Below are positions 1 to 64,000 of a stretch of 64,000 bases of DNA, piece after piece. Numbering within the stretch: position 1 is the stretch's first letter; every line of letters starts with the position of its first letter. A program made the position numbers and the translations under genes. The notes below the pieces were generated by a model. The model ran no database searches. It had not been told where the DNA came from and saw only the letters and a program-made list of their open reading frames with translations. Origin of the DNA: an uncultured delta proteobacterium (GTDB lineage: Bacteria; Desulfobacterota; Desulfobacteria; Desulfobacterales; B30-G6); assembly GCA_963823335.1 (NCBI GenBank), contig CAWGLD010000005.1, positions 366,091-430,090 on the forward strand, in the 5' to 3' direction.

Positions 1-669
1 GTTGAAATCCGACGTTTCGAAATGCTGGTTCATAATCTTCAATCGTCTTTTGATACGTACGTGATTCATGGTGGCTATCTATTTGGAAATCGAAAACTCA
101 AACAGCTGAGAAGCTTTTTTTCAGTTGTGTTTCATCTGCTACAGATGATCGGCCGTTTGCTGCATTTATACGAGAGACATCTCCACGATGCCGGATATAA
201 AAATATCTATAAGAAGGTTCAGGGCAGGCTGTCCGAGCTGGTCAATCCGGAAAAATTACTGGACAGAACCATCAATTATGGCCTTTTCTTTGTCTGCCAC
301 TTCCTGACCACCGCGATAGGCCTGGCCAAAGAAATTTTGAATGAAAATATCGAACGGTCGATTGTCAGGGTAGGTGTTCCAATGGCGCTCGGTTTTCATA
401 TGAGACCCAGCCTCCTGGTTGCCAAAATCGTACAGTACTACGGCGGTGAAGTGGAATTATGTGTTGGCAAAGATCGTTTTGATGCCAGTAGTGTTCTTGA
501 TATCCAGTGGGCTGGAGGCAAAATTCAAAAAGAAAAAATCACTGAAGTACAGTTCGAAGGTGACGTTCGGGCATTGAAAGACATCCAGATTCTTGCGGGT
601 GCCAATTATGGAGAGGACACCATGGGAAAGGATGCACCGCTACCGGGAGAATTGAAATACCTGAGATAA
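1..669 (+). CDS. C-terminal part of a larger protein ending in an HPr-like phosphocarrier domain (5' end lies outside the window)
   Basis: Frame 1 is open from nt 1. The last ~85 aa look like an HPr fold, with the phospho-His motif 'GFHMRPS' (cf. HPr 'GLHARPA'). Confidence 0.55.
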   Translation, partial: VEIRRFEMLVHNLQSSFDTYVIHGGYLFGNRKLKQLRSFFSVVFHLLQMIGRLLHLYERHLHDAGYKNIYKKVQGRLSELVNPEKLLDRTINYGLFFVCHFLTTAIGLAKEILNENIERSIVRVGVPMALGFHMRPSLLVAKIVQYYGGEVELCVGKDRFDASSVLDIQWAGGKIQKEKITEVQFEGDVRALKDIQILAGANYGEDTMGKDAPLPGELKYLR

Positions 670-1367
670 TGCAGACACATGCCATCATTGTCAGTGCCGG
701 GCGGGGCGTCCGGATGAATCAGGCGACACCCAAACAGTACCTCTTACTGCAGGGAAGACCAGTGCTGTGTCATACGGTCATGGCCTTCAGCAAATGTCCC
801 GAAGTTGATAAGATTTTACTGGTGGTGCCGGAAAAGGATATCCGGTACTGCCGGGAGCAACTTCTTTCCGATTTGTGTATCGATACACCGGTCAAGGTTC
901 TTGCCGGGGGTAAACGGCGGCAGGATTCGGTATTCAACGGCATTCTATCCATTGACGACAGGGATGGTATTGTGGTAATTCACGACGGAGTGCGCCCGCT
1001 GATACGGCCGCAGATGATATCGCGCTGTATCAACAAAGCCATGACCACGGGCGCCTGTATTTTGGGTGTGCCTCTGCAGGACACCCTCAAAATGGTGGGC
1101 TGCGACAGCCTGATACAAGGAACAATCAAAAGAGAGCGTCTGTGGACCGCTCAGACGCCCCAGGCCTTTCACTATCAACTCATTCGTGAGGCACATGAAG
1201 CTGCAGCCAAAGCAGGCGTCGAAGCCACGGATGACGCGGCTTTGATGGAACGGATGGGTTCGCCAGTGTACATCTTGCGGAGCACAGCGGACAATCTTAA
1301 AATTACGACAAATGACGATCTGGTTTTGGCAGATGCAATTTTGTCGCAAACCAAGCAGGAGAGATGA
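669..1367 (+). CDS. ispD: 2-C-methyl-D-erythritol 4-phosphate cytidylyltransferase
   Basis: N-terminus 'AIIVSAGRGVRM..PKQYL', then 'VIHDGVRP' and 'AQTPQAF', typical of IspD. Length 232 aa. Confidence 0.9.
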   Translation: MQTHAIIVSAGRGVRMNQATPKQYLLLQGRPVLCHTVMAFSKCPEVDKILLVVPEKDIRYCREQLLSDLCIDTPVKVLAGGKRRQDSVFNGILSIDDRDGIVVIHDGVRPLIRPQMISRCINKAMTTGACILGVPLQDTLKMVGCDSLIQGTIKRERLWTAQTPQAFHYQLIREAHEAAAKAGVEATDDAALMERMGSPVYILRSTADNLKITTNDDLVLADAILSQTKQER

Positions 1368-3871
1368 TATTGTCGTTACCTGAAATATTGATTGTGGATG
1401 ATGATGCCAGTTTCCGGGGGCTCCTGGAGGAGTTTCTCAGCAAACAGGGTTTTCATGCCTCGGCTGTCAGTGGTGGGGAAGACGCCGTGAAACAACTGTC
1501 CAAAAGGAAATTCGATGTTGCCCTGCTCGATCTGATGATGCCTGGAATGGATGGTTATGAAGTCATGGACTTCATCAACGATCAAGAACTTGAAACCAAT
1601 GTCATCGTTATGACCGGCAATGCCTCGACACAATCGGCCGTTACTTCTTTGCGGAAAGGTGTATACGATTTCCTGGACAAACCCTTTGATCTGGAAGCAT
1701 TGTCCAGCGCCATTAAGGGTGCCATTGGGAAAAAGCGCTCCAACGATGAAAAAAAAAGAGCCAAGGAAGAACTTGTCCAGGCATACAATGACATGGAAGC
1801 CGAAATCCGGGATCAGACTGCCGAGCTTCTGCGGAAGCACGACCAATTGGACTTGGAAATAGAAAATCGAAATCTTGTTGAAGCTGCCTTTCGAGACAGT
1901 GAAAGCAAATATAAATCCCTGACTGATAATTTGAATGTGGGCGTGTATCGCAATACCGTGGGTGCAGAGGGACAGTTTATCGAAGTGAATCCGGCCATCG
2001 TGCAAATGTTTGGTTATGATTCACGGGAAGAATTTACCGCGGTGAATGTTTCCGATCTGTATGAAGATCCGTCTCAACGGTTGAAATTCAGTGAGGGGCT
2101 GGCCAAAAAAGGTTTTACCAAGAACATCGAACTGTGCCTAAAACGAAAGGACGGTACACCTTTTGTCGGGGCGGTATCCGCCGTGGCCGTCAAGGATGAG
2201 CGTGGTGAAATTCAGTATTATGATGGGATTATCGAAGATATAACCGAGCGGAAACTTGCCGATGAGGCGCTCATCAGAAACGAACACTGGTATCGAACCC
2301 TTACCCAGATCGGGCTTTCCCTGTCCGCGGAAAAGGACACCAAGAAACTTCTGGAACGGATTGTCATCGAGGCCCGGACCCTTACCAATGCTGATGCCGG
2401 AACTCTTTATCTACTGGACAAGGAAACCCAGGAACTGACATTCGAAATTGTCCAAAATGATTCCATACAGATCGAAATAGGCGGCACGGGCGGTGTGAAT
2501 GCCGAGTTGCCCAATGTGCCGCTGTTTATCAATGGTGAACCCAATCATGCCAATGTGTCGTCTTCGGTTGCCTTGACCGGTGAGACCATCAATATAAAAG
2601 ATGTTTACGGGCCAGAAGGAAAACGATTCCCGGGACCCAGGGAATATGACGCCATATCCGGTTATCACACAAAATCGATGCTTGTCATGCCCCTCAAGAA
2701 TCACGAAAACGAGATCATTGGGGTCTTGCAGCTGTTGAATGCCAAACACCTGAAAAGTGGTCAATCCATCTTTTTTTCCGAAGGGTACGTTGATCTGGTA
2801 GCCGCCCTTGCGTCCCAGGCAGCGGTAGCCCTGACCAATGCCCAGTTGATCGAGAACCTCAACAATCTCTTCTATGCCTTTATCCGGAGCATTGCCACCG
2901 CTATCGATGAAAAATCTCCCTATACCGGAGGCCATATAAATCGGGTGGTTCAACTGAGTATGATGCTGGCCGAGAAAATCAATCAAGACGAGACAGGCGC
3001 TTTCAAGAATATCCACTTCACCAAGGAAGAGCTGGAAGAGTTGCGTCTGGCAGCATGGATGCATGATGTCGGTAAGGTGACGACCCCTGAAAATATCGTC
3101 AATAAGGCAAGCAAACTTGAAACAATTTTCGATCGCGTCAATTTAGTCGAAACCCGGTTTGCCCTGATTGCGTCTGAGATGGTTAACAAGCACCTGGAGG
3201 TAAAGCTGGAATTGTTGAAAAGGAAGCAGGTCGATCTTTCAAACGTGGGTCTGGCCGACCAATCGTTAGCTGAAGATTTGCAGATATTGCTTCAAGAGCT
3301 TGAATTCATTAAAACGTGTAACAGCGCTAATCAGCCCATGACCGAAGAACGACTCACGCGTCTTCGGAACATCGGAAAGAAGGAATACACGTTTCAAAAT
3401 GAAAAACGAGCATACCTGACCGAAGATGAAATCAAGAATTTGAGCATACGCTACGGCAACCTCACGGACGAGGAGCGTATGGTTGTTGAGAATCATGCCA
3501 ACATGACGCTCAAGATATTAAAGCAGCTGTCTTTTCCGTTGAAGCTGGAGAAGGTTCCGGAGTTCGCCGGTGGGCATCATGAGAAGTTGGATGGTTCGGG
3601 TTATCCTCTGGGACTTACGGGAAAAGAGCTTCCGCTGCAGACCCGGATTCTGGCCATTGTCGACATTTTCGAAGCGCTGACTGCCCGGGACAGGCCTTAT
3701 CGTAAACCCATGAAGCTTTCCGAGGTGACCAAGATCATAGGATTTATGAAAGATAACCATAAAATTGATCCAGATCTGTTCGATCTTCTCATCGAAAGCG
3801 GCGCCTATTTTGAATACGCCATGCAAGAAATGGATCCTAAGCAGATAGACATACCCAATCCTGTTTCATGA
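1364..3871 (+). CDS. Response-regulator receiver / PAS / GAF / HD-GYP domain protein (probable c-di-GMP phosphodiesterase)
   Basis: REC motifs ('ILIVDDD', 'DVALLDLMMPGMDG'), PAS ('GVYRNT..FIEVNPA'), and a GAF region. HD-GYP signature 'WMHDVGK' ... 'GGHHEKLDGSGYP'. ATGA overlap with the ispD stop. Confidence 0.9.
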   Translation: MILSLPEILIVDDDASFRGLLEEFLSKQGFHASAVSGGEDAVKQLSKRKFDVALLDLMMPGMDGYEVMDFINDQELETNVIVMTGNASTQSAVTSLRKGVYDFLDKPFDLEALSSAIKGAIGKKRSNDEKKRAKEELVQAYNDMEAEIRDQTAELLRKHDQLDLEIENRNLVEAAFRDSESKYKSLTDNLNVGVYRNTVGAEGQFIEVNPAIVQMFGYDSREEFTAVNVSDLYEDPSQRLKFSEGLAKKGFTKNIELCLKRKDGTPFVGAVSAVAVKDERGEIQYYDGIIEDITERKLADEALIRNEHWYRTLTQIGLSLSAEKDTKKLLERIVIEARTLTNADAGTLYLLDKETQELTFEIVQNDSIQIEIGGTGGVNAELPNVPLFINGEPNHANVSSSVALTGETINIKDVYGPEGKRFPGPREYDAISGYHTKSMLVMPLKNHENEIIGVLQLLNAKHLKSGQSIFFSEGYVDLVAALASQAAVALTNAQLIENLNNLFYAFIRSIATAIDEKSPYTGGHINRVVQLSMMLAEKINQDETGAFKNIHFTKEELEELRLAAWMHDVGKVTTPENIVNKASKLETIFDRVNLVETRFALIASEMVNKHLEVKLELLKRKQVDLSNVGLADQSLAEDLQILLQELEFIKTCNSANQPMTEERLTRLRNIGKKEYTFQNEKRAYLTEDEIKNLSIRYGNLTDEERMVVENHANMTLKILKQLSFPLKLEKVPEFAGGHHEKLDGSGYPLGLTGKELPLQTRILAIVDIFEALTARDRPYRKPMKLSEVTKIIGFMKDNHKIDPDLFDLLIESGAYFEYAMQEMDPKQIDIPNPVS

Positions 3872-3901
3872 TACGAATTAGGTTGTTTAGTCTACAGCCT
3901 A

Positions 3902-4399
3902 TCAGCCTGCACATTCAGAAAGAAAATTCTGAATGTGTTCAATGACCTCCTGTGGAGAACCGGCATAGAACAGACGGCCTTGATGTTGAAACGGTTCAAA
4001 TCGTTTCTCTTCCCCGTAATTCAACAGTATAACCGGTTTGCTGCATTTCAATGCCAGGGCAATTTCAGACAAGGTCCCCATGCCCCCTGGACACGCGACC
4101 ACAATGTCGCTGGAGAGGACATTGATGCAGTTTCTGGCATTTCCCATTCCGGTGACGATCGGTATGTGGATGTATTTTGAAGCCGTTTTTGCGCTACTTC
4201 CCGGAAGTATGCCGATGGTCAGGCCTCCCTGGTCGCTGGCACCTTTTGCCGAGGATTCCATAACCCCGGTGTTTCTTGCTCCGTTTAAAAGAATCCAGCC
4301 CTGCCCGGCGATAAGGCCCCCCAGGGTGTAGGCGTTTTCACGTTCCGTGGCACTGGCGGCACCCCCCCCCATGACGCCGATAATCAGAGGTCTTTTCAT
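3902..4399 (-). CDS. TIGR00725 / LOG-like (SLOG superfamily) protein
   Basis: 'IGVMGGG' N-terminus, 'PGGMGTLSEIA' motif, ~165 aa. This is the pattern of the LOG/TIGR00725 Rossmann-like family. Confidence 0.7.
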   Translation of the reverse strand: MKRPLIIGVMGGGAASATERENAYTLGGLIAGQGWILLNGARNTGVMESSAKGASDQGGLTIGILPGSSAKTASKYIHIPIVTGMGNARNCINVLSSDIVVACPGGMGTLSEIALALKCSKPVILLNYGEEKRFEPFQHQGRLFYAGSPQEVIEHIQNFLSECAG

Positions 4400-4545
4400 A
4401 TGATCTCCTCATCTACATAGGCTGTAGGTGTCTAGGCTGTAGACTGTTAGGAATTGCCTATCGTATAGGTGGAATGCAAGTACTTTCCCTGACATTACCA
4501 TTTAACAAACCATATGCCCACTGCGGTCTACGACTAACAGCCTAT

Positions 4546-5667
4546 TTATTCAGCTAAAAGTTTCTTGCTGGTTTTTGTAACCTCAATACCTTTGGATATA
4601 ACCAGAGCCTTACCGATGTCAAACCCGTGTTTGAGCACCTGGTCATCCTGGCTCGAAGCAGATCGCTGAAACGTTCTGGTACGAGGATATTTATGTGACA
4701 TGTAAACCCCGAGCTTGGGGTCTTCCAGGGTTGTCAAAGCAGTTGTTGTTTCCATGTCAGATGGTATGAGTTTCTGATCTGCCAGCTTTTTGCAGAAACC
4801 TTCAACCAATCCGACGGCAAAATCTGTCTTGCGATACCGGTTCAGCGTCCCATGACGGTTGTAGTGACGCCAGTGTCTTTCGATGGTGTTTTTGACGAAA
4901 TCGTAGACATAGGAAGCGATCTTGACATTTTCCGGAACCCCGCTGATCTCAAAAACACGTCCCATTTTTCCTTTTTCAAGGACATAAGATGATACCCAGA
5001 GACCCTGGACAAAATAGTATTTCTGCAACAGGTTTGCCAGATGATACTCCTCTCGATGATGTCGCAATGCCGGAGAACCGATAAACATGCTGACAAAGTA
5101 TCGATGAGACGATTTGTTCAGCAGATCGATGTTGTATTTCCTCATCAGTTCGTGGGCTTTGGTCATGGCGGATTCCGCTTCGTGGCGATTGGTACTTTTC
5201 GCCAGGGACATGAGTTTTTTCACGCGTAGCAGGATCCGATCCTGATTACTGATGGAGCGAAGGTGTATCTGGTCATGCAGTGGTTTGTAGCGGCCGGATG
5301 CTTTTGGATTGGCCCTCAGACGATGGCAAGCCTTTAAAAAATCAGGCCCATGGGGAGACGTCTCTGAAGTCTTGAGAACCTGTTCGGCATACTGGTGCGC
5401 CATTTCATGATACAGGACATCCCGAACATCGTCCCAGGGGTAGTTCAGAGCAAATGCCCGGCTGATGGAAATTTCATTTTTTGATCCAGACCAGTAACCC
5501 AGGCGGCTTTTTATTGTTCGCAGACTGAACAGGGGCTGTTTCATCTGCTGGCGGTCATGGTGAGACAGTACCCAGAGGGCATTTTGCCATTCACAGGCGA
5601 TCCCATGAACGACGCGACGTTCCAGATCCTCCTGCAGACGAATGTCAAACGCTTGCATCTGATTCAT
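4546..5667 (-). CDS. SprT-like zinc metalloprotease fused to a DUF2786-like helical module
   Basis: 'HEMAHQ' HExxH motif in an SprT-like N-domain. 'RILLRVKKLMSLAKSTNRHEAESAMTKAHELMRKYNI' resembles DUF2786. Start is ambiguous (5721, 5667 or 5658), and every option overlaps the upstream gene's stop. Confidence 0.65.
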   Translation of the reverse strand: MNQMQAFDIRLQEDLERRVVHGIACEWQNALWVLSHHDRQQMKQPLFSLRTIKSRLGYWSGSKNEISISRAFALNYPWDDVRDVLYHEMAHQYAEQVLKTSETSPHGPDFLKACHRLRANPKASGRYKPLHDQIHLRSISNQDRILLRVKKLMSLAKSTNRHEAESAMTKAHELMRKYNIDLLNKSSHRYFVSMFIGSPALRHHREEYHLANLLQKYYFVQGLWVSSYVLEKGKMGRVFEISGVPENVKIASYVYDFVKNTIERHWRHYNRHGTLNRYRKTDFAVGLVEGFCKKLADQKLIPSDMETTTALTTLEDPKLGVYMSHKYPRTRTFQRSASSQDDQVLKHGFDIGKALVISKGIEVTKTSKKLLAE

Positions 5668-6448
5668 GGAAAAGCTGATCGAGCTCCGTGTCCCTGTCCA
5701 TCCAGACCGGAAACGTTTCACGGTAATTCTGCAGGGTCGTTAGAGAAAGACTGGCTGTCTGGGTGTGAGCGCGTTTGACCTCTTGAAAATGAACATTGCC
5801 CTGATAATCGACGACACACGAATAGCCGTTGTATTCGATCTGATTGCCGTCCACGCCGATCCGATTGACGCCGATGACATAAGATTGGTTCTCTATGGCC
5901 CTGGCCCGTAAAAGGGTCTGCCATTGGATCTCTCGGGATGCCGGCCAATTTGCGACAACGATGGCCAGATCATAGGGCTTGCCGGAATTTCTCATCCAGA
6001 CCGGGAAACGAAGATCATAGCAGATAAATGGCCGGATACGCCATCCTTTCAGTTCCACTGTCAATTGATGCGTTCCGGCACTATACACCTTTTCCTCTCC
6101 GGTCATCCGAAAGAGATGTTTCTTGTCGTAAGTAACCATCCGGCCATCCGGTTTTGCCCAGATCAAACGATTGAAATAGCGCCCGTCTTCTTCAATCATG
6201 AGACTACCAGTGATGTCGGCGGATTTTTTCTTTGCTTTTTCCATCATCCAGGCCACGGCACTTCCCTGCATGGTTTCGGCAAGACCAGCCGGGTGCATAC
6301 TGAACCCGGTCGAAAACATTTCAGGCAGGAGGATGAGGTCGGTGGGGTTTTCAATGGCTTCGATTTTTTTATCCAGCATTTCCAGATTGGCTTGAGTGTC
6401 TTCCCACGCCAACTCTGTCTGGATGAAGGTAACAATTAAATTCTGCAT
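5645..6448 (-). CDS. Carbon-nitrogen hydrolase family amidase (omega-amidase, YafV/MtnU-like)
   Basis: Nitrilase-superfamily layout with 'LPEMFSTGF' (catalytic Glu), 'DKKHLF' (Lys) and 'ICYDLRFP' (Cys). Length 267 aa. Confidence 0.85.
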   Translation of the reverse strand: MQNLIVTFIQTELAWEDTQANLEMLDKKIEAIENPTDLILLPEMFSTGFSMHPAGLAETMQGSAVAWMMEKAKKKSADITGSLMIEEDGRYFNRLIWAKPDGRMVTYDKKHLFRMTGEEKVYSAGTHQLTVELKGWRIRPFICYDLRFPVWMRNSGKPYDLAIVVANWPASREIQWQTLLRARAIENQSYVIGVNRIGVDGNQIEYNGYSCVVDYQGNVHFQEVKRAHTQTASLSLTTLQNYRETFPVWMDRDTELDQLFHESDASV

Positions 6449-7581
6449 AACTTTTCAGCAGCCCTTTCTAGTGTCTCTTCTCTTTTGGCAAAGCAGAAAC
6501 GCACTACGTTATGATCTGTCATGGTGTGATAAAATACAGAAACCGGTATGGAAGCAACCCCGTGCTCGATGGTCATCCAACGGGTGAACTCAATATCCGG
6601 TAACTCCGAGATAGCATGGTATTGCATCATTTGAAAATAGGTTCCGCTGCATGGGACGGGTTTGAAGCGCGAACCAGCCATATAGGATAAAAAAGCATCT
6701 CTTTTTTCCTGATAAAAGAAAGCCAGATCCTGATACAGATCTTTCTGCTCAAGGATGTCGGCATATGCGAGTTGTATGGGTGTATTGGAGGAAAAAGTAA
6801 GAAACTGATGAACCCGTTGAAACTCCCTGGAGAGTGTTTCCGGTGCCAGACAATAGCCGATTTTCCAACCTGTGGTGTGATAGGTCTTGCCAAAGGAACT
6901 TACGACATAGCTCCTGGCTGCCAGACTGGGATAACGGAGAATGCTTTCATGAATCTGATGGTCAAAAACAATATGTTCGTATACTTCATCGCTCAGAATG
7001 AGGGTTTCTGTGTTGTCAAGGGTCGTTTCCAGGGCTGCCATGTCCGATTTTTGGAGAATGGTGCCCGTGGGATTGTGAGGCGAGTTCAGGATAATAAGGC
7101 GTGTTTTTTCAGAGAGGCTATCCGCAACCTCGTCCCAGTCGATTCGGTAGTCAGGCGGCTTCAACTGCAGGAAAACGGGGATGCCATTGTTCAGTCTAAC
7201 CACCGGGGCATAGGCATCATAGGCCGGTTCGAAAATGATGACTTCATCGCCTGCACGGACCACCGAAGTTATGGCGGCGTACAGTGCTTCCGTGGCTCCG
7301 GAAGTGACGGTGATTTCCGTGTCGGGGTCGTAGTCACAACAATAGAGATCGCGCACCTTCCGGGCAATTTTCTGACGCAGAGCAGGTACTCCCTGCATGG
7401 GGGCATACTGATTGCTGCCTTTTCTCATATAGTCGCTTACGCGCCGAATCAGGTCGGGGGCGGCATCAAAGTCCGGGAAGCCCTGGGACAGGTTGATGGC
7501 CTGGTGGTCATTGGCCAGTTGAGACATGACCGTAAAAATGGTGACACCGACGTCAGGCAGTTTTGAATCGAGTTGTATCAT
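6436..7581 (-). CDS. Class I/II PLP-dependent aminotransferase (YbdL/MtnE-like)
   Basis: 'NLSQGFPDF', 'NSPHNPTG' and 'SFGKTYHTTGWKIGY' (PLP-Lys region) match YbdL-type methionine/glutamine aminotransferases. Confidence 0.85.
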   Translation of the reverse strand: MIQLDSKLPDVGVTIFTVMSQLANDHQAINLSQGFPDFDAAPDLIRRVSDYMRKGSNQYAPMQGVPALRQKIARKVRDLYCCDYDPDTEITVTSGATEALYAAITSVVRAGDEVIIFEPAYDAYAPVVRLNNGIPVFLQLKPPDYRIDWDEVADSLSEKTRLIILNSPHNPTGTILQKSDMAALETTLDNTETLILSDEVYEHIVFDHQIHESILRYPSLAARSYVVSSFGKTYHTTGWKIGYCLAPETLSREFQRVHQFLTFSSNTPIQLAYADILEQKDLYQDLAFFYQEKRDAFLSYMAGSRFKPVPCSGTYFQMMQYHAISELPDIEFTRWMTIEHGVASIPVSVFYHTMTDHNVVRFCFAKREETLERAAEKLCRI

Positions 7582-8567
7582 ACTGTTTCGTATTCTCTCA
7601 AAATACCTTGGGCTTCCATGCGGATCTCTGTACGAAGAGCGTCAGGTTCCAGCACCACGGCATCTTTTCCCCAACCCAGGATCCAGAATTTGATTTCTTC
7701 GATTCCGGCGATTTCCGCCTTGAAAATAAGAGACCCATCCTTCTGTTTTTCCACGACTTGAGTTGCATGCCAGCTCTTTTCAAGGATATAGCCGGCAATT
7801 CTTGGTGAGAAATGGATAACCACCTGTACCGGTTCGCCAAAAAAGGCCCCGAAACTTGCGCGCAGGAGGTTTTCCATATCAAAATCCTGTGGCGCTTCAA
7901 AAGTAGTGTCTCTTAATACCATCTTCCGTATCCTGTCAACGGCAAACAGTCGTATGTCTTTCCTGAGATGACAAAAGCCGAGCATGTAAAAGGTGCCATC
8001 GAAAAACCAGAGCTTGTAGGGAGCGACGATCCTTCGGGAGGTTTTACGGCGACTCATGACAAAATAGGTTAAACGCACATGCTGCCGATTGAGAATCGCG
8101 TCGTTGATCTGATCGATGATTGTCCTGAATCGGCCGTAGTCCTTGGTTGGCTTCAGGCCGACTTTCAGACTTGATTCAACATGCCGCAGATACGTCATAT
8201 ACTCAGGTGGCAGGGTAGCCTTGATTTTCTGAAAAAGAGTCTCGAGAGAATCGTAGAAGAGCGTGTTTTTCAGCATTTTCAGCATATCACTGCTGAAATA
8301 GAGCGCCATGAGCTCGGTAATATTAAAGGGAATCGGTATGTAATGTTTGGCGGACTCCATCAGGGACCAGTAATTTTTTTGGTCTTTTCGCTCCGTATAG
8401 ACGGGAAATCCCGCGACCTGAAGTGCCTCCAGGTCTCTGTAAACGGTTCTGGAATGGCAGGATAGCTCAACGGCCAGGTCCTGAACCGATTTCCCCCGCT
8501 TGGAAGCGATCAGGCTCCTGATGATTTTCCATTGTCTTCCTAATTGGTCGCCTCTGGCCATATACAA
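7578..8567 (-). CDS. HTH + WYL (+WCX-like) domain transcriptional regulator
   Basis: N-terminal wHTH ('SVQDLAVELSCHSRTVYRDLEALQ'). Central WYL-type core ('RRIVAPYKLWFFDGTFYMLGFC..RLFAVDRI'). 4-nt overlap with the downstream aminotransferase start. Confidence 0.85.
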   Translation of the reverse strand: MYMARGDQLGRQWKIIRSLIASKRGKSVQDLAVELSCHSRTVYRDLEALQVAGFPVYTERKDQKNYWSLMESAKHYIPIPFNITELMALYFSSDMLKMLKNTLFYDSLETLFQKIKATLPPEYMTYLRHVESSLKVGLKPTKDYGRFRTIIDQINDAILNRQHVRLTYFVMSRRKTSRRIVAPYKLWFFDGTFYMLGFCHLRKDIRLFAVDRIRKMVLRDTTFEAPQDFDMENLLRASFGAFFGEPVQVVIHFSPRIAGYILEKSWHATQVVEKQKDGSLIFKAEIAGIEEIKFWILGWGKDAVVLEPDALRTEIRMEAQGILREYETV

Positions 8568-8701
8568 GCTGCCTTTTTTTCCGTCATTAAAAACCTGGTC
8601 CTATGGGCCAAGTCAGAGATATTAAGTTCTGCCGGAATCATCTTAAGAAAGAATACAGGCGTCAGAATTCAGGCTCTTTGCTATAATGATTTTATAAAGA
8701 T

Positions 8702-8900
8702 GAACGTCCAACATCGAACATCGAACGTCCAATGTTGAATGGAAACAAAAAAACCAATACTGAATTATTTCTGTTTCTTCATTTTTTGAAGACCGCGCAG
8801 CAAGTTACGAGGAATGTTCTGCTGTGCGGCAGAACCTACGGGGAATGCGCTCGCTGTTTTGATTCAAAATTCGATGTTGGACGTTCGATGTTCGATGGTC
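8702..8900. repeat. Perfect 21-bp inverted repeat (8712-8732 / 8877-8897) of 'CATCGAACATCGAACGTCCAA' words enclosing 144 nt (family E)
   Basis: Read directly: 8712-8732 'catcgaacatcgaacgtccaa' is the reverse complement of 8877-8897 'ttggacgttcgatgttcgatg'. Confidence 0.85.
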
Positions 8901-9029
8901 ATTCGGTTTCCAGCATTAAAACAATTTAGCGTTTTACGAAATTCTGTATTCTGAATTCTTGTGGATCAGACACTTGGTGATAAAGCCCCTTGTCGGGGCA
9001 ACCCGGTACCGGACCCATTGGGCACCGGT

Positions 9030-9854
9030 TTAAATAACCTGGATATGCCAGGGTTCAAACTGGACACCCAGACGGTTGTCTTGTGGGTAACGAAAGACAA
9101 TGTAACCCAGTTGGGTCATCTTTTTGTATACATTGGTATGGCTGAAACGGATGGTAAAATTGGCCGCACCGAAACCGACCTGTCCCACATCAAAATCACC
9201 GATCCCATGATAAGAATAACCTGGGGGGGCTATGGCCCGGGAGGCCAACGATAAATTGCCCTCGGTTTTCTTGACTTTTCCCAGAAACAGGTAAAATTGT
9301 TTTGCCATGCCCCGGATACCGGCTGTGAGAACAACCCCCTCGCCGATATCGTTTGATATCTGGTGATAGATCTTCTGGGAAGTGCCTTTAAAAAGATAGT
9401 TGCCGGTTCCAGGGATCTTTTGAATCTTCGATGCAGCAATGGTGCTCGAAATATTGTGAAATGTTTTATCACCTAGAAAGCCATAGATTCTGGCATCGGT
9501 TAGAAACAATCTAGTGATAAATTCAATTTCCTGGTTCGTAAACGCACCGACTTTCGTATAGTCCCTGGCAACCCGTAGACTTTCGTCAAGACCCAGGATA
9601 CAGAAATTACCGAATCCTACTCTGGCCTGAATACGGGCAAATCGATCCAAAGTGGTCTGCAATACAGGCCAGTCATCTTTTGAAAGCAGGATATCGCGGA
9701 CAGAGCTGGTCTGTTGACGGTTTGTAAGGGCGGCTCCTGTGAGCTCTTTCATGGAGGTGTCAGGAGAATCAACGGCCCTGACAATCCTGGTGGCAGGCAG
9801 ACCCTGCATCACGAGAAAAAAACCGAATGCTTTTAAGAAGGTTCTTCGATGCAT
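9030..9854 (-). CDS. Exported peptidase M15B (VanY-like D,D- or L,D-carboxypeptidase) with Tat-type signal
   Basis: Twin-arginine motif 'HRRTFLK'. Zn-ligand motifs 'SYHGIGDFD' (SxHxxGxAxD-like) and 'EPWHI' (ExxH). Confidence 0.75.
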   Translation of the reverse strand: MHRRTFLKAFGFFLVMQGLPATRIVRAVDSPDTSMKELTGAALTNRQQTSSVRDILLSKDDWPVLQTTLDRFARIQARVGFGNFCILGLDESLRVARDYTKVGAFTNQEIEFITRLFLTDARIYGFLGDKTFHNISSTIAASKIQKIPGTGNYLFKGTSQKIYHQISNDIGEGVVLTAGIRGMAKQFYLFLGKVKKTEGNLSLASRAIAPPGYSYHGIGDFDVGQVGFGAANFTIRFSHTNVYKKMTQLGYIVFRYPQDNRLGVQFEPWHIQVI

Positions 9855-10210
9855 GAGGTATGGTGCTTCAGGATGAATTCCAGTTGTGATGTCTGGTCTG
9901 ATGTCAGTTCAACGAACTGAACTCCCTGTTGTCTTAACCGTATCGTGCTGAAGGCATTTTCCCTGGCAAGTTCGAAATCGAAGACGGTTTGGATGGGGAT
10001 ATTTTTGACGCACAGGCCGTTTTGGCGGACAATGATATCCAGGTCGCAGGCACCATTAGACCGGGCTTCCGCTGCGAGGTATTTAAACGCGAGTCCGCCC
10101 ATGCTGATGTCCTTGATCTGACCAAGCTTGGAGGTCTTTGGACCCAGCACCGCATAAGCCCCTTGGGCGGCCTTGAATCGTTCGTGTTTTCTGCGTTCAA
10201 AATGCTTCAT
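9833..10210 (-). CDS. PilZ domain protein (c-di-GMP receptor)
   Basis: 'RKHER' (RxxxR) and 'DISMGG' (D/NxSxxG) motifs. Length 125 aa. The 3' end overlaps the start of the M15 peptidase gene by 22 nt. Confidence 0.8.
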   Translation of the reverse strand: MKHFERRKHERFKAAQGAYAVLGPKTSKLGQIKDISMGGLAFKYLAAEARSNGACDLDIIVRQNGLCVKNIPIQTVFDFELARENAFSTIRLRQQGVQFVELTSDQTSQLEFILKHHTSCIEEPS

Positions 10211-10447
10211 ATGTTATCCCGCAGCGGGATGCACATTGGTGGGCACATCACGCTTTGTTTGCCCAAAGGCGATTGCAAGGTGTATAAAATAGTATGCCGG
10301 GAGTGTCAATAGAAAAGTAAACTCAACGATCACAGGGGATTATGGCACCTCAGGGAATTTTTTGCCAAATTCGTGTAAATTCTCCACAAGATCGATGCCC
10401 CTTGGGGTGATGCTAGCCGTGCAGGAGATATATGGCGGGCAGTCCAT

Positions 10448-10499
10448 GGATTTGTTTCGTATTTCGGTGTTCGGATTTAGAATTTCTAATAAACCCGAG
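10448..10499. repeat. Family F repeat ('GGATTTGTTTCGTATTTCG..TTCGGATTTAGAATTT'), partial copy
   Basis: About 45 nt, nearly identical to 12218-12262. Confidence 0.8.
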
Positions 10500-10508
10500 T
10501 ATTCGCCG

Positions 10509-11357
10509 TCAAACAAGTGTCAGGTAATAGAAACCTGATCCAATGGCCCAAAAAAGAACCATCACTGTTGCCAGGGCACACAAATGTGCCAGAATTCTGT
10601 GCAGCCGGGTTTCAATTTTTCTTTCATGGTAACCAAACAAAAATCCGAGCAGGACACCTCCGGCGAGGCCGCCACCGTGCCCCCAGTTATCGATACCCGG
10701 GATCAGGAACCCGAACAGAAAGATAACCAGCACCCAACCGCCGATTTGACGATAGATGGCTTGCCCGTAGACACCGCCGCGGCTCTTGCCGAAATAAAGA
10801 GCGGCGCCGATGAGACCACAGATTGCTGCGGATGAGCCGATAGTGTCATGGGTACCCCTCAGATAGGAAACCCAGAATCCGATCGTTCCGCCAAGGGTAT
10901 AGATGCTGAACATCCGGTGTATACCATATTCACGGATTATGAGCGCCGAGATCTGGCGGAGTGCCATCATATTGAACAAAATATGCAGGATGCCGCCGTG
11001 AAGATAAGTGGCCGATAAAAGGGTCCACCAGCGGTGCAAGTTGTCAATGGCAAAGGTACCGGTCGCTCCGAACAGTCTGAGACTCAATAGGCTGGGAGAT
11101 AGAAAATGCAGGGGGTTTCCCATGGAAAGACTGAGATTCTGAAAGCTGATCAGGACCGTAAGGGCAAACATCCCCACATTGACGTATATGATACCCTTGA
11201 TGAATCGAGCCGGGTCTTTGAAGAGACGCGTAACAAGATTGTTGTGTATCCAGGATCCGGGTTTTAATGTACCACAATAGGGACAGCTGGCTTCATCCAC
11301 ACTGACGAGTTTGCGGCAGTTCGGGCACACAATAGTTTTCAACACAGTACGGGGCAT
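10509..11357 (-). CDS. Rhomboid-family intramembrane serine protease with N-terminal zinc ribbon
   Basis: 'CPNCRK..CPYCG' ribbon. Rhomboid motifs 'HGGILHILFNMMAL' and catalytic 'GSSAAICGLIGA'. Multiple TM segments. Confidence 0.85.
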   Translation of the reverse strand: MPRTVLKTIVCPNCRKLVSVDEASCPYCGTLKPGSWIHNNLVTRLFKDPARFIKGIIYVNVGMFALTVLISFQNLSLSMGNPLHFLSPSLLSLRLFGATGTFAIDNLHRWWTLLSATYLHGGILHILFNMMALRQISALIIREYGIHRMFSIYTLGGTIGFWVSYLRGTHDTIGSSAAICGLIGAALYFGKSRGGVYGQAIYRQIGGWVLVIFLFGFLIPGIDNWGHGGGLAGGVLLGFLFGYHERKIETRLHRILAHLCALATVMVLFWAIGSGFYYLTLV

Positions 11358-11455
11358 TGGACGCTATTTTCTTTTAGGAATTAGGACGCATAACAGTAAA
11401 ATACGTACTGATGGTAATGATTCGGCATTGATCTGTCAATTAAATTACTATAGAT

Positions 11456-11538
11456 AGCCATAAGCGGTAAGCACTAAGCAACAAGCTGCTGCCGGTCAAC
11501 CCACTTATAGCTTATGGCTTATGGCTTACAGCTTACTG
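11456..11538. repeat. Family B hairpin repeat ('AGCCATAAGC' / 'GCTTATGGCT' words)
   Basis: The left half 'agccataagcggtaagcactaagc' is complementary to the right half 'gcttatagcttatggcttatggcttacagctt'. Confidence 0.75.
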
Positions 11539-11618
11539 TTCCGTTCCTTACGCCTTGAATTCATTACCGTCAATGGATCGGGTGAGGGACGCATACTTAA
11601 CAGGAAAAAGGGAATTCA

Positions 11619-11936
11619 ATGACGACAATTCATCTTGTTTACATGACCACCAGTGACAAGGCAGAGGCCCGCAAGATCGGTATGGCCCTGGTGGAATCGC
11701 ACTTGGCAGCCTGTGTGAACATTATCGATCAGATGAGCTCTTTATATCGCTGGGAAGGAAAGATACAGGAAGATCAGGAGGTTGTTCTGATCGCCAAGAC
11801 CACGGAAAAAAAATTACCGGCGCTGAAGCGTAAAGTTAAAGCGATGCATAGCTACGAGTGTCCTTGCATCGTATGCCTGCCGGTTACGGACGGCTATGAG
11901 CCGTTTTTGCAGTGGATACGGGAACACGTCGATTAA
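11619..11936 (+). CDS. cutA: Divalent-cation tolerance protein CutA
   Basis: 105 aa. 'AACVNI..S.YRWEGKI..D.E..L..KT' is the CutA1 signature. Confidence 0.85.
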   Translation: MTTIHLVYMTTSDKAEARKIGMALVESHLAACVNIIDQMSSLYRWEGKIQEDQEVVLIAKTTEKKLPALKRKVKAMHSYECPCIVCLPVTDGYEPFLQWIREHVD

Positions 11937-11947
11937 AGGAAAGCAAC

Positions 11948-12202
11948 ATGAAAGATGATAACGGTTTGTATTACCATCCGCAGCTGCAGAATAAGCGTGT
12001 GCGGATGTATGTTCGTAAGTTCGGCAGCGAAATCCAGTTTCGGCTCTGGAACCAGGACGTGCCCGAGCTGTGGGAGGAACATGGCTGGGTGGCGCACGAA
12101 GCTATTCTACAGGCTGCGAAGATGTATGGGGGCAAGACTATAGACCCGGGAAAGGTGTATGATATCAATATAGCAGAAGGGCTTTTGAAAGAGGAAGGTT
12201 GA
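11948..12202 (+). CDS. Small hypothetical protein (84 aa)
   Basis: ATG preceded by 'AAGGAAAG'. No recognisable motif. Confidence 0.4.
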   Translation: MKDDNGLYYHPQLQNKRVRMYVRKFGSEIQFRLWNQDVPELWEEHGWVAHEAILQAAKMYGGKTIDPGKVYDINIAEGLLKEEG

Positions 12203-12217
12203 CGTCGAACTATATTT

Positions 12218-12326
12218 GGATTTGTTTCGTATTTCGATATTCGTATTTAGAATTTATCATAAGTTAAATGTGTATAAAATTAACCCTTGTAGGGTTGAAT
12301 CAGTGCCGGGCCCTTTGGACCCGGTT
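12218..12326. repeat. Family F repeat, full copy (5' 'TTCG.ATTTAGAATTT' part plus 3' 'AACCCTTG.AGG.TTG...GCCGGGC.CTTTGG' part)
   Basis: The 5' half matches 10448-10499. The whole element matches 18557-18648. Confidence 0.75.
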
Positions 12327-12343
12327 ATCTACTTACATATTTT

Positions 12344-12742
12344 TTAGAGTCCCTGCAGTAAACTTCTTACCACATTCCCGTCTGCCCGGGCGCCGAAATA
12401 TTTCATGATCGGGCCCATGGCTTGCATCTTGCTCTTGAATTGTGAAAAATCTATGTTGTCCGTGACCCAGGCGACAATTTCGTCCTCTGAAGCCATCTGT
12501 GGCAGATAGGTTTCAATGATTTGGATAAAGACTGTGTCTTTGTCAGAACCCTTTTGTGCCAGGGTTTCTTTTTCTGATTTGATCAGTTTCTTCAGGACCT
12601 TGATTACCTCCTCATCGGAAAGCTCTTTTGTATCGGCCCTGGCGAATTCCCCCATGATGACCCGCAGGGTACTTTTCTTATCTTCATCCTTGGCTTTCAT
12701 GGCACCCATAAGATCCTTTTTGATTTGCTGCTGAATGGTCAT
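12344..12742 (-). CDS. GatB/YqeY domain-containing protein
   Basis: 'IKKDLMGAMKAKDEDKKSTLRVIMGE' N-terminus is typical of YqeY. Length 132 aa. Confidence 0.85.
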   Translation of the reverse strand: MTIQQQIKKDLMGAMKAKDEDKKSTLRVIMGEFARADTKELSDEEVIKVLKKLIKSEKETLAQKGSDKDTVFIQIIETYLPQMASEDEIVAWVTDNIDFSQFKSKMQAMGPIMKYFGARADGNVVRSLLQGL

Positions 12743-12994
12743 TGCTGACTCCTTGTCATCATTTGGTAAATTTTAAGTCCATGTCTATTTATATGATTTA
12801 TCCATAATTCCTTCAAAAATAGAGTCCAAGGATTAGAGGGTTCAAGTGTTTGCTGATAGATTGATTTCTTGCAAGGAATTCTTATCTTGTCAAGTAAGTT
12901 TACTGGATACAGAACCTTGGAATTTTAACCTGTTTTGTGCTATGCATTCTGGAAGCATTTTTGTTTTTTTAAGTGCCTCTGTTTACTGGATCTT

Positions 12995-13041
12995 CGGGTT
13001 CTCCCACCCTTGAACCCTTGGATCCTCGAACCCTCAAACCC
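12995..13041. repeat. Family C repeat ('ACCCTTGAACCC'/'GGGTTCAAGGGT' words), inverted partner of 12821-12848
   Basis: 'cccacccttgaacccttggatcctcgaaccctc' versus 12821-12848 'gagtccaaggattagagggttcaag'. Confidence 0.7.
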
Positions 13042-13054
13042 ATGGTCTTAAAGA

Positions 13055-13732
13055 ATGCGTATTCTGCTAATAGAAGACGACCGCAAAATTGCCTCTTTCA
13101 TTGAAAAAGGGCTGACGGCGGATGGATTTGCCGTGGATCAGGCATTTAGCGGTGAAGACGGACTTCATTTGGCGCTGACAGAGCCCTATGATGCCGCCAT
13201 CGTGGACATCATGCTCCCTGAAAGGGACGGTCTGAGTATTATCCAGGAAATGCGGAAACGCAGTATTGAAACACCCGTCATTATTCTAAGCGCCAAAAGC
13301 AAGATTGACGACCGTGTTAAAGGACTGCAGTCAGGTGGTGATGATTACCTTACCAAGCCCTTTGCATTTTCCGAACTTCTGGCCCGTATTCAGGCACTGA
13401 TCCGTCGTGCCAGTGGAACCAGAGAGCCCACCAGTCTCGAATACAAAGGACTGTCCATGCATCTCCTCAGCCGTGAGATCATACGTGATGGTGAGAAGAT
13501 CGATCTGCAACCACTGGAATATTCTTTACTGGAATATTTGATGCGCAACGCTGAACGGGTGGTTTCTAAGACCATGATCATGGAGCATGTCTGGAACTAT
13601 AACTTTGATCCCCAGACCAACGTGGTCGAGGCAAGGATCTGCAAGCTGCGAGATAAAATCGACAAGGCATCTGAAAAAAAACTGATACATACCGTCCGTG
13701 GTGTGGGATATGTACTCAAAGAAAGGCCTTAA
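13055..13732 (+). CDS. OmpR/PhoB-family response regulator
   Basis: REC ('ILLIEDD', 'DIMLPERDG', 'LSAK') plus winged-helix trans_reg_C ('LEYSLLEYLMRN..V.SK..I...VW','TVRGVGYVL'). Confidence 0.9.
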   Translation: MRILLIEDDRKIASFIEKGLTADGFAVDQAFSGEDGLHLALTEPYDAAIVDIMLPERDGLSIIQEMRKRSIETPVIILSAKSKIDDRVKGLQSGGDDYLTKPFAFSELLARIQALIRRASGTREPTSLEYKGLSMHLLSREIIRDGEKIDLQPLEYSLLEYLMRNAERVVSKTMIMEHVWNYNFDPQTNVVEARICKLRDKIDKASEKKLIHTVRGVGYVLKERP

Positions 13733-15116
13733 GGTCCGCCATACACTGGCATTTCGACTGACGCTCTGGTACGCCGGTATTTTCTCGCTGTCAGCCAGTA
13801 TTGCCTTTATCTTTTTTTATCTTCTCATGACATCCATGTTCAGGGACCAGACAGACAGGGACCTGTACCGCCAGGCAGGCATTTTCTCCATGATCATGGC
13901 AACGGACGGCGTAGAGGCTGTCAAACGATTCGCTGACCTGGAATCCCAAGCGTCAGGCGAAAAAAAGATTTTTTACCGAATGTTTTATCCGACGGGAATA
14001 TCTTTTTCTTCCTCGAACATGTCCTACTGGCAAGATATTGGGGTGACCAGGGCCAATATAGAGCAGGCCTTACACGGCAACTCACAAATTTATGAAACTC
14101 TCACCATCCCGAACCGGACCGAGCAGGTCCGTATTCTTTACAGTAACATCGGTGCCGGTGTGATTCTCCAACTGGGTCAATCCCTGGAAAATGTGGCAAG
14201 CTTTGTGGAGGCATTCAGGCAAATTGTCATTGCCACACTGGCTATGCTGGTACTGCTGTCGGCCGGTTTCGGGTGGTTTCTGGCGCGCAGGGCCGTATCC
14301 GGTGTTCAGGCTGTGACACGCACCGCACGAAGCATTACTGCCGGATCTCTCCAAGAACGTGTACCTGTCAATACCCGTGGTGATGAAATTGACCAGTTGG
14401 CAACGACGTTCAATGCCATGCTGGACCGGATACAACACCTGGTGGAGGGCATCCGGGAAATCAGTGACAACGTGGCCCACGATTTAAAGAGTCCCCTCAC
14501 ACGCATAAGGGGAGCTGCTGAGATTGCTCTTACCACCGGGAAAAGCATGCGGGAATTCGAACAAATGGCCGCCAGCAATATCGAAGAGTGCGATCGACTG
14601 CTGGACATGATCAACACCATGTTGATGATATCCCAGACAGAAGCGGGTGTCGGCGAATTGGAAAACGTCCAAGTGGATATAACACAAATTGTAAAACATG
14701 CCTGTGACCTGTTTCAACCCATGGCGGCAGACAAGGCTGTCGATCTGGTGTGTGAAGAGTTAGAAACAGCACGCCTGAAGGGGGACATGTCTCTGCTGCA
14801 GCGCATGGTGGCGAATCTGGTGGACAACGCCATTAAGTATACGCAAGCCGGAGGGCGCGTGGATGTTTCTGTTCATGTCAAGGATCGTCATCAGATTGTT
14901 TTGACGGTTGCCGATTCGGGTGTGGGAATTTCAAAAATGGAACTGCCGCACATCTTCGAGCGATTTTACCGCTGCGACCCGAGTCGGTCAACAACAGGGG
15001 CCGGTCTGGGGCTCAGCCTGGCCAAGGCCATCGTCCAGGCGCACCAGGGGCGAATCACCGTGCAGAGTCAAACAGGGCAGGGGAGCACCTTCCAGGTGCT
15101 ATTGCCACACAAATAA
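13698..15116 (+). CDS. Sensor histidine kinase (2 TM, HAMP, HisKA, HATPase_c)
   Basis: H-box 'SDNVAHDLKSPLT', N-box 'LVDNAIKYT', G-boxes 'DSGVGI' and 'GAGLGLS'. Overlaps the RR stop. Confidence 0.9.
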   Translation: MVWDMYSKKGLKVRHTLAFRLTLWYAGIFSLSASIAFIFFYLLMTSMFRDQTDRDLYRQAGIFSMIMATDGVEAVKRFADLESQASGEKKIFYRMFYPTGISFSSSNMSYWQDIGVTRANIEQALHGNSQIYETLTIPNRTEQVRILYSNIGAGVILQLGQSLENVASFVEAFRQIVIATLAMLVLLSAGFGWFLARRAVSGVQAVTRTARSITAGSLQERVPVNTRGDEIDQLATTFNAMLDRIQHLVEGIREISDNVAHDLKSPLTRIRGAAEIALTTGKSMREFEQMAASNIEECDRLLDMINTMLMISQTEAGVGELENVQVDITQIVKHACDLFQPMAADKAVDLVCEELETARLKGDMSLLQRMVANLVDNAIKYTQAGGRVDVSVHVKDRHQIVLTVADSGVGISKMELPHIFERFYRCDPSRSTTGAGLGLSLAKAIVQAHQGRITVQSQTGQGSTFQVLLPHK

Positions 15117-15322
15117 AACCATGAAACGACTTTACTCGCCTTTTATATTGAAGCGCAACAAGCCTCGCAAACCCTGCCGCTTGCCGCGGGGTTCTTCAAT
15201 CTGATGCGTCCGCAAAGATTACCAAATGGTAATTTTCCGATCATGTTCCGGTTAGGTTGCTGTAGTATTTTGTCCTTAAAGGTCATTGTGACCGTCAATC
15301 GCGAACACAAGGAGACACTACC

Positions 15323-16765
15323 ATGATCAAGAAAATCAAAAAATGCAACTATATAGTGATGGCCGTGCTGGTAGGCATATTGGCAGGTTTCATACCGGTT
15401 GTATCTGCCACAACCCCGGAAACAGGCGTCGTTATGGTGCCCAACAATTTCAGCCAGCTTGCCAAAGATGCCAGGCCGAGTGTGGTCAATATTCGAACCG
15501 TCACCACGGTCAAAGATGGGGGCAGGGTTTTTAAACATTTTTTTGGCGCGCCCCCTAACGGCCAGAAAAATCCCTTTGACGAGTTCTGGGGGCCATTTCA
15601 GGATAATCAGCCCCAGCGGGATTTCAAACAACGGAGCCTTGGATCAGGGTTTATCATCGACAAAGAAGGGTATATCGTGACCAACAACCATGTGGTGGAA
15701 AATGCCGATCAGATAAAGGTCAAACTGGCCAATGAAAAGGAATTTGATGCAGAGATAGTGGGCCGGGACCCCAAAACCGACCTGGCGTTGATCAAGATAT
15801 CGGCCAATACCGAGCTCTCCCCCATCAAGATGGGGGATTCTGACAAGACAAACGTGGGCAACTGGGTGGTTGCCATCGGCAGTCCTTTTGGACTGGAACA
15901 GACTGTAACTGCGGGTATTGTCAGTGCCAAAGGCAGGATCATCGGGTTCGGCCCCTACGAAGATTTTATTCAGACAGACGCATCCATCAACCCCGGCAAC
16001 AGCGGGGGGCCCTTGATCAACATGCAGGGAGAAGTCGTGGGGATCAACACGGCTATCGTTGCCAGTGGCCAGGGGATTGGATTTGCCATACCCGTCAACA
16101 TGGCCAAGGATATTGTCGCACAGTTAAAAACATCCGGTGAAGTGACCCGGGGCTGGCTCGGTGTCGGTATCCAGGACCTTTCGACGGAATTAAAGCAGTA
16201 TTACGGTGTCGAGAGCAATGGGGGCGTCCTGATTACCCAGGTGTTCGAAGGTGATCCGGCTGAAAAAGCCGGGATTGAACCGAATGATATTATCGTTGAA
16301 ATCGGTGGCCAGACCGTGACCTCCGCCCGGGAACTTTCCGGGATCATTGCCAATACCGAAATCGGCAAGAAAACCACCATCAAGCTTCTGCGGAATGGAA
16401 AGCAAAAAACCGTCCAGGTGGAACTGGCCAAGCGGGATGATGACAAAATGACCGCCAAGGCACCGGGCCAAGAAAGCAATGACGATATCGGGATTCAGCT
16501 CATGGATTTATCTGACGAGGGTGCCAGTCGATTCGGCTTTGAAGCGGATGAGAAGGGTGTTCTGGTCATCGGCATCAAACCCGGCGCTAAAGCGGAAGGT
16601 GCCGGTGTTCAACGTGGTGATCTTATAAAGGAAGTCAACCACGTGCGGGTTTCTTCTATTCGTGAGTATACCAATCAGATAAAGAAAATAGACGATGGTG
16701 ACGAGGTGCAATTCCTGATTCGTAGGGCTCGGGAGGGGTTTGTGGTCGTCGCCTTTACAAAATAA
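15323..16765 (+). CDS. degP: Periplasmic serine endoprotease DegP/HtrA (Do family, two PDZ domains)
   Basis: Signal peptide. Catalytic triad context 'VTNNHVV', 'DLALIKI' and 'GNSGGPL'. Two PDZ-like regions. Confidence 0.92.
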   Translation: MIKKIKKCNYIVMAVLVGILAGFIPVVSATTPETGVVMVPNNFSQLAKDARPSVVNIRTVTTVKDGGRVFKHFFGAPPNGQKNPFDEFWGPFQDNQPQRDFKQRSLGSGFIIDKEGYIVTNNHVVENADQIKVKLANEKEFDAEIVGRDPKTDLALIKISANTELSPIKMGDSDKTNVGNWVVAIGSPFGLEQTVTAGIVSAKGRIIGFGPYEDFIQTDASINPGNSGGPLINMQGEVVGINTAIVASGQGIGFAIPVNMAKDIVAQLKTSGEVTRGWLGVGIQDLSTELKQYYGVESNGGVLITQVFEGDPAEKAGIEPNDIIVEIGGQTVTSARELSGIIANTEIGKKTTIKLLRNGKQKTVQVELAKRDDDKMTAKAPGQESNDDIGIQLMDLSDEGASRFGFEADEKGVLVIGIKPGAKAEGAGVQRGDLIKEVNHVRVSSIREYTNQIKKIDDGDEVQFLIRRAREGFVVVAFTK

Positions 16766-16785
16766 TAATATCGTGTCACGATATT

Positions 16786-17214
16786 TTAAAGGAAAGGGAT
16801 CGGTTTACCGGTTCGGAATGCAAGGGCCTGACAGGTGGCGATGAGCTTTCTGTCGGGCCCGTATACGTTGATGTCATACGAGGCTGTTTTTTTAGTACGG
16901 CTTATTTCACGGGCTTCGGCCCGAAGTCTTGAATTGTCTTCCGGGCTGGCAATATAGGTAACGTTGACATTCAGCGCAACGGCAATGGTTCCATGTGTCT
17001 GGCAGGCTGTTTCAAATGCCTCGTCAATCAACGCAAAAATGGCGCCTCCGTGGGCTCGGTCATAAATATTGCTCATCATGTCAGGCTGGTATACCATTTC
17101 GACTGCAGAGGTTCCGGTGTCCAATTCCACCAGTTCGATCTTGAATGTGCGGGCCAGGGACTCGTTCCTGACTGCGGATTCGATGGCGTTTTTAATCTTT
17201 TGATCCATATTCAT
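16786..17214 (-). CDS. PaaI-family hotdog-fold thioesterase
   Basis: 'HGGAIFALIDEAF' motif. The first 16 codons of the longest ORF (to 17262) lie inside a repeat element, so the start at 17214 (or 17208) is preferred. Confidence 0.75.
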   Translation of the reverse strand: MNMDQKIKNAIESAVRNESLARTFKIELVELDTGTSAVEMVYQPDMMSNIYDRAHGGAIFALIDEAFETACQTHGTIAVALNVNVTYIASPEDNSRLRAEAREISRTKKTASYDINVYGPDRKLIATCQALAFRTGKPIPFL

Positions 17215-17239
17215 ATGCTCTTTGTGAGGGGTAAAAAAA

Positions 17240-17343
17240 TAATCACGAAAACACGAAAGCATGAAAACACGAAATATTTAAAGATCTTTTTCGTACCTTC
17301 GTGTTTTCGTGATAAATGATCTTTAGCTTTTTCCCGTTGGCCC
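17240..17343. repeat. Family D element, full copy: 16-bp perfect inverted repeat ATCACGAAAACACGAA (17242-17257) / TTCGTGTTTTCGTGAT (17298-17313) plus a 'GATAAATGATCTTT..' tail
   Basis: Read directly. Homologous to 30621-30730 and to partial copies at 22727, 60388, 20390 and 56558. Confidence 0.85.
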
Positions 17344-18555
17344 TCAACTGGTCGGGTACTTATCGGAAAGCCAATCGGTCAGTTGTCTGACGCTGGTGAT
17401 GTTATTTGAAATCAGAATATCGACGATGTCGATACCGGCGATACATACTAGCGGATGATTCTGCTTTCTGATTGCTTCATATGCATGCTGTGTTATGACA
17501 GACGTCGTCACCAGTACGCCAAACTGCTGGTCTTCCAACCGGGAGAGCATCTTAGATATTTCCTTTGTGCCGATGGATTTGCGTTTGCGGGTCCCGATAC
17601 CGGGATTATAGCATTTGGCTTCTACGAGAAATCCCAGGTAATTCGGATCGGTATCAATACCCAGTCGAAAATTGCCGGTGATGGCATAGGGTTCGTCAGA
17701 TGAATGACGTCTGACGCGTTCCAGGGAAATCTTTGAATCGGTCAGGGCATAAATATCAGCGGCGAAGTGCAGGAACTTATAGGATGCCGAGGAAAAATAG
17801 CGGTAAAGCTTGACGAGCATGGTTTTGCGAAGTTCATCCTTTGGCAGTTGCATGCCCGATGATCTGACATGCTGGCGATGCTTTGGTTGGAGGGGGCGAT
17901 AAAGTCCACTTTTGAGCCACATCTTCCAGACAATGGGACGGTGCTCCGAATCCTTTCTGCCCGTTTCCAGATCATCGATCCAGGCCCTTTTGATTACCGG
18001 GATGTCCAGAAGCGTGAATGTCGCACGGTAGTTCCAAAAACGCCTGGATTCCACGCGTTTCTGCTTACGGACCAGGTCGCTTGTCGGTTTCAGGCCCGGT
18101 GATCCAGGCGCACCTAGCCCGAGGAATCGAATTGACCGGGGACTGGCCTTGTTGGGATACCTGCTGAAAAGAAAGATCGGGGGAACGTGGCATCTGGGGT
18201 CTATACTGCCGTGCAGACTTTTGAATATTTTTCTGAGGATCAAATTTCCATGCCTGGGTGTGTCATGGATGCCATGTTCAGGGGACCTGTTGTCACCATA
18301 ACAGACAACCGTTCCGGATTCAGGATCGATTGTATCTGCCCATAGCCGGTTGTCGGTGGTGATGGTTATGATGAGGTAGTTCAGGCTTTCCGCAGACCCA
18401 CAATAACGAAAACCGCCCGAATTCCCGCCTTTCAGTAGTCGGGCAAGTGGATCATCGGAAAGATTGCCGGTGTCGCCACCTTCATAAACAGTACCTGCCG
18501 TCAGGTGGACACCTTCCAACTGTGCAAAGGGTATGATCGTCATCTTGCTATTCAT
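17344..18555 (-). CDS. Mrr-type PD-(D/E)XK restriction endonuclease with an N-terminal putative modified-base reader (Type IV-like)
   Basis: C-terminus 'GIDTD...FLVEAKCY...VLVTTS..T..A' fits the Mrr catalytic domain. N-terminus 'GGFRY...YGDNR...H..GNLILRKIF' resembles SRA/PUA-like readers. No methyltransferase is nearby. Confidence 0.65.
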   Translation of the reverse strand: MNSKMTIIPFAQLEGVHLTAGTVYEGGDTGNLSDDPLARLLKGGNSGGFRYCGSAESLNYLIITITTDNRLWADTIDPESGTVVCYGDNRSPEHGIHDTPRHGNLILRKIFKSLHGSIDPRCHVPPIFLFSRYPNKASPRSIRFLGLGAPGSPGLKPTSDLVRKQKRVESRRFWNYRATFTLLDIPVIKRAWIDDLETGRKDSEHRPIVWKMWLKSGLYRPLQPKHRQHVRSSGMQLPKDELRKTMLVKLYRYFSSASYKFLHFAADIYALTDSKISLERVRRHSSDEPYAITGNFRLGIDTDPNYLGFLVEAKCYNPGIGTRKRKSIGTKEISKMLSRLEDQQFGVLVTTSVITQHAYEAIRKQNHPLVCIAGIDIVDILISNNITSVRQLTDWLSDKYPTS

Positions 18556-18556
18556 T

Positions 18557-18648
18557 ATTCGGATTTAGAATTTGTTTCAGCCTAATATCTAAAATAATAA
18601 ACCCTTGCAGGATTGTAAACAGAGCCGGGCTCTTTGGCTTCGGGTTTC
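18557..18648. repeat. Family F repeat copy
   Basis: 'attcggatttagaattt...ataaacccttgcaggattg..cagagccgggctctttgg' aligns with 12218-12326. Confidence 0.75.
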
Positions 18649-18982
18649 TATTTTCTTAATCGACTGTCCAGAAGGCAAATCAGCATGAAAGGAAGTTCAT
18701 AGACAAATTCTATGATAAACCCCAATATGGGCGTGATCAGAAGGGCGGGCAGCTTGAAAAAGATGAAAAAAACCTGGGATTCTGTCCTTCTGTCAGTAAC
18801 GCTTGATCGCTTGACTTTCATGGTGGCTTCATCCGTTTGTCTGCAAGAAATTGCTGCACATATAGCATAATTACAATCGAGAATCCATACCGGTTCGCAA
18901 TTGATGGACAATTAAATCAAAAAGCAGTATAGTTAAAAAAAATGGGTATACGATCTTATTGGGAATCGGGTTTGACAGGACA

Positions 18983-19906
18983 ATGGATCAGAAGCTTCAA
19001 GTAGATATCGGCGGGGGACTCCTGCTCAAGAACCCGGTGATGACGGCATCGGGAACATTCGGTTACGGTAGTGAGTATACTGAATTCGTCGATCTGAACC
19101 ACCTGGGGGGTATCATTGTCAAGGGCCTGTCATTGAAACCGTCTAAAGGAAACCCACCACCGAGGATCGTGGAAACCCCGGGTGGTATGCTGAATGCAAT
19201 CGGTCTTGAAAACGTCGGTATCGACGCATTCATATCCAAAAAACTAGCCTTCCTGAAAAATTTCCAGACACCGGTCATTACCAATATTTATGGTAGGGAC
19301 ATGGACGAATACGCGGCCCTGGCCCTACGTGTGGAAGAAACAGAGGGGATTGCCGGTGTGGAGGTCAATATTTCCTGCCCCAATGTCAAGCTCGGGGGTA
19401 TCGCCTTTGGTGCCGACCCTGCTTCCGCGCATCGGGTTGTCCAGGCCGTAAGGAAACAAACCAGCAAGCATGTAATGGTGAAACTGTCACCCAATGTTAC
19501 AGATATTGTTGAAATTGCCGGTCGTGTGGCGGATGCCGGTGCGGATTCGCTGTCCTTGATCAACACCCTTACGGGAATGGCCGTGGATATTGATACCTGC
19601 CGGCCGAAACTGGCTAACATTACCGGCGGTCTTTCCGGTCCGGCCATCAAGCCCATCGCCTTGCGCATGGTCTGGCAGGTTGCCCAAAAAGTCAAGATCC
19701 CGGTGATCGGCGTAGGGGGCATCATGACGGCCCAAGATGCCCTGGAATTTCTGATTGTAGGGGCCACGGCAGTCCAGGTGGGGACGGCTAGTTTTGTCAA
19801 TCCCCGTGCGACCATGGAGATCGTGGATGGGTTGGCGTGTTTTGCCGTGCAGAAGAAACTTGACAGTATCATGGACATTGTCGGTGCTCTCAATAAAAAC
19901 ATATAA
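18983..19906 (+). CDS. pyrD: Dihydroorotate dehydrogenase, class 1 catalytic subunit
   Basis: 'KNPVMTASGTFGYG', 'GMLNAIGLEN', 'NISCPNVK', 'VKLSPNVTDI', 'ANITGGLSGPAIKP'. Confidence 0.9.
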   Translation: MDQKLQVDIGGGLLLKNPVMTASGTFGYGSEYTEFVDLNHLGGIIVKGLSLKPSKGNPPPRIVETPGGMLNAIGLENVGIDAFISKKLAFLKNFQTPVITNIYGRDMDEYAALALRVEETEGIAGVEVNISCPNVKLGGIAFGADPASAHRVVQAVRKQTSKHVMVKLSPNVTDIVEIAGRVADAGADSLSLINTLTGMAVDIDTCRPKLANITGGLSGPAIKPIALRMVWQVAQKVKIPVIGVGGIMTAQDALEFLIVGATAVQVGTASFVNPRATMEIVDGLACFAVQKKLDSIMDIVGALNKNI

Positions 19907-19929
19907 AATGTTAAGGAAAGGATGCAAAG

Positions 19930-20367
19930 ATGAAACGATTCTTGTTCTGGTTGATCTGTTTGCTGCTGGTAATCGGGGGAAGGGCTATGGCAGAAGAGGC
20001 CGATGCCATTGTCGGGGAGTGGTACACTGAAGAGAGCAAGGCGCTGGTGGAGATTTACAAAGCCGACGAGGTTTACAACGGCAAAATTGTCTGGCTCAAG
20101 GAACCCAAAAACGAGGATGGTTCTGAAAAACTGGACACCAACAATCCTGACGAGTCCAAACAGGGCAACCCCATCATTGGGTTAAACCTGGTGAACGGGT
20201 TTGTCTACCAGGGCAAGAACAAGTGGGCAGACGGGACGATTTATGATCCCGACAACGGCAAGACCTATTCCTGTAAAATGACATTGAATGAAGACAATAC
20301 CCTGAAAGTGCGAGGGTTTATCGGCATATCCCTGATCGGAAGAACTCAGGTGTGGGTAAGCAAATAA
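19930..20367 (+). CDS. DUF2147 domain-containing secreted protein
   Basis: Signal peptide. 'GEWYTE..', 'YNGKIVWLKEP', 'DTNNPD', 'G.IYDPDNGKTYSCKM' are typical of DUF2147. Confidence 0.75.
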   Translation: MKRFLFWLICLLLVIGGRAMAEEADAIVGEWYTEESKALVEIYKADEVYNGKIVWLKEPKNEDGSEKLDTNNPDESKQGNPIIGLNLVNGFVYQGKNKWADGTIYDPDNGKTYSCKMTLNEDNTLKVRGFIGISLIGRTQVWVSK

Positions 20368-20388
20368 ATTCGCTGCGCGAATTTATTT
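20362..20388. repeat. AT-rich hairpin AAATAAATTCGC-tgc-GCGAATTTATTT containing the stop codon of the DUF2147 gene (family G, single-hairpin form)
   Basis: Perfect 12-bp stem read directly. Near-identical to 58804-58826. Confidence 0.8.
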
Positions 20389-20389
20389 G

Positions 20390-20440
20390 CGTGATATCGT
20401 GATAAACGATCTTTATTTTTTTTACTTTATCCGGGTTAGG
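20390..20440. repeat. Family D tail copy ('CGTGATAAACGATCTTTATTTTTTTTACTTTATCCGGGTTAGG')
   Basis: Aligns with the tails at 56558, 60430 and 30700. Confidence 0.7.
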
Positions 20441-20488
20441 ATGAAGATAATTTGGTTTGCAACGCAAAAATGTTAAAAGGAGCACATC

Positions 20489-21070
20489 ATGATGAAAAGA
20501 ATTTTGGTTCTGCTGACAATGCTGGTATTTATGGTGGGGACGTGGTCCGTGGGTTTTGCAGGGGACATGGAAATCCTGGGAGTGACCTTTCCGGGAGAAA
20601 AGGTGATCGAGGGTAAAACACTGATACTGAACGGGGTTGCCTACCGTAAGGCACTCGTGGTGGTCAAGGTGTTTGTCCAAGGTCTCTATCTGGAAAAACC
20701 AACCCAGGATGCGGATGAAGTGATCAACTCCGAGCAGGTGAAACACCTGGTGACGCACTATCTCACCAACAAAGCAACTGCTGAAAAACTACAGGAAGGG
20801 GTACTGGAAGCCATGGGAGCGTGCAATCCTCCGGAACTGGTTGCTGATCACCAAGCCGATATCGATCGCTATGTGTCCTGGATGGACAAGGACATGGCAC
20901 CTGGTTTGACAGCCGAATCGACCTATGTGCCGGACAAAGGTTTCATGTACACCTACCAGGGTGTAATGAAGGGTACGATTCCCGGCTCTGAATTCATGAA
21001 GATGTATTACCGTACGAATGTAGGGGAAAATGCTCAGGAACGGGTCCGGAAGGGGTTGCTGGGACTCTAG
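20489..21070 (+). CDS. Chalcone-isomerase-like family protein (secreted)
   Basis: Signal peptide. 'L.LNGVAYRKALVV.KV.V.GLYLEKP' is the pattern of bacterial chalcone_isomerase-like proteins. Confidence 0.65.
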   Translation: MMKRILVLLTMLVFMVGTWSVGFAGDMEILGVTFPGEKVIEGKTLILNGVAYRKALVVVKVFVQGLYLEKPTQDADEVINSEQVKHLVTHYLTNKATAEKLQEGVLEAMGACNPPELVADHQADIDRYVSWMDKDMAPGLTAESTYVPDKGFMYTYQGVMKGTIPGSEFMKMYYRTNVGENAQERVRKGLLGL

Positions 21071-21078
21071 ATCAGCTC

Positions 21079-21153
21079 GTTAGGCTGAAGACCGTTAGGC
21101 ATTTAGGCGCCTACAGTCTTCAGTCTAATAGCCTAATAGCCTAAAAGGCTATA
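21079..21153. repeat. Family A hairpin repeat ('TAGGCTG/TAGACTG' ... 'CAGTCTA/AGCCTA' words)
   Basis: 'taggctgaagac' (21081-92) pairs with 'gtcttcagtcta' (21116-27), 11 of 12. Confidence 0.75.
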
Positions 21154-22687
21154 GCGACTGCGATGTCTTAACCGGATTCTCTTTCAAATACTCTAATCTG
21201 TTCAATCCATTGATATAGGCTTTGGCGCTGGCGATGATGATGTCGGCATCCGACCCCCTGCCAAGCGCTACTAAACCGTTCTCCCTCAACCGCACGGTAA
21301 CCTCTCCCAGTGCATCCGTGCCACCCGTCAAGGCGCTGACCGAAAATCTGCGCAGTTCAGATGCGGTGCCTGTGAGCTTGGCGATGGTATTGAATGCGGA
21401 GTCGATGGGTCCGTTGCCATAGCCTGCGCCTGTAATGGATCGGCCGTTGATGGACAGTTTGACACTGGCCATGGGTATGATGGTGGTGCCGCTGTTGACA
21501 TGCAGGTACTCCAGTTTGAAAACCTGTTCAGTGCGCAGGATTTCTTCTGTGACCAGCGCTTCAAGATCCTCATCCACTACGTGTTTCTTTTTGTCGGCCA
21601 ACTCCTTGAACAGCTGAAACACGGTTTCCAGTTCTGATTCCGAAAGCTCGTATCCCAGTTCTTTCAGGTGGGTGTAAAGGGCGTGCCTGCCTGAGTGCTT
21701 GCCAAGAACCAGGCGATTTTTGCTGAGTCCGATGGTTTCCGGTTTCATGATCTCATATGTCATACGGTTCTTGAGAACCCCATCCTGATGGATGCCTGCT
21801 TCATGGGCAAAGGCATTGGCGCCCACGATGGCCTTGTTTGGTTGCACGTTCATACCGCTGATCATGCTTACCAGGCGGCTGGTGGGATAGATCAGTTCGG
21901 TTTTGATACCGGTGGACAATGCATAGAAATTGGGCCGCGTTCTGATGGCCATGACAACTTCCTCGAGGGACGTGTTGCCGGCTCTTTCACCGATTCCGTT
22001 GATGGTGACTTCAGCCTGACGAGCTCCCGCATTGATAGCGGCCAGTGTGTTGGCGGTTGCCAGGCCCAGGTCGTCGTGGCAGTGCACACTGAAAGTGGCG
22101 TTGTGGATATTGGGCGTGTGGCCCATGGTATACGTGACCAGGTCTGCAAACTCATCCGGAACTGCATACCCGACCGTGTCCGGCAGGTTCACAGTGCTGG
22201 CGCCTGCTCCGATGCAAGCTTCGAAGACCTTGCAGAGATAGTCACGGTCGCTGCGGGAGCCGTCCTCGGCCGAAAACTCGATGTTGTCTGTGAGTGTTCT
22301 GGCGTAGGTGATGGCCTCTACGGCGGACTGAACGACCTGATCCCGGGTCATGCGCAGTTTATATTCCAGGTGGATATCGGATGTGGCGATGAAAATATGG
22401 AGTCTGGGCTTGGCTGAGTGCTTGATGGCTTGCCAGGCACGATCGATGTCATCCTTGGAAGTGCGCGCCAGAGCTGCGACTTCCACTTTTTTGAGCCGCC
22501 CGGCAATGGCTGAAACAGCTTCGAAATCACCTTCCGATGCCGCCGGAAATCCGGCCTCCAATATGTCGACACCGAGATTTTCCAGCTGGACCGCCAGACG
22601 CAGTTTTTCGCCAGTATTCATGCTTGCTCCGGGGGATTGCTCTCCGTCGCGCAGGGTTGTGTCAAATATTTTAATGATGTCGGTCAT
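21149..22687 (-). CDS. leuA: 2-isopropylmalate synthase
   Basis: 'IFDTTLRDGEQSPG', 'HCHDDLGLATAN', C-terminal LeuA dimerisation/regulatory domain. Length 512 aa. Confidence 0.92.
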   Translation of the reverse strand: MTDIIKIFDTTLRDGEQSPGASMNTGEKLRLAVQLENLGVDILEAGFPAASEGDFEAVSAIAGRLKKVEVAALARTSKDDIDRAWQAIKHSAKPRLHIFIATSDIHLEYKLRMTRDQVVQSAVEAITYARTLTDNIEFSAEDGSRSDRDYLCKVFEACIGAGASTVNLPDTVGYAVPDEFADLVTYTMGHTPNIHNATFSVHCHDDLGLATANTLAAINAGARQAEVTINGIGERAGNTSLEEVVMAIRTRPNFYALSTGIKTELIYPTSRLVSMISGMNVQPNKAIVGANAFAHEAGIHQDGVLKNRMTYEIMKPETIGLSKNRLVLGKHSGRHALYTHLKELGYELSESELETVFQLFKELADKKKHVVDEDLEALVTEEILRTEQVFKLEYLHVNSGTTIIPMASVKLSINGRSITGAGYGNGPIDSAFNTIAKLTGTASELRRFSVSALTGGTDALGEVTVRLRENGLVALGRGSDADIIIASAKAYINGLNRLEYLKENPVKTSQSL

Positions 22688-22726
22688 GGGTCATCTCCTG
22701 TCCCGGACAAGCCGGAAGAGTTGTTT

Positions 22727-22780
22727 AACACGAAAACACAAAAGTACGAAATCACGAAAAGAAGCATAAAAAAATTCGTG
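22727..22780. repeat. Family D element, partial (left-arm 'CACGAAA' words)
   Basis: 'aacacgaaaacacaaaagtacgaaatcacgaaaag...attcgtg'. Confidence 0.7.
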
Positions 22781-22851
22781 GAGGGTAGACCGCAGGTGCG
22801 GGCATCGGGCCTTTCCTGCGGTGGAGATTCCTTTTTCAGGGAATGCGGGTC

Positions 22852-24465
22852 TCATGGTGCTTTCCTGATCTTTTCTTCATAGGCCAGCTTATATTGAAAA
22901 CTGTCCGCAAGTGCCTGCCAGCTGGCTTCAATGATATCTTCGGATACACCAATGGTGCTCCACAGGTGATCCTGATCCCTGGATTCGATGAGAACACGTA
23001 CCTTTGCGGCGGTACCGACCCGACCGTCAATGACGCGAACCTTAAAATCTACCAGCTGCATCATATCTAGATCCGGATAGAATTTGTCGAGAGCTTTTCG
23101 CAGGGCATTGTCGAGAGCACTGACCGGTCCATAACCCTCTGCTGCCGTAATTTCCTGGTTTCCATCGACGGAAATCTTGATCGTGGCACGAGCGCTGCAG
23201 GGCTGATCCTTGTCTTTTTCAATGGTCACCCGGAACGATTCCAGGTCAAACAGGGGGGTAAACTGTTCGGTCAATTTTTCGGCTAAAATCTTAAAAGACC
23301 CGTCGGCCACATCGAACTGATAACCATCCTGCTCAAGTTCCTTTATCCGGGAAACAATGCGCTTGCTGTCAAAACCGTTGCCGCCCAGTTTGACACCAAA
23401 CTCGGCCGCCTTGTATTCGATGTTGCTCTTGCCCGAAAGATCGGAGACAAGTACCCGCTGGGTATTTCCCACCAGCTCCGGGCGCATGTGTTCATAGGCC
23501 CTGGGCATTTTCATGATGGCGTTTACATGAATCCCGCCCTTGTGCGCAAAAGCGCTTTTTCCCACAAAGGGTCTGGAATTCAAGGGAACGAGGTTGGCTG
23601 TTTCAGACACGTAGCCGGACAGGGAGCGCAACTGGGAAAGGTTTTCCCTGGGGATGCAGCGGATACCCATTTTCTCGCTGAGAATTGGTATGATGGACGT
23701 GAGGTCGGCATTCCCACAACGTTCACCATAACCGTTGATGGTACCCTGCACCATGGTCAGGCCTGAGCGGACGGCCGTAATTGAATTGGCCACTCCGAGC
23801 CCGCAATCGTTATGGGCGTGGATACCGAATTTCGGTTTCAAGGCATCAGCAAAAAGTACACTGTCTGTCTCGATTTGCTCGAATATTTCCTGAATAATGC
23901 TTTCGACCTCGAAGGGCAGGGTCCCGCCGTTCGTATCACAAAGAACGATAACGTCAGCGCCGGCCTTTATGGCTGCTGAGATTGTCAGATAGGTATATTC
24001 CTTGTTTTCTTTGAAGCCGTCAAAAAAATGTTCGGCATCGTAGATGACTTCTTTGTGATTGCTTTTGAGATACTCGATTGACTCGGATATCATGGCCAAA
24101 TTTTCAGAAAGCGTATTCTCCATGACCTTTTCCACATGGAAATCCCAGGATTTCCCAAAGATGGTCATCACCGGGGAATGGGTTTCAAGCAATGCCTTCA
24201 GGTTTGCATCGTCTTCGGGTGAGATACCGGGTTTGCGCGTAGCACCGAAGGCTGCCAATCGGGCCTGTTTGAATTTGACTCTTCTGGCCATGTCAAAAAA
24301 CTGGATATCCTTTGGGTTGGAACCCGGCCATCCGCCTTCGATATAGTGAATGCCCATTTTGTCCAGACGCTCAGCTATCTTGACTTTTTCGTCGGCCGAA
24401 AAACTGATGTTTTCTCCCTGTGTTCCATCCCTCAGGGTTGTGTCATATAAAGAAATCGGTTCCAT
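22852..24465 (-). CDS. cimA: (R)-citramalate synthase
   Basis: 'LYDTTLRDGTQGENISFS', 'GGWPGSNPKD', 537-aa long form with a C-terminal LeuA_dimer-like domain. Distinct from the adjacent leuA. Confidence 0.85.
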   Translation of the reverse strand: MEPISLYDTTLRDGTQGENISFSADEKVKIAERLDKMGIHYIEGGWPGSNPKDIQFFDMARRVKFKQARLAAFGATRKPGISPEDDANLKALLETHSPVMTIFGKSWDFHVEKVMENTLSENLAMISESIEYLKSNHKEVIYDAEHFFDGFKENKEYTYLTISAAIKAGADVIVLCDTNGGTLPFEVESIIQEIFEQIETDSVLFADALKPKFGIHAHNDCGLGVANSITAVRSGLTMVQGTINGYGERCGNADLTSIIPILSEKMGIRCIPRENLSQLRSLSGYVSETANLVPLNSRPFVGKSAFAHKGGIHVNAIMKMPRAYEHMRPELVGNTQRVLVSDLSGKSNIEYKAAEFGVKLGGNGFDSKRIVSRIKELEQDGYQFDVADGSFKILAEKLTEQFTPLFDLESFRVTIEKDKDQPCSARATIKISVDGNQEITAAEGYGPVSALDNALRKALDKFYPDLDMMQLVDFKVRVIDGRVGTAAKVRVLIESRDQDHLWSTIGVSEDIIEASWQALADSFQYKLAYEEKIRKAP

Positions 24466-24476
24466 TGGATTCTTCC

Positions 24477-25535
24477 CTATTTGGAAAATTCACGGTTTTC
24501 AGGTCTTAGCGAGCGAACAGCCGCACCGGCTTGCCACATTTCGGAATTCTTGATTACATCGAGTTCTTCCTGGAGTTTTTCCCGGTAGTCGGGCTGACTG
24601 TTTTTGTCGAGAGTCCTTGCAACTTCTTTCCCGGAAACAACGCTTTGGTACAATTCTGTAAAAACAGGTGCCACTGCATCACGGAATTTGGGGGCCCAAT
24701 CGAGGGCGCCTCTCTGGGCTGTGGTGCTGCAGTTGGCAAACATCCAGTCCATACCATTTTCAGCTACAAGGCGGATAAGGCTTTGGGTCAGTTCCTCAAC
24801 GGTTTCATTGAAAGCCTCGCTGGGGCTGTGTCCATTTTTCCGCAGGATGTGGTATTGTGCTTCCATGACGCCTGCAAGACACCCCATGAGCACACCACGC
24901 TCACCGGTGAGATCGCTGTAAACTTCATTCTGAAAAGTGGTGGGGAACAGGTAGCCGGATCCGATGGCGATGCCGGTTGCAAGGGCCCGGTCTGTGGCTT
25001 TCCCTGTAAAGTCCTGGTGGACGGCATAACTCGAGTTGATGCCGCTTCCTTCCAGAAAATTGGCACGTACACTCCTTCCGGAACCCTTGGGAGCTACCAG
25101 GATAACATCCACGTTTTTGGGAGGAATGATGCTTGTCTGGTCTTTGAAAGCGATGGAAAACCCATGAGAAAAATAAAGAGCATCCCCTTCATTCAGGCCT
25201 TTTTTAACCATGGGCCAGGTGGATACCTGCCCGGCATCGGAGAGCAGAAACTGTACCAATGTGGCGCGTTGGGCTGCCTCCTCAATGGGAAAAAGGGTTT
25301 CACCAGGGACAAAACCATCGGATACGGCACGGTCCCAGGAGGATGTTCCCTGGCGCTGCCCGATGATTACCTTCAGCCCATTATCTCTCATATTCATTGC
25401 CTGCCCTGGTCCTTGCACACCATATCCCAGGACTGCGATGGTTTCATTTTTAAGAATATTTCTTGCCTTTTCCAGGGTAAATTCTTCCGAAGTGATGACA
25501 TTTTCTTCAACACCGCCAAAATTGATTGTTGCCAT
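24477..25535 (-). CDS. ilvC: Ketol-acid reductoisomerase
   Basis: 'IAVLGYGVQGPGQAMNMRDNG' NADP site, 'HGFSI', and the rest of the IlvC pattern. Confidence 0.92.
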   Translation of the reverse strand: MATINFGGVEENVITSEEFTLEKARNILKNETIAVLGYGVQGPGQAMNMRDNGLKVIIGQRQGTSSWDRAVSDGFVPGETLFPIEEAAQRATLVQFLLSDAGQVSTWPMVKKGLNEGDALYFSHGFSIAFKDQTSIIPPKNVDVILVAPKGSGRSVRANFLEGSGINSSYAVHQDFTGKATDRALATGIAIGSGYLFPTTFQNEVYSDLTGERGVLMGCLAGVMEAQYHILRKNGHSPSEAFNETVEELTQSLIRLVAENGMDWMFANCSTTAQRGALDWAPKFRDAVAPVFTELYQSVVSGKEVARTLDKNSQPDYREKLQEELDVIKNSEMWQAGAAVRSLRPENREFSK

Positions 25536-25654
25536 GAATGACTCCTTTATAAATAGTTATTAGTGTTCGTTAAGTTTATTGGGTTTATCGAGTATATTGA
25601 GTTCATAATGATAAGCAGGCTTGAATGCTATACTGCTTTTCGCTTTGGCTGCCA

Positions 25655-25690
25655 GCAACCCTCGTATCACCCTCGGACCCTTGAACCCTG
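25655..25690. repeat. Family C repeat fragment
   Basis: 'gcaaccctcgtatcaccctcggacccttgaaccctg'. Confidence 0.6.
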
Positions 25691-25695
25691 CTCTA

Positions 25696-26184
25696 TTAAT
25701 TCGGCTCCCTGAACAGCGCCAGCGCTCCTGTCCTGGCAATTTTCTTGATCCCCATTGGCTTTAAAAGGCTGATGAAGGCATTGATTTTATCTTCGTTTCC
25801 GGAGACTTCGATAATGTAGTGCTCCAGGCCGGTGTCCACCACTTTACACCGGAAAATGCTGACGATTCGCAGAATTTCGGCACGATTTTCAGGTTTGGCC
25901 TTCACACAAATCAGTGCCATCTCACGTTTGACGGCATTTTTTCCGGAAAGATCCCTGAGCTTGATAACATTGATCAGTTTTCTGAGCTGCTTTTCGATCT
26001 GTTCGATCTCAGGCAGGTTTGCATTGGTCACCAGTGTGATTCTGGATACCAGTGGATCGATGGTGGGTGCCACCACCAGGCTTTCGATATTGTATCCCCT
26101 GGCGCTGAAAAGCCCGACGACTCTCGATAAGACACCGGGTTCATTGTCCACCAGCATGGTCAGGATATGCTTTTCTTCATTCAT
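25696..26184 (-). CDS. ilvN: Acetolactate synthase small (regulatory) subunit
   Basis: ACT domain 'HILTMLVDNEPGVLSRVVGLFSARGYNIESL'. Length 162 aa. Confidence 0.92.
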   Translation of the reverse strand: MNEEKHILTMLVDNEPGVLSRVVGLFSARGYNIESLVVAPTIDPLVSRITLVTNANLPEIEQIEKQLRKLINVIKLRDLSGKNAVKREMALICVKAKPENRAEILRIVSIFRCKVVDTGLEHYIIEVSGNEDKINAFISLLKPMGIKKIARTGALALFREPN

Positions 26185-26213
26185 GTGTTAGATCCTTTAT
26201 CCCTTGGTATGTA

Positions 26214-26256
26214 AGCGACAACGTCGCGTCAGATAAAATTGGGCAACAATTTTATT
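26214..26256. repeat. Family G double-hairpin element (GCGACAACGTCGC + ATAAAATTG-ggcaa-CAATTTTAT) in the ilvB-ilvN spacer
   Basis: Read directly. Same architecture as 54522-54565 and 63601-63643. The right arm overlaps the ilvB stop codon. Confidence 0.8.
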
Positions 26257-27940
26257 ATGCCAGTAACATTTCGGTGATCGGAGCTCCGGCCGGAACCATG
26301 GGATAGACACACTCCTCTTTTGCCACCACGAAATCCATGATGACGGTACGGGGGGACGACAGCCCTTTTTCCAGAACCGGTATGACCTCCTCGGGTTTTG
26401 TGGCCCGTAGACCGAGGGCACCGTATGCCTCTGCAAGCTTGACAAAATCCGGGCCACAGCTCATGCAGGTGCTGGCATACCGTTTGTCGTAAAACAGTTC
26501 CTGCCATTGTCTTACCATGCCGAGATAACCGTTGTTTAAAATAACGATTTTGACAGGCAGCTCGTACTGCAAGGCGGTGGCCATTTCCTGTATATTCATC
26601 TGGATGCTTCCATCCCCGGCGACATCCACCACGGTTTTGTCCGGTCTGGCAATTTGGGCGCCTATGGCTGCAGGAAGGCCAAAACCCATACACCCCAGTC
26701 CTCCGGAGGTGATGAAATGGTTGGGTTTGTCAAAATGATAATACTGTGCCGCCCACATCTGGTTCTGGCCAACCTCGGTGGTGATGATGGCCTCACCCCG
26801 GGTCAATTCATACAATTTTTCCACAACATACTGGGGCTTGATGATATCGGTCTGTTTATACGCAAGCGTGTTCTGCTCTTTCCAGATCTGTATCTGATCC
26901 ATCCAGGGTTTGCGTTTGTCCTCCAGGCCGGCTTTGTCCAGGGGTTTGACGAGCGTGTTCAGGCTTTCCAGGGTGCTGCGGCAATCCCCGACAATGGGGA
27001 TGGTAACCGGGACATTTTTACGTATCGAAGTAGGGTCGATATCCACATGAACGATCTTGGCCTGAGCGGCGAAAGCATCGGTTTTGCCGGTGACGCGGTC
27101 ATCGAACCTTACCCCGATCCCGATGAGGAGATCACAGAAACTCGTGGACATGTTGGCACGATACGTGCCATGCATGCCGATCATACCCAGCCACAAGGGA
27201 TCGGAGCCTGGAAAACCGCCCAGCCCCATGAGTGACCCCGTCACGGGAATTCGCATGGTTCTGGCAAGTTTTGTCAGTTCTTTGGAAGCCCCGGAAAGAA
27301 TAATTCCACCGCCTGCGAAAATAACCGGTCTTTCAGCGGAGGCAATGAGATTGACCACCTTTTTTAGCTGTTTCATGTTTGGCTTATAGGTGGGGTTGTA
27401 GGATTTGATCTTGACCTGTTGACCCGGCTCATACTGGGCTTTTGTGTTGCTCACGTTCTTAGGGATATCGATGAGCACCGGACCCGGTCTGCCGGACCTG
27501 GCCAGATAGAAAGCCTCTTTTACAACCCTGGCGAGGTCTTTCACATCCTTTACCAAAAAATTGTGTTTGGTACAGGAGCGTGTGATACCGACAATGTCAA
27601 CTTCCTGGAAGGCGTCGTTACCGATGAGGTGGGTGGGAACCTGGCCGGTGATGACCACCAGTGGTATGGAGTCCATGTGGGCGGACGCAATGCCTGTAAC
27701 GGTATTGGTCGCACCTGGTCCTGACGTGACCAGGCAAACACCGACGTTGCCGCTCGCCCTGGCATAGCCGTCTGCCGCATGAACAGCGCCCTGTTCATGA
27801 CGGACAAGAACATGTTTGATGCGGGTGTCTTCCAGTTTATCGTATATGTCGATAACCATACCGCCTGGAAATCCAAAGATAGTATCGACCTTTTCCTCTT
27901 CAAAAACCTTGATCAAAATTTGAGCGCCGGTGAGCTCCAT
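26255..27940 (-). CDS. ilvB: Acetolactate synthase large (catalytic) subunit
   Basis: ThDP enzyme motifs ('GFPGG', 'GPGATN', 'GGLGCMGFGLPAAIGA', 'GDGS..MN.QE'). ATG at 27940 has the SD 'AAAGGA' 6 nt upstream, so it is preferred over the TTG at 27958. Confidence 0.92.
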   Translation of the reverse strand: MELTGAQILIKVFEEEKVDTIFGFPGGMVIDIYDKLEDTRIKHVLVRHEQGAVHAADGYARASGNVGVCLVTSGPGATNTVTGIASAHMDSIPLVVITGQVPTHLIGNDAFQEVDIVGITRSCTKHNFLVKDVKDLARVVKEAFYLARSGRPGPVLIDIPKNVSNTKAQYEPGQQVKIKSYNPTYKPNMKQLKKVVNLIASAERPVIFAGGGIILSGASKELTKLARTMRIPVTGSLMGLGGFPGSDPLWLGMIGMHGTYRANMSTSFCDLLIGIGVRFDDRVTGKTDAFAAQAKIVHVDIDPTSIRKNVPVTIPIVGDCRSTLESLNTLVKPLDKAGLEDKRKPWMDQIQIWKEQNTLAYKQTDIIKPQYVVEKLYELTRGEAIITTEVGQNQMWAAQYYHFDKPNHFITSGGLGCMGFGLPAAIGAQIARPDKTVVDVAGDGSIQMNIQEMATALQYELPVKIVILNNGYLGMVRQWQELFYDKRYASTCMSCGPDFVKLAEAYGALGLRATKPEEVIPVLEKGLSSPRTVIMDFVVAKEECVYPMVPAGAPITEMLLA

Positions 27941-27963
27941 AATACATCCTTTCTGCAAAAAAA

Positions 27964-27996
27964 AATCCGTTACCGGCTCAGGGCTGGTAACGGATT
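27964..27996 (-). terminator. Intrinsic terminator (attenuator) immediately upstream of ilvB
   Basis: On the minus strand: AAUCCGUUACC-(11 nt)-GGUAACGGAUU, an 11-bp perfect stem followed by a U9 tract that runs into the ilvB SD. Confidence 0.7.
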
Positions 27997-28017
27997 AATT
28001 TTTCTTGATGAGTTAAT

Positions 28018-28116
28018 TTAAGCCATTAACAACCCTGTTACCCCGCCGAGGCCGATTAGACCGACGACGAGGACGAGAATGCTGATAATGAGGGTGTTAA
28101 TGGCAAAGATGTTCAT
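28018..28116 (-). CDS. ilv operon leader peptide (32 aa: MNIFAINTLIISILVLVVGLIGLGGVTGLLMA)
   Basis: Too short for the ORF track. 17 of 32 codons are Ile/Leu/Val. SD 'AAAGGA' lies 9-12 nt upstream. The stop is 21 nt before the terminator stem. Same size and composition class as E. coli ivbL/ilvL. Confidence 0.6.
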   Translation of the reverse strand: MNIFAINTLIISILVLVVGLIGLGGVTGLLMA

Positions 28117-28149
28117 CAATTTACAAAATCCTTTAAGTTATAAGACAAT

Positions 28150-28178
28150 ACAATGGCAACAAATTGTCTGGATGTCAA
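28150..28178 (-). promoter_or_regulatory. Candidate sigma70-type promoter for the ilv leader
   Basis: Minus strand: TTGACA (28178-28173), 17-nt spacer ending in TGc, then CATTGT (28155-28150). The -10 is weak. Confidence 0.35.
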
Positions 28179-28200
28179 GCATATTTTAAACCCTTAAATA

Positions 28201-28265
28201 GCCAGGCTATAGACTGTAGGCTATTAGCTGCTAATGGTCTAACAGCCTACAGTCTACAGTCTGGT
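28201..28265. repeat. Family A hairpin repeat downstream of topA
   Basis: 'ctatagactgtaggctattag' pairs with 'ctaatggtctaacagcctacagtctacag'. Confidence 0.75.
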
Positions 28266-28266
28266 C

Positions 28267-30546
28267 TTAAAGTTGCTCCGTGTATCCACACCCTTCCGTG
28301 AGGCAGGCCAGGAAGGATCCTTGTTTTTTGGTCGATTTTTGCACCAGAAATACTGTGTTGCATACCGGGCATTTTTTATTGACGGGTTTGTCCCAGGTCG
28401 CGAAATTACAATCCGGATATTTGCTGCAGCCGTAAAATATTTTGCCACGTTTGGATTGCTTTTCCACAAGCCTCCCATCACAGTCTTTTTCCGGGCAGTC
28501 GACACCGGTCTCCTTACCAGGGGTGACGGAGTTAACCGAGAAGGTATTTCTGCATTCCGGATATCCGGTACAGGCAAAAAACCTGCCGAATCGCCCGGGC
28601 TTGATAACCATGGGCTTACCGCATTTTTCGCATATCCTGTCGGACATTTCATCTTCCTCTAACTCAACCGGGTGGATATTGCCCTTCTCATCCCGGGTAT
28701 AGTCACTGGAATAGGAACACTCGGGATAACCGTTGCAGGCCAGGAAATGTCCATTCCGACCTACCTTGACTCGTAGTTCATTTTGACACAGAGGACAGGT
28801 GAGATCCGTAGAAAACCCTACACCTTTTAAATTCGGCATTCCCTCTTTTGCGGTTTCAATTTCCTGCTTGAAATGGGAGTAAAAGCGTTTGAGAACATCC
28901 TCGAGAACCAGCTCCGATGCCTCGATCTGATCTAGAAAGGTTTCCATCCTGGCCGTAAAGGTAACGTTAAAAAGATCGTCAAAACTTCCCACCAGGAGGT
29001 CGTTGACAATCATTCCGAGCTCGCTCGGTTTAAAGTAGCCCTTCACCAGATCGACATATTTCTTCACACGAATCGTTGAAAGTATCGCAGCATACGTACT
29101 GGGTCTGCCGATGCCGTTTTCTTCGAGTTCTTTTACCAGAGAAGCCTCGGAAAATCTTGGCGGCGGCGTGGTGAAGTGTTGTTTGGGACTCAATCTCTCG
29201 AGATCCAGTACCATACCCTCTGACAGTGTCGGTAATTTGTCCTTTTTCTTTTCACTTTCGGTTTGAATTTCATCGTCCACCGACATGTAAATCGCCATAA
29301 AGCCGGGAAATATAATGTTTGAGCCGGCTGTTGTGAAAAGATAAGCACCTGACCGGATACCGATGGATAGGGTGTCAATGAGGGCCGGTTTCATCTGGGA
29401 GGCAACAAAGCGATTCCATATCAGCTGATAGAGCGCATACTGATCCCTGGAAAGAAACGCTTTCAGTTTTTCTGGGGTATGCGATACAGATGTCGGTCTG
29501 ATGGCTTCGTGCGCATCCTGGGCTTTTTTCCGGTTTTTAAAGAACCGGGGTTTTCCCATACTGTATTCCGCGCCATAGGTTTCCCGAACAAAGGTCAGCG
29601 CTTCTTCGGCGGCCTCGTTGGCTATTCTTGTGGAATCCGTGCGCATGTAGGTGATAAGTCCCACAGGTTCGCCACCTTCAAGCTCGATGCCCTCGTAAAG
29701 CTGTTGTGCCAGCACCATGGTTTTTTTTGCAGAAAACCTGAGCTTTCGGATCGATTCCTGTTGTAGCTTGCTCGTGATGAAAGGCGGCAAGGGATTTCGT
29801 TTTTTGGTCTTGTTGGAAACGGATTCCACCAGGAAAGGTGTCTTTTTAAGCGTTTCCACTATAGTGGATGCTTCCGCTTCATTTCTTATCTTAATTTTCT
29901 GTTTGTCCAGTTTGGTGAGTTTGGCTTCGAAGGGCGGGGGGGTATCACCTTTCAGGAGAGCGGTAATCGACCAGTACTCTTGCGGTTCAAAAGCCTGAAT
30001 CTGCCGTTCTCTTTCACAGATTATCCGGACAGCTACCGATTGGACCCGGCCGGCACTCAATCCGCCCTTGACCTTTCGCCACAAAAGAGGGGAAATCTGA
30101 TATCCCACCAGACGGTCCAGAATCCGTCGTGCCTTTTGTGCTTCGTATTTGTTGTTATTGAGCGCTTCTGGTTTCTGAATTGCTTCAAGAATTGCATTGC
30201 GGGTCAGTTCGTGAAACAGAACCCGGTGAAATATTCTACCCTTTTTTTTCAGCACTTCTGATGCGTGGAAGGCGATAGCTTCGCCTTCTCTGTCCGGGTC
30301 GGGTGCCAGGTAGATTTCATTGGTGTCGCCAGCTGCCTTCTTGAGAGCGCTGGTCACTTTTTGTTTGCCGGGTATGAGCCGATATTGAGGTTTGAATCCA
30401 TCGTCGATATCTATTCCCAGTTCTTTCACGGGCAGATCCTTTATGTGTCCGACGGTTGCGGCAACATTGTAATCTTTACCCAGGTATTTTTTGATAGTCT
30501 TGACCTTTGTCGGTGATTCTACGACAACCAGTGGTTTTGAACTCAT
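28267..30546 (-). CDS. topA: DNA topoisomerase I
   Basis: TOPRIM 'VVVESPTK', 'LAPDPDREGE', active-site region 'ITYMRTDS', C-terminal C4 zinc-finger repeats. Confidence 0.95.
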   Translation of the reverse strand: MSSKPLVVVESPTKVKTIKKYLGKDYNVAATVGHIKDLPVKELGIDIDDGFKPQYRLIPGKQKVTSALKKAAGDTNEIYLAPDPDREGEAIAFHASEVLKKKGRIFHRVLFHELTRNAILEAIQKPEALNNNKYEAQKARRILDRLVGYQISPLLWRKVKGGLSAGRVQSVAVRIICERERQIQAFEPQEYWSITALLKGDTPPPFEAKLTKLDKQKIKIRNEAEASTIVETLKKTPFLVESVSNKTKKRNPLPPFITSKLQQESIRKLRFSAKKTMVLAQQLYEGIELEGGEPVGLITYMRTDSTRIANEAAEEALTFVRETYGAEYSMGKPRFFKNRKKAQDAHEAIRPTSVSHTPEKLKAFLSRDQYALYQLIWNRFVASQMKPALIDTLSIGIRSGAYLFTTAGSNIIFPGFMAIYMSVDDEIQTESEKKKDKLPTLSEGMVLDLERLSPKQHFTTPPPRFSEASLVKELEENGIGRPSTYAAILSTIRVKKYVDLVKGYFKPSELGMIVNDLLVGSFDDLFNVTFTARMETFLDQIEASELVLEDVLKRFYSHFKQEIETAKEGMPNLKGVGFSTDLTCPLCQNELRVKVGRNGHFLACNGYPECSYSSDYTRDEKGNIHPVELEEDEMSDRICEKCGKPMVIKPGRFGRFFACTGYPECRNTFSVNSVTPGKETGVDCPEKDCDGRLVEKQSKRGKIFYGCSKYPDCNFATWDKPVNKKCPVCNTVFLVQKSTKKQGSFLACLTEGCGYTEQL

Positions 30547-30620
30547 GGAGTCCCTCTTTTATTTTATTGTTAGTTCCTTAACTGAAAAAATTTGCATTTT
30601 GTGGCAAAAAAAATAAAAGC

Positions 30621-30730
30621 AATCACGAAAACACGAAATCTGAAAAACACGAAATTGTTCATGGTCTTTTTCGTGGTTTCGTACTTTCGTGATTTCGTGA
30701 TAAAAGATCTTTCTCTTTTCCGGTTTGGGC
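30621..30730. repeat. Family D element, full copy (CACGAAA arm / TTTCGTG arm / GATCTTTCTCTTTTCCGGTTTGGGC tail)
   Basis: Aligns with 17240-17343. Overlaps the last ~22 codons and the stop of dprA. Confidence 0.85.
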
Positions 30731-31831
30731 TTTAATATAAAACAACTTGCCGGGATCCTGTTGTACGACACCTTTCAATTCGAGGCGCAACAGGGTGCCG
30801 GACAGATCCGAAGACTCCATGCCCAGCTTTCGGATCAGATCGTCAATGTGAAGCGGATAATGTTCCAATGCACCCAGCACGGATGTTTCCAAGGGTGAAA
30901 GAGATGGCTTGGCTGCTGTAATCATATCCGCCCCATCGCTGTCTTCTGCGCCGGACGGGTCAATCCAGGCAGATATCTCTTCCATGATATCTCCGGCTTG
31001 CTCCACCAGCTTGGCCCCCTGCTTTATAAGCGTGTGGCTTCCGGTGCTTTTGAAGGAATTGACACTTCCGGGCACAGCAAAGACTTCCCTGTTTTGTTCT
31101 GCGGCCAACCGGGCAGTAATCAGTGACCCGCTGCGTAACGTCGCTTCCACAATCACGGTTCCCAGTGACAGACCACTGATGACCCTGTTGCGCATGGGGA
31201 AGTGGTGGGCTTCCGGCTCAGCGTTGAGCGGAAATTCCGATATTACCGCGCCGGTTTCAGCAATACGGTGAAAGAGTTTTTTATTTTCTCTCGGGTAAAT
31301 TCTTTCGAGCCCGCTTCCCAGGACGGCAATGGTCTTGCCGTGAGCCATCAAGGCACCTTCATGGGCGGCGGTATCGATACCGCGGGCCATACCGCTTACA
31401 ATGGTCATCCCGAGGGAGGCCAGGTCGCGACTCAGACGCTGGGTTGTGTCGCGTCCGTAATGGGTGGCATTTCGAGATCCCACGATGGATATGTTTTTTT
31501 TCGTTGCTGAAATCTGCCCATATACATACAGGCAGGGTGGGGGATCCGGTATTTCAAGCAGCAGTGCAGGGTAGTCAGTATCGGTGAGGGTCAGGATCTT
31601 GATACCCTTTTGTTGTACTTTTTCAAGTTCTTTTTTAACGGATTCAGGCAAATTATGTCGTTTGATAGCGGTGATAAGCCGGTCCGACAATCCTTCCACC
31701 TGCAACAACTCCTTGCGCGGTGCATGGATGGCGTTATCAGGGGTGTGAAAGACGTCAATCAGCCGCTTGCAAAGCAGATTGCCGACACCCGGCGTAGTTT
31801 TCAATCGAAACCATGGGAATAGATTTTCCAT
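30659..31831 (-). CDS. dprA: DNA-processing protein DprA (Smf)
   Basis: 'IVGSRNAT.YG', 'IVSGMARGIDTAAH', 'IAVLGSGL...YP.EN' Rossmann-like DprA core plus a C-terminal wHTH-like region. Confidence 0.9.
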   Translation of the reverse strand: MENLFPWFRLKTTPGVGNLLCKRLIDVFHTPDNAIHAPRKELLQVEGLSDRLITAIKRHNLPESVKKELEKVQQKGIKILTLTDTDYPALLLEIPDPPPCLYVYGQISATKKNISIVGSRNATHYGRDTTQRLSRDLASLGMTIVSGMARGIDTAAHEGALMAHGKTIAVLGSGLERIYPRENKKLFHRIAETGAVISEFPLNAEPEAHHFPMRNRVISGLSLGTVIVEATLRSGSLITARLAAEQNREVFAVPGSVNSFKSTGSHTLIKQGAKLVEQAGDIMEEISAWIDPSGAEDSDGADMITAAKPSLSPLETSVLGALEHYPLHIDDLIRKLGMESSDLSGTLLRLELKGVVQQDPGKLFYIKAQTGKEKDLLSRNHESTKPRKRP

Positions 31832-31892
31832 ATGCCGGGCGTTCCTCTTGGCGTGACAATACCCATCGGTTCGATGTTGTCACATGGGGATA

Positions 31893-32930
31893 CTACGCTC
31901 GTTGACGTTTTTGCCAGGCTAGCAGAATCGGGCTGGCCACAAAAATGGAGGAATATGTCCCGACCAGTACGCCAACAATCATGGCAAAAGCAAAATCATG
32001 AATGATACCACCGCCGAAAATGAATAAAGTGACCAGAACAATGAGGGTTGTCAGAGAGGTTAGAATGGTCCTGCCGAGTGTCTCATTGATACTTTTATTC
32101 AATATAAAATCGAGTGGTCTTTTATGATGTTTTCGGAGGTTTTCCCGTATCCTGTCAAATACGATAATGGTGTCGTTGAGGGAGTATCCAATAATTGTCA
32201 GCAATGCTGCGATAATCGGCAGGGTAAATTCTTTGCCAAAAATGGAAAATAGGCCAATGGTAATCATGACATCGTGGATCAGTGCTACAACGGCTCCCAT
32301 GGCATACTTCAGTTCCAGAAACCAGAATAGAACCAGTGTGACCAGCAACGCTGCAGCCATGAGGATCGGTATGCTGACTGAAAAGAGCTGCAGAATATAA
32401 ACGGCAAACATCAGCGCACCTGCCATGACGCCGCTGAGCATCCACTTGAGTTCGAATCTGCCGGAAATATAGATGGTAATAAAGAGTAGTGCAAAAAACA
32501 TGGCCAAGAGGGCTTTTTCTCTCAAGTCTTTTCCGACCTGGGGGCCCACCATCTCCACACGGCGTATTTCAACACTGCCGCCGGTTGCTGAATTAAGGGC
32601 TTCTTCTATTTTAAGAGACACATCTTCTGAAATGGATGCAGAGCCGTCGGTTTTGACAAGAAACTCATGGTCCGTTGCATCCCCGAACTCCTGGACAGCG
32701 GATATGCCGATAGCAAGATTGCTCAGTCCGGTTTTAATGTCCGCTATCGGTGTTGGTGCGTCAAACTTTATCTGGATGAGTGTCCCGCCGGCAAAGTCGA
32801 TGCCGTATTTGGGGCCGTGATGTATGATCAGCGAGATGATTGCCATTAGAATCATGGCCGCCGATACGACAAAGGCAATATACCTTTTTGCGATAAAGTT
32901 GATATTGATATCTGGTTTTATGAACTGCAT
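31893..32930 (-). CDS. secF: Protein translocase subunit SecF
   Basis: 'GIDFAGGT', 'GYSLNDTIVVFDRIRE', six TM segments. Confidence 0.93.
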   Translation of the reverse strand: MQFIKPDININFIAKRYIAFVVSAAMILMAIISLIIHHGPKYGIDFAGGTLIQIKFDAPTPIADIKTGLSNLAIGISAVQEFGDATDHEFLVKTDGSASISEDVSLKIEEALNSATGGSVEIRRVEMVGPQVGKDLREKALLAMFFALLFITIYISGRFELKWMLSGVMAGALMFAVYILQLFSVSIPILMAAALLVTLVLFWFLELKYAMGAVVALIHDVMITIGLFSIFGKEFTLPIIAALLTIIGYSLNDTIIVFDRIRENLRKHHKRPLDFILNKSINETLGRTILTSLTTLIVLVTLFIFGGGIIHDFAFAMIVGVLVGTYSSIFVASPILLAWQKRQRA

Positions 32931-33011
32931 GGTTGCATCCTTATATTATCGTTAACGTCACTTTCCCCTATAGTTGCAACGATAGGGATTAGATGAATCT
33001 GAACAGGAAAA

Positions 33012-34589
33012 TTAAATACTGATGCTCTTTATTTTTCGGTTGATCAGCAGGTAGTCAAAAACAAGCCGCGACAAAACAAGTGCTGTGAACAGACTTGCCA
33101 GCACCCCCAGGCTCAGTGTGACGGCAAACCCCTTTACTGGTCCTGTGCCGAATTGAAAGAGCACAAGTGCTGCGATCAGCGTGGTCACATTGGCATCCAG
33201 AATGGTGAGAGTGGCCTTACCGTAACCAGCGTCAACGGCAGCCCGGGGTGTCTTGCCTATATTCATCTCCTCACGGATACGCTCAAATATCAGCACGTTG
33301 GCATCAACGGCCATGCCGATGGTAAGGATGATACCGGCAATACCTGGCAGGGTGAGGGTTGCCTGGAAAGCAGCCAGACCGCCGGCGATGATGACGATAT
33401 TGAGCGTCAGCGCCAGATCGGCGATAATGCCCGATCCTTTATAATAAATAATCATGAACAGCATGACCAGTATGCCACCCACACACATGGACAACAAACC
33501 CTTGCGTATGGAGTCGGCGCCCAGAGAAGGACCCACGGTTCTTTCTTCAAGGATATTTACAGGCGCCGGAAGCGCGCCGGCACGCAGAGCAATGGCAAGG
33601 TCATGGGCCTCTTCCGCGGTGAATTGCCCGGTAATGCGGGCGGACCCACCCGAAATTTTTTCCTGGATGACTGGAGCCGAGTATACCTTGTCATCAAGAA
33701 CGATGGCCAGCCGTTTTTTGACGTTCTGTTCGGTAATGCTTTCAAAAATTCTGCCACCTTTCTTGTCGAACTCGATGGACACATAGGGGTCGTTATACTG
33801 TGAGTCGATTTGAACCCGTGCATCTACCAGCTGAGCGCCGGTCAAGAGGGTTCGTTTTTTCACAAGGTAAGGTGTTTTGGTGATACGGTTGGTGGCCGGG
33901 TCCTGGTTGTCCTCGTAGAGGATCTCGCTTTCAGGTGGTACACTGCCTTGCAGGGCGGCTCCGATGTCATTGGTTTCATCAAGGAGCTTGAACTCAAGGA
34001 GTGCGGTTCTCCCGATCAGCTGTTTGGCCCGTTTGGTATCTTTGATACCCGGCAGCTGGATGAGAATCCGGTTTTTACCCTGATTGCGAATGTCCGGTTC
34101 ACTTACACCGAACTGGTCAATTCTGTTGCGAATGGTTTCCAGGGCCTGATCCGTGGCAAGCTTTTTGATCTGATCTGCTTCCTGGTCGGGCAGATCCAAA
34201 ACCACCGTGAGGGTCTCATCGGTTTCTGATTCTGAACGGATGCGCATCTCCTTGAAGTCGGCATCCAGGGTTTTGTAAAATTGATCGATGGACGCTTTAC
34301 CAATGACACGGGCGGAGATCTGTGTTCCAAGAACACGATCCAGCGCCAGAACTCTCACGCGGTCTTTGCGAAGACTGGAACGAAGCTCCTGGGCGATGCG
34401 CTCAACAGCATCCTCCACAGCCTTGTTGGTATCGACTTCCAGCACCAGATGCATGCCCCCTTGGAGGTCGAGTCCAAGGTTTATCTTTTTATGAGGCCAC
34501 ACTCCCGGCCACACCGATGGCAAGACATATACGAATGCCGCCACAATAACGATGAGAACAGCTATGGGTCTCCATGAGAGTTTTTTCAA
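33012..34589 (-). CDS. secD: Protein translocase subunit SecD
   Basis: 'LGLDLQGGMHL', 'GPSLG.DSI', 'GMAVDANVLIFERIREE'. TTG start with SD 'AAAGGA'. Confidence 0.93.
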   Translation of the reverse strand: MKKLSWRPIAVLIVIVAAFVYVLPSVWPGVWPHKKINLGLDLQGGMHLVLEVDTNKAVEDAVERIAQELRSSLRKDRVRVLALDRVLGTQISARVIGKASIDQFYKTLDADFKEMRIRSESETDETLTVVLDLPDQEADQIKKLATDQALETIRNRIDQFGVSEPDIRNQGKNRILIQLPGIKDTKRAKQLIGRTALLEFKLLDETNDIGAALQGSVPPESEILYEDNQDPATNRITKTPYLVKKRTLLTGAQLVDARVQIDSQYNDPYVSIEFDKKGGRIFESITEQNVKKRLAIVLDDKVYSAPVIQEKISGGSARITGQFTAEEAHDLAIALRAGALPAPVNILEERTVGPSLGADSIRKGLLSMCVGGILVMLFMIIYYKGSGIIADLALTLNIVIIAGGLAAFQATLTLPGIAGIILTIGMAVDANVLIFERIREEMNIGKTPRAAVDAGYGKATLTILDANVTTLIAALVLFQFGTGPVKGFAVTLSLGVLASLFTALVLSRLVFDYLLINRKIKSISI

Positions 34590-34616
34590 ATCTGTTTCCT
34601 TTCAAGTTAAAATACA

Positions 34617-34646
34617 AGATTCCCGGCCGGCAATAGCAGGGAATCT
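34617..34646. other. 8-bp hairpin (AGATTCCC...GGGAATCT) in the yajC-secD spacer
   Basis: Read directly. T5 follows on the plus strand and 'TGTATTTT' follows on the minus strand. Possible intra-operon attenuating structure. Confidence 0.3.
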
Positions 34647-34749
34647 TTTTCTGCGCCATCCTTAATACACAAGCACATGTATCCGGTATCAGCGGAAAGT
34701 CCGGTCTGATTTTAAAACTGAGCTGGTGCAGTATTGTGCAACCGGAACG

Positions 34750-35142
34750 CTATTTTGATTTGTCTGGATCCGTTTTGCCTTTGTCTTTTACCTGAGGCTG
34801 GGGCTGGGGCTGTCCTGAAGGCTGGTTTAATGCACCCACATTCCCCCGGGACACCTTGACACGAACCTTGTCGGCAATTTCTACCGTCAGGGTTGTATCT
34901 GATAGACCTGTGATACGTCCATGTAAACCACCACTGGTGATGATACGATCTCCTTTTTTTAGGTTGGATATCATCTGGCGCTGTTCTTTGGCTTTCTTCT
35001 GCTGCGGGCGTATTAAAAGAAAATAAAAGATGACAAACATCAGTATGAGCGGGATGAATGTTGTAAAGCCACCACCACCGCCCTCGCCACCTGATCCGCC
35101 CGGTCCCATTGCATAGGCTATGTTTTCTGTTAAAAAGAACAA
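34750..35142 (-). CDS. yajC: Preprotein translocase subunit YajC
   Basis: 'FYFLLIRPQQKK.KE...M...L.KGD.I.T.GG..G.I'. TTG start with a strong SD 'AGGGAGG' 5 nt upstream. Gly-rich N- and Pro/Gln/Lys-rich C-extensions. Confidence 0.85.
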   Translation of the reverse strand: MFFLTENIAYAMGPGGSGGEGGGGGFTTFIPLILMFVIFYFLLIRPQQKKAKEQRQMISNLKKGDRIITSGGLHGRITGLSDTTLTVEIADKVRVKVSRGNVGALNQPSGQPQPQPQVKDKGKTDPDKSK

Positions 35143-35154
35143 GTTAACCTCCCT

Positions 35155-35802
35155 TTATTGTTGTTGATTGGTTTCCCATTTGAATTCAACTGACCCAATA
35201 ACACTTGTCATGACCAGCGTAACCGTATCATATGCGTCACCCATGGGCTGATTGTCCGTTTTCGGGTCAAACGCCGGAAATCTGACATGGTAAATCGATT
35301 TCCAGGCTGTCATGTAAGGATAAAAATAATCAATTATCGGATCTTTTTTCTTCAGTTTACGGATCTCCAGCGGTCGAATCTGTTCTACCTGGTCTCGCGT
35401 GATATAGATTTTCCACATGGAAGTATTTTTTGAGAAATCATCCCATTTTTTTTCAGGAACATAGGCAGCGATCACAAAATCGTTATAGTCTGCTGCCTCC
35501 TTCTGCTCATCCAGCACCAGTTTATCGTATTCCGGACCTTCTAATTTATAGAGCCTTGCATATTCTTCTGCATAGGCTTGCCGAAACACAGCGGATTTAA
35601 AGGTTATCTTTGAAATCAGTTTTGTCAATAGTCCATCGTAGATGCGGCCTTCCTGTGTCCAGGTTTCAATTGCATCCCGATAAATCATTTTTGTTTCAGA
35701 TACAGGCAGTTGTTCTGCGCTCTCCTGATATTTTACCCCGGTGCAGCCGGAAACCATCAAGAGTCCCGTCAGCAGCATATATGTCAAGACCCTGTAGTTC
35801 AT
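35155..35802 (-). CDS. Lipoprotein of unknown function
   Basis: Lipobox 'LMVSGC'. No recognisable domain. Confidence 0.55.
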   Translation of the reverse strand: MNYRVLTYMLLTGLLMVSGCTGVKYQESAEQLPVSETKMIYRDAIETWTQEGRIYDGLLTKLISKITFKSAVFRQAYAEEYARLYKLEGPEYDKLVLDEQKEAADYNDFVIAAYVPEKKWDDFSKNTSMWKIYITRDQVEQIRPLEIRKLKKKDPIIDYFYPYMTAWKSIYHVRFPAFDPKTDNQPMGDAYDTVTLVMTSVIGSVEFKWETNQQQ

Positions 35803-35853
35803 GATTAACGATCTTTCCAGTTTGACTTACATTTAAAAATCAGGAGGTACCCC

Positions 35854-37146
35854 TCAGTTGAATACCCGACTGAAAATGGCGCTGATATACTTTAAATGAT
35901 ACCCCACGTCAAATATTTCTTTAATTTTTTCTTCGCCCAGATGTTTTCGTATGGTGGGTTCTTCCAGAATCAGATCCTGGAAAGATCCTTTTCCCTGCCA
36001 CACACGCATGGCCTGATCTTGGACGATCCTGTAGGCTTCCTCACGGGTCACGCCCGCCTCTGCAAGAGCGACAAGAACCTGTTGTGAAAAAATGAGCCCC
36101 TTGAGTTTATCAAGGTTGGCGCACATGTTTTTCGGGTAAACCAGAAGATTCTTCAGCATGTTGGTCATGCGGTGCAACATGTAATCTATCAGAATGGTGC
36201 TGTCGGGACCGATAACACGCTCAACCGATGAGTGACTGATGTCACGTTCGTGCCACAAGGGGATGTTTTCAAACGCCGTGATGGCATTGCTCCGTACGAT
36301 TCGCGCCAGACCGCACAGATTTTCCGACCCGATGGGATTTCTTTTGTGTGGCATGGCCGATGACCCTTTTTGGCCCTTGGAAAAGTATTCTTCCGCCTCC
36401 AGAACTTCCGTTCGCTGCAGGTGTCTGATTTCCAGCGCCATTTTATCAATAGTAGAGGCGATAATGGCCAGCACGCTAAAAAACTCGGCATGCCGGTCCC
36501 GCTGGACGATCTGTGTGGATGCCGGTGCCGGTTTCAAGCCCATTTTTTTGCAAACATAAGCTTCGACCAGGGGCGGTGTGTTGGCAAACGTGCCAACGGC
36601 TCCGGATATTTTCCCACAGCTGATGCTGTCGATGGCATGCACGAGCCGTTCTTTATTGCGTCTCATTTCATCGTGCCAGACAGCCAATTTTAAACCAAAG
36701 GTAATCGGTTCGGCATGAATCCCGTGGGAACGCCCGATCATGACGGTCTCTTTGTACTGGAAGGCTTTCTTTTTTATGACCGCCATGAGTTTGTCGACAT
36801 CGTCCAATATCATAAGGCCGGCTTTTCGCAGCAGATAGGCCAGACTGGTGTCGAGAACATCCGAAGAGGTCAGCCCCATGTGAATGTAGCGCGAATCCGG
36901 CCCCACATTTTCGGCAACGCTGGTGAGGAAGGCGATGACGTCATGTTTGGTCTCGGATTCGATTTCCTCGATCCTTTCCACGGAAAAGCTTGCCTTACGC
37001 TTGATGACCGCAAGGGATTTTTTAGGGATTCTGCCGATAGTTGCCAGTGCTTCACAAGCATGGATCTCCACCTTGAGCCATGTTTGATATTTGGTTTGAT
37101 CTGTCCAGACGTCTCCCATTTCTTTGCGTGTGTAGCGATCGATCAT
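35854..37146 (-). CDS. purB: Adenylosuccinate lyase
   Basis: 'RY.R.EM...W', 'GLTSSDVLDT', fumarate-lyase signature 'GSSAMPHKRNP'. Confidence 0.93.
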   Translation of the reverse strand: MIDRYTRKEMGDVWTDQTKYQTWLKVEIHACEALATIGRIPKKSLAVIKRKASFSVERIEEIESETKHDVIAFLTSVAENVGPDSRYIHMGLTSSDVLDTSLAYLLRKAGLMILDDVDKLMAVIKKKAFQYKETVMIGRSHGIHAEPITFGLKLAVWHDEMRRNKERLVHAIDSISCGKISGAVGTFANTPPLVEAYVCKKMGLKPAPASTQIVQRDRHAEFFSVLAIIASTIDKMALEIRHLQRTEVLEAEEYFSKGQKGSSAMPHKRNPIGSENLCGLARIVRSNAITAFENIPLWHERDISHSSVERVIGPDSTILIDYMLHRMTNMLKNLLVYPKNMCANLDKLKGLIFSQQVLVALAEAGVTREEAYRIVQDQAMRVWQGKGSFQDLILEEPTIRKHLGEEKIKEIFDVGYHLKYISAIFSRVFN

Positions 37147-37211
37147 ATTATTGGTTCCTTGTATTCTTCTTTTAGGGGTCTATCCCAAATAAAAGCGTTC
37201 CAAGATTTTAT

Positions 37212-38672
37212 TTAGGCCTCGAATTTGCACTCGCCGGGGTGCATCTGGCCATCTCCCACAATACGTATTGAAAGTTGCCGGCGCGCTTCCAGATCGAGAA
37301 TTTCTTTGCGTTTGTTGTTGAGGACATAATCGGCCACATCGGCCGGCAGCATGCAGGTGACGTTTTTGATGTCCGGTTTGAGGGTCTCGATCTGCAATTT
37401 TCTTAAAAACCGCACCCCGAGGGTTTCTTTGGATGCCACGAGTCCTTTTCCTTGACAGTGATCGCAGGTCACATAACTGCCAAACTCAATGGAAGGCTGA
37501 ATGCGTTGCCTTGACATTTCAAGAAGTCCGAATTTTGAAATTCGGCCAAGATTGGCCTTGGCTTTGCCAGCTTTGATATGAAGTCGCAATGTCCGCTCCA
37601 CTTCAGCCCGATTCTTGGTATTTTTCATGTCGATAAAATCAATGACAATCAGACCCCCCAAGTCCCGGAGTTTGAGTTGTCTGGCAATTTCTTCAGCAGC
37701 CTCGACATTGGTGGTCAAGGCTGTCTTCTCAACGGATTTCTGATGGGTTGCCTTTCCAGAATTGACATCAATGGCAACGAGGGCCTCTGTCTGGTCAATG
37801 ACGATCGATCCGCCGGATTTGAGGTTAACCCTGTTTTCGTAAATAGACGCTATCTGGTCCTCCAGCTGAAACTTTGAAAAGATTGGGGATGCGCCTTTGT
37901 GAAGTTTGACGATATTGAGATGCAGCCGGGAAATGATCTGAATAAAGCTCTTTACTTCATGGAACACTTCTTCATCATCGATGAGTATTTCGGTTACCTC
38001 CGGCGTAAAGTGATCACGGATGGATCTGACGGCAAGATTTCGTTCTTTGTAAAGCAGGGCAGGGGCGGTTGCTTTCATGCCTTTGTTCATGATGTTTTTC
38101 CAGAGTCGCAGGAGATATCGCAGGTCTTTGGAAGCCAGGGTTTTGGTGCAATTTTCGCCTGCTGTGCGGATGATAATACCGAAACCCTCCGGGACCTTGA
38201 GATTGGCGATTATTTCTTTTAAGCGTTGTCTTTCCGTCTCATCCTCTATTTTTCTGGAAATACCCTTAGTTTTAGAGCCCGGCATGAGGACAATATGTCT
38301 GCCGGGTAGCGATATAAAGGTGGAGAGCATGGCGCCCTTTTTCATTCTGGGATCTTTGGTCACCTGTACCAGAATTTCCTGGCCTCGCTTGATAATATGT
38401 TTGATAGAAGAGGCTTCGCCGGAGGGTGTTTCCTGGAAATAGTCGCTGTGAATTTCCTGCTTCTGGAGAAAACCGTTTCGTTCGGCGCCGTAGTCCACAA
38501 ACGCTGCCTGAAGACTTGGTTCGATTCGGGTGATAATCGCTTTGTAGATATTGCCATGTGTTATTTCTCTGGCAGCACTCTCGATGCGGAATTCTTCGAG
38601 TTTGTTATCGATAACTTTTGCGATTCTGATCTCCTCGGAATCGACGGCATTGATGAGAATTTTGCTGGTCAT
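37212..38672 (-). CDS. rng: Ribonuclease G (RNase E/G family)
   Basis: S1 domain 'GNIYKA.ITRIEPSLQAAFVDYG', 'GGSIVIDQTEALVAIDVNSG', 'LRDLGGLIVIDFIDM'. Confidence 0.88.
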   Translation of the reverse strand: MTSKILINAVDSEEIRIAKVIDNKLEEFRIESAAREITHGNIYKAIITRIEPSLQAAFVDYGAERNGFLQKQEIHSDYFQETPSGEASSIKHIIKRGQEILVQVTKDPRMKKGAMLSTFISLPGRHIVLMPGSKTKGISRKIEDETERQRLKEIIANLKVPEGFGIIIRTAGENCTKTLASKDLRYLLRLWKNIMNKGMKATAPALLYKERNLAVRSIRDHFTPEVTEILIDDEEVFHEVKSFIQIISRLHLNIVKLHKGASPIFSKFQLEDQIASIYENRVNLKSGGSIVIDQTEALVAIDVNSGKATHQKSVEKTALTTNVEAAEEIARQLKLRDLGGLIVIDFIDMKNTKNRAEVERTLRLHIKAGKAKANLGRISKFGLLEMSRQRIQPSIEFGSYVTCDHCQGKGLVASKETLGVRFLRKLQIETLKPDIKNVTCMLPADVADYVLNNKRKEILDLEARRQLSIRIVGDGQMHPGECKFEA

Positions 38673-38957
38673 GAACGGTTGTCCTTTTCGTTGCTAAATC
38701 CGGTTTCCAAGGTGTGTATTATGAGATTGGCATGATCAAGTCAAACGATTTTTATCCAGCTTGCCCGGCTGACTGGTGGCACCACTTCGTATTGACACAT
38801 GATTTTGTTGCCACTGACGGCAAGCATCTTTAGGGAGATGCATCTTGATATTTGAGAGATATTGTGACATGAGAGACGACACCCTGATAAAGAAACAGGC
38901 TATGTGGGCCTGGCCGTGATCTTTACTGACATTGTTTTTCGGAGGTTTCTTCATCTG

Positions 38958-41564
38958 ATGAAAAAAAAATACGACCCAAAGTCCATAGAATCCAAATGGC
39001 AGGACATGTGGGAGCGCAGTGGGCTTTTTAAGGCTTGTGCAGACCCGCAAAAAGAAAAATATTACCTGCTGGAAATGTTTCCCTACCCATCCGGTAATAT
39101 CCATATGGGCCATGTCAGAAACTATACCATAGGGGATGTGGTTGCCCGCTACAAAAGAATGCGTGGTTACAATGTGCTGCATCCCATGGGTTGGGATGCT
39201 TTTGGGATGCCTGCTGAAAACGCCGCCATTGCCCATAACAGCCATCCAGCCACATGGACCTACCAGAACATCGACAACATGCGCAGCCAGCTCAAACGGA
39301 TTGGTTTTTCTTATGACTGGGACAGGGAACTGGCGACCTGTAAACCCGACTACTATCGGTGGGAACAGTGGCTGTTTTTGAAAATGTACCAGAAAGGACT
39401 GGCCTACCGGAAAGAATCCTTTGTCAATTGGTGTGAACCCTGTCAAACGGTCCTGGCCAACGAACAGGTGGAGGCCGGTATGTGCTGGCGATGCGGAAAA
39501 CCGGTTCGCCAGAAAAATCTTTCGCAATGGTTTTTCAAGATCACCGATTATGCCGAAGACCTGCTTGTTCATAGCGACAAACTATTGGGTTGGCCCGACA
39601 AGGTCACAACCATGCAGAAAAACTGGATCGGCAAGAGCATCGGTGCGGAAATCGAGTTTGTCATCGAGAAACCCGCCGGAGGCCGATCGGAGACCATTTC
39701 CGTCTTCACAACACGCCAGGATACGGTTTTTGGGGCAACCTTCATGTGCCTGGCACCAGAGCATCCGCTTGTTCTGGCACTTTCCCGGGGGACACCTGAA
39801 GAGGCGCGTGTCCAGACGTTTGTGGAACGAATGTCGATGCAGGACCGGTCAGCCAAAACCGTCGAAAATTTTGAAAAGGAGGGGGTCTTTATCGGTGTGC
39901 ATTGTATTAACCCCCTGAGTGGCAGGAAATTACCGATTTTTACGGCCAACTTTGCGCTGATGGAGTATGGAACCGGGGCCGTCATGTGCGTCCCGGCGCA
40001 CGATCAGAGAGATTTTGATTTTGCAAAAAAATACGGACTCGACATCACCGTCGTGGTGGCGCCCGAAAAACTGCATCTCGAAGGTGCAACGATGACAGAG
40101 GCATATACCGGTCCGGGCATCATGGTCAATTCCGGGGATTTCAACGGGATAGCCAACACCCAGGCCCAAGAAAGTATTGCCGACTATCTCGAGACTAACC
40201 ATATCGGGAAAAGAACCGTCAGTTACAGGCTTCGGGACTGGGGAATTTCCAGACAGCGCTACTGGGGCACACCGATTCCGATGATACACTGTAAGACCTG
40301 CGGCATTGTGCCGGTAACAGAGACGGATCTTCCGATAGTTCTGCCTGAAGATGCCAATCTTCTGGCAGGTGGACAGTCTCCTCTCCCGGAACTGGATGCT
40401 TTTGCCCGTACCAAATGCCCTCAATGCGGTGATCCTGATGCGCGTCGTGAAACCGATACCATGGATACGTTTGTCGAATCTTCATGGTATTTCGAACGAT
40501 ACTGCAGCCCCCACTACCACGAAGGCATGTTTGACAAGGAAGCCGTTGATTACTGGATGCCGGTGGATCAATATATCGGGGGAGTGGAGCACGCCATTTT
40601 GCACTTGCTGTATTCACGGTTCTATACACGTGTCTTGAATGACCTGGGACTTGTTTCATATAAGGAACCCTTTACCTGTCTGTTGACACAAGGTATGGTC
40701 TGTAAAGAGACGGCCGTGTGCCCGGAACATGGGTTTTTGTTGCCTGAAGAGGTTTCCCATGGGGACAATGAGGAGGGCGTCTGCACCCGCTGTGAAAGTC
40801 CCGTCACTATCGGGCGGGTCGAGAAAATGTCCAAATCGAAAAAAAATGTCATCGATCCGAACATCCTGCTGAACAAATATGGTGCGGATACGACGCGGCT
40901 TTTCTGTCTCTTTGCCGCCCCCCCGGAACGCGACCTGGAGTGGAGTGAGCAGGGTGTGGAAGGTGGTTTCAGATTTCTGAACCGGGTGTGGCGATTTGTC
41001 GCCAAGCACATGACCACCATCAAAGGAGTGGCACCCTACACAGGGAGTCTGGATCACCTTTCCGGCGATGTCAAAGATCTCTACAGGAAGACCCACGAGA
41101 CGATTCAGCGTGTTACCAGAGATATAGAAGATCGTTTCCATTTTAACACAGCCATCAGTGCTGTGATGGAACTGGTGAATGCCCTTTATAGCGCCGACAA
41201 GGTGTCCTCCACATCAGAGTGGCCGGGTGTGGCACGGTTTGCCATTGAATCAGCGGTGATCTTGCTGGCGCCCATTGTGCCACATTTCTCCGAAGAGATC
41301 TGGGCTGAGATGGGGCATGCTGAGAGTATCTTGCTGGCACCCTGGCCGGAATACCATGCAGATGCGCTGGTGAAGGATGATCTGACAATTGTGGTTCAGG
41401 TAAACGGAAAGGTCAGAAGCCGTTTTACCATTGCAAGCGATGTGTCGGATGAAGACATCAAGCAGAAAGCCCTGTCGGATGAACGCGCATTGAAATTCGT
41501 GGAAAACAAGGGCATCAAGAAAGTAATCGTGGTCAAGAAAAAACTTGTCAATATTGTTGTATAA
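38958..41564 (+). CDS. leuS: Leucine--tRNA ligase
   Basis: '[12 protein letters not shown]' (HIGH) and 'KMSKSKKN' (KMSKS). The start at 38958 gives the canonical '[14 protein letters not shown]' N-terminus. Confidence 0.95.
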
Positions 41565-41642
41565 ATTTGATTTTTTTCCGCTGATATGCCGTGGGGAAAA
41601 AACAAATTATGGATGAAGATGGTATTAATAAACACGGTATTT

Positions 41643-42176
41643 ATGAAGCTATTTCAGTCTGTTGGTTTCGCTATCCGGATGGCCATCATCGTTACCTGCC
41701 TTGTACTGTTCATATCCTGCGGCTACAGGTTTGCAGGCAGCGAGAAGTTGCCCCAGGGTGTTGAAAGCCTGTTTGTTGAACTGCTTGAGAACAAAACAAC
41801 CGAACCGGGTGTGGATATCGTAGTCACCAATGAACTGAAAAATGAGTTTATTCGGAAGTATCCGGGAGTTCTGGTTGATAGAGATATGGCAGCGGCGGTA
41901 CTTTCGGGTGCGGTGGTTGGAATTCAGACCGAAACCGTCGCCAGAAGAGGTGTCTTGACGGCTCTCGAGAGAAGCGTTTCTATGACCATCGACCTGTCAT
42001 TGAAAACAGCGATAAACGAGAGGATCTGGTTTGCCCGGGGCATCAGCAGCAGCGACACGTATACGGTGGTCTCAGGGGACAAAGAAGCCACGGAACGGAA
42101 CAAGCGGAACAAAATAAGAGATCTTGCCGAAAGAATCGCGGAAATAGCGTATTACCGTATAACGGATGATTTTTGA
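41643..42176 (+). CDS. lptE: LPS-assembly lipoprotein LptE-like
   Basis: Lipobox 'LFISCGYRF'. Sits directly downstream of leuS, as in the conserved leuS-lptE arrangement. Sequence similarity itself is weak. Confidence 0.6.
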   Translation: MKLFQSVGFAIRMAIIVTCLVLFISCGYRFAGSEKLPQGVESLFVELLENKTTEPGVDIVVTNELKNEFIRKYPGVLVDRDMAAAVLSGAVVGIQTETVARRGVLTALERSVSMTIDLSLKTAINERIWFARGISSSDTYTVVSGDKEATERNKRNKIRDLAERIAEIAYYRITDDF

Positions 42177-42223
42177 CACGGCTGTCCCACAAACCTGACG
42201 AGGCTTGGGGTCCTTAAATAAAA

Positions 42224-42255
42224 GCGCCACCCGGAAAGTATTCTGCGGGTGGCGC
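42224..42255 (-). terminator. Intrinsic terminator of rpsT (possibly bidirectional, also serving lptE)
   Basis: GCGCCACCCG-(12 nt)-CGGGTGGCGC, a 10-bp GC stem. 'UUUUAUUU' follows on the minus strand. Confidence 0.7.
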
Positions 42256-42291
42256 AAAATATGATGAGCATAAAATGGAAACCAGGTCCGA

Positions 42292-42555
42292 TCAGACAGC
42301 CTGGTTAACCATTTTTGACAGCCTTGATATTTTACGTGCGGCTGTTTTTTTATGAATAACACCTTTTTTGGCAGCTTTATCGATGACAGATATGGCAGAC
42401 CTCAGGTGTGTTGAAGCAGTTTCGGGGGCTTCTCCCTCCGTTGCTTGGTAAACAGCCTTCACAGTATGCTTTACCCTGGTTTTTACCGCTTTATTGCGCA
42501 ACCGTTTCGTTTCAGACTGTTTTGCACGTTTGAGTGCGGATTTATGATTTGCCAA
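42292..42555 (-). CDS. rpsT: 30S ribosomal protein S20
   Basis: 'MANHKSALKRAKQSE.KR..N' is the canonical S20 N-terminus. Confidence 0.93.
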   Translation of the reverse strand: MANHKSALKRAKQSETKRLRNKAVKTRVKHTVKAVYQATEGEAPETASTHLRSAISVIDKAAKKGVIHKKTAARKISRLSKMVNQAV

Positions 42556-42726
42556 TGTTTCATGCTCCTTTCGGTTCGTTGTTTGTTATGTAACCTTATT
42601 CACATATAAATATATCAGATCCAAGTCAATATATTTTTTGTATCTAATTTAAAAACGCTTATGTGGGCCTGGCCAGAGATCTAAAACACCGGGGACCCAC
42701 TTCAGCTTAAATAATTAAGGAGGCAG

Positions 42727-44304
42727 GTGAACTCACAGGTTACAAAAGCGGCCGGGGTGGTGGGTGGCGCGACCCTGTTAAGCCGTATTTTCGGGTTGTT
42801 AAGGGATATTGTCATCGCGGGATATTTCGGGGCCGGTATGGCATCGGATGCCTTTTTTGTTGCTTTCAGGATTCCCAACCTGCTGCGAAGGCTTCTTGCG
42901 GAAGGGTCCTTGACCATTGCCTTTGTTCCGATTTTTTCGGAATATCTGGCAAAGGAAGGAGAATCGGCTGCGTTTGTATTTGCCAGATCCGCCGCACGCA
43001 TCATTTCAATCCTTCTGGCCGCCGCCGCAGTCATCGGTATTCTCCTGACACCCGTGATCGTACGTATCATAGCCCCTGGTTTTATGGCATCGCCCGAAAA
43101 ACTGGCCTTGACCATTACCTTAACCCGGTTCATGTTTCCCTATATATTTTTTATTGGTCTGGTTGCACTCTGCATGGGCATTCTAAATGTCCTGGGGCAT
43201 TTCGCCGTACCTGCCCTGGCACCTGTTGTGCTGAACTTCGCCATGATTGCAACGGTTCTATTTCTTTCACCTCATCTCCAATACCCGGTCTACGGTTTGG
43301 CTGTTGGCGTGTTGATCGGTGGATTGTTGCAGTTGCTGCTTCAGATACCCATTCTCTTGCGCAAAGGCGTGGTATTGTGGGGGGCGGCTGGGTTGTTTCA
43401 TCCCGGGCTGAGGCGACTCGGTAAGTTGATGCTGCCGGCTGTATTTGGAGCAGCTGTTTATCAGATCAATATATTGGTCGGCACACTGCTGGCATCCCTG
43501 TTGCCCGATGGAAGTGTTTCCTATCTTTATTATGCCGATCGCCTGGTTCAGTTCCCACTGGGAATTTTCGCCATCGCTATTGCCACAGCCGTACTTCCCA
43601 GCTTTTCAACCTATGCGGCTGTCCAGGACAACAAGGCTTTGGGTGAAACATTTGGATATGCCATGCGGCTGGTATTTTTTATAACCATTCCTTCCATGGT
43701 AGGGCTGATACTGCTGAGAGAGCCGATTATCGGGCTGCTGTTCAAACGTGGTGCTTTTGACAGTCAGACCACAGCACTTACAGCATCGGCACTTCTCTAC
43801 TACGGCCTCGGACTTTGGGCTTTTTCGGCTGTCCGGATCGTTGTAACGCTTTTTTACGCATTGCAGGATACCCGGACACCCGTAAAAATGGCTGTCATAT
43901 CCATTTTCGTCAACATGATCCTGGGTGTTGCACTCATGTGGCCACTCCAGCATGGCGGTCTGGCACTGGCAACGTCTCTGGCTTCAATGGTCAATCTATA
44001 TCTGCTCGTAAAGGCACTAAGAAAAAGGGTCGGTTTGATCGACTGGCATGAGATCCTGCTATCTGTATGGAAAACGCTTTTATGCTCCGCTGTTATGGGA
44101 CTGGCTGTTTTTGCAGCAGCAGGCATACTGATTCCACAGGGCCAGGCAAGTTTCCTAAAACTCCTGTGCAGTGTCTCCGGAACGATTCTGGTCGGAATCG
44201 GTTTCTATGCGGGATGTGCTATCCTGGTTAAATGCAGCGAGGTTTCTGATCTGGTAAAAATGATTGACCGGCGCACCACCTCCCAGGAACAAGGATCGAA
44301 ATGA
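42727..44304 (+). CDS. murJ: Lipid II flippase MurJ (MviN)
   Basis: 'LLSRIFGLLRD...A..FGAG..SDAFFVAFRIPN..RRL.AEG', about 14 TM segments. GTG start after the SD 'AAGGAGG'. Confidence 0.92.
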   Translation: MNSQVTKAAGVVGGATLLSRIFGLLRDIVIAGYFGAGMASDAFFVAFRIPNLLRRLLAEGSLTIAFVPIFSEYLAKEGESAAFVFARSAARIISILLAAAAVIGILLTPVIVRIIAPGFMASPEKLALTITLTRFMFPYIFFIGLVALCMGILNVLGHFAVPALAPVVLNFAMIATVLFLSPHLQYPVYGLAVGVLIGGLLQLLLQIPILLRKGVVLWGAAGLFHPGLRRLGKLMLPAVFGAAVYQINILVGTLLASLLPDGSVSYLYYADRLVQFPLGIFAIAIATAVLPSFSTYAAVQDNKALGETFGYAMRLVFFITIPSMVGLILLREPIIGLLFKRGAFDSQTTALTASALLYYGLGLWAFSAVRIVVTLFYALQDTRTPVKMAVISIFVNMILGVALMWPLQHGGLALATSLASMVNLYLLVKALRKRVGLIDWHEILLSVWKTLLCSAVMGLAVFAAAGILIPQGQASFLKLLCSVSGTILVGIGFYAGCAILVKCSEVSDLVKMIDRRTTSQEQGSK

Positions 44305-44603
44305 GTGACAAACAGAAAATATTTCTCTCCGTTGTGATCCTGATTCTGTTCTCTCTTTTGTTGTTTATCATGTTCAGTGATAGCGGGCTTGCCGATCTTT
44401 TTAAACTTAGAAGTGAAAAGGATCGTCTGCTTCAGGAAAACGCCAGGTTGAAGCGTGAGAATCTGACAATGTATCGCACCATCGAAAGACTCAAGAACGA
44501 CCCTGACTATATCGAAAGTATCGCCAGGAAAGAGCTGGGAATGATCAAGAAAGGTGAAGTAATATTGAAACCAAAGCCGTCAGGAGATGAAAACAAACCC
44601 TGA
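44301..44603 (+). CDS. ftsB: Septum formation initiator (FtsB/DivIC family)
   Basis: Single TM segment plus leucine-zipper coiled coil. 'DPDYIE.IAR.ELGM.K.GE' C-terminal motif. Confidence 0.8.
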   Translation: MSDKQKIFLSVVILILFSLLLFIMFSDSGLADLFKLRSEKDRLLQENARLKRENLTMYRTIERLKNDPDYIESIARKELGMIKKGEVILKPKPSGDENKP

Positions 44604-44705
44604 CAGGTTTTGAAAGGAAGAACAGCAAGACCTCTTAAACAGAGGCAATCTATATGAAGAAGCGCTGGATGGGCTCAGGCAAACAAAACAAAGAGGAGAG
44701 GATGC

Positions 44706-46388
44706 ATGAAGAGAAAGAATGTAGTGCGGCACCAAGGCCTAACAGACAGGGATGTTTCGGTTTGCCCGAACGGGGAGGTTTTTCAACTTCCGCAGGAGGA
44801 TGAATACCCGGCGGAGTTCGAGCGCCTGAAGCTACTGGTGGAAGAGCATCGGAAAATACAGCGCGAGATTGTTGTGGTCATGGGTGTCGGGTTTGTCGGT
44901 GCTGTCATGGCGGGTGTGGTTGCGGATTCCGTCAATCAGGACACAGGGGAGCCCTATTATTTCGTTATCGGTATGCAGCGTCCTTCGGTTCGATCGTTCT
45001 GGAAAATTTCCTATCTTAACCGTGGTATTGCGCCAGTGGAAGCCGAGGACCCGGAGGTGGCCCTCATGATCGAACGCTGTGTCAAAGAGCGAAAAAATCT
45101 GGTGGCATCCTTTTCATATGACGTACTGAGCCTTGCGGATATCGTTGTTGTGGATGTCCAATGTGATTATCACAAGGAAACCCTCGGAGATGTCAAGAAG
45201 GGCTACGCTGACATACAGGCCCTGGAAGAGAGTCTTGAGACTATTGGCCAACGCGTTGATCCCGAGTGTCTGGTCCTGATAGAGACCACGGTACCGCCTG
45301 GGACCACCGAATATGTTGCTTACCCCATCATTAAAAAGGCTTTTTCCGGTCGCGGATTAAAAGATAGGGAACCCCTCCTGGCCCATTCTTTCGAACGGGT
45401 CATGCCGGGACGCAACTACGTGGCATCCATCCGTGATTTCTGGCGTGTCTGCAGTGGCATCAATGATCGGGCCCGTGAACGTGTAACAACGTTTTTATCG
45501 CGCGTGATCAACGTGGAACAGTACCCCTTGACGGTCCTGGACAGCCCCATCGAAAGCGAAACCTGTAAGATTGTTGAAAATTCATATCGTGCCACTATCC
45601 TTGCATTCCTGGATGAATGGAGTAGATTTGCCGAAAGGAATCATGTGGATCTCACAAAAGTCATTCAGGCCATCAAGGTGCGACCCACCCATTCAAATAT
45701 CATATTTCCCGGGCCAGGCATTGGTGGCTACTGTCTGCCCAAGGACGGAGGATTGGGGGTGTGGGCGTACAATCGTCTCATGGGTTTTGATGATGACATT
45801 TTCAAAATTACGCCCATGGCCATAGACATCAACGATACCCGAGCGCTGCATGTTGCGGAACTGGTGCGCGATGCCCTTCGCAATATGGGAAAGATCGTGG
45901 CAGCTTCAAAGATTGCGCTCCTGGGAGCCTCCTACAGAGAAGATGTCGGTGACACGCGCTACAGCGGCTCGGAACTGGTCGCTCGTAAGTTGACTGAAAT
46001 GGGAGGAGAAATGATCGTTCACGATCCCTATGTGAAACACTGGTGGGAACTCGAGAAGCAGGACACCTACCCGGCACCCGGTCATTCCTGGGCACGATTC
46101 TTCCGGAACCAGGAGGGTTTGACAGGGCTTACCATGCAAAGTGAACTCCCGCACGCTTTAAAGGATGTTGATGCCGTTATTCTGGCGGTGAGACACCGGC
46201 AGTACTGCGAACTTTCGCCCAGGCATATTCTGGAAATGACCGGCCGACCCGTGGCGATCATAGATTGTTTCGGCATATTTGATGACGACAAGATTCGCCA
46301 ATTCTTTGAGCTTGGATGTGAAGTGAAAGGGTTGGGGCGCGGGCATATTCAACGGATCAAGGAAACTGTGAGGCGTGGAAAGAAATAA
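44706..46388 (+). CDS. Nucleotide-sugar dehydrogenase (UDP-glucose/GDP-mannose dehydrogenase family), long 560-aa form
   Basis: NAD fold 'VVVMGVGFVGAVMA'. Catalytic-Cys motif 'GIGGYCLPKD'. N- and C-terminal extensions relative to typical ~400-450-aa members. Confidence 0.8.
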   Translation: MKRKNVVRHQGLTDRDVSVCPNGEVFQLPQEDEYPAEFERLKLLVEEHRKIQREIVVVMGVGFVGAVMAGVVADSVNQDTGEPYYFVIGMQRPSVRSFWKISYLNRGIAPVEAEDPEVALMIERCVKERKNLVASFSYDVLSLADIVVVDVQCDYHKETLGDVKKGYADIQALEESLETIGQRVDPECLVLIETTVPPGTTEYVAYPIIKKAFSGRGLKDREPLLAHSFERVMPGRNYVASIRDFWRVCSGINDRARERVTTFLSRVINVEQYPLTVLDSPIESETCKIVENSYRATILAFLDEWSRFAERNHVDLTKVIQAIKVRPTHSNIIFPGPGIGGYCLPKDGGLGVWAYNRLMGFDDDIFKITPMAIDINDTRALHVAELVRDALRNMGKIVAASKIALLGASYREDVGDTRYSGSELVARKLTEMGGEMIVHDPYVKHWWELEKQDTYPAPGHSWARFFRNQEGLTGLTMQSELPHALKDVDAVILAVRHRQYCELSPRHILEMTGRPVAIIDCFGIFDDDKIRQFFELGCEVKGLGRGHIQRIKETVRRGKK

Positions 46389-46420
46389 GCAGACGGAGCA
46401 ATAAAAAGGGGGACACAACG

Positions 46421-47401
46421 TTAGGTGTGTGCAATATCCGCTTCAAACTGCTGCAACAGAAACCGGTCATACCAGGCTGGTTGAAAAAGACCTTCGATAA
46501 AGCCATTGTGCCCTCCACGCTCGAGCATGATGACATCGGTGCCTGCGCTCGGCTTTAACCGCTGGAATTCCTGGATGGGAATAATGGGATCGTCTGCCGC
46601 TGTCAGGATACTGAGCGGCAGGGTAATCTTTCGGGTGAGTTCAGGCTGAATGCTGTAAGCCTGGAAGTATTCATGAGTACTGGCGTAGTCTGTATGCTTT
46701 TCAAGGAGCCGGGCCGTCATTTCCCGCAGGGTTTTCAGCTTCAGTATATCGGAAAAATCATAGAGCTCCGGATAAAGGGTCTGCTTCAAGGTCAGCGATC
46801 TGCGCCATTTCTTTAAAAAATAGCTCAGTATCAAAGGATTGCTGTCGATCCTGTCGGTGGCCTTGTCCGGGTCCAGTACCGGGCTGATACTCACCACGCG
46901 GTTCAGCTTGCAGGTGTCGTGACCGGCGTATCGGGCAGCGATACGAATGGCAAAATTTCCCCCTAAAGAAAAACCCACCAGATACACAGGCCCTCCCCGG
47001 TTAAAATTGGACGCCTGATGTACAGCATCCCAGACCTCGTCCAGCAGGGTTGCATAAAACAAGCCTTTGTTCAGCTGATGACTGTTGCCGTGATCTCTTA
47101 AATTGAGACGAAAGACAGAGAAGCCGTTTCTGTATAGGTAATCGCCACAGGTCACCATATAAGTTGAATGCGAACTTCCCTCCCATCCGTGAAGCAATAT
47201 GACCAGACCCCGGTTTGTTTCTTTTGATCGGGGTGTATAGACACCTAACAGTTTGGTGTTCTTGCGAGTTTCCAGGACAACCGGTCTTTCCTGGCGCAGC
47301 AAAGCTTTTTTACCCCAGGTACGTATGTTCAGGCTGGCAAGCAATGTCTGAACGACAGCGGGTTTGAGGTAGAACGGTGGCTGGAACGGGGTGAGGTGCA
47401 T
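46421..47401 (-). CDS. Alpha/beta-fold hydrolase (YheT/ABHD-like)
   Basis: 'LLHGWEGS' and nucleophile elbow 'GFSLGGN'. C-terminal 'GGHNGF' His region. Confidence 0.8.
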   Translation of the reverse strand: MHLTPFQPPFYLKPAVVQTLLASLNIRTWGKKALLRQERPVVLETRKNTKLLGVYTPRSKETNRGLVILLHGWEGSSHSTYMVTCGDYLYRNGFSVFRLNLRDHGNSHQLNKGLFYATLLDEVWDAVHQASNFNRGGPVYLVGFSLGGNFAIRIAARYAGHDTCKLNRVVSISPVLDPDKATDRIDSNPLILSYFLKKWRRSLTLKQTLYPELYDFSDILKLKTLREMTARLLEKHTDYASTHEYFQAYSIQPELTRKITLPLSILTAADDPIIPIQEFQRLKPSAGTDVIMLERGGHNGFIEGLFQPAWYDRFLLQQFEADIAHT

Positions 47402-47424
47402 AAGCGATTTGGCATCCTATCCTA

Positions 47425-49116
47425 TTATTTAAAGGGTTTCCCCAGGGCCTGGTAACACTTGCTGATGTAGGGACCTATATGCTCTTGATTCTTGAAGTCA
47501 AGAAAATAGGTAAGCGCTCTATCATACTCTTTACGATTCATATAATTGATACCCTGGCATACATTCAAATCCATGCTGCTTCTGTATTGGCTGAGCCCCT
47601 GATCCAGTATCTGGATCGATTTTTCAAAGGAACCTTCCTGCTGATAGAGCAGGCCGAGACCCAGGTAGCTTCGGTGATTTGGATAGCAGGCAAGGGATTT
47701 ATGAAAAAGTGTTTTGGAAATCGATGTCCTGTCGGGGATGGCATCTATTTTCGAATAATCCCCATGGCTGAAGGTCATTGCGAGCCTGGAATAAAAATCG
47801 GCATGCAGTCGGTTGAACGCCGGATCTTTGATGAGATCGATATCCTCGACAAAAGACGGCAGGTTTTGATAAAAGGCATGTCTGATGGCTTTTCCGTAGC
47901 TAAGGATATCTTTTGGTTCTATACGGGGGTCAATCTCAAAATAAAGCAGATCTTCTATGCGGTTCTGCCAGACTTCTTCCGTGATGCAGCCTTGGTCAAG
48001 GAGCTCCTGATATAATTGCGTGCCTGGAAAAATATCGAGAATATAGGTGATAACGCTGAGAGGCTTTATGGTCCGAATCAAACTGATAGTGGCTTGAATA
48101 CTCTCCTCTGATTCACCCGGGGAACCATAAATGAAATAGGCACGCGGCATGATACCGTAGTGCTTGACGAGGTCGAATGCTTTTTTGATTTGAGAAATAT
48201 TTAGGGGTTTGTTAAGTTTTTTACGGATCTTTTCAGAGCCGCTTTCGATACCGAAACTGATCTGGATGCAACCGGCTTTTCGCATCCATGCAAGTAGATC
48301 AGCATGGATGTGGTTGACGCGTGCAATGGCAACCCATGTAATATCGAGCCGTCTATGAATAATTTCCTGGCAGATGGCTTGAACCCACTCTTTTTTGTAG
48401 GTGAACGTATCGTCTGAGAAGTAGAAAAAATGAATGCCTTTTTGGGTGAGCAATTCCAGTTGATCCACGAAATAACCGGGAGAGTGGGTACGAACCCGCG
48501 GGCCCCAGAAAAGAGGAGAACCGCAGAAAACACAGTTACCAGGACAGCCCCTGGTAAAGGCCACATGCTGGAATTGAAAATACCGGGCAGGGTTGGGGAA
48601 TTGGTCCAGGTTTTCAACGGGTTCTGCCGGGTCTGTTTTTTGTGGCCGTCCATGATGGCGAAAGGCGATACCACGAATATGCGGGATTTTATCATGTGCG
48701 CCCGTATCCAGCGCGTTGACGAGCTGCAGAAAGGGAATTTCACCCTCTCCAAGGACGATATAATCGATGTCTTGGAAATGAGTCAGCAGGTGATCCCACA
48801 AAAAGGTGGCACCGATACCACCGAAAACGATTTTGATGTCAGGGTTCAGGCTTTTGGCGATTTTGGCAATGTCGATGCCGCCCCATCGATTGGCGTGGAG
48901 GATGGAGAAGCCTATGATGTCCGGGCGTTCTTTGATGATAATCTCAGGAATACGATCGGGCGTATGATGTGCATCGTGCAGATTGTAGATCTGGACATCG
49001 TAATCATTTTCTTTCAGCAGCGCCCCCACATAGTAGATGCCGATGGGGGGTACACTGATATCGTATTCATGGATTCTCTTGTCGAGAAAATAGGGATAGA
49101 TCAGTAATATTTTCAT
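47425..49116 (-). CDS. B12-binding-domain radical SAM protein with C-terminal TPR-like repeats
   Basis: N-terminal cobalamin-binding-like Rossmann region. Radical SAM cluster motif 'CPGNCVFC' (Cx3Cx2C). C-terminal 'YLGLGLLYQQEGSFEKSI..' TPR-like helices. Confidence 0.82.
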   Translation of the reverse strand: MKILLIYPYFLDKRIHEYDISVPPIGIYYVGALLKENDYDVQIYNLHDAHHTPDRIPEIIIKERPDIIGFSILHANRWGGIDIAKIAKSLNPDIKIVFGGIGATFLWDHLLTHFQDIDYIVLGEGEIPFLQLVNALDTGAHDKIPHIRGIAFRHHGRPQKTDPAEPVENLDQFPNPARYFQFQHVAFTRGCPGNCVFCGSPLFWGPRVRTHSPGYFVDQLELLTQKGIHFFYFSDDTFTYKKEWVQAICQEIIHRRLDITWVAIARVNHIHADLLAWMRKAGCIQISFGIESGSEKIRKKLNKPLNISQIKKAFDLVKHYGIMPRAYFIYGSPGESEESIQATISLIRTIKPLSVITYILDIFPGTQLYQELLDQGCITEEVWQNRIEDLLYFEIDPRIEPKDILSYGKAIRHAFYQNLPSFVEDIDLIKDPAFNRLHADFYSRLAMTFSHGDYSKIDAIPDRTSISKTLFHKSLACYPNHRSYLGLGLLYQQEGSFEKSIQILDQGLSQYRSSMDLNVCQGINYMNRKEYDRALTYFLDFKNQEHIGPYISKCYQALGKPFK

Positions 49117-49141
49117 GCGATAAAATCGTTAAACGATTTTA

Positions 49142-50407
49142 TCATATAAAGCTCCATTTCTTTTTCACCATGAGATGAAGCACCCTGACAACGATGGGAT
49201 AATTGGCGGTTTCTCCAGCGCTGTCCACGGGAACGCCGTCGACAGCTTCGACAATTGACAGGATATTGCCGAAAGGATAGCTGTACAAAAGCTCATTCTC
49301 CATTACCAGTACGCTGAAATGATCCGCATTCACCTTGGCCAGTTGAGCATTTTTTATTTCGGCCGGGTCGTCATAGTTGATGCCGATCTCTTCACCTTCG
49401 TATTTCTTCAACAGCGCTTCAAAGTTGGGTTTGGGCAACAGAGTTTTCAAAATGGTATCCGTCCTTTTTTGCTTGTCTTCTCTTTCTATTCTCAATGCCT
49501 CGGCTATTGCTTCTTCAATTTTCCTTTGTGCTTCCTGTTCTTCTATCCTTTTTGTTTCAGCCTCCTCGAGGGCCTCCTTTTGCTTTTTGAGGGATTCGGT
49601 CTCCAGCCTCAGGAAGTCTGTTTCCTGGTTCAAGCTTTCGATTTGTTTCTGGGTGGCCTCGTTTTTTTTAAGCGCCTCCTGTTCTGCCTTCTTCAATGTC
49701 TCCGTATCCATTTTCAGTGATGCGGCATCCATTTTCAAAGAAGCGATTTCCTTCTCTAACAAATCGATGGTTTGTTTTTCTTTTTCAACAGCCGCGGCCT
49801 TTTGATTTTCCTCTTTCTCTTTTTCATCCTGTTGCTTCTTGAGAGCTTCAGCTTTTTGATTTTCTTCTTTCTCTTTCTCATCCTGTTGCTTCTTTAGCGC
49901 TTCAGCTTTTTCTTTTTCCTCTTTCTCTTTTCTTTCCTGTTCCTTTCTGATGGCTTCGGCCTTTTCTTTTTCCTCTCTTTCCTTTTTATCCTGCTGCTGC
50001 TTGAAGGCCTCGTCTTTTTTCCGTTCTTCTTTTTCTGCTTCTTTTTGAAGGGTCAGCGCTTTTTTTAATTCCTCGGCTTCTCTTTTTTCCTGTTCTATTT
50101 TTAATGCTTCGGCTTCTTTTCTTTCCTGTTCCTCTTTTTGGAGTCTTTCCTGGAATTCATAATATTTCGAAAAAATAATGCCGCATTTAATACATTCAGC
50201 CGCTGACGGCGGCACATCATGACCGCATTTTGGACAAGCGGAAAGATTCGGGGATACTGCCTTCTGAACGGCGATAGGTGGGGTCACGCCGCTTTTTAAT
50301 GATTTTTTCAAGACCAGGGAAAGGGTCACGCCGCATTTGTCACATTCTATTGCTGACGCGTCATTCTCATTTCCGCATTTCGGGCACTGAATTGAGTTGC
50401 CACCCAT
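49142..50407 (-). CDS. Double zinc-ribbon protein with long Glu/Lys-rich coiled coil and an unknown C-terminal domain
   Basis: 'CPKCG..14..CDKCG' and 'CPKCG..12..CIKCG' ribbons. E/K-rich repeats. Start at 50407 has a perfect SD 'AAGGAGG'. Confidence 0.7.
   Translation of the reverse strand: MGGNSIQCPKCGNENDASAIECDKCGVTLSLVLKKSLKSGVTPPIAVQKAVSPNLSACPKCGHDVPPSAAECIKCGIIFSKYYEFQERLQKEEQERKEAEALKIEQEKREAEELKKALTLQKEAEKEERKKDEAFKQQQDKKEREEKEKAEAIRKEQERKEKEEKEKAEALKKQQDEKEKEENQKAEALKKQQDEKEKEENQKAAAVEKEKQTIDLLEKEIASLKMDAASLKMDTETLKKAEQEALKKNEATQKQIESLNQETDFLRLETESLKKQKEALEEAETKRIEEQEAQRKIEEAIAEALRIEREDKQKRTDTILKTLLPKPNFEALLKKYEGEEIGINYDDPAEIKNAQLAKVNADHFSVLVMENELLYSYPFGNILSIVEAVDGVPVDSAGETANYPIVVRVLHLMVKKKWSFI
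49797..50012. repeat. Four tandem 54-nt (18-aa) coding repeats; the two copies at 49797-49904 are near-identical
   Basis: 49797-49850 and 49851-49904 differ at a few positions (peptide 'AEALKKQQDEKEKEENQK' x2). Two more diverged units follow. Confidence 0.8.
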
Positions 50408-50716
50408 TCGACTTCCTCCTTTTAAAGCGTAGGAAATATCATCTGAAAAGAAAGATTTTGAAACAATATACTTATCACCAACCATCCCGCAGGTCAAGAC
50501 CTTGAACGCTGTCCATTGCACCCGATGATTGATCGAAAAGCCTTTCATTGACAAGGGGTTAGGGCTCTGGTATTTTTAAATACTATTAGATTGGTTTTCT
50601 TTTGGGAAAGTCCCATGCCCTTGTCACGGTATTGTGCTAAAAAGAATAACCATTGATGACGATGACTTAACGAAGGCAAGAGATGCTTACTTCCCTGGGA
50701 AGCGTTGGAGCAACGC

Positions 50717-52174
50717 ATGAATCGTGAAAGCTTTATCAATCGTCTAAGAACCGATTTGCTGGCCATGGTCGAGAATCATTTAACTCCCGTTGCTATGAAA
50801 TACGGTTATAGTGAAGCGCCTTTGGAGACAAATATCAAATGGAAACCCCTTGTGCTGGTTATCGGCAACTATTCATCCGGAAAATCAACCCTGATCAACG
50901 ATTTTCTGGGAGGTGAAATTCAGGCTACCGGACAGGCACCTACGGATGATTCCTTTACGGTCATTACTTATGACCCTTCCACGTCGCCTGATGGACCTAT
51001 CCGTGTAACCGAAGAACGGGATGGTAAATTTCTGCTGAACGACCCCGAATACCCGTTCGGGTCCATGAAAAAACACGGGCAGCGCTTTTTTTCACATTTT
51101 CGTCTAAAAAAAGTCAATGCCCCTTTTCTAAAAAATCTTTCCGTGATCGATACACCCGGCATGCTCGACAGTATTACAGAAAGAGACCGTGGTTATGATT
51201 ATCAGAATGTCATCGGCGATTTGGCACAGATAGCGGATCTTGTTCTGGTGCTTTTCGATTCCCATAAAGCCGGCACGGTCCGTGAGGCCCATACCAGCTT
51301 GAGAGATACGCTGCCGACCCGAACATTTGAAGATCGCGTACTATTTGTACTGAATAGAATTGATGAATGCGTTTCCCTTGTGGATTTATTACAGGTATAT
51401 GGAACTTTGTGCTGGAATTTATCCCAAATTACCGGTCGCAAGGATATTCCTTCGATCCATCTGACGTACTCACCTGCGGCAATGAAACAATCACCACATA
51501 GTTTCGAAAGGGATCTGGGTTTTTTAAAATATCTTGAAAATCAGCGTACAGAGTTGAAAAATGCCATTTTGATGGCACCACGTCACAGGCTTGACAATCT
51601 GGCAACCTTTGTTGAAACTCATGCAGAACGCGTGTCTCATTTGCTGGAGGCACTTCTGGCCTACCAGAAACGGTTTCAGAAATATAAGATTCGAAATCTC
51701 CTGATGGGCATTTTATTCTCTGTATTCTGCGCTGCCTTGGCCCAAATCGGTTTGATGGCCATGCCGAGTTTTGCGTCTGTCGATCAGGGTATGGTGCTTG
51801 CCTCGAGCGGTCTCGTTTTTGTGGTGATATTTTTGGCATGGGTTTTTTATATCAAAAAATTGTTTTATCATCGATTTAGAAAGCGGCAGCTGAAGCAGTT
51901 GGATGGCTTGACACCCCTTGAGAACCAGACGCGCAGGGACAGCTGGGATTCAATACATGGGCTGGTGTCCAGCTATATCAAAAAAACGGCTGGACAATTT
52001 TCCAAGCGTGATCTGAAAAAGGAGTATGAATCGGTATGGATGGTATTTGAAAAAGGTGCCAAGAAAATCCGGGAGGCTTTGAATGAATTGGCAACCATTC
52101 ATCATGATGACGCCGCGGAGGTGGATAGATGGGTGGACAGGCAATCCACGTTATTGAAGGAAACCCGGGAATAA
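50717..52174 (+). CDS. Dynamin-superfamily NTPase with an EHD-like G domain and a C-proximal TM hairpin
   Basis: P-loop 'GNYSSGKST', 'DTPG', 'NRID'. EHD-like blocks 'RGYDY..V......ADLVLVLFDSHK' and 'VYGTLCWNLSQI'. Two hydrophobic helices at about aa 330-385. Confidence 0.75.
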   Translation: MNRESFINRLRTDLLAMVENHLTPVAMKYGYSEAPLETNIKWKPLVLVIGNYSSGKSTLINDFLGGEIQATGQAPTDDSFTVITYDPSTSPDGPIRVTEERDGKFLLNDPEYPFGSMKKHGQRFFSHFRLKKVNAPFLKNLSVIDTPGMLDSITERDRGYDYQNVIGDLAQIADLVLVLFDSHKAGTVREAHTSLRDTLPTRTFEDRVLFVLNRIDECVSLVDLLQVYGTLCWNLSQITGRKDIPSIHLTYSPAAMKQSPHSFERDLGFLKYLENQRTELKNAILMAPRHRLDNLATFVETHAERVSHLLEALLAYQKRFQKYKIRNLLMGILFSVFCAALAQIGLMAMPSFASVDQGMVLASSGLVFVVIFLAWVFYIKKLFYHRFRKRQLKQLDGLTPLENQTRRDSWDSIHGLVSSYIKKTAGQFSKRDLKKEYESVWMVFEKGAKKIREALNELATIHHDDAAEVDRWVDRQSTLLKETRE

Positions 52175-52241
52175 AAAGCCTTAGGTAAATATCATATTGA
52201 ACTTTTCATCAGAAGCACCCCCATCCTTACAAACACAGAAC

Positions 52242-53411
52242 ATGGCGGGGCGCATCATAACCGCCATTTTTTGTCGACTGCTCTTAAACACGGCAAGACG
52301 GTTTGCTTATCCGTTTGCCCCGGTTTTGAGCCGGGGTTTAGGGGTTCCCCTTACAGCCATTACCTCTCTCATCGCGGTCAATCAAGCTACAGCCATTCTG
52401 GGAATCGGCTTTGGCCCGCTTTCCGATCGTTTTGGTTACCGTCGGATGATGCTCATTGGTATGGGCATGCTATCACTGGGTATGTTGGCTGCAGGTTTTT
52501 TCCCATTCTATTATTCAGTCATGATCGCCTTGTTTCTGGCGGGTTTGGGCAAGAGTGTATTTGATCCCGCCATCCAAGCATATGTGAGCCGGCAGGTTCC
52601 CTATCATAAGCGGGGGATGGTTATCGGATTATTGGAAACGAGCTGGGCCGGCAGCACACTGATCGGCATTCCCTGTATGGCCATCCTCATGAATCGACTT
52701 GACTGGCGTGCTCCTTTTTATGTGCTGGGCGGTCTTGGTCTGGTGGGTCTATTTGCCCTGGTCTCCTTATTCCCCAATGACAAACGGGCCAAAAGCCCTG
52801 TTTTAAAAAAAGAGACCTTATGGAGCGCATGGCCGTACTTGATCGTGGACAGGTCGGCTTTAGGGGCATTGGGTTATGCGTTCTTTATCAGCGTTGCCAA
52901 TGATAACCTGTTTGTTGTTTATGGGGCCTGGCTGGAACAATCCTTTCATGTCAGTGTCGTTGTGCTCGGTATTGGAACCGGCGTTATTGGTTTGGCAGAA
53001 TTGTGTGGGGAAGGGCTTACGATTTTGATTTCCGACCGGATCGGCCTGCGCCGGTCCATTTTTTCCGGTCTGGTGTTGACCATTGTCAATTATGCTTTGA
53101 TTCCCTTGTATGAGGTGGGTCTGTCGTTTTCTCTGGTGGGGATTTTTATGGTTTTTCTAAGCTTTGAATTTATGATTGTGACCAGTATGTCTCTGTGTAC
53201 TGAAATTCTTCCGGCTCACCGTGCCACCATGATGGCAGCCTTTTTTGCAGCAGCAGGCGCAGGCAGGGTTATCGGTGCTCTAATCGGGGGGCATATATGG
53301 CTTTTCGGCGGTATATGGCTTACAGGCATGGTATCTGCCGGTATCACGCTGCTGGCTTTATTTTCGCTGATACTCGGATTGAAAGCCTGGCATCCTGTTT
53401 TGGATGCCTGA
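52242..53411 (+). CDS. MFS transporter
   Basis: About 12 TM segments. 'G.LSDRFGYRR' loop 2-3 motif. Start is uncertain (TTG 52197 or ATG 52242). Confidence 0.8.
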   Translation: MAGRIITAIFCRLLLNTARRFAYPFAPVLSRGLGVPLTAITSLIAVNQATAILGIGFGPLSDRFGYRRMMLIGMGMLSLGMLAAGFFPFYYSVMIALFLAGLGKSVFDPAIQAYVSRQVPYHKRGMVIGLLETSWAGSTLIGIPCMAILMNRLDWRAPFYVLGGLGLVGLFALVSLFPNDKRAKSPVLKKETLWSAWPYLIVDRSALGALGYAFFISVANDNLFVVYGAWLEQSFHVSVVVLGIGTGVIGLAELCGEGLTILISDRIGLRRSIFSGLVLTIVNYALIPLYEVGLSFSLVGIFMVFLSFEFMIVTSMSLCTEILPAHRATMMAAFFAAAGAGRVIGALIGGHIWLFGGIWLTGMVSAGITLLALFSLILGLKAWHPVLDA

Positions 53412-53415
53412 TGAC

Positions 53416-53772
53416 TCAGACCAGGCCCTCCCCCCTTAAGCGGGTCATGGCTGATTGTCCGATGCTTGTCACGTGACTCAAGGCTTTCGAGAGATGATAT
53501 GGGGCGTCATGGATTACTTTTGAATTCAGCATAACGACGGCGTTGTTGATGTGCCTGAGGGCCGTTTCCCAGTGTTCATTCGGTGCAAGTTTCATCCCCA
53601 GGTGGATTTCATTGGTAACCATGCCCACCAGTGCCGCAATAATCTGCTCGGCCCCCGGTTTGTTCTGCTCCGTTAACCCAACAACTATTTCGATGGCCTG
53701 AGACGTCCATATAAGACCCGCTTTGATTTTTTCACTTTGTGAGAATGCCAATATCGCCGATTGTGTATCCAT
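53416..53772 (-). CDS. Hypothetical all-helical protein (118 aa)
   Basis: Only an ORF of coding-like composition. No motif recognised. Confidence 0.4.
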   Translation of the reverse strand: MDTQSAILAFSQSEKIKAGLIWTSQAIEIVVGLTEQNKPGAEQIIAALVGMVTNEIHLGMKLAPNEHWETALRHINNAVVMLNSKVIHDAPYHLSKALSHVTSIGQSAMTRLRGEGLV

Positions 53773-53836
53773 TTTTTATTGTCCTTTGTTTATTTTGACA
53801 GTTTTCAGCCAATAGGGTAATATAAACAGACTTGAA

Positions 53837-54415
53837 TTGAAAGCAATTAGGCATATCTTTATGAAAACGGTTGTAAATTCGATTTTTGATATGGGTAGCC
53901 GGCAGCATTTTCGAACAGGCTGTGCTGGAGGCGCTCGGCAGTTCAAGGGGTGGTTGGGTCTGTTTTTTGTTGTTGTCGCGGCAATCATTCTGGTGTCGGG
54001 TTGCGGTGTCCTGAAACCGATCGAAAACGCATCTGTCGAGGGTGGCCTTTCACAAGCAGGCACGGTGGGTGCAGGTGTTTATCATGATTTTGATGATATT
54101 CTCATTCCCAAAACCATGCAGGTAAACCGCAAGATGACATCCGTATTTGAAACCTCCACCATTTCGGCCGGGGTTCTTTCAGTGGGTGGGATGCTTAAAA
54201 TTGATGAATTAATTGAATTTTTCAAGACGAACATGACAAAAGACAACTGGACGCTCATCAGTATGTTCAAAGGACCACGATCGATACTTCAATTTGAGAA
54301 AGGAAACCGCTGGTGTATAATGACCTTGATGGACAGGCGATACGGCTACAAGACACAGGTTGAAATATGGGTCACACCGAAAAATGAAGCCCAGTCGTCT
54401 GGCTTATTGAAGTGA
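53837..54415 (+). CDS. Lipoprotein of unknown function
   Basis: Lipobox 'LVSGCG' after a hydrophobic h-region. Confidence 0.55.
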   Translation: MKAIRHIFMKTVVNSIFDMGSRQHFRTGCAGGARQFKGWLGLFFVVVAAIILVSGCGVLKPIENASVEGGLSQAGTVGAGVYHDFDDILIPKTMQVNRKMTSVFETSTISAGVLSVGGMLKIDELIEFFKTNMTKDNWTLISMFKGPRSILQFEKGNRWCIMTLMDRRYGYKTQVEIWVTPKNEAQSSGLLK

Positions 54416-54521
54416 TATTTACTCGAGGCCCTAAACTAATTTAATACGTATGGTCCGGCCGCTGGATAATCCCTGTTCGACTGTGAAAAACTCGTTCTAA
54501 AGTGGCTGTAATGCCGAAAAT

Positions 54522-54565
54522 AGCGACAACGTCGCGATGAATAAATTTGTGCAACAAATTTATTT
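54522..54565. repeat. Family G double-hairpin element (GCGACAACGTCGC + AATAAATTTGT-gca-ACAAATTTATT) 12 nt upstream of the coaBC start
   Basis: Read directly. Confidence 0.8.
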
Positions 54566-54576
54566 GGGGATACGAG

Positions 54577-55782
54577 ATGACAATCACACTGCAGAAAAAA
54601 AATATCGTATTGGGTATAAGCGGCGGTATTGCGGCTTACAAAAGTGTCGAGTTGCTTCGCTTGTTGACGAAACATGGAGCAGATGTCCGCGTACTCATGA
54701 CCAGAAATGCATGTCGATTCGTTGGCCCGTTGACATTTGAAGCACTTTCTGGAAAGGCGGTTTGTACGAATCTTTTCGAAGAGGGACACAATGCGAACAT
54801 CGGGCATATAGCATGGGCAAAAGATGCCGGTGCCGTGATTATTGCCCCTGCCACTGCCAATATTATCGGTAAAATGGCCGGCGGTATTGCCGATGATGCT
54901 TTGACGACATTTCTGATGGTGGCAACGGCACCTATTTTGATCTGTCCATCCATGAACACGGACATGTATCAGAGCCCGGCGGTTCAACGCAACCTGTCCA
55001 TGCTTGAAAAAGACGGTCATACTGTCCTCAGACCCGATTCCGGTGAACTTGCCTGTGGTGTTACCGGGCCCGGAAGACTGCCTGATCCTGAAGAGATTGT
55101 GGGGCGTTTGGCCAAAGTCATGAGCCCTCAAGACCTGTCCGGCAAGCGGATTCTGGTGACGGCGGGCCCCACACAGGAACCCATGGATCCGGTTCGTTTC
55201 CTGAGCAATCCTTCCTCCGGGAAAATGGGATTTGCAATTGCCAGGGCAGCTGAACAGAGAGGTGCGCAGGTGACGCTGATATCCGGTCCTTCCAATCTTC
55301 AAGATCCCTATGATGTGAAGGTGATTCGTATCCAAACAGCAGCTCAAATGGCTGCCGCTGTTTTTGAACATTTCGAGCATGTGGATATCATTATAAAGTC
55401 CGCTGCGGTGAGTGACTACCGACCCAGGGATATCAGCGCCGAAAAGATGAAAAAGGGAAAGAATGAGATGGTGCTGAATCTTGTCAGAAACCAGGATATC
55501 TTAGCAGAGATCGGCCAGCAAAAAGGCGACCGTTTCCTGGTGGGGTTTGCGGCCGAGACCGAAGCGCTTGATCAGAATGCAACCAAAAAGCTGAGCAAAA
55601 AAAATCTCGACATGATTGTGGGCAATATTGTCAAGGGCCAGGACTCCGCTTTTGGATCGGACACCAACAGGGCATCGCTGTATTACCGTGACGGCACACA
55701 TGAAACCCTGCCCATGATGGACAAGGAAAGTCTTGCACACAGCCTGCTCGATCGAATTGTTGAAAGACGGAATAAGCTTTAA
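54577..55782 (+). CDS. coaBC: Bifunctional phosphopantothenoylcysteine decarboxylase / phosphopantothenate-cysteine ligase
   Basis: '[13 protein letters not shown]', '[16 protein letters not shown]', 'VTAGPT.EP.DPVR..SN.SSGKMG'. Confidence 0.93.
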
Positions 55783-55821
55783 GCTGTAAGCGATAAGCTG
55801 CTTAAGGCTTACAGCTTATAC
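55773..55821. repeat. Family B hairpin (AAGCTGTAAGC 55781-55791 / GCTTACAGCTT 55807-55817) starting inside the coaBC stop codon
   Basis: Perfect 11-bp stem read directly. Confidence 0.8.
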
Positions 55822-55833
55822 CCGGAGAGCCAA

Positions 55834-56559
55834 ATGATTGCAAAAACCACACGTTTAAAAAGAGAGATGAAAAACAAGGCCCTGGCTTCCGTACTCGACG
55901 ACATCGGCAACACACTTCAGTTTATGGCCGATGCGGGATGTCGGGGATTTGAATGCGATGCCTCCCATCATGATATGGTACGCAACTGGGGTGGTCATGG
56001 TTTGGCCCGTCCGGAGTCACTGAGCGATATTGAAGGTGAGTTGAAAGACTGTCGGCGCTGCGGGCTTTCGAGCAAGCGGACACAGATTGTGTTTGGTGAC
56101 GGGTGTGAGCAGGCCAGACTCGTATTTGTGGGAGAAGGACCCGGGTATGAAGAGGACAAACAGGGCAAACCCTTTGTGGGGGCGGCAGGCAAGCTTTTAA
56201 ACCGGATCCTGGAAGCGATGCATCTTTCCCGGGAAGATGTCTATATCTGCAATATTGTAAAATGTCGTCCGCCAAACAACCGAAATCCCAAGCCGGATGA
56301 GATATCCACATGTGTGCCGTTTCTGGAACGCCAGATAAAGTCCATTCAACCCGAATGTGTCTGTGCCCTTGGAAAGTTTGCAGCGCAGACCCTTCTCCAG
56401 ACCGAAGAACCGATATCCAGACTCAGGGGGCGGTTTCAAGCGTATCAAGGGATCCCTCTTATGCCGACCTATCATCCTGCCTATCTATTGCGGAATCCGG
56501 GAAGCAAGCGTGATGTCTGGAATGACATGCAGCAGATCATGCAGCGCTTAAGTCTCTAA
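55834..56559 (+). CDS. Uracil-DNA glycosylase, family 4
   Basis: 'GEGPGYEEDKQGKPFVGAAG.LL' and 'HPAYLLR' motifs. About 60-aa N-terminal extension. Confidence 0.88.
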   Translation: MIAKTTRLKREMKNKALASVLDDIGNTLQFMADAGCRGFECDASHHDMVRNWGGHGLARPESLSDIEGELKDCRRCGLSSKRTQIVFGDGCEQARLVFVGEGPGYEEDKQGKPFVGAAGKLLNRILEAMHLSREDVYICNIVKCRPPNNRNPKPDEISTCVPFLERQIKSIQPECVCALGKFAAQTLLQTEEPISRLRGRFQAYQGIPLMPTYHPAYLLRNPGSKRDVWNDMQQIMQRLSL

Positions 56560-56595
56560 AATGATCTTTTTCTTTTCCGGTTTATCCGGGTTGGG
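56558..56595. repeat. Family D tail copy ('AAAATGATCTTTTTCTTTTCCGGTTTATCCGGGTTGGG') abutting the nfeD SD
   Basis: Near-identical to 60433-60468. Confidence 0.8.
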
Positions 56596-56607
56596 AAGGA
56601 GTGTCTC

Positions 56608-57885
56608 ATGAAAATATCGCACTGTATTCGCCTTTCCCTGATACTGGTATTGTTGTCCGCCGGCATTTCATCCGCCGGTAGCGGCGAAATTATTATCATA
56701 CCGGTTTCGGACGCCATTGGGCCTGGCGTCGCTGATTTTGTAACACGCGGTATTGCCCGCGCGGACGACCAGAACGCAGCCTGTGTCGTCATCGAACTCG
56801 ATACACCCGGCGGTCTGGCAGATGCCATGCGCGAAATTGTAATGGCCACATATGCTGCAAAAACACCTGTAGTTGTCTTTGTATCGCCAAGCGGTGCCAG
56901 AGCGGCTTCAGCGGGGGTCATGATAACCATGGCGGCCGACATTGCGGCCATGGCACCTGGTACCAATATTGGGGCGGCGCACCCGGTGGCAAGCGGCGGC
57001 AAGGAGATCGGGGGCATCATGTCGGAAAAGGTCACAAACGATATGGTGGCGTATGTGAAAAGTATCGCGGAAAAAAGGGGCCGCAATGTGGAATGGGCGG
57101 AAAAGGCTGTTCGCGAGAGTGTGTCGGTAACCGAAAACGAGGCTCTTGAAAACAATATCATCGATATCGTCGCAAAAGACATGGACGATCTTGTTCGACA
57201 GCTCGACGGTTACAGTGTAGAGGGTAAGGGAGATTTGCAACTGTCGGGTGCCATGCGAAACCGGCTCAAGGAGAGTATTCGCACAAAAATACTAAAAACC
57301 ATCAGTGACCCAAACATCGCCTATATTCTGATGATGATCGGACTGGCCGGGCTCTATTTTGAACTCTCGCATCCAGGTGCGATTTTCCCCGGCGTGGTGG
57401 GGGGCATTGCCCTCATCCTGGCCTTTTTTTCCTTCCAGACACTTCCGGTGAACACAGCCGGTATCTTGTTGATTTTTCTTTCCATTATATTCTTTATATT
57501 GGAAATAAAAGTCGTCAGCTATGGGCTCTTGAGCATTGCCGGTGTGGTGTGCCTGCTTTTGGGCTCCCTCATGATGTTTGAAGGGGAGGGACCCCAGTCA
57601 CAGCTGTCATGGCATGTATTGATTCCGACCCTGCTTATTGTCTCTGCCTTTTTTGTCACCTTGGCAAGTCTGGCTTTCAAGGCACAGGTGTCGCCCCCAC
57701 GAACCGGGGGAGATGGCCTGGTTAGAGAAATAGGTATTGTCAAAAAGCGTATCGACCCGCAGGGAAAGGTCCTGATTCATGGTGAGCTTTGGTATGCACG
57801 GGCCAAAGAACCGATCGAAGAAGATGAACAGGTTCGTGTGGTGGCTGTTGAAGACCTGGTACTGAATGTCGAACGCATTAAATAG
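56608..57885 (+). CDS. NfeD-family membrane-bound ClpP-class serine protease
   Basis: ClpP-like N-domain ('DTPGG', 'GARAASAG'), central TM block, C-terminal OB-like NfeD domain ('G.V.I.GE.W.A'). Confidence 0.88.
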   Translation: MKISHCIRLSLILVLLSAGISSAGSGEIIIIPVSDAIGPGVADFVTRGIARADDQNAACVVIELDTPGGLADAMREIVMATYAAKTPVVVFVSPSGARAASAGVMITMAADIAAMAPGTNIGAAHPVASGGKEIGGIMSEKVTNDMVAYVKSIAEKRGRNVEWAEKAVRESVSVTENEALENNIIDIVAKDMDDLVRQLDGYSVEGKGDLQLSGAMRNRLKESIRTKILKTISDPNIAYILMMIGLAGLYFELSHPGAIFPGVVGGIALILAFFSFQTLPVNTAGILLIFLSIIFFILEIKVVSYGLLSIAGVVCLLLGSLMMFEGEGPQSQLSWHVLIPTLLIVSAFFVTLASLAFKAQVSPPRTGGDGLVREIGIVKKRIDPQGKVLIHGELWYARAKEPIEEDEQVRVVAVEDLVLNVERIK

Positions 57886-58015
57886 AGGGTTCAAGGGTCT
57901 GAGGGTGATACAAGGGTTCAAGGGTGGCTGATGGCTTATAGCAGATAGCAGCATCCCAGCTTCCAGGCATCATTGCTTCCCAGCATACAAGGGTCCAAGG
58001 ATCCAGGGACTGAAG
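57886..58015. repeat. Composite family C/B repeat block in the nfeD-SPFH spacer
   Basis: 'gggttcaagggtctgagggtgatacaagggttcaagggtgg', then 'ctgatggcttatagcagatagcagc', then 'caagggtccaaggatccaggg'. Confidence 0.7.
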
Positions 58016-58054
58016 TCAAGAAATAACCGTCCATACAACCAAAGGAGAATTATC

Positions 58055-58807
58055 ATGTTATCGATAACAACCATTGCCATCATCGTACTGGTCATCTTTT
58101 TTTTGTCGGCCTCCTTGAAGATTTTGAACGAGTATGAACGGGCCGTAATTTTCAGGTTGGGGCGTGTTATCACGGCCAAGGGTCCGGGCCTGATAATACT
58201 AATCCCGGTGATCGATAAAATGGTGAGGGTCAGCCTGAGGCTCATCGTTATGGATGTCGATCCTCAGGACGTCATCACCCGAGATAATGTTTCCGTCAAA
58301 GTGAATGCCGTTATATATTTTCGGGTTATCGATTCAACCAAAGCCATCATAGAGGTAGAAGATTTTAGCTATGCCATGTCACAGCTTGCACAGACCACCA
58401 TTCGAAGTGTTTGCGGGCAGGCTGAACTGGATGAGCTATTGGCGGAAAGAGACAAAATCAATGCAGAACTTCAAGAAATTCTCGACACCCATACAGATCC
58501 CTGGGGGATCAAGGTTGCGACGGTTGAGTTGAAGCATATTGATCTGCCCCAGGAGATGCAGCGCGCCATGGCCCGCCAGGCAGAAGCCGAGAGGGAGCGG
58601 CGGGCCAAGATTATCAATGCCGAGGGCGAATTCCAAGCCGCGGCAAAACTGGCCGAAGCGAGTGAAATCATTTCCGAGCACCCGGTGGCGCTGCAGTTGC
58701 GATACCTGCAGACCGTGAATGAAATGTCGACCGAAAGCAATACCACCACCATTTTTCCCATTCCCATTGATTTGTTTAAGCCATTTCTCAAATTGATGGA
58801 CAAATAA
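58055..58807 (+). CDS. SPFH/Band 7 (stomatin-like, slipin) protein
   Basis: '[12 protein letters not shown]', '[16 protein letters not shown]', '[21 protein letters not shown]'. Confidence 0.92.
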
Positions 58808-58826
58808 ATTCGCTGCACGAATTTAT
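58804..58826. repeat. AT-rich hairpin ATAAATTCG-ctgca-CGAATTTAT containing the SPFH stop codon (family G, single-hairpin form)
   Basis: 'caaataaattcgctgcacgaatttat' versus 20361-20386 'caaataaattcgctgcgcgaatttat'. Confidence 0.8.
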
Positions 58827-58940
58827 AGAACGCGATTTCGTCACTCTATTTCTAACCTTCACTATTGACATCGACAGAAATTAACGATTAGTAGAGAAGG
58901 TTTTTGTGGACAACAGCTTGTGAAAGGAGCGCGAAAGAAA

Positions 58941-59267
58941 ATGACCGAAGAAACGATGGAAAATTTGAAGAAACCCCTGAATAAAATGACCGTAAAGGAA
59001 CTTCGCGAAGTTGCTCTGGAATTGCCACAGATCACCGGTGTGCATGGCATGAATAAGGCGGAGCTGCTGGCAGCCGTCAAAGAAGCCAAAGGTATCGAGG
59101 ACACGCCTGTCAAAAAGGCATCTGCAACCGTAGGTGATCTTAAAAACCAGATAAAAAGTTTTAAAGAAAAGCGTGAATCAGCATTGAGGGAAAAGAATGC
59201 AAAAATGGCAGGCATTTACCGCCGCCGTATCTCACGACTGAAAAAGAAGTCGCGTCGCGTGGCCTAA
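58941..59267 (+). CDS. Small basic protein with a Rho_N/SAP-like helix-hairpin domain
   Basis: 'MTVKELREVALEL.I.G...MNKAELLAAV' resembles the Rho N-terminal domain. Lys/Arg-rich tail. Confidence 0.55.
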   Translation: MTEETMENLKKPLNKMTVKELREVALELPQITGVHGMNKAELLAAVKEAKGIEDTPVKKASATVGDLKNQIKSFKEKRESALREKNAKMAGIYRRRISRLKKKSRRVA

Positions 59268-59283
59268 AAAGTCGAATCCTACA

Positions 59284-60225
59284 ATGAAAGAGCTGATTCA
59301 ATCGTTTATTGCTGTGCTTTCCACGGCCAAAGGATATTCGGAGAACACCTGCCGCTCCTACCGGAGTGATCTGTTTGAATTTGCGGATATCATCAAACAT
59401 ATCGGGCTTTCAGATACGACATCACGCAGAATGCCTCAATCCGAAACCCTGGCGCCTGACGCTGTTACGGGAATTGCTCTCCGCGGATATCTCGGGCATC
59501 TGCATCAACACTGCAAGAAATCGACGATTGCTCGAAAATTGTCGGCGGTCCGATCGTTTTACCGTTATCTTGTCAAACACGAATATATCGATGTCAACCC
59601 TTCGGATGCGGTTCAGACACCCAAGCAGGATCAACCCATTCCAACATATCTGCCCATCGATGATATGTTCAGGCTCCTGGCTTCGGTCAAGACGGATACG
59701 CTGCTGGGCTTGCGCAATCGTGCCATGTTCGAAACGCTCTACTCCACTGGTATCCGGGTATCGGAATTGGCTGGACTCAATATCCAGGATATCGATTTTC
59801 ATGAACACGTCATCCGGGTAAAGGGCAAGGGCGGACATGAACGAATGGTGCCCATCGGCAAGACCGCCCTTGTGTCCATCGAGACCTATCGAAAGGGGAT
59901 TGAATGTAAAGACCGGGCCGGCCAATTTCAAGCGGAAACGATCTCGGGCGGCCCACTTTTTTTGAACAAATTCAATACCCGTCTTTCAGTGCGATCGATT
60001 GCACGCATACTTGAAAAAGCTACCCGGGAGTGCGGGATCGCCATCCCTGTATCACCACATGCATTTCGTCACACGTTTGCAACACATATGTTGGATGCCG
60101 GTGCTGATCTGAGGGTCGTGCAGGAGTTGCTGGGTCATAAGAGCCTGTCTACGACGCAGAAGTATACCCATGTCAGCATCGACAGGTTGATGGAGGCGTA
60201 TGACAAGGCGCATCCCAGAAAATGA
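59284..60225 (+). CDS. xerC: Tyrosine site-specific recombinase XerC/XerD family
   Basis: 'HAFRHTFATHMLDAGADLRVVQELLGHKSLSTTQKYTHV' with the catalytic R..HxxR..Y. The XerC versus XerD assignment is tentative. Confidence 0.85.
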   Translation: MKELIQSFIAVLSTAKGYSENTCRSYRSDLFEFADIIKHIGLSDTTSRRMPQSETLAPDAVTGIALRGYLGHLHQHCKKSTIARKLSAVRSFYRYLVKHEYIDVNPSDAVQTPKQDQPIPTYLPIDDMFRLLASVKTDTLLGLRNRAMFETLYSTGIRVSELAGLNIQDIDFHEHVIRVKGKGGHERMVPIGKTALVSIETYRKGIECKDRAGQFQAETISGGPLFLNKFNTRLSVRSIARILEKATRECGIAIPVSPHAFRHTFATHMLDAGADLRVVQELLGHKSLSTTQKYTHVSIDRLMEAYDKAHPRK

Positions 60226-60334
60226 CTTGCACAGGCCGGAGGCTTCCATATGCTGCGTTACTAAGGGTTCGGAGTAAAGAACTACGCCTTCACCCATAGA
60301 TGCCTTGCCTATGAAAGCCTCCGACCCGTGCAAG
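60226..60334. repeat. Long imperfect inverted repeat / 109-nt hairpin directly after the xerC stop
   Basis: 60226-60245 'cttgcacaggccggaggctt' versus 60315-60334 'aagcctccgacccgtgcaag' (18 of 20), extendable by ~7 bp. A second hairpin (ACTTAAT..ATTAAGT) plus 'TTATTTT' follows at 60335-60378. Confidence 0.7.
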
Positions 60335-60387
60335 ACTTAATCTCTTAACTGTGACTGTAAGGAATTAAGTTTATTTTGGATTTGCGG

Positions 60388-60468
60388 TTCATGGTCTTTT
60401 TCGTGATTTTGACCTTTCGTGATTTCGTAATAATAGATCTTTTTCTTTTGCGGTTTATCCGGGTTGGG
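60388..60468. repeat. Family D element, right arm plus tail
   Basis: 'ttcatggtctttttcgtgattttgacctttcgtgatttcgtaataatagatctttttcttttgcggtttatccgggttggg'. Confidence 0.85.
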
Positions 60469-60505
60469 TGATGCTTGCATATAGATTACAACAAGGGTGT
60501 ATAAG

Positions 60506-61714
60506 ATGTATAAAGAGATGACAAGTCAGGATCTGCGGCATACGGCTGACGCCGTTATGATGAACACATACAATCGTTTTCCCTTGGTTTTGGTAAAGGG
60601 TAAGGGCTGTGTTGTCTGGGATATGGAAGGTCGATCCTACAGAGATTTCATTGCAGGTATTGCAGTCTGCAATCTGGGTCACGCCCATCCGGTTGTTTCA
60701 GAGGCATTACGAAAGCAGGCGGAATCTCTGTGGCATGTTTCCAATTTGTATTACACACTGCCCCAGACAGCATTGGCCGACTGGTTGACGGAGCACAGTT
60801 TTGCGGACCGTGTTTTCTTCTGCAATAGCGGTGCAGAGGCCAATGAGGCTGCCATAAAATTGTGCCGCAAATATTTCTATGACCGTGGTGAGAAGGGAAG
60901 ATACCGCATTATTTCCATGACCCAATCATTTCATGGTCGGACCATGGCAGCACTTTCCGCCACAGGACAAGACAAGATCAAAGAGGGGTTCGACCCGGTT
61001 CTGGAAGGCTTTGACTTTGTTCCCTTTGATGACCTGGATGCTTTGAAACAGAAAATGGATTCATCGACGGCGGCAATCATGCTGGAACCTGTTCAGGGGG
61101 AGGGCGGCGTTCGCGTTCCATCACCGGGTTATCTGCAAGCGGTTCGAAAACTCTGCGATGACAGCGGAACACTGCTGGTGTTTGATGAAATACAAACAGG
61201 TATGGGGCGTACCGGAAAGCTGTTCGCATATGAACATTTTGGCATTGCGCCTGATGTCATGTCTCTGGCAAAAGCACTGGGAAACGGTCTGCCTATCGGC
61301 GCGATACTAGCCAGGGAGCGAATCGCCTCGGCATTCTCACCAGGTGCACATGCCACCACTTTTGGTGGGACGCCGATTGTTACAGCCGTCGCCCTCGCGG
61401 TTGTCAAGACCATGGAAGCGGAAAATATTTCAGCGCATAGTGCGCATGTAGGTTCCTATTTAAAAATGAAATTACAATCGCTTCAGGAAAAGCACCCGCT
61501 TATTGAAGATGTCCGGGGCTTGGGACTTCTCATCGGAATGGAACTGAAGATAAAGGCCGACGCCCTGGTGAAAGCGTGCATGGCAAGAGGCTTTCTGGTT
61601 AATTGCATTCAAGAATCGATCCTGAGGTTTGCGCCACCGCTTGTTGTTCAGAAGGCTGATATCGATGCGTTGGTGGACTGCCTGGATGATGTGTTATCCG
61701 AAGTGACTGTGTAA
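60506..61714 (+). CDS. argD: Acetylornithine aminotransferase
   Basis: 'NTYNRFPLVLVKGKG..VWD..G..Y.DF..GIAV..LGH.HP', 'DEIQTGMGRTGK', 'AKALGNG.PIGA'. Start is uncertain (GTG 60497, ATG 60506 or ATG 60518). Confidence 0.9.
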   Translation: MYKEMTSQDLRHTADAVMMNTYNRFPLVLVKGKGCVVWDMEGRSYRDFIAGIAVCNLGHAHPVVSEALRKQAESLWHVSNLYYTLPQTALADWLTEHSFADRVFFCNSGAEANEAAIKLCRKYFYDRGEKGRYRIISMTQSFHGRTMAALSATGQDKIKEGFDPVLEGFDFVPFDDLDALKQKMDSSTAAIMLEPVQGEGGVRVPSPGYLQAVRKLCDDSGTLLVFDEIQTGMGRTGKLFAYEHFGIAPDVMSLAKALGNGLPIGAILARERIASAFSPGAHATTFGGTPIVTAVALAVVKTMEAENISAHSAHVGSYLKMKLQSLQEKHPLIEDVRGLGLLIGMELKIKADALVKACMARGFLVNCIQESILRFAPPLVVQKADIDALVDCLDDVLSEVTV

Positions 61715-61748
61715 ACTAAGATCTTGGAAATATCGAAAGGCATAAAAA

Positions 61749-63134
61749 ATGGCCGAAAAACTCTGGGACGGCAGATTTTCTGAAAAAACCAGTCGAAGTG
61801 TTGAACGTTTTACGTCTTCCATAAACGTTGACAGCCGTTTGTACCCATATGACATTGAAGGGAGTATTGCCCATTGCAAAACCCTGGCAAAAGCGGGGAT
61901 TATAACCGACGATGAATCCTCGACCCTTATTCAAGGACTCGGTGTTGTCAAACGGGAGATCGCCCACGGAAAGTTCCTGTTCGACGATGCTCTGGAAGAT
62001 ATTCACATGCACATCGAGACCCGACTTTTACAGGAAGTGGGCAAGGTTGCCCAGAAACTGCACACAGCTAGAAGCCGGAATGACCAGGTTGCCCTGGATG
62101 TACGCATGTTTCTGCGAGACAAGACGCGCCAGACGATATTGCACCTGACAACACTTTGTCGCACGCTGGTCGATATGGCCAGGATCCACATCGACGTGAT
62201 CATGCCGGGCTATACCCATCTGCAGCATGCCCAACCGGTGCTGTTTAGCCACCACCTCATGGCGTATTATGAAATGTTCAAACGTGACGGTGAACGGTTT
62301 CGAGAGGCTTTGGAGCGAATCGATGTCATGCCATTGGGTGCTGCAGCGCTTGCGGGTACGACCTATCCCATAGACCGCCACTACACCGCCCAGTTATTGG
62401 CATTCAGCCGCGTATCCCCCAACAGCATGGATGCGGTTTCGGACAGGGATTTTATTCTGGAATATCTTGCCCATGCCAGCATCTGTATGGTTCACTTCAG
62501 CAGGTTGTCAGAAGAATTTATCCTGTGGTCATCTTCTGAGTTCAGCTTTATCGAGATACCGGACGCCTTTGCTACGGGCAGCAGTATCATGCCGCAGAAA
62601 AAAAATCCTGACGTCCCCGAACTGGTCAGGGGTAAAACCGGTGGCGTTTTTGGTGATTTGCTGACTGTGTTGACATTGATGAAATCGCTACCTCTCACTT
62701 ACAACAGAGACATGCAGGAAGACAAGCTGCCGCTTTTTCGATCTGTCGATACGCTGTGTGACTGCATTGAAATCTATATCGGGATGTTGCCGAACATACA
62801 GGTCAACAAAGAACGCATGCTGCAGGCTGCATCGGTTGGGTTTCTCAATGCAACCGATTTAGCGGATTATCTGGTGGGTAAGGGCATGACCTTTAGAGAG
62901 GCTCATGGATCTGTCGGAAAAGCCGTTGGTTTTGCGCTTCAACAAGGAAAAGAACTCAATGAGCTTTCCTTGAAAGAACTGAAAAACTTTTCATCACTGA
63001 TCGACGGTGATGTTTTTTCATACATCGCCATGGATCAGGTGATCGGCAGACGGACATCTTTTGGCGGGACAGCCAAACAGAATGTGATGGAGCAGATTGC
63101 GAAAGCGGAAAATGAGATCACGGATGCGAAATAA
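61749..63134 (+). CDS. argH: Argininosuccinate lyase
   Basis: 'LWDGRF', 'HTARSRNDQV', 'PGYTHLQ.AQP', 'GSSIMPQKKNPD'. Confidence 0.93.
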   Translation: MAEKLWDGRFSEKTSRSVERFTSSINVDSRLYPYDIEGSIAHCKTLAKAGIITDDESSTLIQGLGVVKREIAHGKFLFDDALEDIHMHIETRLLQEVGKVAQKLHTARSRNDQVALDVRMFLRDKTRQTILHLTTLCRTLVDMARIHIDVIMPGYTHLQHAQPVLFSHHLMAYYEMFKRDGERFREALERIDVMPLGAAALAGTTYPIDRHYTAQLLAFSRVSPNSMDAVSDRDFILEYLAHASICMVHFSRLSEEFILWSSSEFSFIEIPDAFATGSSIMPQKKNPDVPELVRGKTGGVFGDLLTVLTLMKSLPLTYNRDMQEDKLPLFRSVDTLCDCIEIYIGMLPNIQVNKERMLQAASVGFLNATDLADYLVGKGMTFREAHGSVGKAVGFALQQGKELNELSLKELKNFSSLIDGDVFSYIAMDQVIGRRTSFGGTAKQNVMEQIAKAENEITDAK

Positions 63135-63573
63135 ATCTTTGGGCCGATTAACCGCACATCATATGGTTTTGATATGGATCCTGATGGTATTTGGGGTGTC
63201 AGGCTGCGGTATCAAGGGATCGCCCGTCCCGCCTGTTTATGAAAAACCTCCTGCTGTGAGCGAGCTGCACTATCAGGTGTCCGGCAACCAGCTCAATCTG
63301 ACCTGGTCCGTTCCTCCAGTGCAGCCAACCGGCAACTCTACCGTGGCCGGTGCGAAAGTGTTCCGCTTGAAGCAGCCATTAAAGAACGTGGCCTGCCAGG
63401 ACTGTACACGGAAATATATGTTAATGAGCAAGATCCCGGCTCGCTCTGGAACCATGCAATTTCAAGATACGATGGACAAAGGGTTTGCGTACTACTATAA
63501 AATCGTTTTATACGACGCAGGAAATCATGACGGCGAGAGCTCCAATGTCATCCGTATTGAGAGCAGTAAATGA
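63124..63573 (+). CDS. Lipoprotein with an LptM/LppL-like N-terminal lipopeptide and an extra ~110-aa domain
   Basis: Lipobox 'VSGCGIKGSPVPP' (cf. LptM 'GCGLKGPLY.P'). Sits directly upstream of lysA, as lppL/lptM does in many proteobacteria. Confidence 0.5.
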   Translation: MRNKSLGRLTAHHMVLIWILMVFGVSGCGIKGSPVPPVYEKPPAVSELHYQVSGNQLNLTWSVPPVQPTGNSTVAGAKVFRLKQPLKNVACQDCTRKYMLMSKIPARSGTMQFQDTMDKGFAYYYKIVLYDAGNHDGESSNVIRIESSK

Positions 63574-63600
63574 AACAGAAATATAGGACTTTCGCAAAGA

Positions 63601-63643
63601 AGCGACAACGTCGCGCATGATAAATTCGTGAAACGAATTTATT
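63601..63643. repeat. Family G double-hairpin element (GCGACAACGTCGC + ATAAATTCGT-gaa-ACGAATTTAT) upstream of lysA
   Basis: Read directly. Confidence 0.8.
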
Positions 63644-63655
63644 AAGGATAAAATA

Positions 63656-64000
63656 ATGCACCATTTCAATTATCGAGAAGATACCCTGTTTTGTGAGAAT
63701 GTTTCCATAAAGGATATTGCTGAGGATGTGGGAACACCTTTTTACCTTTACAGCCACGCCACCATCAAGCGGCACTTTCTCATATTTGATGGTGCTTTCG
63801 ATGGGATTGATAGACTGATCTGTTACTCGGCCAAGGCCAATTCAAATCTGGCCGTATTGACGCTTTTGGCGAATCTGGGTGCAGGTCTTGATATTGTTTC
63901 CGGTGGAGAACTCTATAAAGGATTGAAAGCCGGTTTCCCGGCCGATCGAATTGTCTATTCAGGCGTTGGAAAACGTGTCGATGAAATTGATTTTGCCTTG
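63656..64000 (+). CDS. lysA: Diaminopimelate decarboxylase (N-terminal 115 aa; continues beyond the window)
   Basis: 'GTPFYLYS', 'YSAKANSNLAVL..L...G.G.D.VSGGEL'. Confidence 0.9.
   Translation, partial: MHHFNYREDTLFCENVSIKDIAEDVGTPFYLYSHATIKRHFLIFDGAFDGIDRLICYSAKANSNLAVLTLLANLGAGLDIVSGGELYKGLKAGFPADRIVYSGVGKRVDEIDFAL

Follow-up and report, generated by a model that had tools for sequence, protein, structure and literature searches.

The window, that is, the whole stretch of 64,000 nucleotides analyzed here from an uncultured delta proteobacterium of the Desulfobacterales (contig CAWGLD010000005.1), contains an open reading frame whose translation, according to the list of open reading frames, is a protein of 485 amino acids followed by a stop codon (Table 1). 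An alternative TTG start for the same frame is present at 50705 on the forward strand. Judging from the sequence, translation likely begins at the ATG at 50717, because the motif GGAG lies 6 nt upstream of it and the orthologues with 60–92% identity share this starting Met. Between the divergent genes, the promoter-like site amounts to no more than a match to the pattern, since the scan found such sites no more often than expected from shuffled sequence. The 2-kb stretch that carries the gene has a slightly low GC content, 0.44 as compared with 0.45–0.53 elsewhere.

Table 1. Features of the gene and of its product, with positions counted from the first letter of the window. Residue counts refer to 74 diverse relatives.
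Feature	Position	Strand	Basis
Promoter-like site TTGACA-17-TATTTT with TG extension	50548..50576	+	Divergent intergenic region; consensus scan, 10/12 matches
Shine-Dalgarno-like GGAG	50707..50710	+	6 nt 5' of ATG, read from sequence
CDS, EHD-like NTPase	50717..52174	+	ORF list; orthologues 60–92% identity; Pfam Dynamin_N 1.8e-15
N-terminal helix (aa 1–41, helix 3–28), first half of composite helical domain	50717..50839	+	hhalign, model
Dynamin-type G domain, EHD type (aa 42–286)	50840..51574	+	Profile, hhalign, Foldseek
P-loop G50-NYSSGK-S57 (EHD2: GQYSTGKT)	50864..50887	+	G50 72/74, K56 72/74
Switch I region A74-PTDD-D78 (EHD2: EPTTD)	50936..50950	+	T76 57/74, D77 68/74, D78 72/74
Loop aa 103–128 with 'PEYPF', KPF-loop counterpart	51023..51100	+	Aligned to EHD2 'DPEKPFRKLNPFG'
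Switch II D145-TP-G148	51149..51160	+	D145 73/74, G148 71/74
G4 motif N213-R-I-D216 (EHD2: NKAD)	51353..51364	+	D216 73/74
Helix aa 221–239 with W233, counterpart of EHD alpha6/W238	51377..51433	+	W233 74/74, alignments
Long helix aa 287–327 starting 'PRH', counterpart of EHD alpha8 ('PRN')	51575..51697	+	Full-length hhalign
Transmembrane helix 1 (L328–M349)	51698..51763	+	Hydropathy 2.2
Short periplasmic loop P350–V360, no K/R	51764..51796	+	Family-wide K/R density
Transmembrane helix 2 (L361–I379, with W375)	51797..51853	+	Hydropathy 2.6
Post-hairpin helices aa 380–460, counterpart of EHD alpha9–alpha12	51854..52096	+	hhalign, model
Charged, poorly conserved C-terminal tail (aa 461–485)	52097..52171	+	Low conservation, pLDDT 57–68

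An earlier reading of this DNA, made from its letters without database searches (the sequence-only reading), had proposed that the product is a membrane-anchored bacterial protein whose G domain resembles specifically that of the eukaryotic EHD ATPases. All peptide blocks quoted in it were found in the translation, and the EHD strings that it had set beside them agree with the mouse EHD2 sequence shown in the PDB alignment. We searched the PDB sequences with phmmer and found mouse EHD2 (6e-28) and EHD4 (1e-26) matched over query residues 18–250, while the next dynamin-like chain, a Campylobacter DLP (5owv), reached only 0.008. The family profile separated the proteins in the same way, with 8e-31 for EHD2 against 0.004 for the best other dynamin, SynDLP, and 0.08, 0.12 and 0.2 for BDLP, IniA and Drp1, respectively. 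Between the window protein and EHD2, BLASTP gave 30.7% identity across 244 residues (E 3e-34), and hhalign of the G domain with EHD spanned 264 columns at 31% identity (probability 99.8%, E 5.6e-30). Seven ordinary bacterial DLPs served as a control; none of them exceeded 23 bits with the EHD2 fragment or 27 bits with the window protein, whereas the window protein and EHD2 scored 101 bits with each other.

The Pfam matches of the window protein are generic ones, Dynamin_N and MMR_HSR1. The Pfam families EHD_N (PF16880) and PF18150 matched neither the window protein nor the most EHD-like bacterial proteins and the protist proteins that were scanned; PF16880 is present in all canonical EHDs. In NCBIfam, PHROGs and PADLOC, no family could be assigned to the window protein. 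Relatives of the protein are annotated by NCBI as 'dynamin family protein', and in JGI some are called 'EngB' or 'SAR1 family'. Such labels, together with the generic Pfam matches, would suit an ordinary dynamin of the BDLP/YdjA type or an Era/EngB-like small GTPase that lacks any special affinity to EHD. We give this explanation practically no weight, since one and the same profile ranks EHD2 so far ahead of BDLP, IniA, SynDLP and Drp1, the NCBIfam scores for Era, EngA and YlqF lie an order of magnitude under their cutoffs, and the control scores as well as the fold search and the tree described below all speak against it.

We then modeled the window protein with AlphaFold from 68 diverse sequences, which gave a pLDDT of 89 and replaced a run with 26 close homologues (pLDDT 75). 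In a Foldseek search against the PDB with this model, the top five matches were all EHD4 or EHD2 structures, with E values from 6e-17 to 3.5e-12 and TM scores of 0.50–0.64, so the predicted fold ranks EHD4/EHD2 first in the comparison that the sequence-only reading had suggested. Beyond EHD, IniA, BDLP and the mitofusins appeared with E values of 5.6e-10 (IniA) or worse, and the best EHD match leads IniA, BDLP and MFN by seven orders of magnitude. The TM scores of the group of BDLP, DynA, IniA and SynDLP were at most 0.36, and the mitofusins gave E values of 9e-9 to 5e-7 with TM scores up to 0.49.

The proteins closest to the window protein are EHD1–4/RME-1 (2qpt, 4cid, 5mtv, 7sox), with 31% identity in the G domain over about 245 residues. 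Both have the EHD insertions in the G domain, namely RGYD(F/Y) and D-x-HK (DAHK in EHD2 and DSHK in the window protein), a Trp on helix alpha6, a PF-containing loop at the KPF position, a composite helical domain and a membrane element at the same point. Unlike EHD, the window protein has no linker, EH domain, NPF or GPF, carries a transmembrane hairpin instead of a polybasic/Phe peripheral tip, reads NRID rather than NKAD in the G4 motif and belongs to a bacterial host.

By sequence, the NTPase motifs are complete and conserved. The second position of G4 is Lys in 47 of the 74 relatives and Arg in 26, and the residue after G4 is Glu (NRID-E), where EHD2 has Met (NKAD-M). In switch I, E91 of EHD2 is aligned with Ala74, and PTDD stands where EHD2 has PTTD; details of catalysis and of the interface may therefore differ. 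R158 and K184 of the window protein are conserved among the relatives and would correspond to R167 and K193 of EHD2, which were reportedly placed in the G interface by Daumke et al. 2007. In the loop of residues 103–128, P113 is invariant in A1, and there is no NPF motif, the chain reading 'KKHG' where EHD2 has 'NPFG'. In EHDs, the KPF loop serves as oligomerization interface-2, and W238 on alpha6 forms the EHD-specific dimer interface-1, with the W238A exchange rendering the protein insoluble (PMC9741607). The residue aligned with W238 in the window protein, W233, is Trp in all 74 relatives.

The likeness is not confined to the G domain. In the local hhalign over the full length, residues 2–466 of the window protein were aligned with EHD 11–406. 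For the helical domain we relied on this local alignment and on alignments of sub-regions with controls, and a forced global hhalign was not used alone. First, residues 1–42 by themselves matched EHD 1–58 (P 1.9e-7, probability 94%, score 26.6, as compared with at most 10.3 for reversed and shuffled controls); residues 4–33 fall on EHD 13–42, which leaves roughly the first 12 residues of EHD unmatched. Second, residues 378–470 by themselves matched EHD 300–410 (score 23.8, P 1.4e-4, controls at most 13.2), with residues 385–462 placed on EHD 323–402. Third, the helix before the hairpin (residues 287–327), which points toward the membrane, was not significant when tested alone against EHD. In the model, one helix covers residues 287–348 with pLDDT above 90, and further helices, toward and after the end of the hairpin, cover residues 357–393, 404–424 and 430–484. 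On these alignments, homology to EHD reaches beyond the G domain into the helical domain.

The two adjacent hydrophobic helices described in the sequence-only reading are real, and the pair is kept in 71 of the 74 diverse relatives; W375 in the second helix is invariant in A1. Across the family, the density of Lys and Arg is 0.07 in the loop, which has a median length of 11 residues, as against 0.27 and 0.24 in the flanks. This positive-inside pattern supports a hairpin with both N- and C-terminus predicted to be inside. The C-terminal EH domain is indeed absent, as the Pfam search detected no EF-hand_4 match in the window protein, and the chain ends about 25 residues past the helical domain, with linker and EH domain missing. 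However, contrary to what had been supposed, the EH domain is not replaced by the hairpin: the latter lies inside the helical domain, with about 80 EHD-aligned residues after it. In hhalign, this hairpin of 52 residues falls where EHD has the membrane-binding tip of the helical domain. Taken together, sequence and model support the view that the window protein is a bacterial, membrane-anchored and EH-less protein specifically related to EHD.

We further surveyed the family. It is bacterial and was found in at least 538 species-representative genomes, mostly of Desulfobacterales and including complete Desulfosarcina chromosomes, with PVC bacteria besides, and it forms 1439 clusters at 50% identity. 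It is divided into two deep bacterial subgroups, one with the motifs GNYSSGKS and NRxD and the other with GNHSSGKS and NKxD; the second, in PVC bacteria, is more EHD-like still. In Desulfobacterales the gene is near-core, with 60–92% identity, and lies among housekeeping genes with conserved synteny. On PLSDB plasmids no member of the family was found, only distant DLPs with 27–30% identity, and these served as outgroups for the tree. The G-domain tree, calculated by neighbor joining (a distance method) and including canonical EHDs from metazoans only, united EHD and the bacterial EHD-like family against the ordinary bacterial DLPs with 99% bootstrap. Within the ingroup, canonical EHD stood at the base, and the bacterial and protist proteins were monophyletic with 62% bootstrap. 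The profile searches, the fold search and the tree thus agree on an EHD-specific G domain in a bacterium. The phylogeny, profile, fold search and control scores also bear out that the protein lies apart from BDLP, DynA and LeoA, which had been set aside beforehand as different branches. BDLP, DynA, IniA and SynDLP, which the tree sets apart as outgroup with 99% bootstrap, are likewise members of the dynamin superfamily, with a G domain, bundles of helices and a paddle or tip that inserts into the membrane.

EH-less proteins of protists (euglenids, dinoflagellates and an oomycete) scored 130–158 bits against the window protein and nested in the tree within the bacterial GNHSSGKS/NKVD subgroup. 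Together with sarcalumenin they belong to the same branch of the superfamily as the window protein, but they are eukaryotic, are longer (520–850 aa), and have N-terminal extensions, of which some are hydrophobic. Following PMC7016017, they would be orthologues of sarcalumenin. A recent transfer from a eukaryote to the bacterium, or a contaminant, would fit the GC content of 0.44 in the 2-kb stretch; it is nevertheless scarcely credible, considering the spread over at least 538 species-representative bacterial genomes and 1439 clusters at 50% identity, the synteny conserved with bacterial genes, and the missing EH domain and introns. Moreover, canonical EHDs branch outside the two deep bacterial subgroups and not around them. 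The gene in the window is an ordinary, vertically inherited member of its family.

Clustering of neighbors over 81 loci revealed no gene conserved in more than 16 of them, so the survey of conserved neighbors proposed in the sequence-only reading yielded no family-wide partner. The MFS, Cys/Met PLP enzyme and GGDEF neighbors represent local synteny. We considered the divergent upstream gene for a double-zinc-ribbon/coiled-coil protein as a family-wide partner and rejected it, as it is upstream in 8 of 67 loci, all from the closest clade; it is conserved next to the EHD-like gene in the loci L001 and L002. In a Desulfosarcina subclade, an NfeD–SPFH operon adjoins the gene; in the window, such an operon lies 4.4 kb downstream. 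SPFH genes are near the gene in about a fifth of the loci, and this proximity is largely due to shared ancestry within two clades.

The neighborhood also bears on antiphage defense. LeoA/LeoBC and Campylobacter DLP1/DLP2 (5owv, 5oxf) are among the nearest characterized bacterial DLPs by sequence, where SynDLP precedes them in the profile search, and by fold (Foldseek 2e-9, slightly behind IniA with 5.6e-10), and LeoBC, like the window protein, has a membrane-embedded region. They are, on the other hand, encoded by two genes or paired, have 550–700 aa with neck and trunk bundles, and are far more distant than EHD. The window protein might be an Eleos-type (LeoA/LeoBC) or other dynamin-like defense protein, to judge from partial and weak PADLOC matches to LeoA (9e-8, 30 bits) and LeoBC (6e-6, 24 bits, residues 270–457) and from the EHDs listed among the human homologues of LeoBC by Cury et al. 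2022. We consider this quite improbable: these scores are three to four times below those against EHD, the NCBIfam model LeoA/HP0731 gave 12.3 bits with a cutoff of 325, and PHROGs gave no match. Furthermore, Eleos needs two adjacent DLP genes, yet no second Dynamin_N gene lies beside the window gene or recurs in the 81 loci, and a near-core gene of Desulfobacterales in a housekeeping context does not resemble part of a variable defense island.

EHDs are textbook eukaryotic membrane-remodeling ATPases. In 2026, structural papers still introduce them as exclusively eukaryotic (PMC13427840), and a review of 25 years of EHD research never mentions prokaryotes. When we searched the literature for EHD together with Deltaproteobacteria, eukaryogenesis, archaea or Planctomycetes, no pertinent paper appeared, and the matches for 'EHD-like' were hydrogenases or otherwise unrelated. 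However, bacterial EHD/sarcalumenin homologues with two transmembrane helices were noted by Schäffer, Iyer, Burroughs and Aravind in 2020 (PMC7016017), who proposed that they act in membrane dynamics. The window protein has the traits of that family, being bacterial, related to EHD/sarcalumenin and equipped with two transmembrane helices, and by its sequence it is a member of it. In the main text of PMC7016017 the family occupies one paragraph and a stylized tree; that main text is silent on the helical-domain homology and the hairpin at the EHD tip, as well as on the two subgroups, the abundance in Desulfobacterales and PVC bacteria and the SPFH neighborhood. The family has been overlooked by the EHD field. 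The supposition that it is uncharacterized holds for experiments and fails for computation: since the family has been noticed computationally and never characterized experimentally, the counter-possibility that it is already characterized is half true. What is new with the window is a member of a computationally known, experimentally uncharacterized family.

What the protein does can be approached from EHD, where alpha6 and W238 mediate dimerization, the KPF loop and the G interface mediate oligomerization, the helical domain binds the membrane with its tip, and hydrolysis acts as a timer for disassembly (PMC9741607, PMC13427840). From sequence conservation we infer dimerization, oligomerization, nucleotide preference and remodeling for the bacterial protein. 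We regard it, as the somewhat favored reading of sequence and model, as a protein of the EHD/sarcalumenin branch that is anchored by its hairpin and would form curvature-scaffolding dimers and oligomers on the cytoplasmic face of the membrane. Its EHD-type G domain is combined with a composite helical domain of EHD type, in which the hairpin replaces the peripheral lipid-binding tip and fixes the protein for good in the cytoplasmic membrane, with the N-terminus, the G domain and the C-terminal helices all predicted to be cytoplasmic. A stable dimer would be formed through the W233 helix, as in EHDs. Once nucleotide, either ATP or GTP, is bound, contacts at the G interface and in the YPF loop may join such dimers into membrane-bound oligomers that face the cytoplasm. 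This oligomeric scaffold and the wedge-like hairpins could then impose or stabilize curvature of the inner membrane, as in necks, tubules, invaginations or membrane domains, and assembly-stimulated hydrolysis would be the timer for disassembly of the scaffold. The module would consist of a single gene and may cooperate with the SPFH/NfeD membrane-microdomain proteins. One point against this reading is that the cycle by which EHDs are recruited and released is not available to a protein that stays anchored. The helix before the hairpin, the deviations in switch I and G4 and the restricted SPFH proximity likewise weigh against it.

The strongest competitor is a fusion or repair mode as in atlastin/Sey1, mitofusin/Fzo1 or DynA/IniA, in which G domains on opposing or damaged membranes would dimerize in trans and hydrolysis would drive tethering, fusion or resealing of the inner membrane. 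Atlastin and mitofusin are built from a G domain, a helical bundle, a transmembrane hairpin and cytoplasmic C-terminal helices, which is the domain order of the window protein with its approximately 480 residues and suggests a possible tethering or fusion mode. The mitofusin structures are significant in Foldseek (E 9e-9 to 5e-7, TM up to 0.49), the G-interface residues for G–G contacts are conserved, and the SPFH proximity resembles the situation in Bacillus subtilis, where DynA is genetically connected with flotillin. We hold this mode to be possible and clearly less probable than the curvature scaffold, because every sequence and fold measure sides with EHD and because a G-interface contact works in cis as well as in trans. 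In addition, the invariant alpha6 Trp suggests a constitutive parallel dimer of the EHD style, and this interface is absent from the fusion DLPs, including atlastin/Sey1 and mitofusin/Fzo1.

Going further than the curvature scaffold, the bacterial proteins might be prokaryotic forerunners of EHD, that is, hairpin-wedged and nucleotide-driven scaffolds in the form of rings or filaments which, with SPFH/NfeD proteins, would shape necks and invaginations in the way EHD2 does at the neck of caveolae. The EHD tip would then be a remnant of the hairpin, and the versions in Planctomycetota and Verrucomicrobiota, which are particularly close to EHD, would add to the elaborate invaginations of these bacteria. 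We offer this as a speculative and rather unlikely extension. In any case, a very large bacterial family with the EHD G domain, the Trp of the dimer interface and the helical domain contradicts the view of EHDs as eukaryotic only. Through it, the possible bacterial origin of one part of the eukaryotic endomembrane toolkit can be approached concretely, and it hints that sulfate reducers and PVC bacteria may shape their membranes by an activity that has gone unstudied. It also offers a simple, single-gene and EH-free system for dissecting the core mechanochemistry of EHD, and, as NKxD as well as NRxD variants occur in nature, it allows a direct test of how specificity for ATP or GTP arose.

The window protein resembles the eukaryotic EHD ATPases specifically, by every test applied. 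In a single-sequence phmmer search of all PDB chains, its residues 18-250 matched EHD2 (6e-28) and EHD4 (1e-26), and the next dynamin-like chain was the Campylobacter dynamin-like protein (DLP) 5owv at 0.008. With a 26-member family profile, EHD2 was found at 8e-31, followed by SynDLP (0.004), BDLP (0.08), IniA (0.12) and Drp1 (0.2). BLASTP gave 30.7% identity to EHD2 residues 17-241 over 244 columns, and profile-profile comparison with 14 canonical metazoan EHDs gave a probability of 99.8% (E 5.6e-30, 31% identity over 264 columns). Seven ordinary bacterial DLPs served as controls (E. coli RdcA/YjdA and plasmid DLPs from Bacillus, Lysinibacillus and Anabaena): none exceeded 23 bits with EHD2 or 27 bits with the window protein, compared with 101 bits between the latter two. 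Pfam detected only the generic Dynamin_N and MMR_HSR1, and the NCBIfam scan of the window protein returned nothing above threshold (LeoA, 12 bits against a cutoff of 325). The specific EHD affinity claimed in the sequence-only reading is thereby borne out, as it is by hhalign, Foldseek and a neighbour-joining tree; the peptide blocks cited there are all found in the translation, and the EHD strings cited for comparison are true mouse EHD2 sequence by PDB alignment. The coordinates 50717-52174 are also correct with a product of 485 amino acids, because GGAG lies 6 nt 5' of the ATG and the same methionine starts the orthologues in the alignment. That reading is essentially correct and the finding is real.

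Structures were compared using an AlphaFold2 model of the window protein built from 68 diverse relatives (mean pLDDT 89.3, pTM 0.82). Foldseek against the PDB ranked EHD4 (5mvf at 6e-17, 5mtv and 7sox) and EHD2 (4cid, and 2qpt at 3.5e-12) in the first five places, with TM-scores of 0.50-0.64; IniA, Campylobacter DLP1/2, BDLP and mitofusins came afterwards, from 5.6e-10 and with TM-scores of at most 0.49. An earlier, poorer AlphaFold model gave the identical ranking. Local hhalign with a 74-sequence bacterial profile paired bacterial residues 2-466 with EHD 11-406. Tested alone against EHD, the N-terminal helix scored 26.6 (P 1.9e-7) and the post-hairpin region (378-470) scored 23.8 (P 1.4e-4), with residues 385-462 pairing with EHD 323-402; the pre-hairpin helix alone was not significant, and reversed or column-shuffled controls reached at most 13.2. 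The hydrophobic hairpin maps onto EHD "EMPxVFGKDNKKK" in local and forced global alignments alike. From the conserved Pro-Arg ("PRH" 288-290 in the window protein, "PRN" 286-288 in EHD) to the membrane element there are 40 and 36 residues, respectively, and the stretch between that element and the last residues of the helical domain measures about 81 and 77. Taken together, the separate helical-domain alignments, the hairpin position and the agreeing spacing identify the window protein as an EHD core, namely a G domain and composite helical domain, with a transmembrane hairpin replacing the peripheral lipid-binding tip. The two hydrophobic segments and the absence of an EH domain had been recognised from the sequence, but the hairpin had been placed at the site of that domain rather than at the tip. 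Eukaryotic EHDs possess a linker and an EH domain, whereas the window protein lacks both; it also has "KKHG" where the EHD KPF loop has "NPFG", as would be expected when NPF has no EH domain to engage.

The N-terminus is not signal peptide-like, and 71 of 74 relatives show the hydrophobic pair, whose intervening loop has a median length of 11 residues. Lys/Arg density falls from 0.27 ahead of the hairpin to 0.07 within its loop and rises again to 0.24 behind it. By the positive-inside rule, this pattern would place both hairpin flanks, and thus the G domain and C-terminal helices, in the cytoplasm, with only the short loop reaching the periplasm.

Conservation was counted over the 74 diverse relatives and covers the P-loop (G50 and K56, 72 each; S57, 74), switch II (D145, 73; G148, 71) and G4 (N213, 65; D216, 73). 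R158 is kept in 69 relatives and K184 in 58, and their EHD2 counterparts, R167 and K193, are presumably G-interface residues. In the alignment, "PEYPF" occupies the position of the EHD KPF loop, which belongs to oligomerisation interface-2. W233 is invariant (74/74) and aligns with EHD W238, which sits in the middle of the EHD-specific dimer interface-1; the W238A substitution renders EHD insoluble (PMC9741607). The preferred nucleotide may be either ATP or GTP, since switch I is PTDD instead of the PTTD of EHD, Ala74 corresponds to EHD2 E91, and G4 is NRID followed by Glu where EHD2 has NKAD-Met. The window protein is an intact, conserved EHD-type NTPase core, permanently membrane-anchored and stand-alone. 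The three interfaces by which EHDs assemble are conserved, and together with the published EHD mechanism (PMC9741607, PMC13427840) this suggests a model in which a constitutive dimer, held by the W233 helix, would form nucleotide-dependent oligomers on the cytoplasmic side of the inner membrane, the hairpin wedges and scaffold would generate or stabilise curvature, and hydrolysis would time disassembly of the scaffold. We consider this whole model somewhat probable. Its main rival, a role in tethering, fusion or repair like that of atlastin/mitofusin or DynA, is also permitted by the architecture, and we regard it as rather unlikely.

Over 1900 of the scored candidate proteins match at E <= 1e-3, and the best 120 of them are 460-510 aa long, 60-92% identical, and come from Desulfobacterales and Thermodesulfobacteriota MAGs. 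When each GTDB species was represented by a single genome, at least 538 genomes encoded a relative, among them the completely sequenced Desulfosarcina alkanivorans PL12 and D. widdelii PP31. An exhaustive search of 1.84 billion representatives yielded 1439 clusters at E <= 1e-3, with 169 reaching E <= 1e-30. The family can be divided into two subgroups. First, the window type, with GNYSSGKS, NRxD and VYGTLCW, occurs in Desulfobacterota, Zetaproteobacteria and other Pseudomonadota. Second, proteins of about 450 aa with a GNHSSGKS P-loop, an NKVD G4 and the same transmembrane hairpin are concentrated in the PVC groups Opitutales, Planctomycetota, Kiritimatiellia and Lentisphaerota and are also present in a MAG labelled Wenzhouxiangella, with clearly bacterial genes around them; their similarity to the mouse EHD2 G domain reaches 167 bits and 35% identity, against 101 bits for the window protein.

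A neighbour-joining tree (211 G-domain columns, 119 sequences, 200 bootstraps, metazoan EHDs only) split canonical EHDs, both bacterial types and protist proteins from the seven ordinary DLPs with bootstrap 0.99. An "ordinary BDLP" identity is excluded by this tree. Canonical EHDs are monophyletic (1.0) and lie at the ingroup base, not within a bacterial subclade (non-EHD ingroup monophyly, 0.625), which argues against a recent eukaryote-to-bacterium transfer; given the method, the metazoan-only EHDs and the long branches, an ancient transfer may have gone in either direction. Proteins of euglenids, dinoflagellates and an oomycete fall inside the second subgroup. These have 520-850 aa and an EHD-like G domain, gave no match to the EH domain, EHD_N or PF18150, and several carry long N-terminal extensions, some hydrophobic; following PMC7016017, they probably represent a sarcalumenin-like lineage.

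As the sequence-only reading held, EHDs are usually treated as eukaryotic: a 2026 Nature Communications paper on EHD2 filaments calls them "exclusively found in eukaryotes" (PMC13427840), and a 2026 quarter-century EHD review never mentions prokaryotes. Its view of the family as uncharacterised holds for experiments, as our literature search found none on any bacterial member, but not for computation: Schäffer, Iyer, Burroughs & Aravind (Front Genet 2020, PMC7016017) stated that EHD and sarcalumenin "show clear bacterial origins", and their bacterial family is that of the window protein. They described these bacterial homologues as having two TM helices and proposed a part for them in membrane dynamics. 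In addition, human homologues of LeoBC include EHDs (Cury et al. 2022), and the JGI pipeline already annotates certain members as "EH domain-containing protein 1". The gene in the window is a single, vertically inherited representative of this large, computationally recognised and experimentally untouched family. New here, as far as we found, are the homology that continues across the helical domain and puts the hairpin at the membrane-binding tip, the invariance of the dimer-interface tryptophan, the two subgroups with the PVC type closest to EHD, and the stand-alone gene with SPFH/NfeD operons nearby in two arrangements. It is not a new kind of system but a well-supported lead into an under-appreciated family, through which experiments can approach both where EHDs came from and how their core works.

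Features and proteins of the EHD-like family and its surroundings
Feature	Position or identifier	Strand	Remark
EHD-like CDS	50717 (ATG) or 50705 (TTG) to 52174	+	ORF listing
Hydrophobic hairpin	L328-M349, loop P350-V360, L361-I379		window protein residues; alignment to EHD
Zinc-ribbon/KE-rich coiled-coil gene	49142..~50407; listed ORF to 50554	-	divergent, upstream neighbour; double zinc ribbon
MFS transporter	52197..53411	+	downstream neighbour
118-aa ORF	53416-53772	-	window
192-aa ORF	53837-54415	+	window
NfeD	56608-57885	+	window; operon 56608..58807
Band_7/SPFH	58055-58807	+	window; same operon
Radical SAM gene	47425-49116	-	window
Alpha/beta hydrolase	46421-47401	-	window
NfeD-SPFH-EHD-like arrays	L080 3917-7470; L039 2235-7470		Desulfosarcina subclade
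GGDEF gene	L039 3771-4865		D. alkanivorans
Cys-tailed protein	L080 5355-5750; L039 5383-5844	+	43-250 bp upstream of EHD-like gene
Cys-tailed protein fused to Band_7	L067 4479-5753
RdcA/RdcB	L088 5136-8239		E. coli K-12 NC_000913 4327135-4330238
Subgroup 2 proteins	P0167, P0288, P0289, P0433-P0551		outside window
Protist proteins	P0208, P0236; P0225; P0221, P0256; P0264		euglenids; Pythium; dinoflagellates; also P0264

The EHD-like gene and its two neighbours are surrounded by the housekeeping genes MurJ, FtsB, CoaBC and UDG, and the context is the same around an 85%-identical orthologue (L001). When all flanking ORFs of 81 loci were clustered, no neighbour family was shared by more than 16 loci, so the gene stands alone, unlike LeoA/LeoBC, DLP1/DLP2 and DynA. 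A defence role of the Eleos type is highly unlikely, given that PADLOC matches were weak, no partner gene adjoins, and this is a core gene with conserved synteny outside any defence island. The zinc-ribbon gene (Pfam DZR, 4.5e-9) is found upstream in 8 of 67 loci, in the closest clade only, and probably starts at Met50 of the listed ORF; its long Lys/Glu-rich coiled coil consists of 54/108-bp tandem DNA repeats (49800-50044), and its conserved C-terminal domain has no family match.

In the Desulfosarcina-containing subclade, NfeD, SPFH/Band_7, a 131-aa Cys-tailed protein and the EHD-like gene are co-directional in this order; they are spaced by 23, 4 and about 250 bp in L080, and a GGDEF gene is inserted in D. 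alkanivorans. Members of the window's clade carry an NfeD-SPFH operon on the strand of the EHD-like gene, 4.4 kb downstream of it. Such proximity occurs in only about a fifth of the loci, and the two different arrangements are a modest hint of a possible functional link with SPFH-NfeD membrane microdomains. The Cys-tailed protein (about 131-153 aa, ending in "GGSC(S/G)DCGCGCGGH") is directly upstream in about 16 of 79 loci and matches nothing in Pfam; on visual inspection the core looks FKBP/SlyD-like, with a putative metal-binding tail. The E. coli dynamin-like pair YjdA/YjcZ is now annotated RdcA/RdcB, "regulator of diguanylate cyclase", and its coincidence with the GGDEF cyclase in the D. 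alkanivorans cluster is probably fortuitous. The 118-aa and 192-aa ORFs, both without Pfam matches, occupy the same positions in L001, and the latter product has a hydrophobic or lipoprotein-like N-terminal segment. The radical SAM gene encodes a B12-binding enzyme with C-terminal TPR repeats, and its pairing with the adjoining hydrolase gene is kept in L001.
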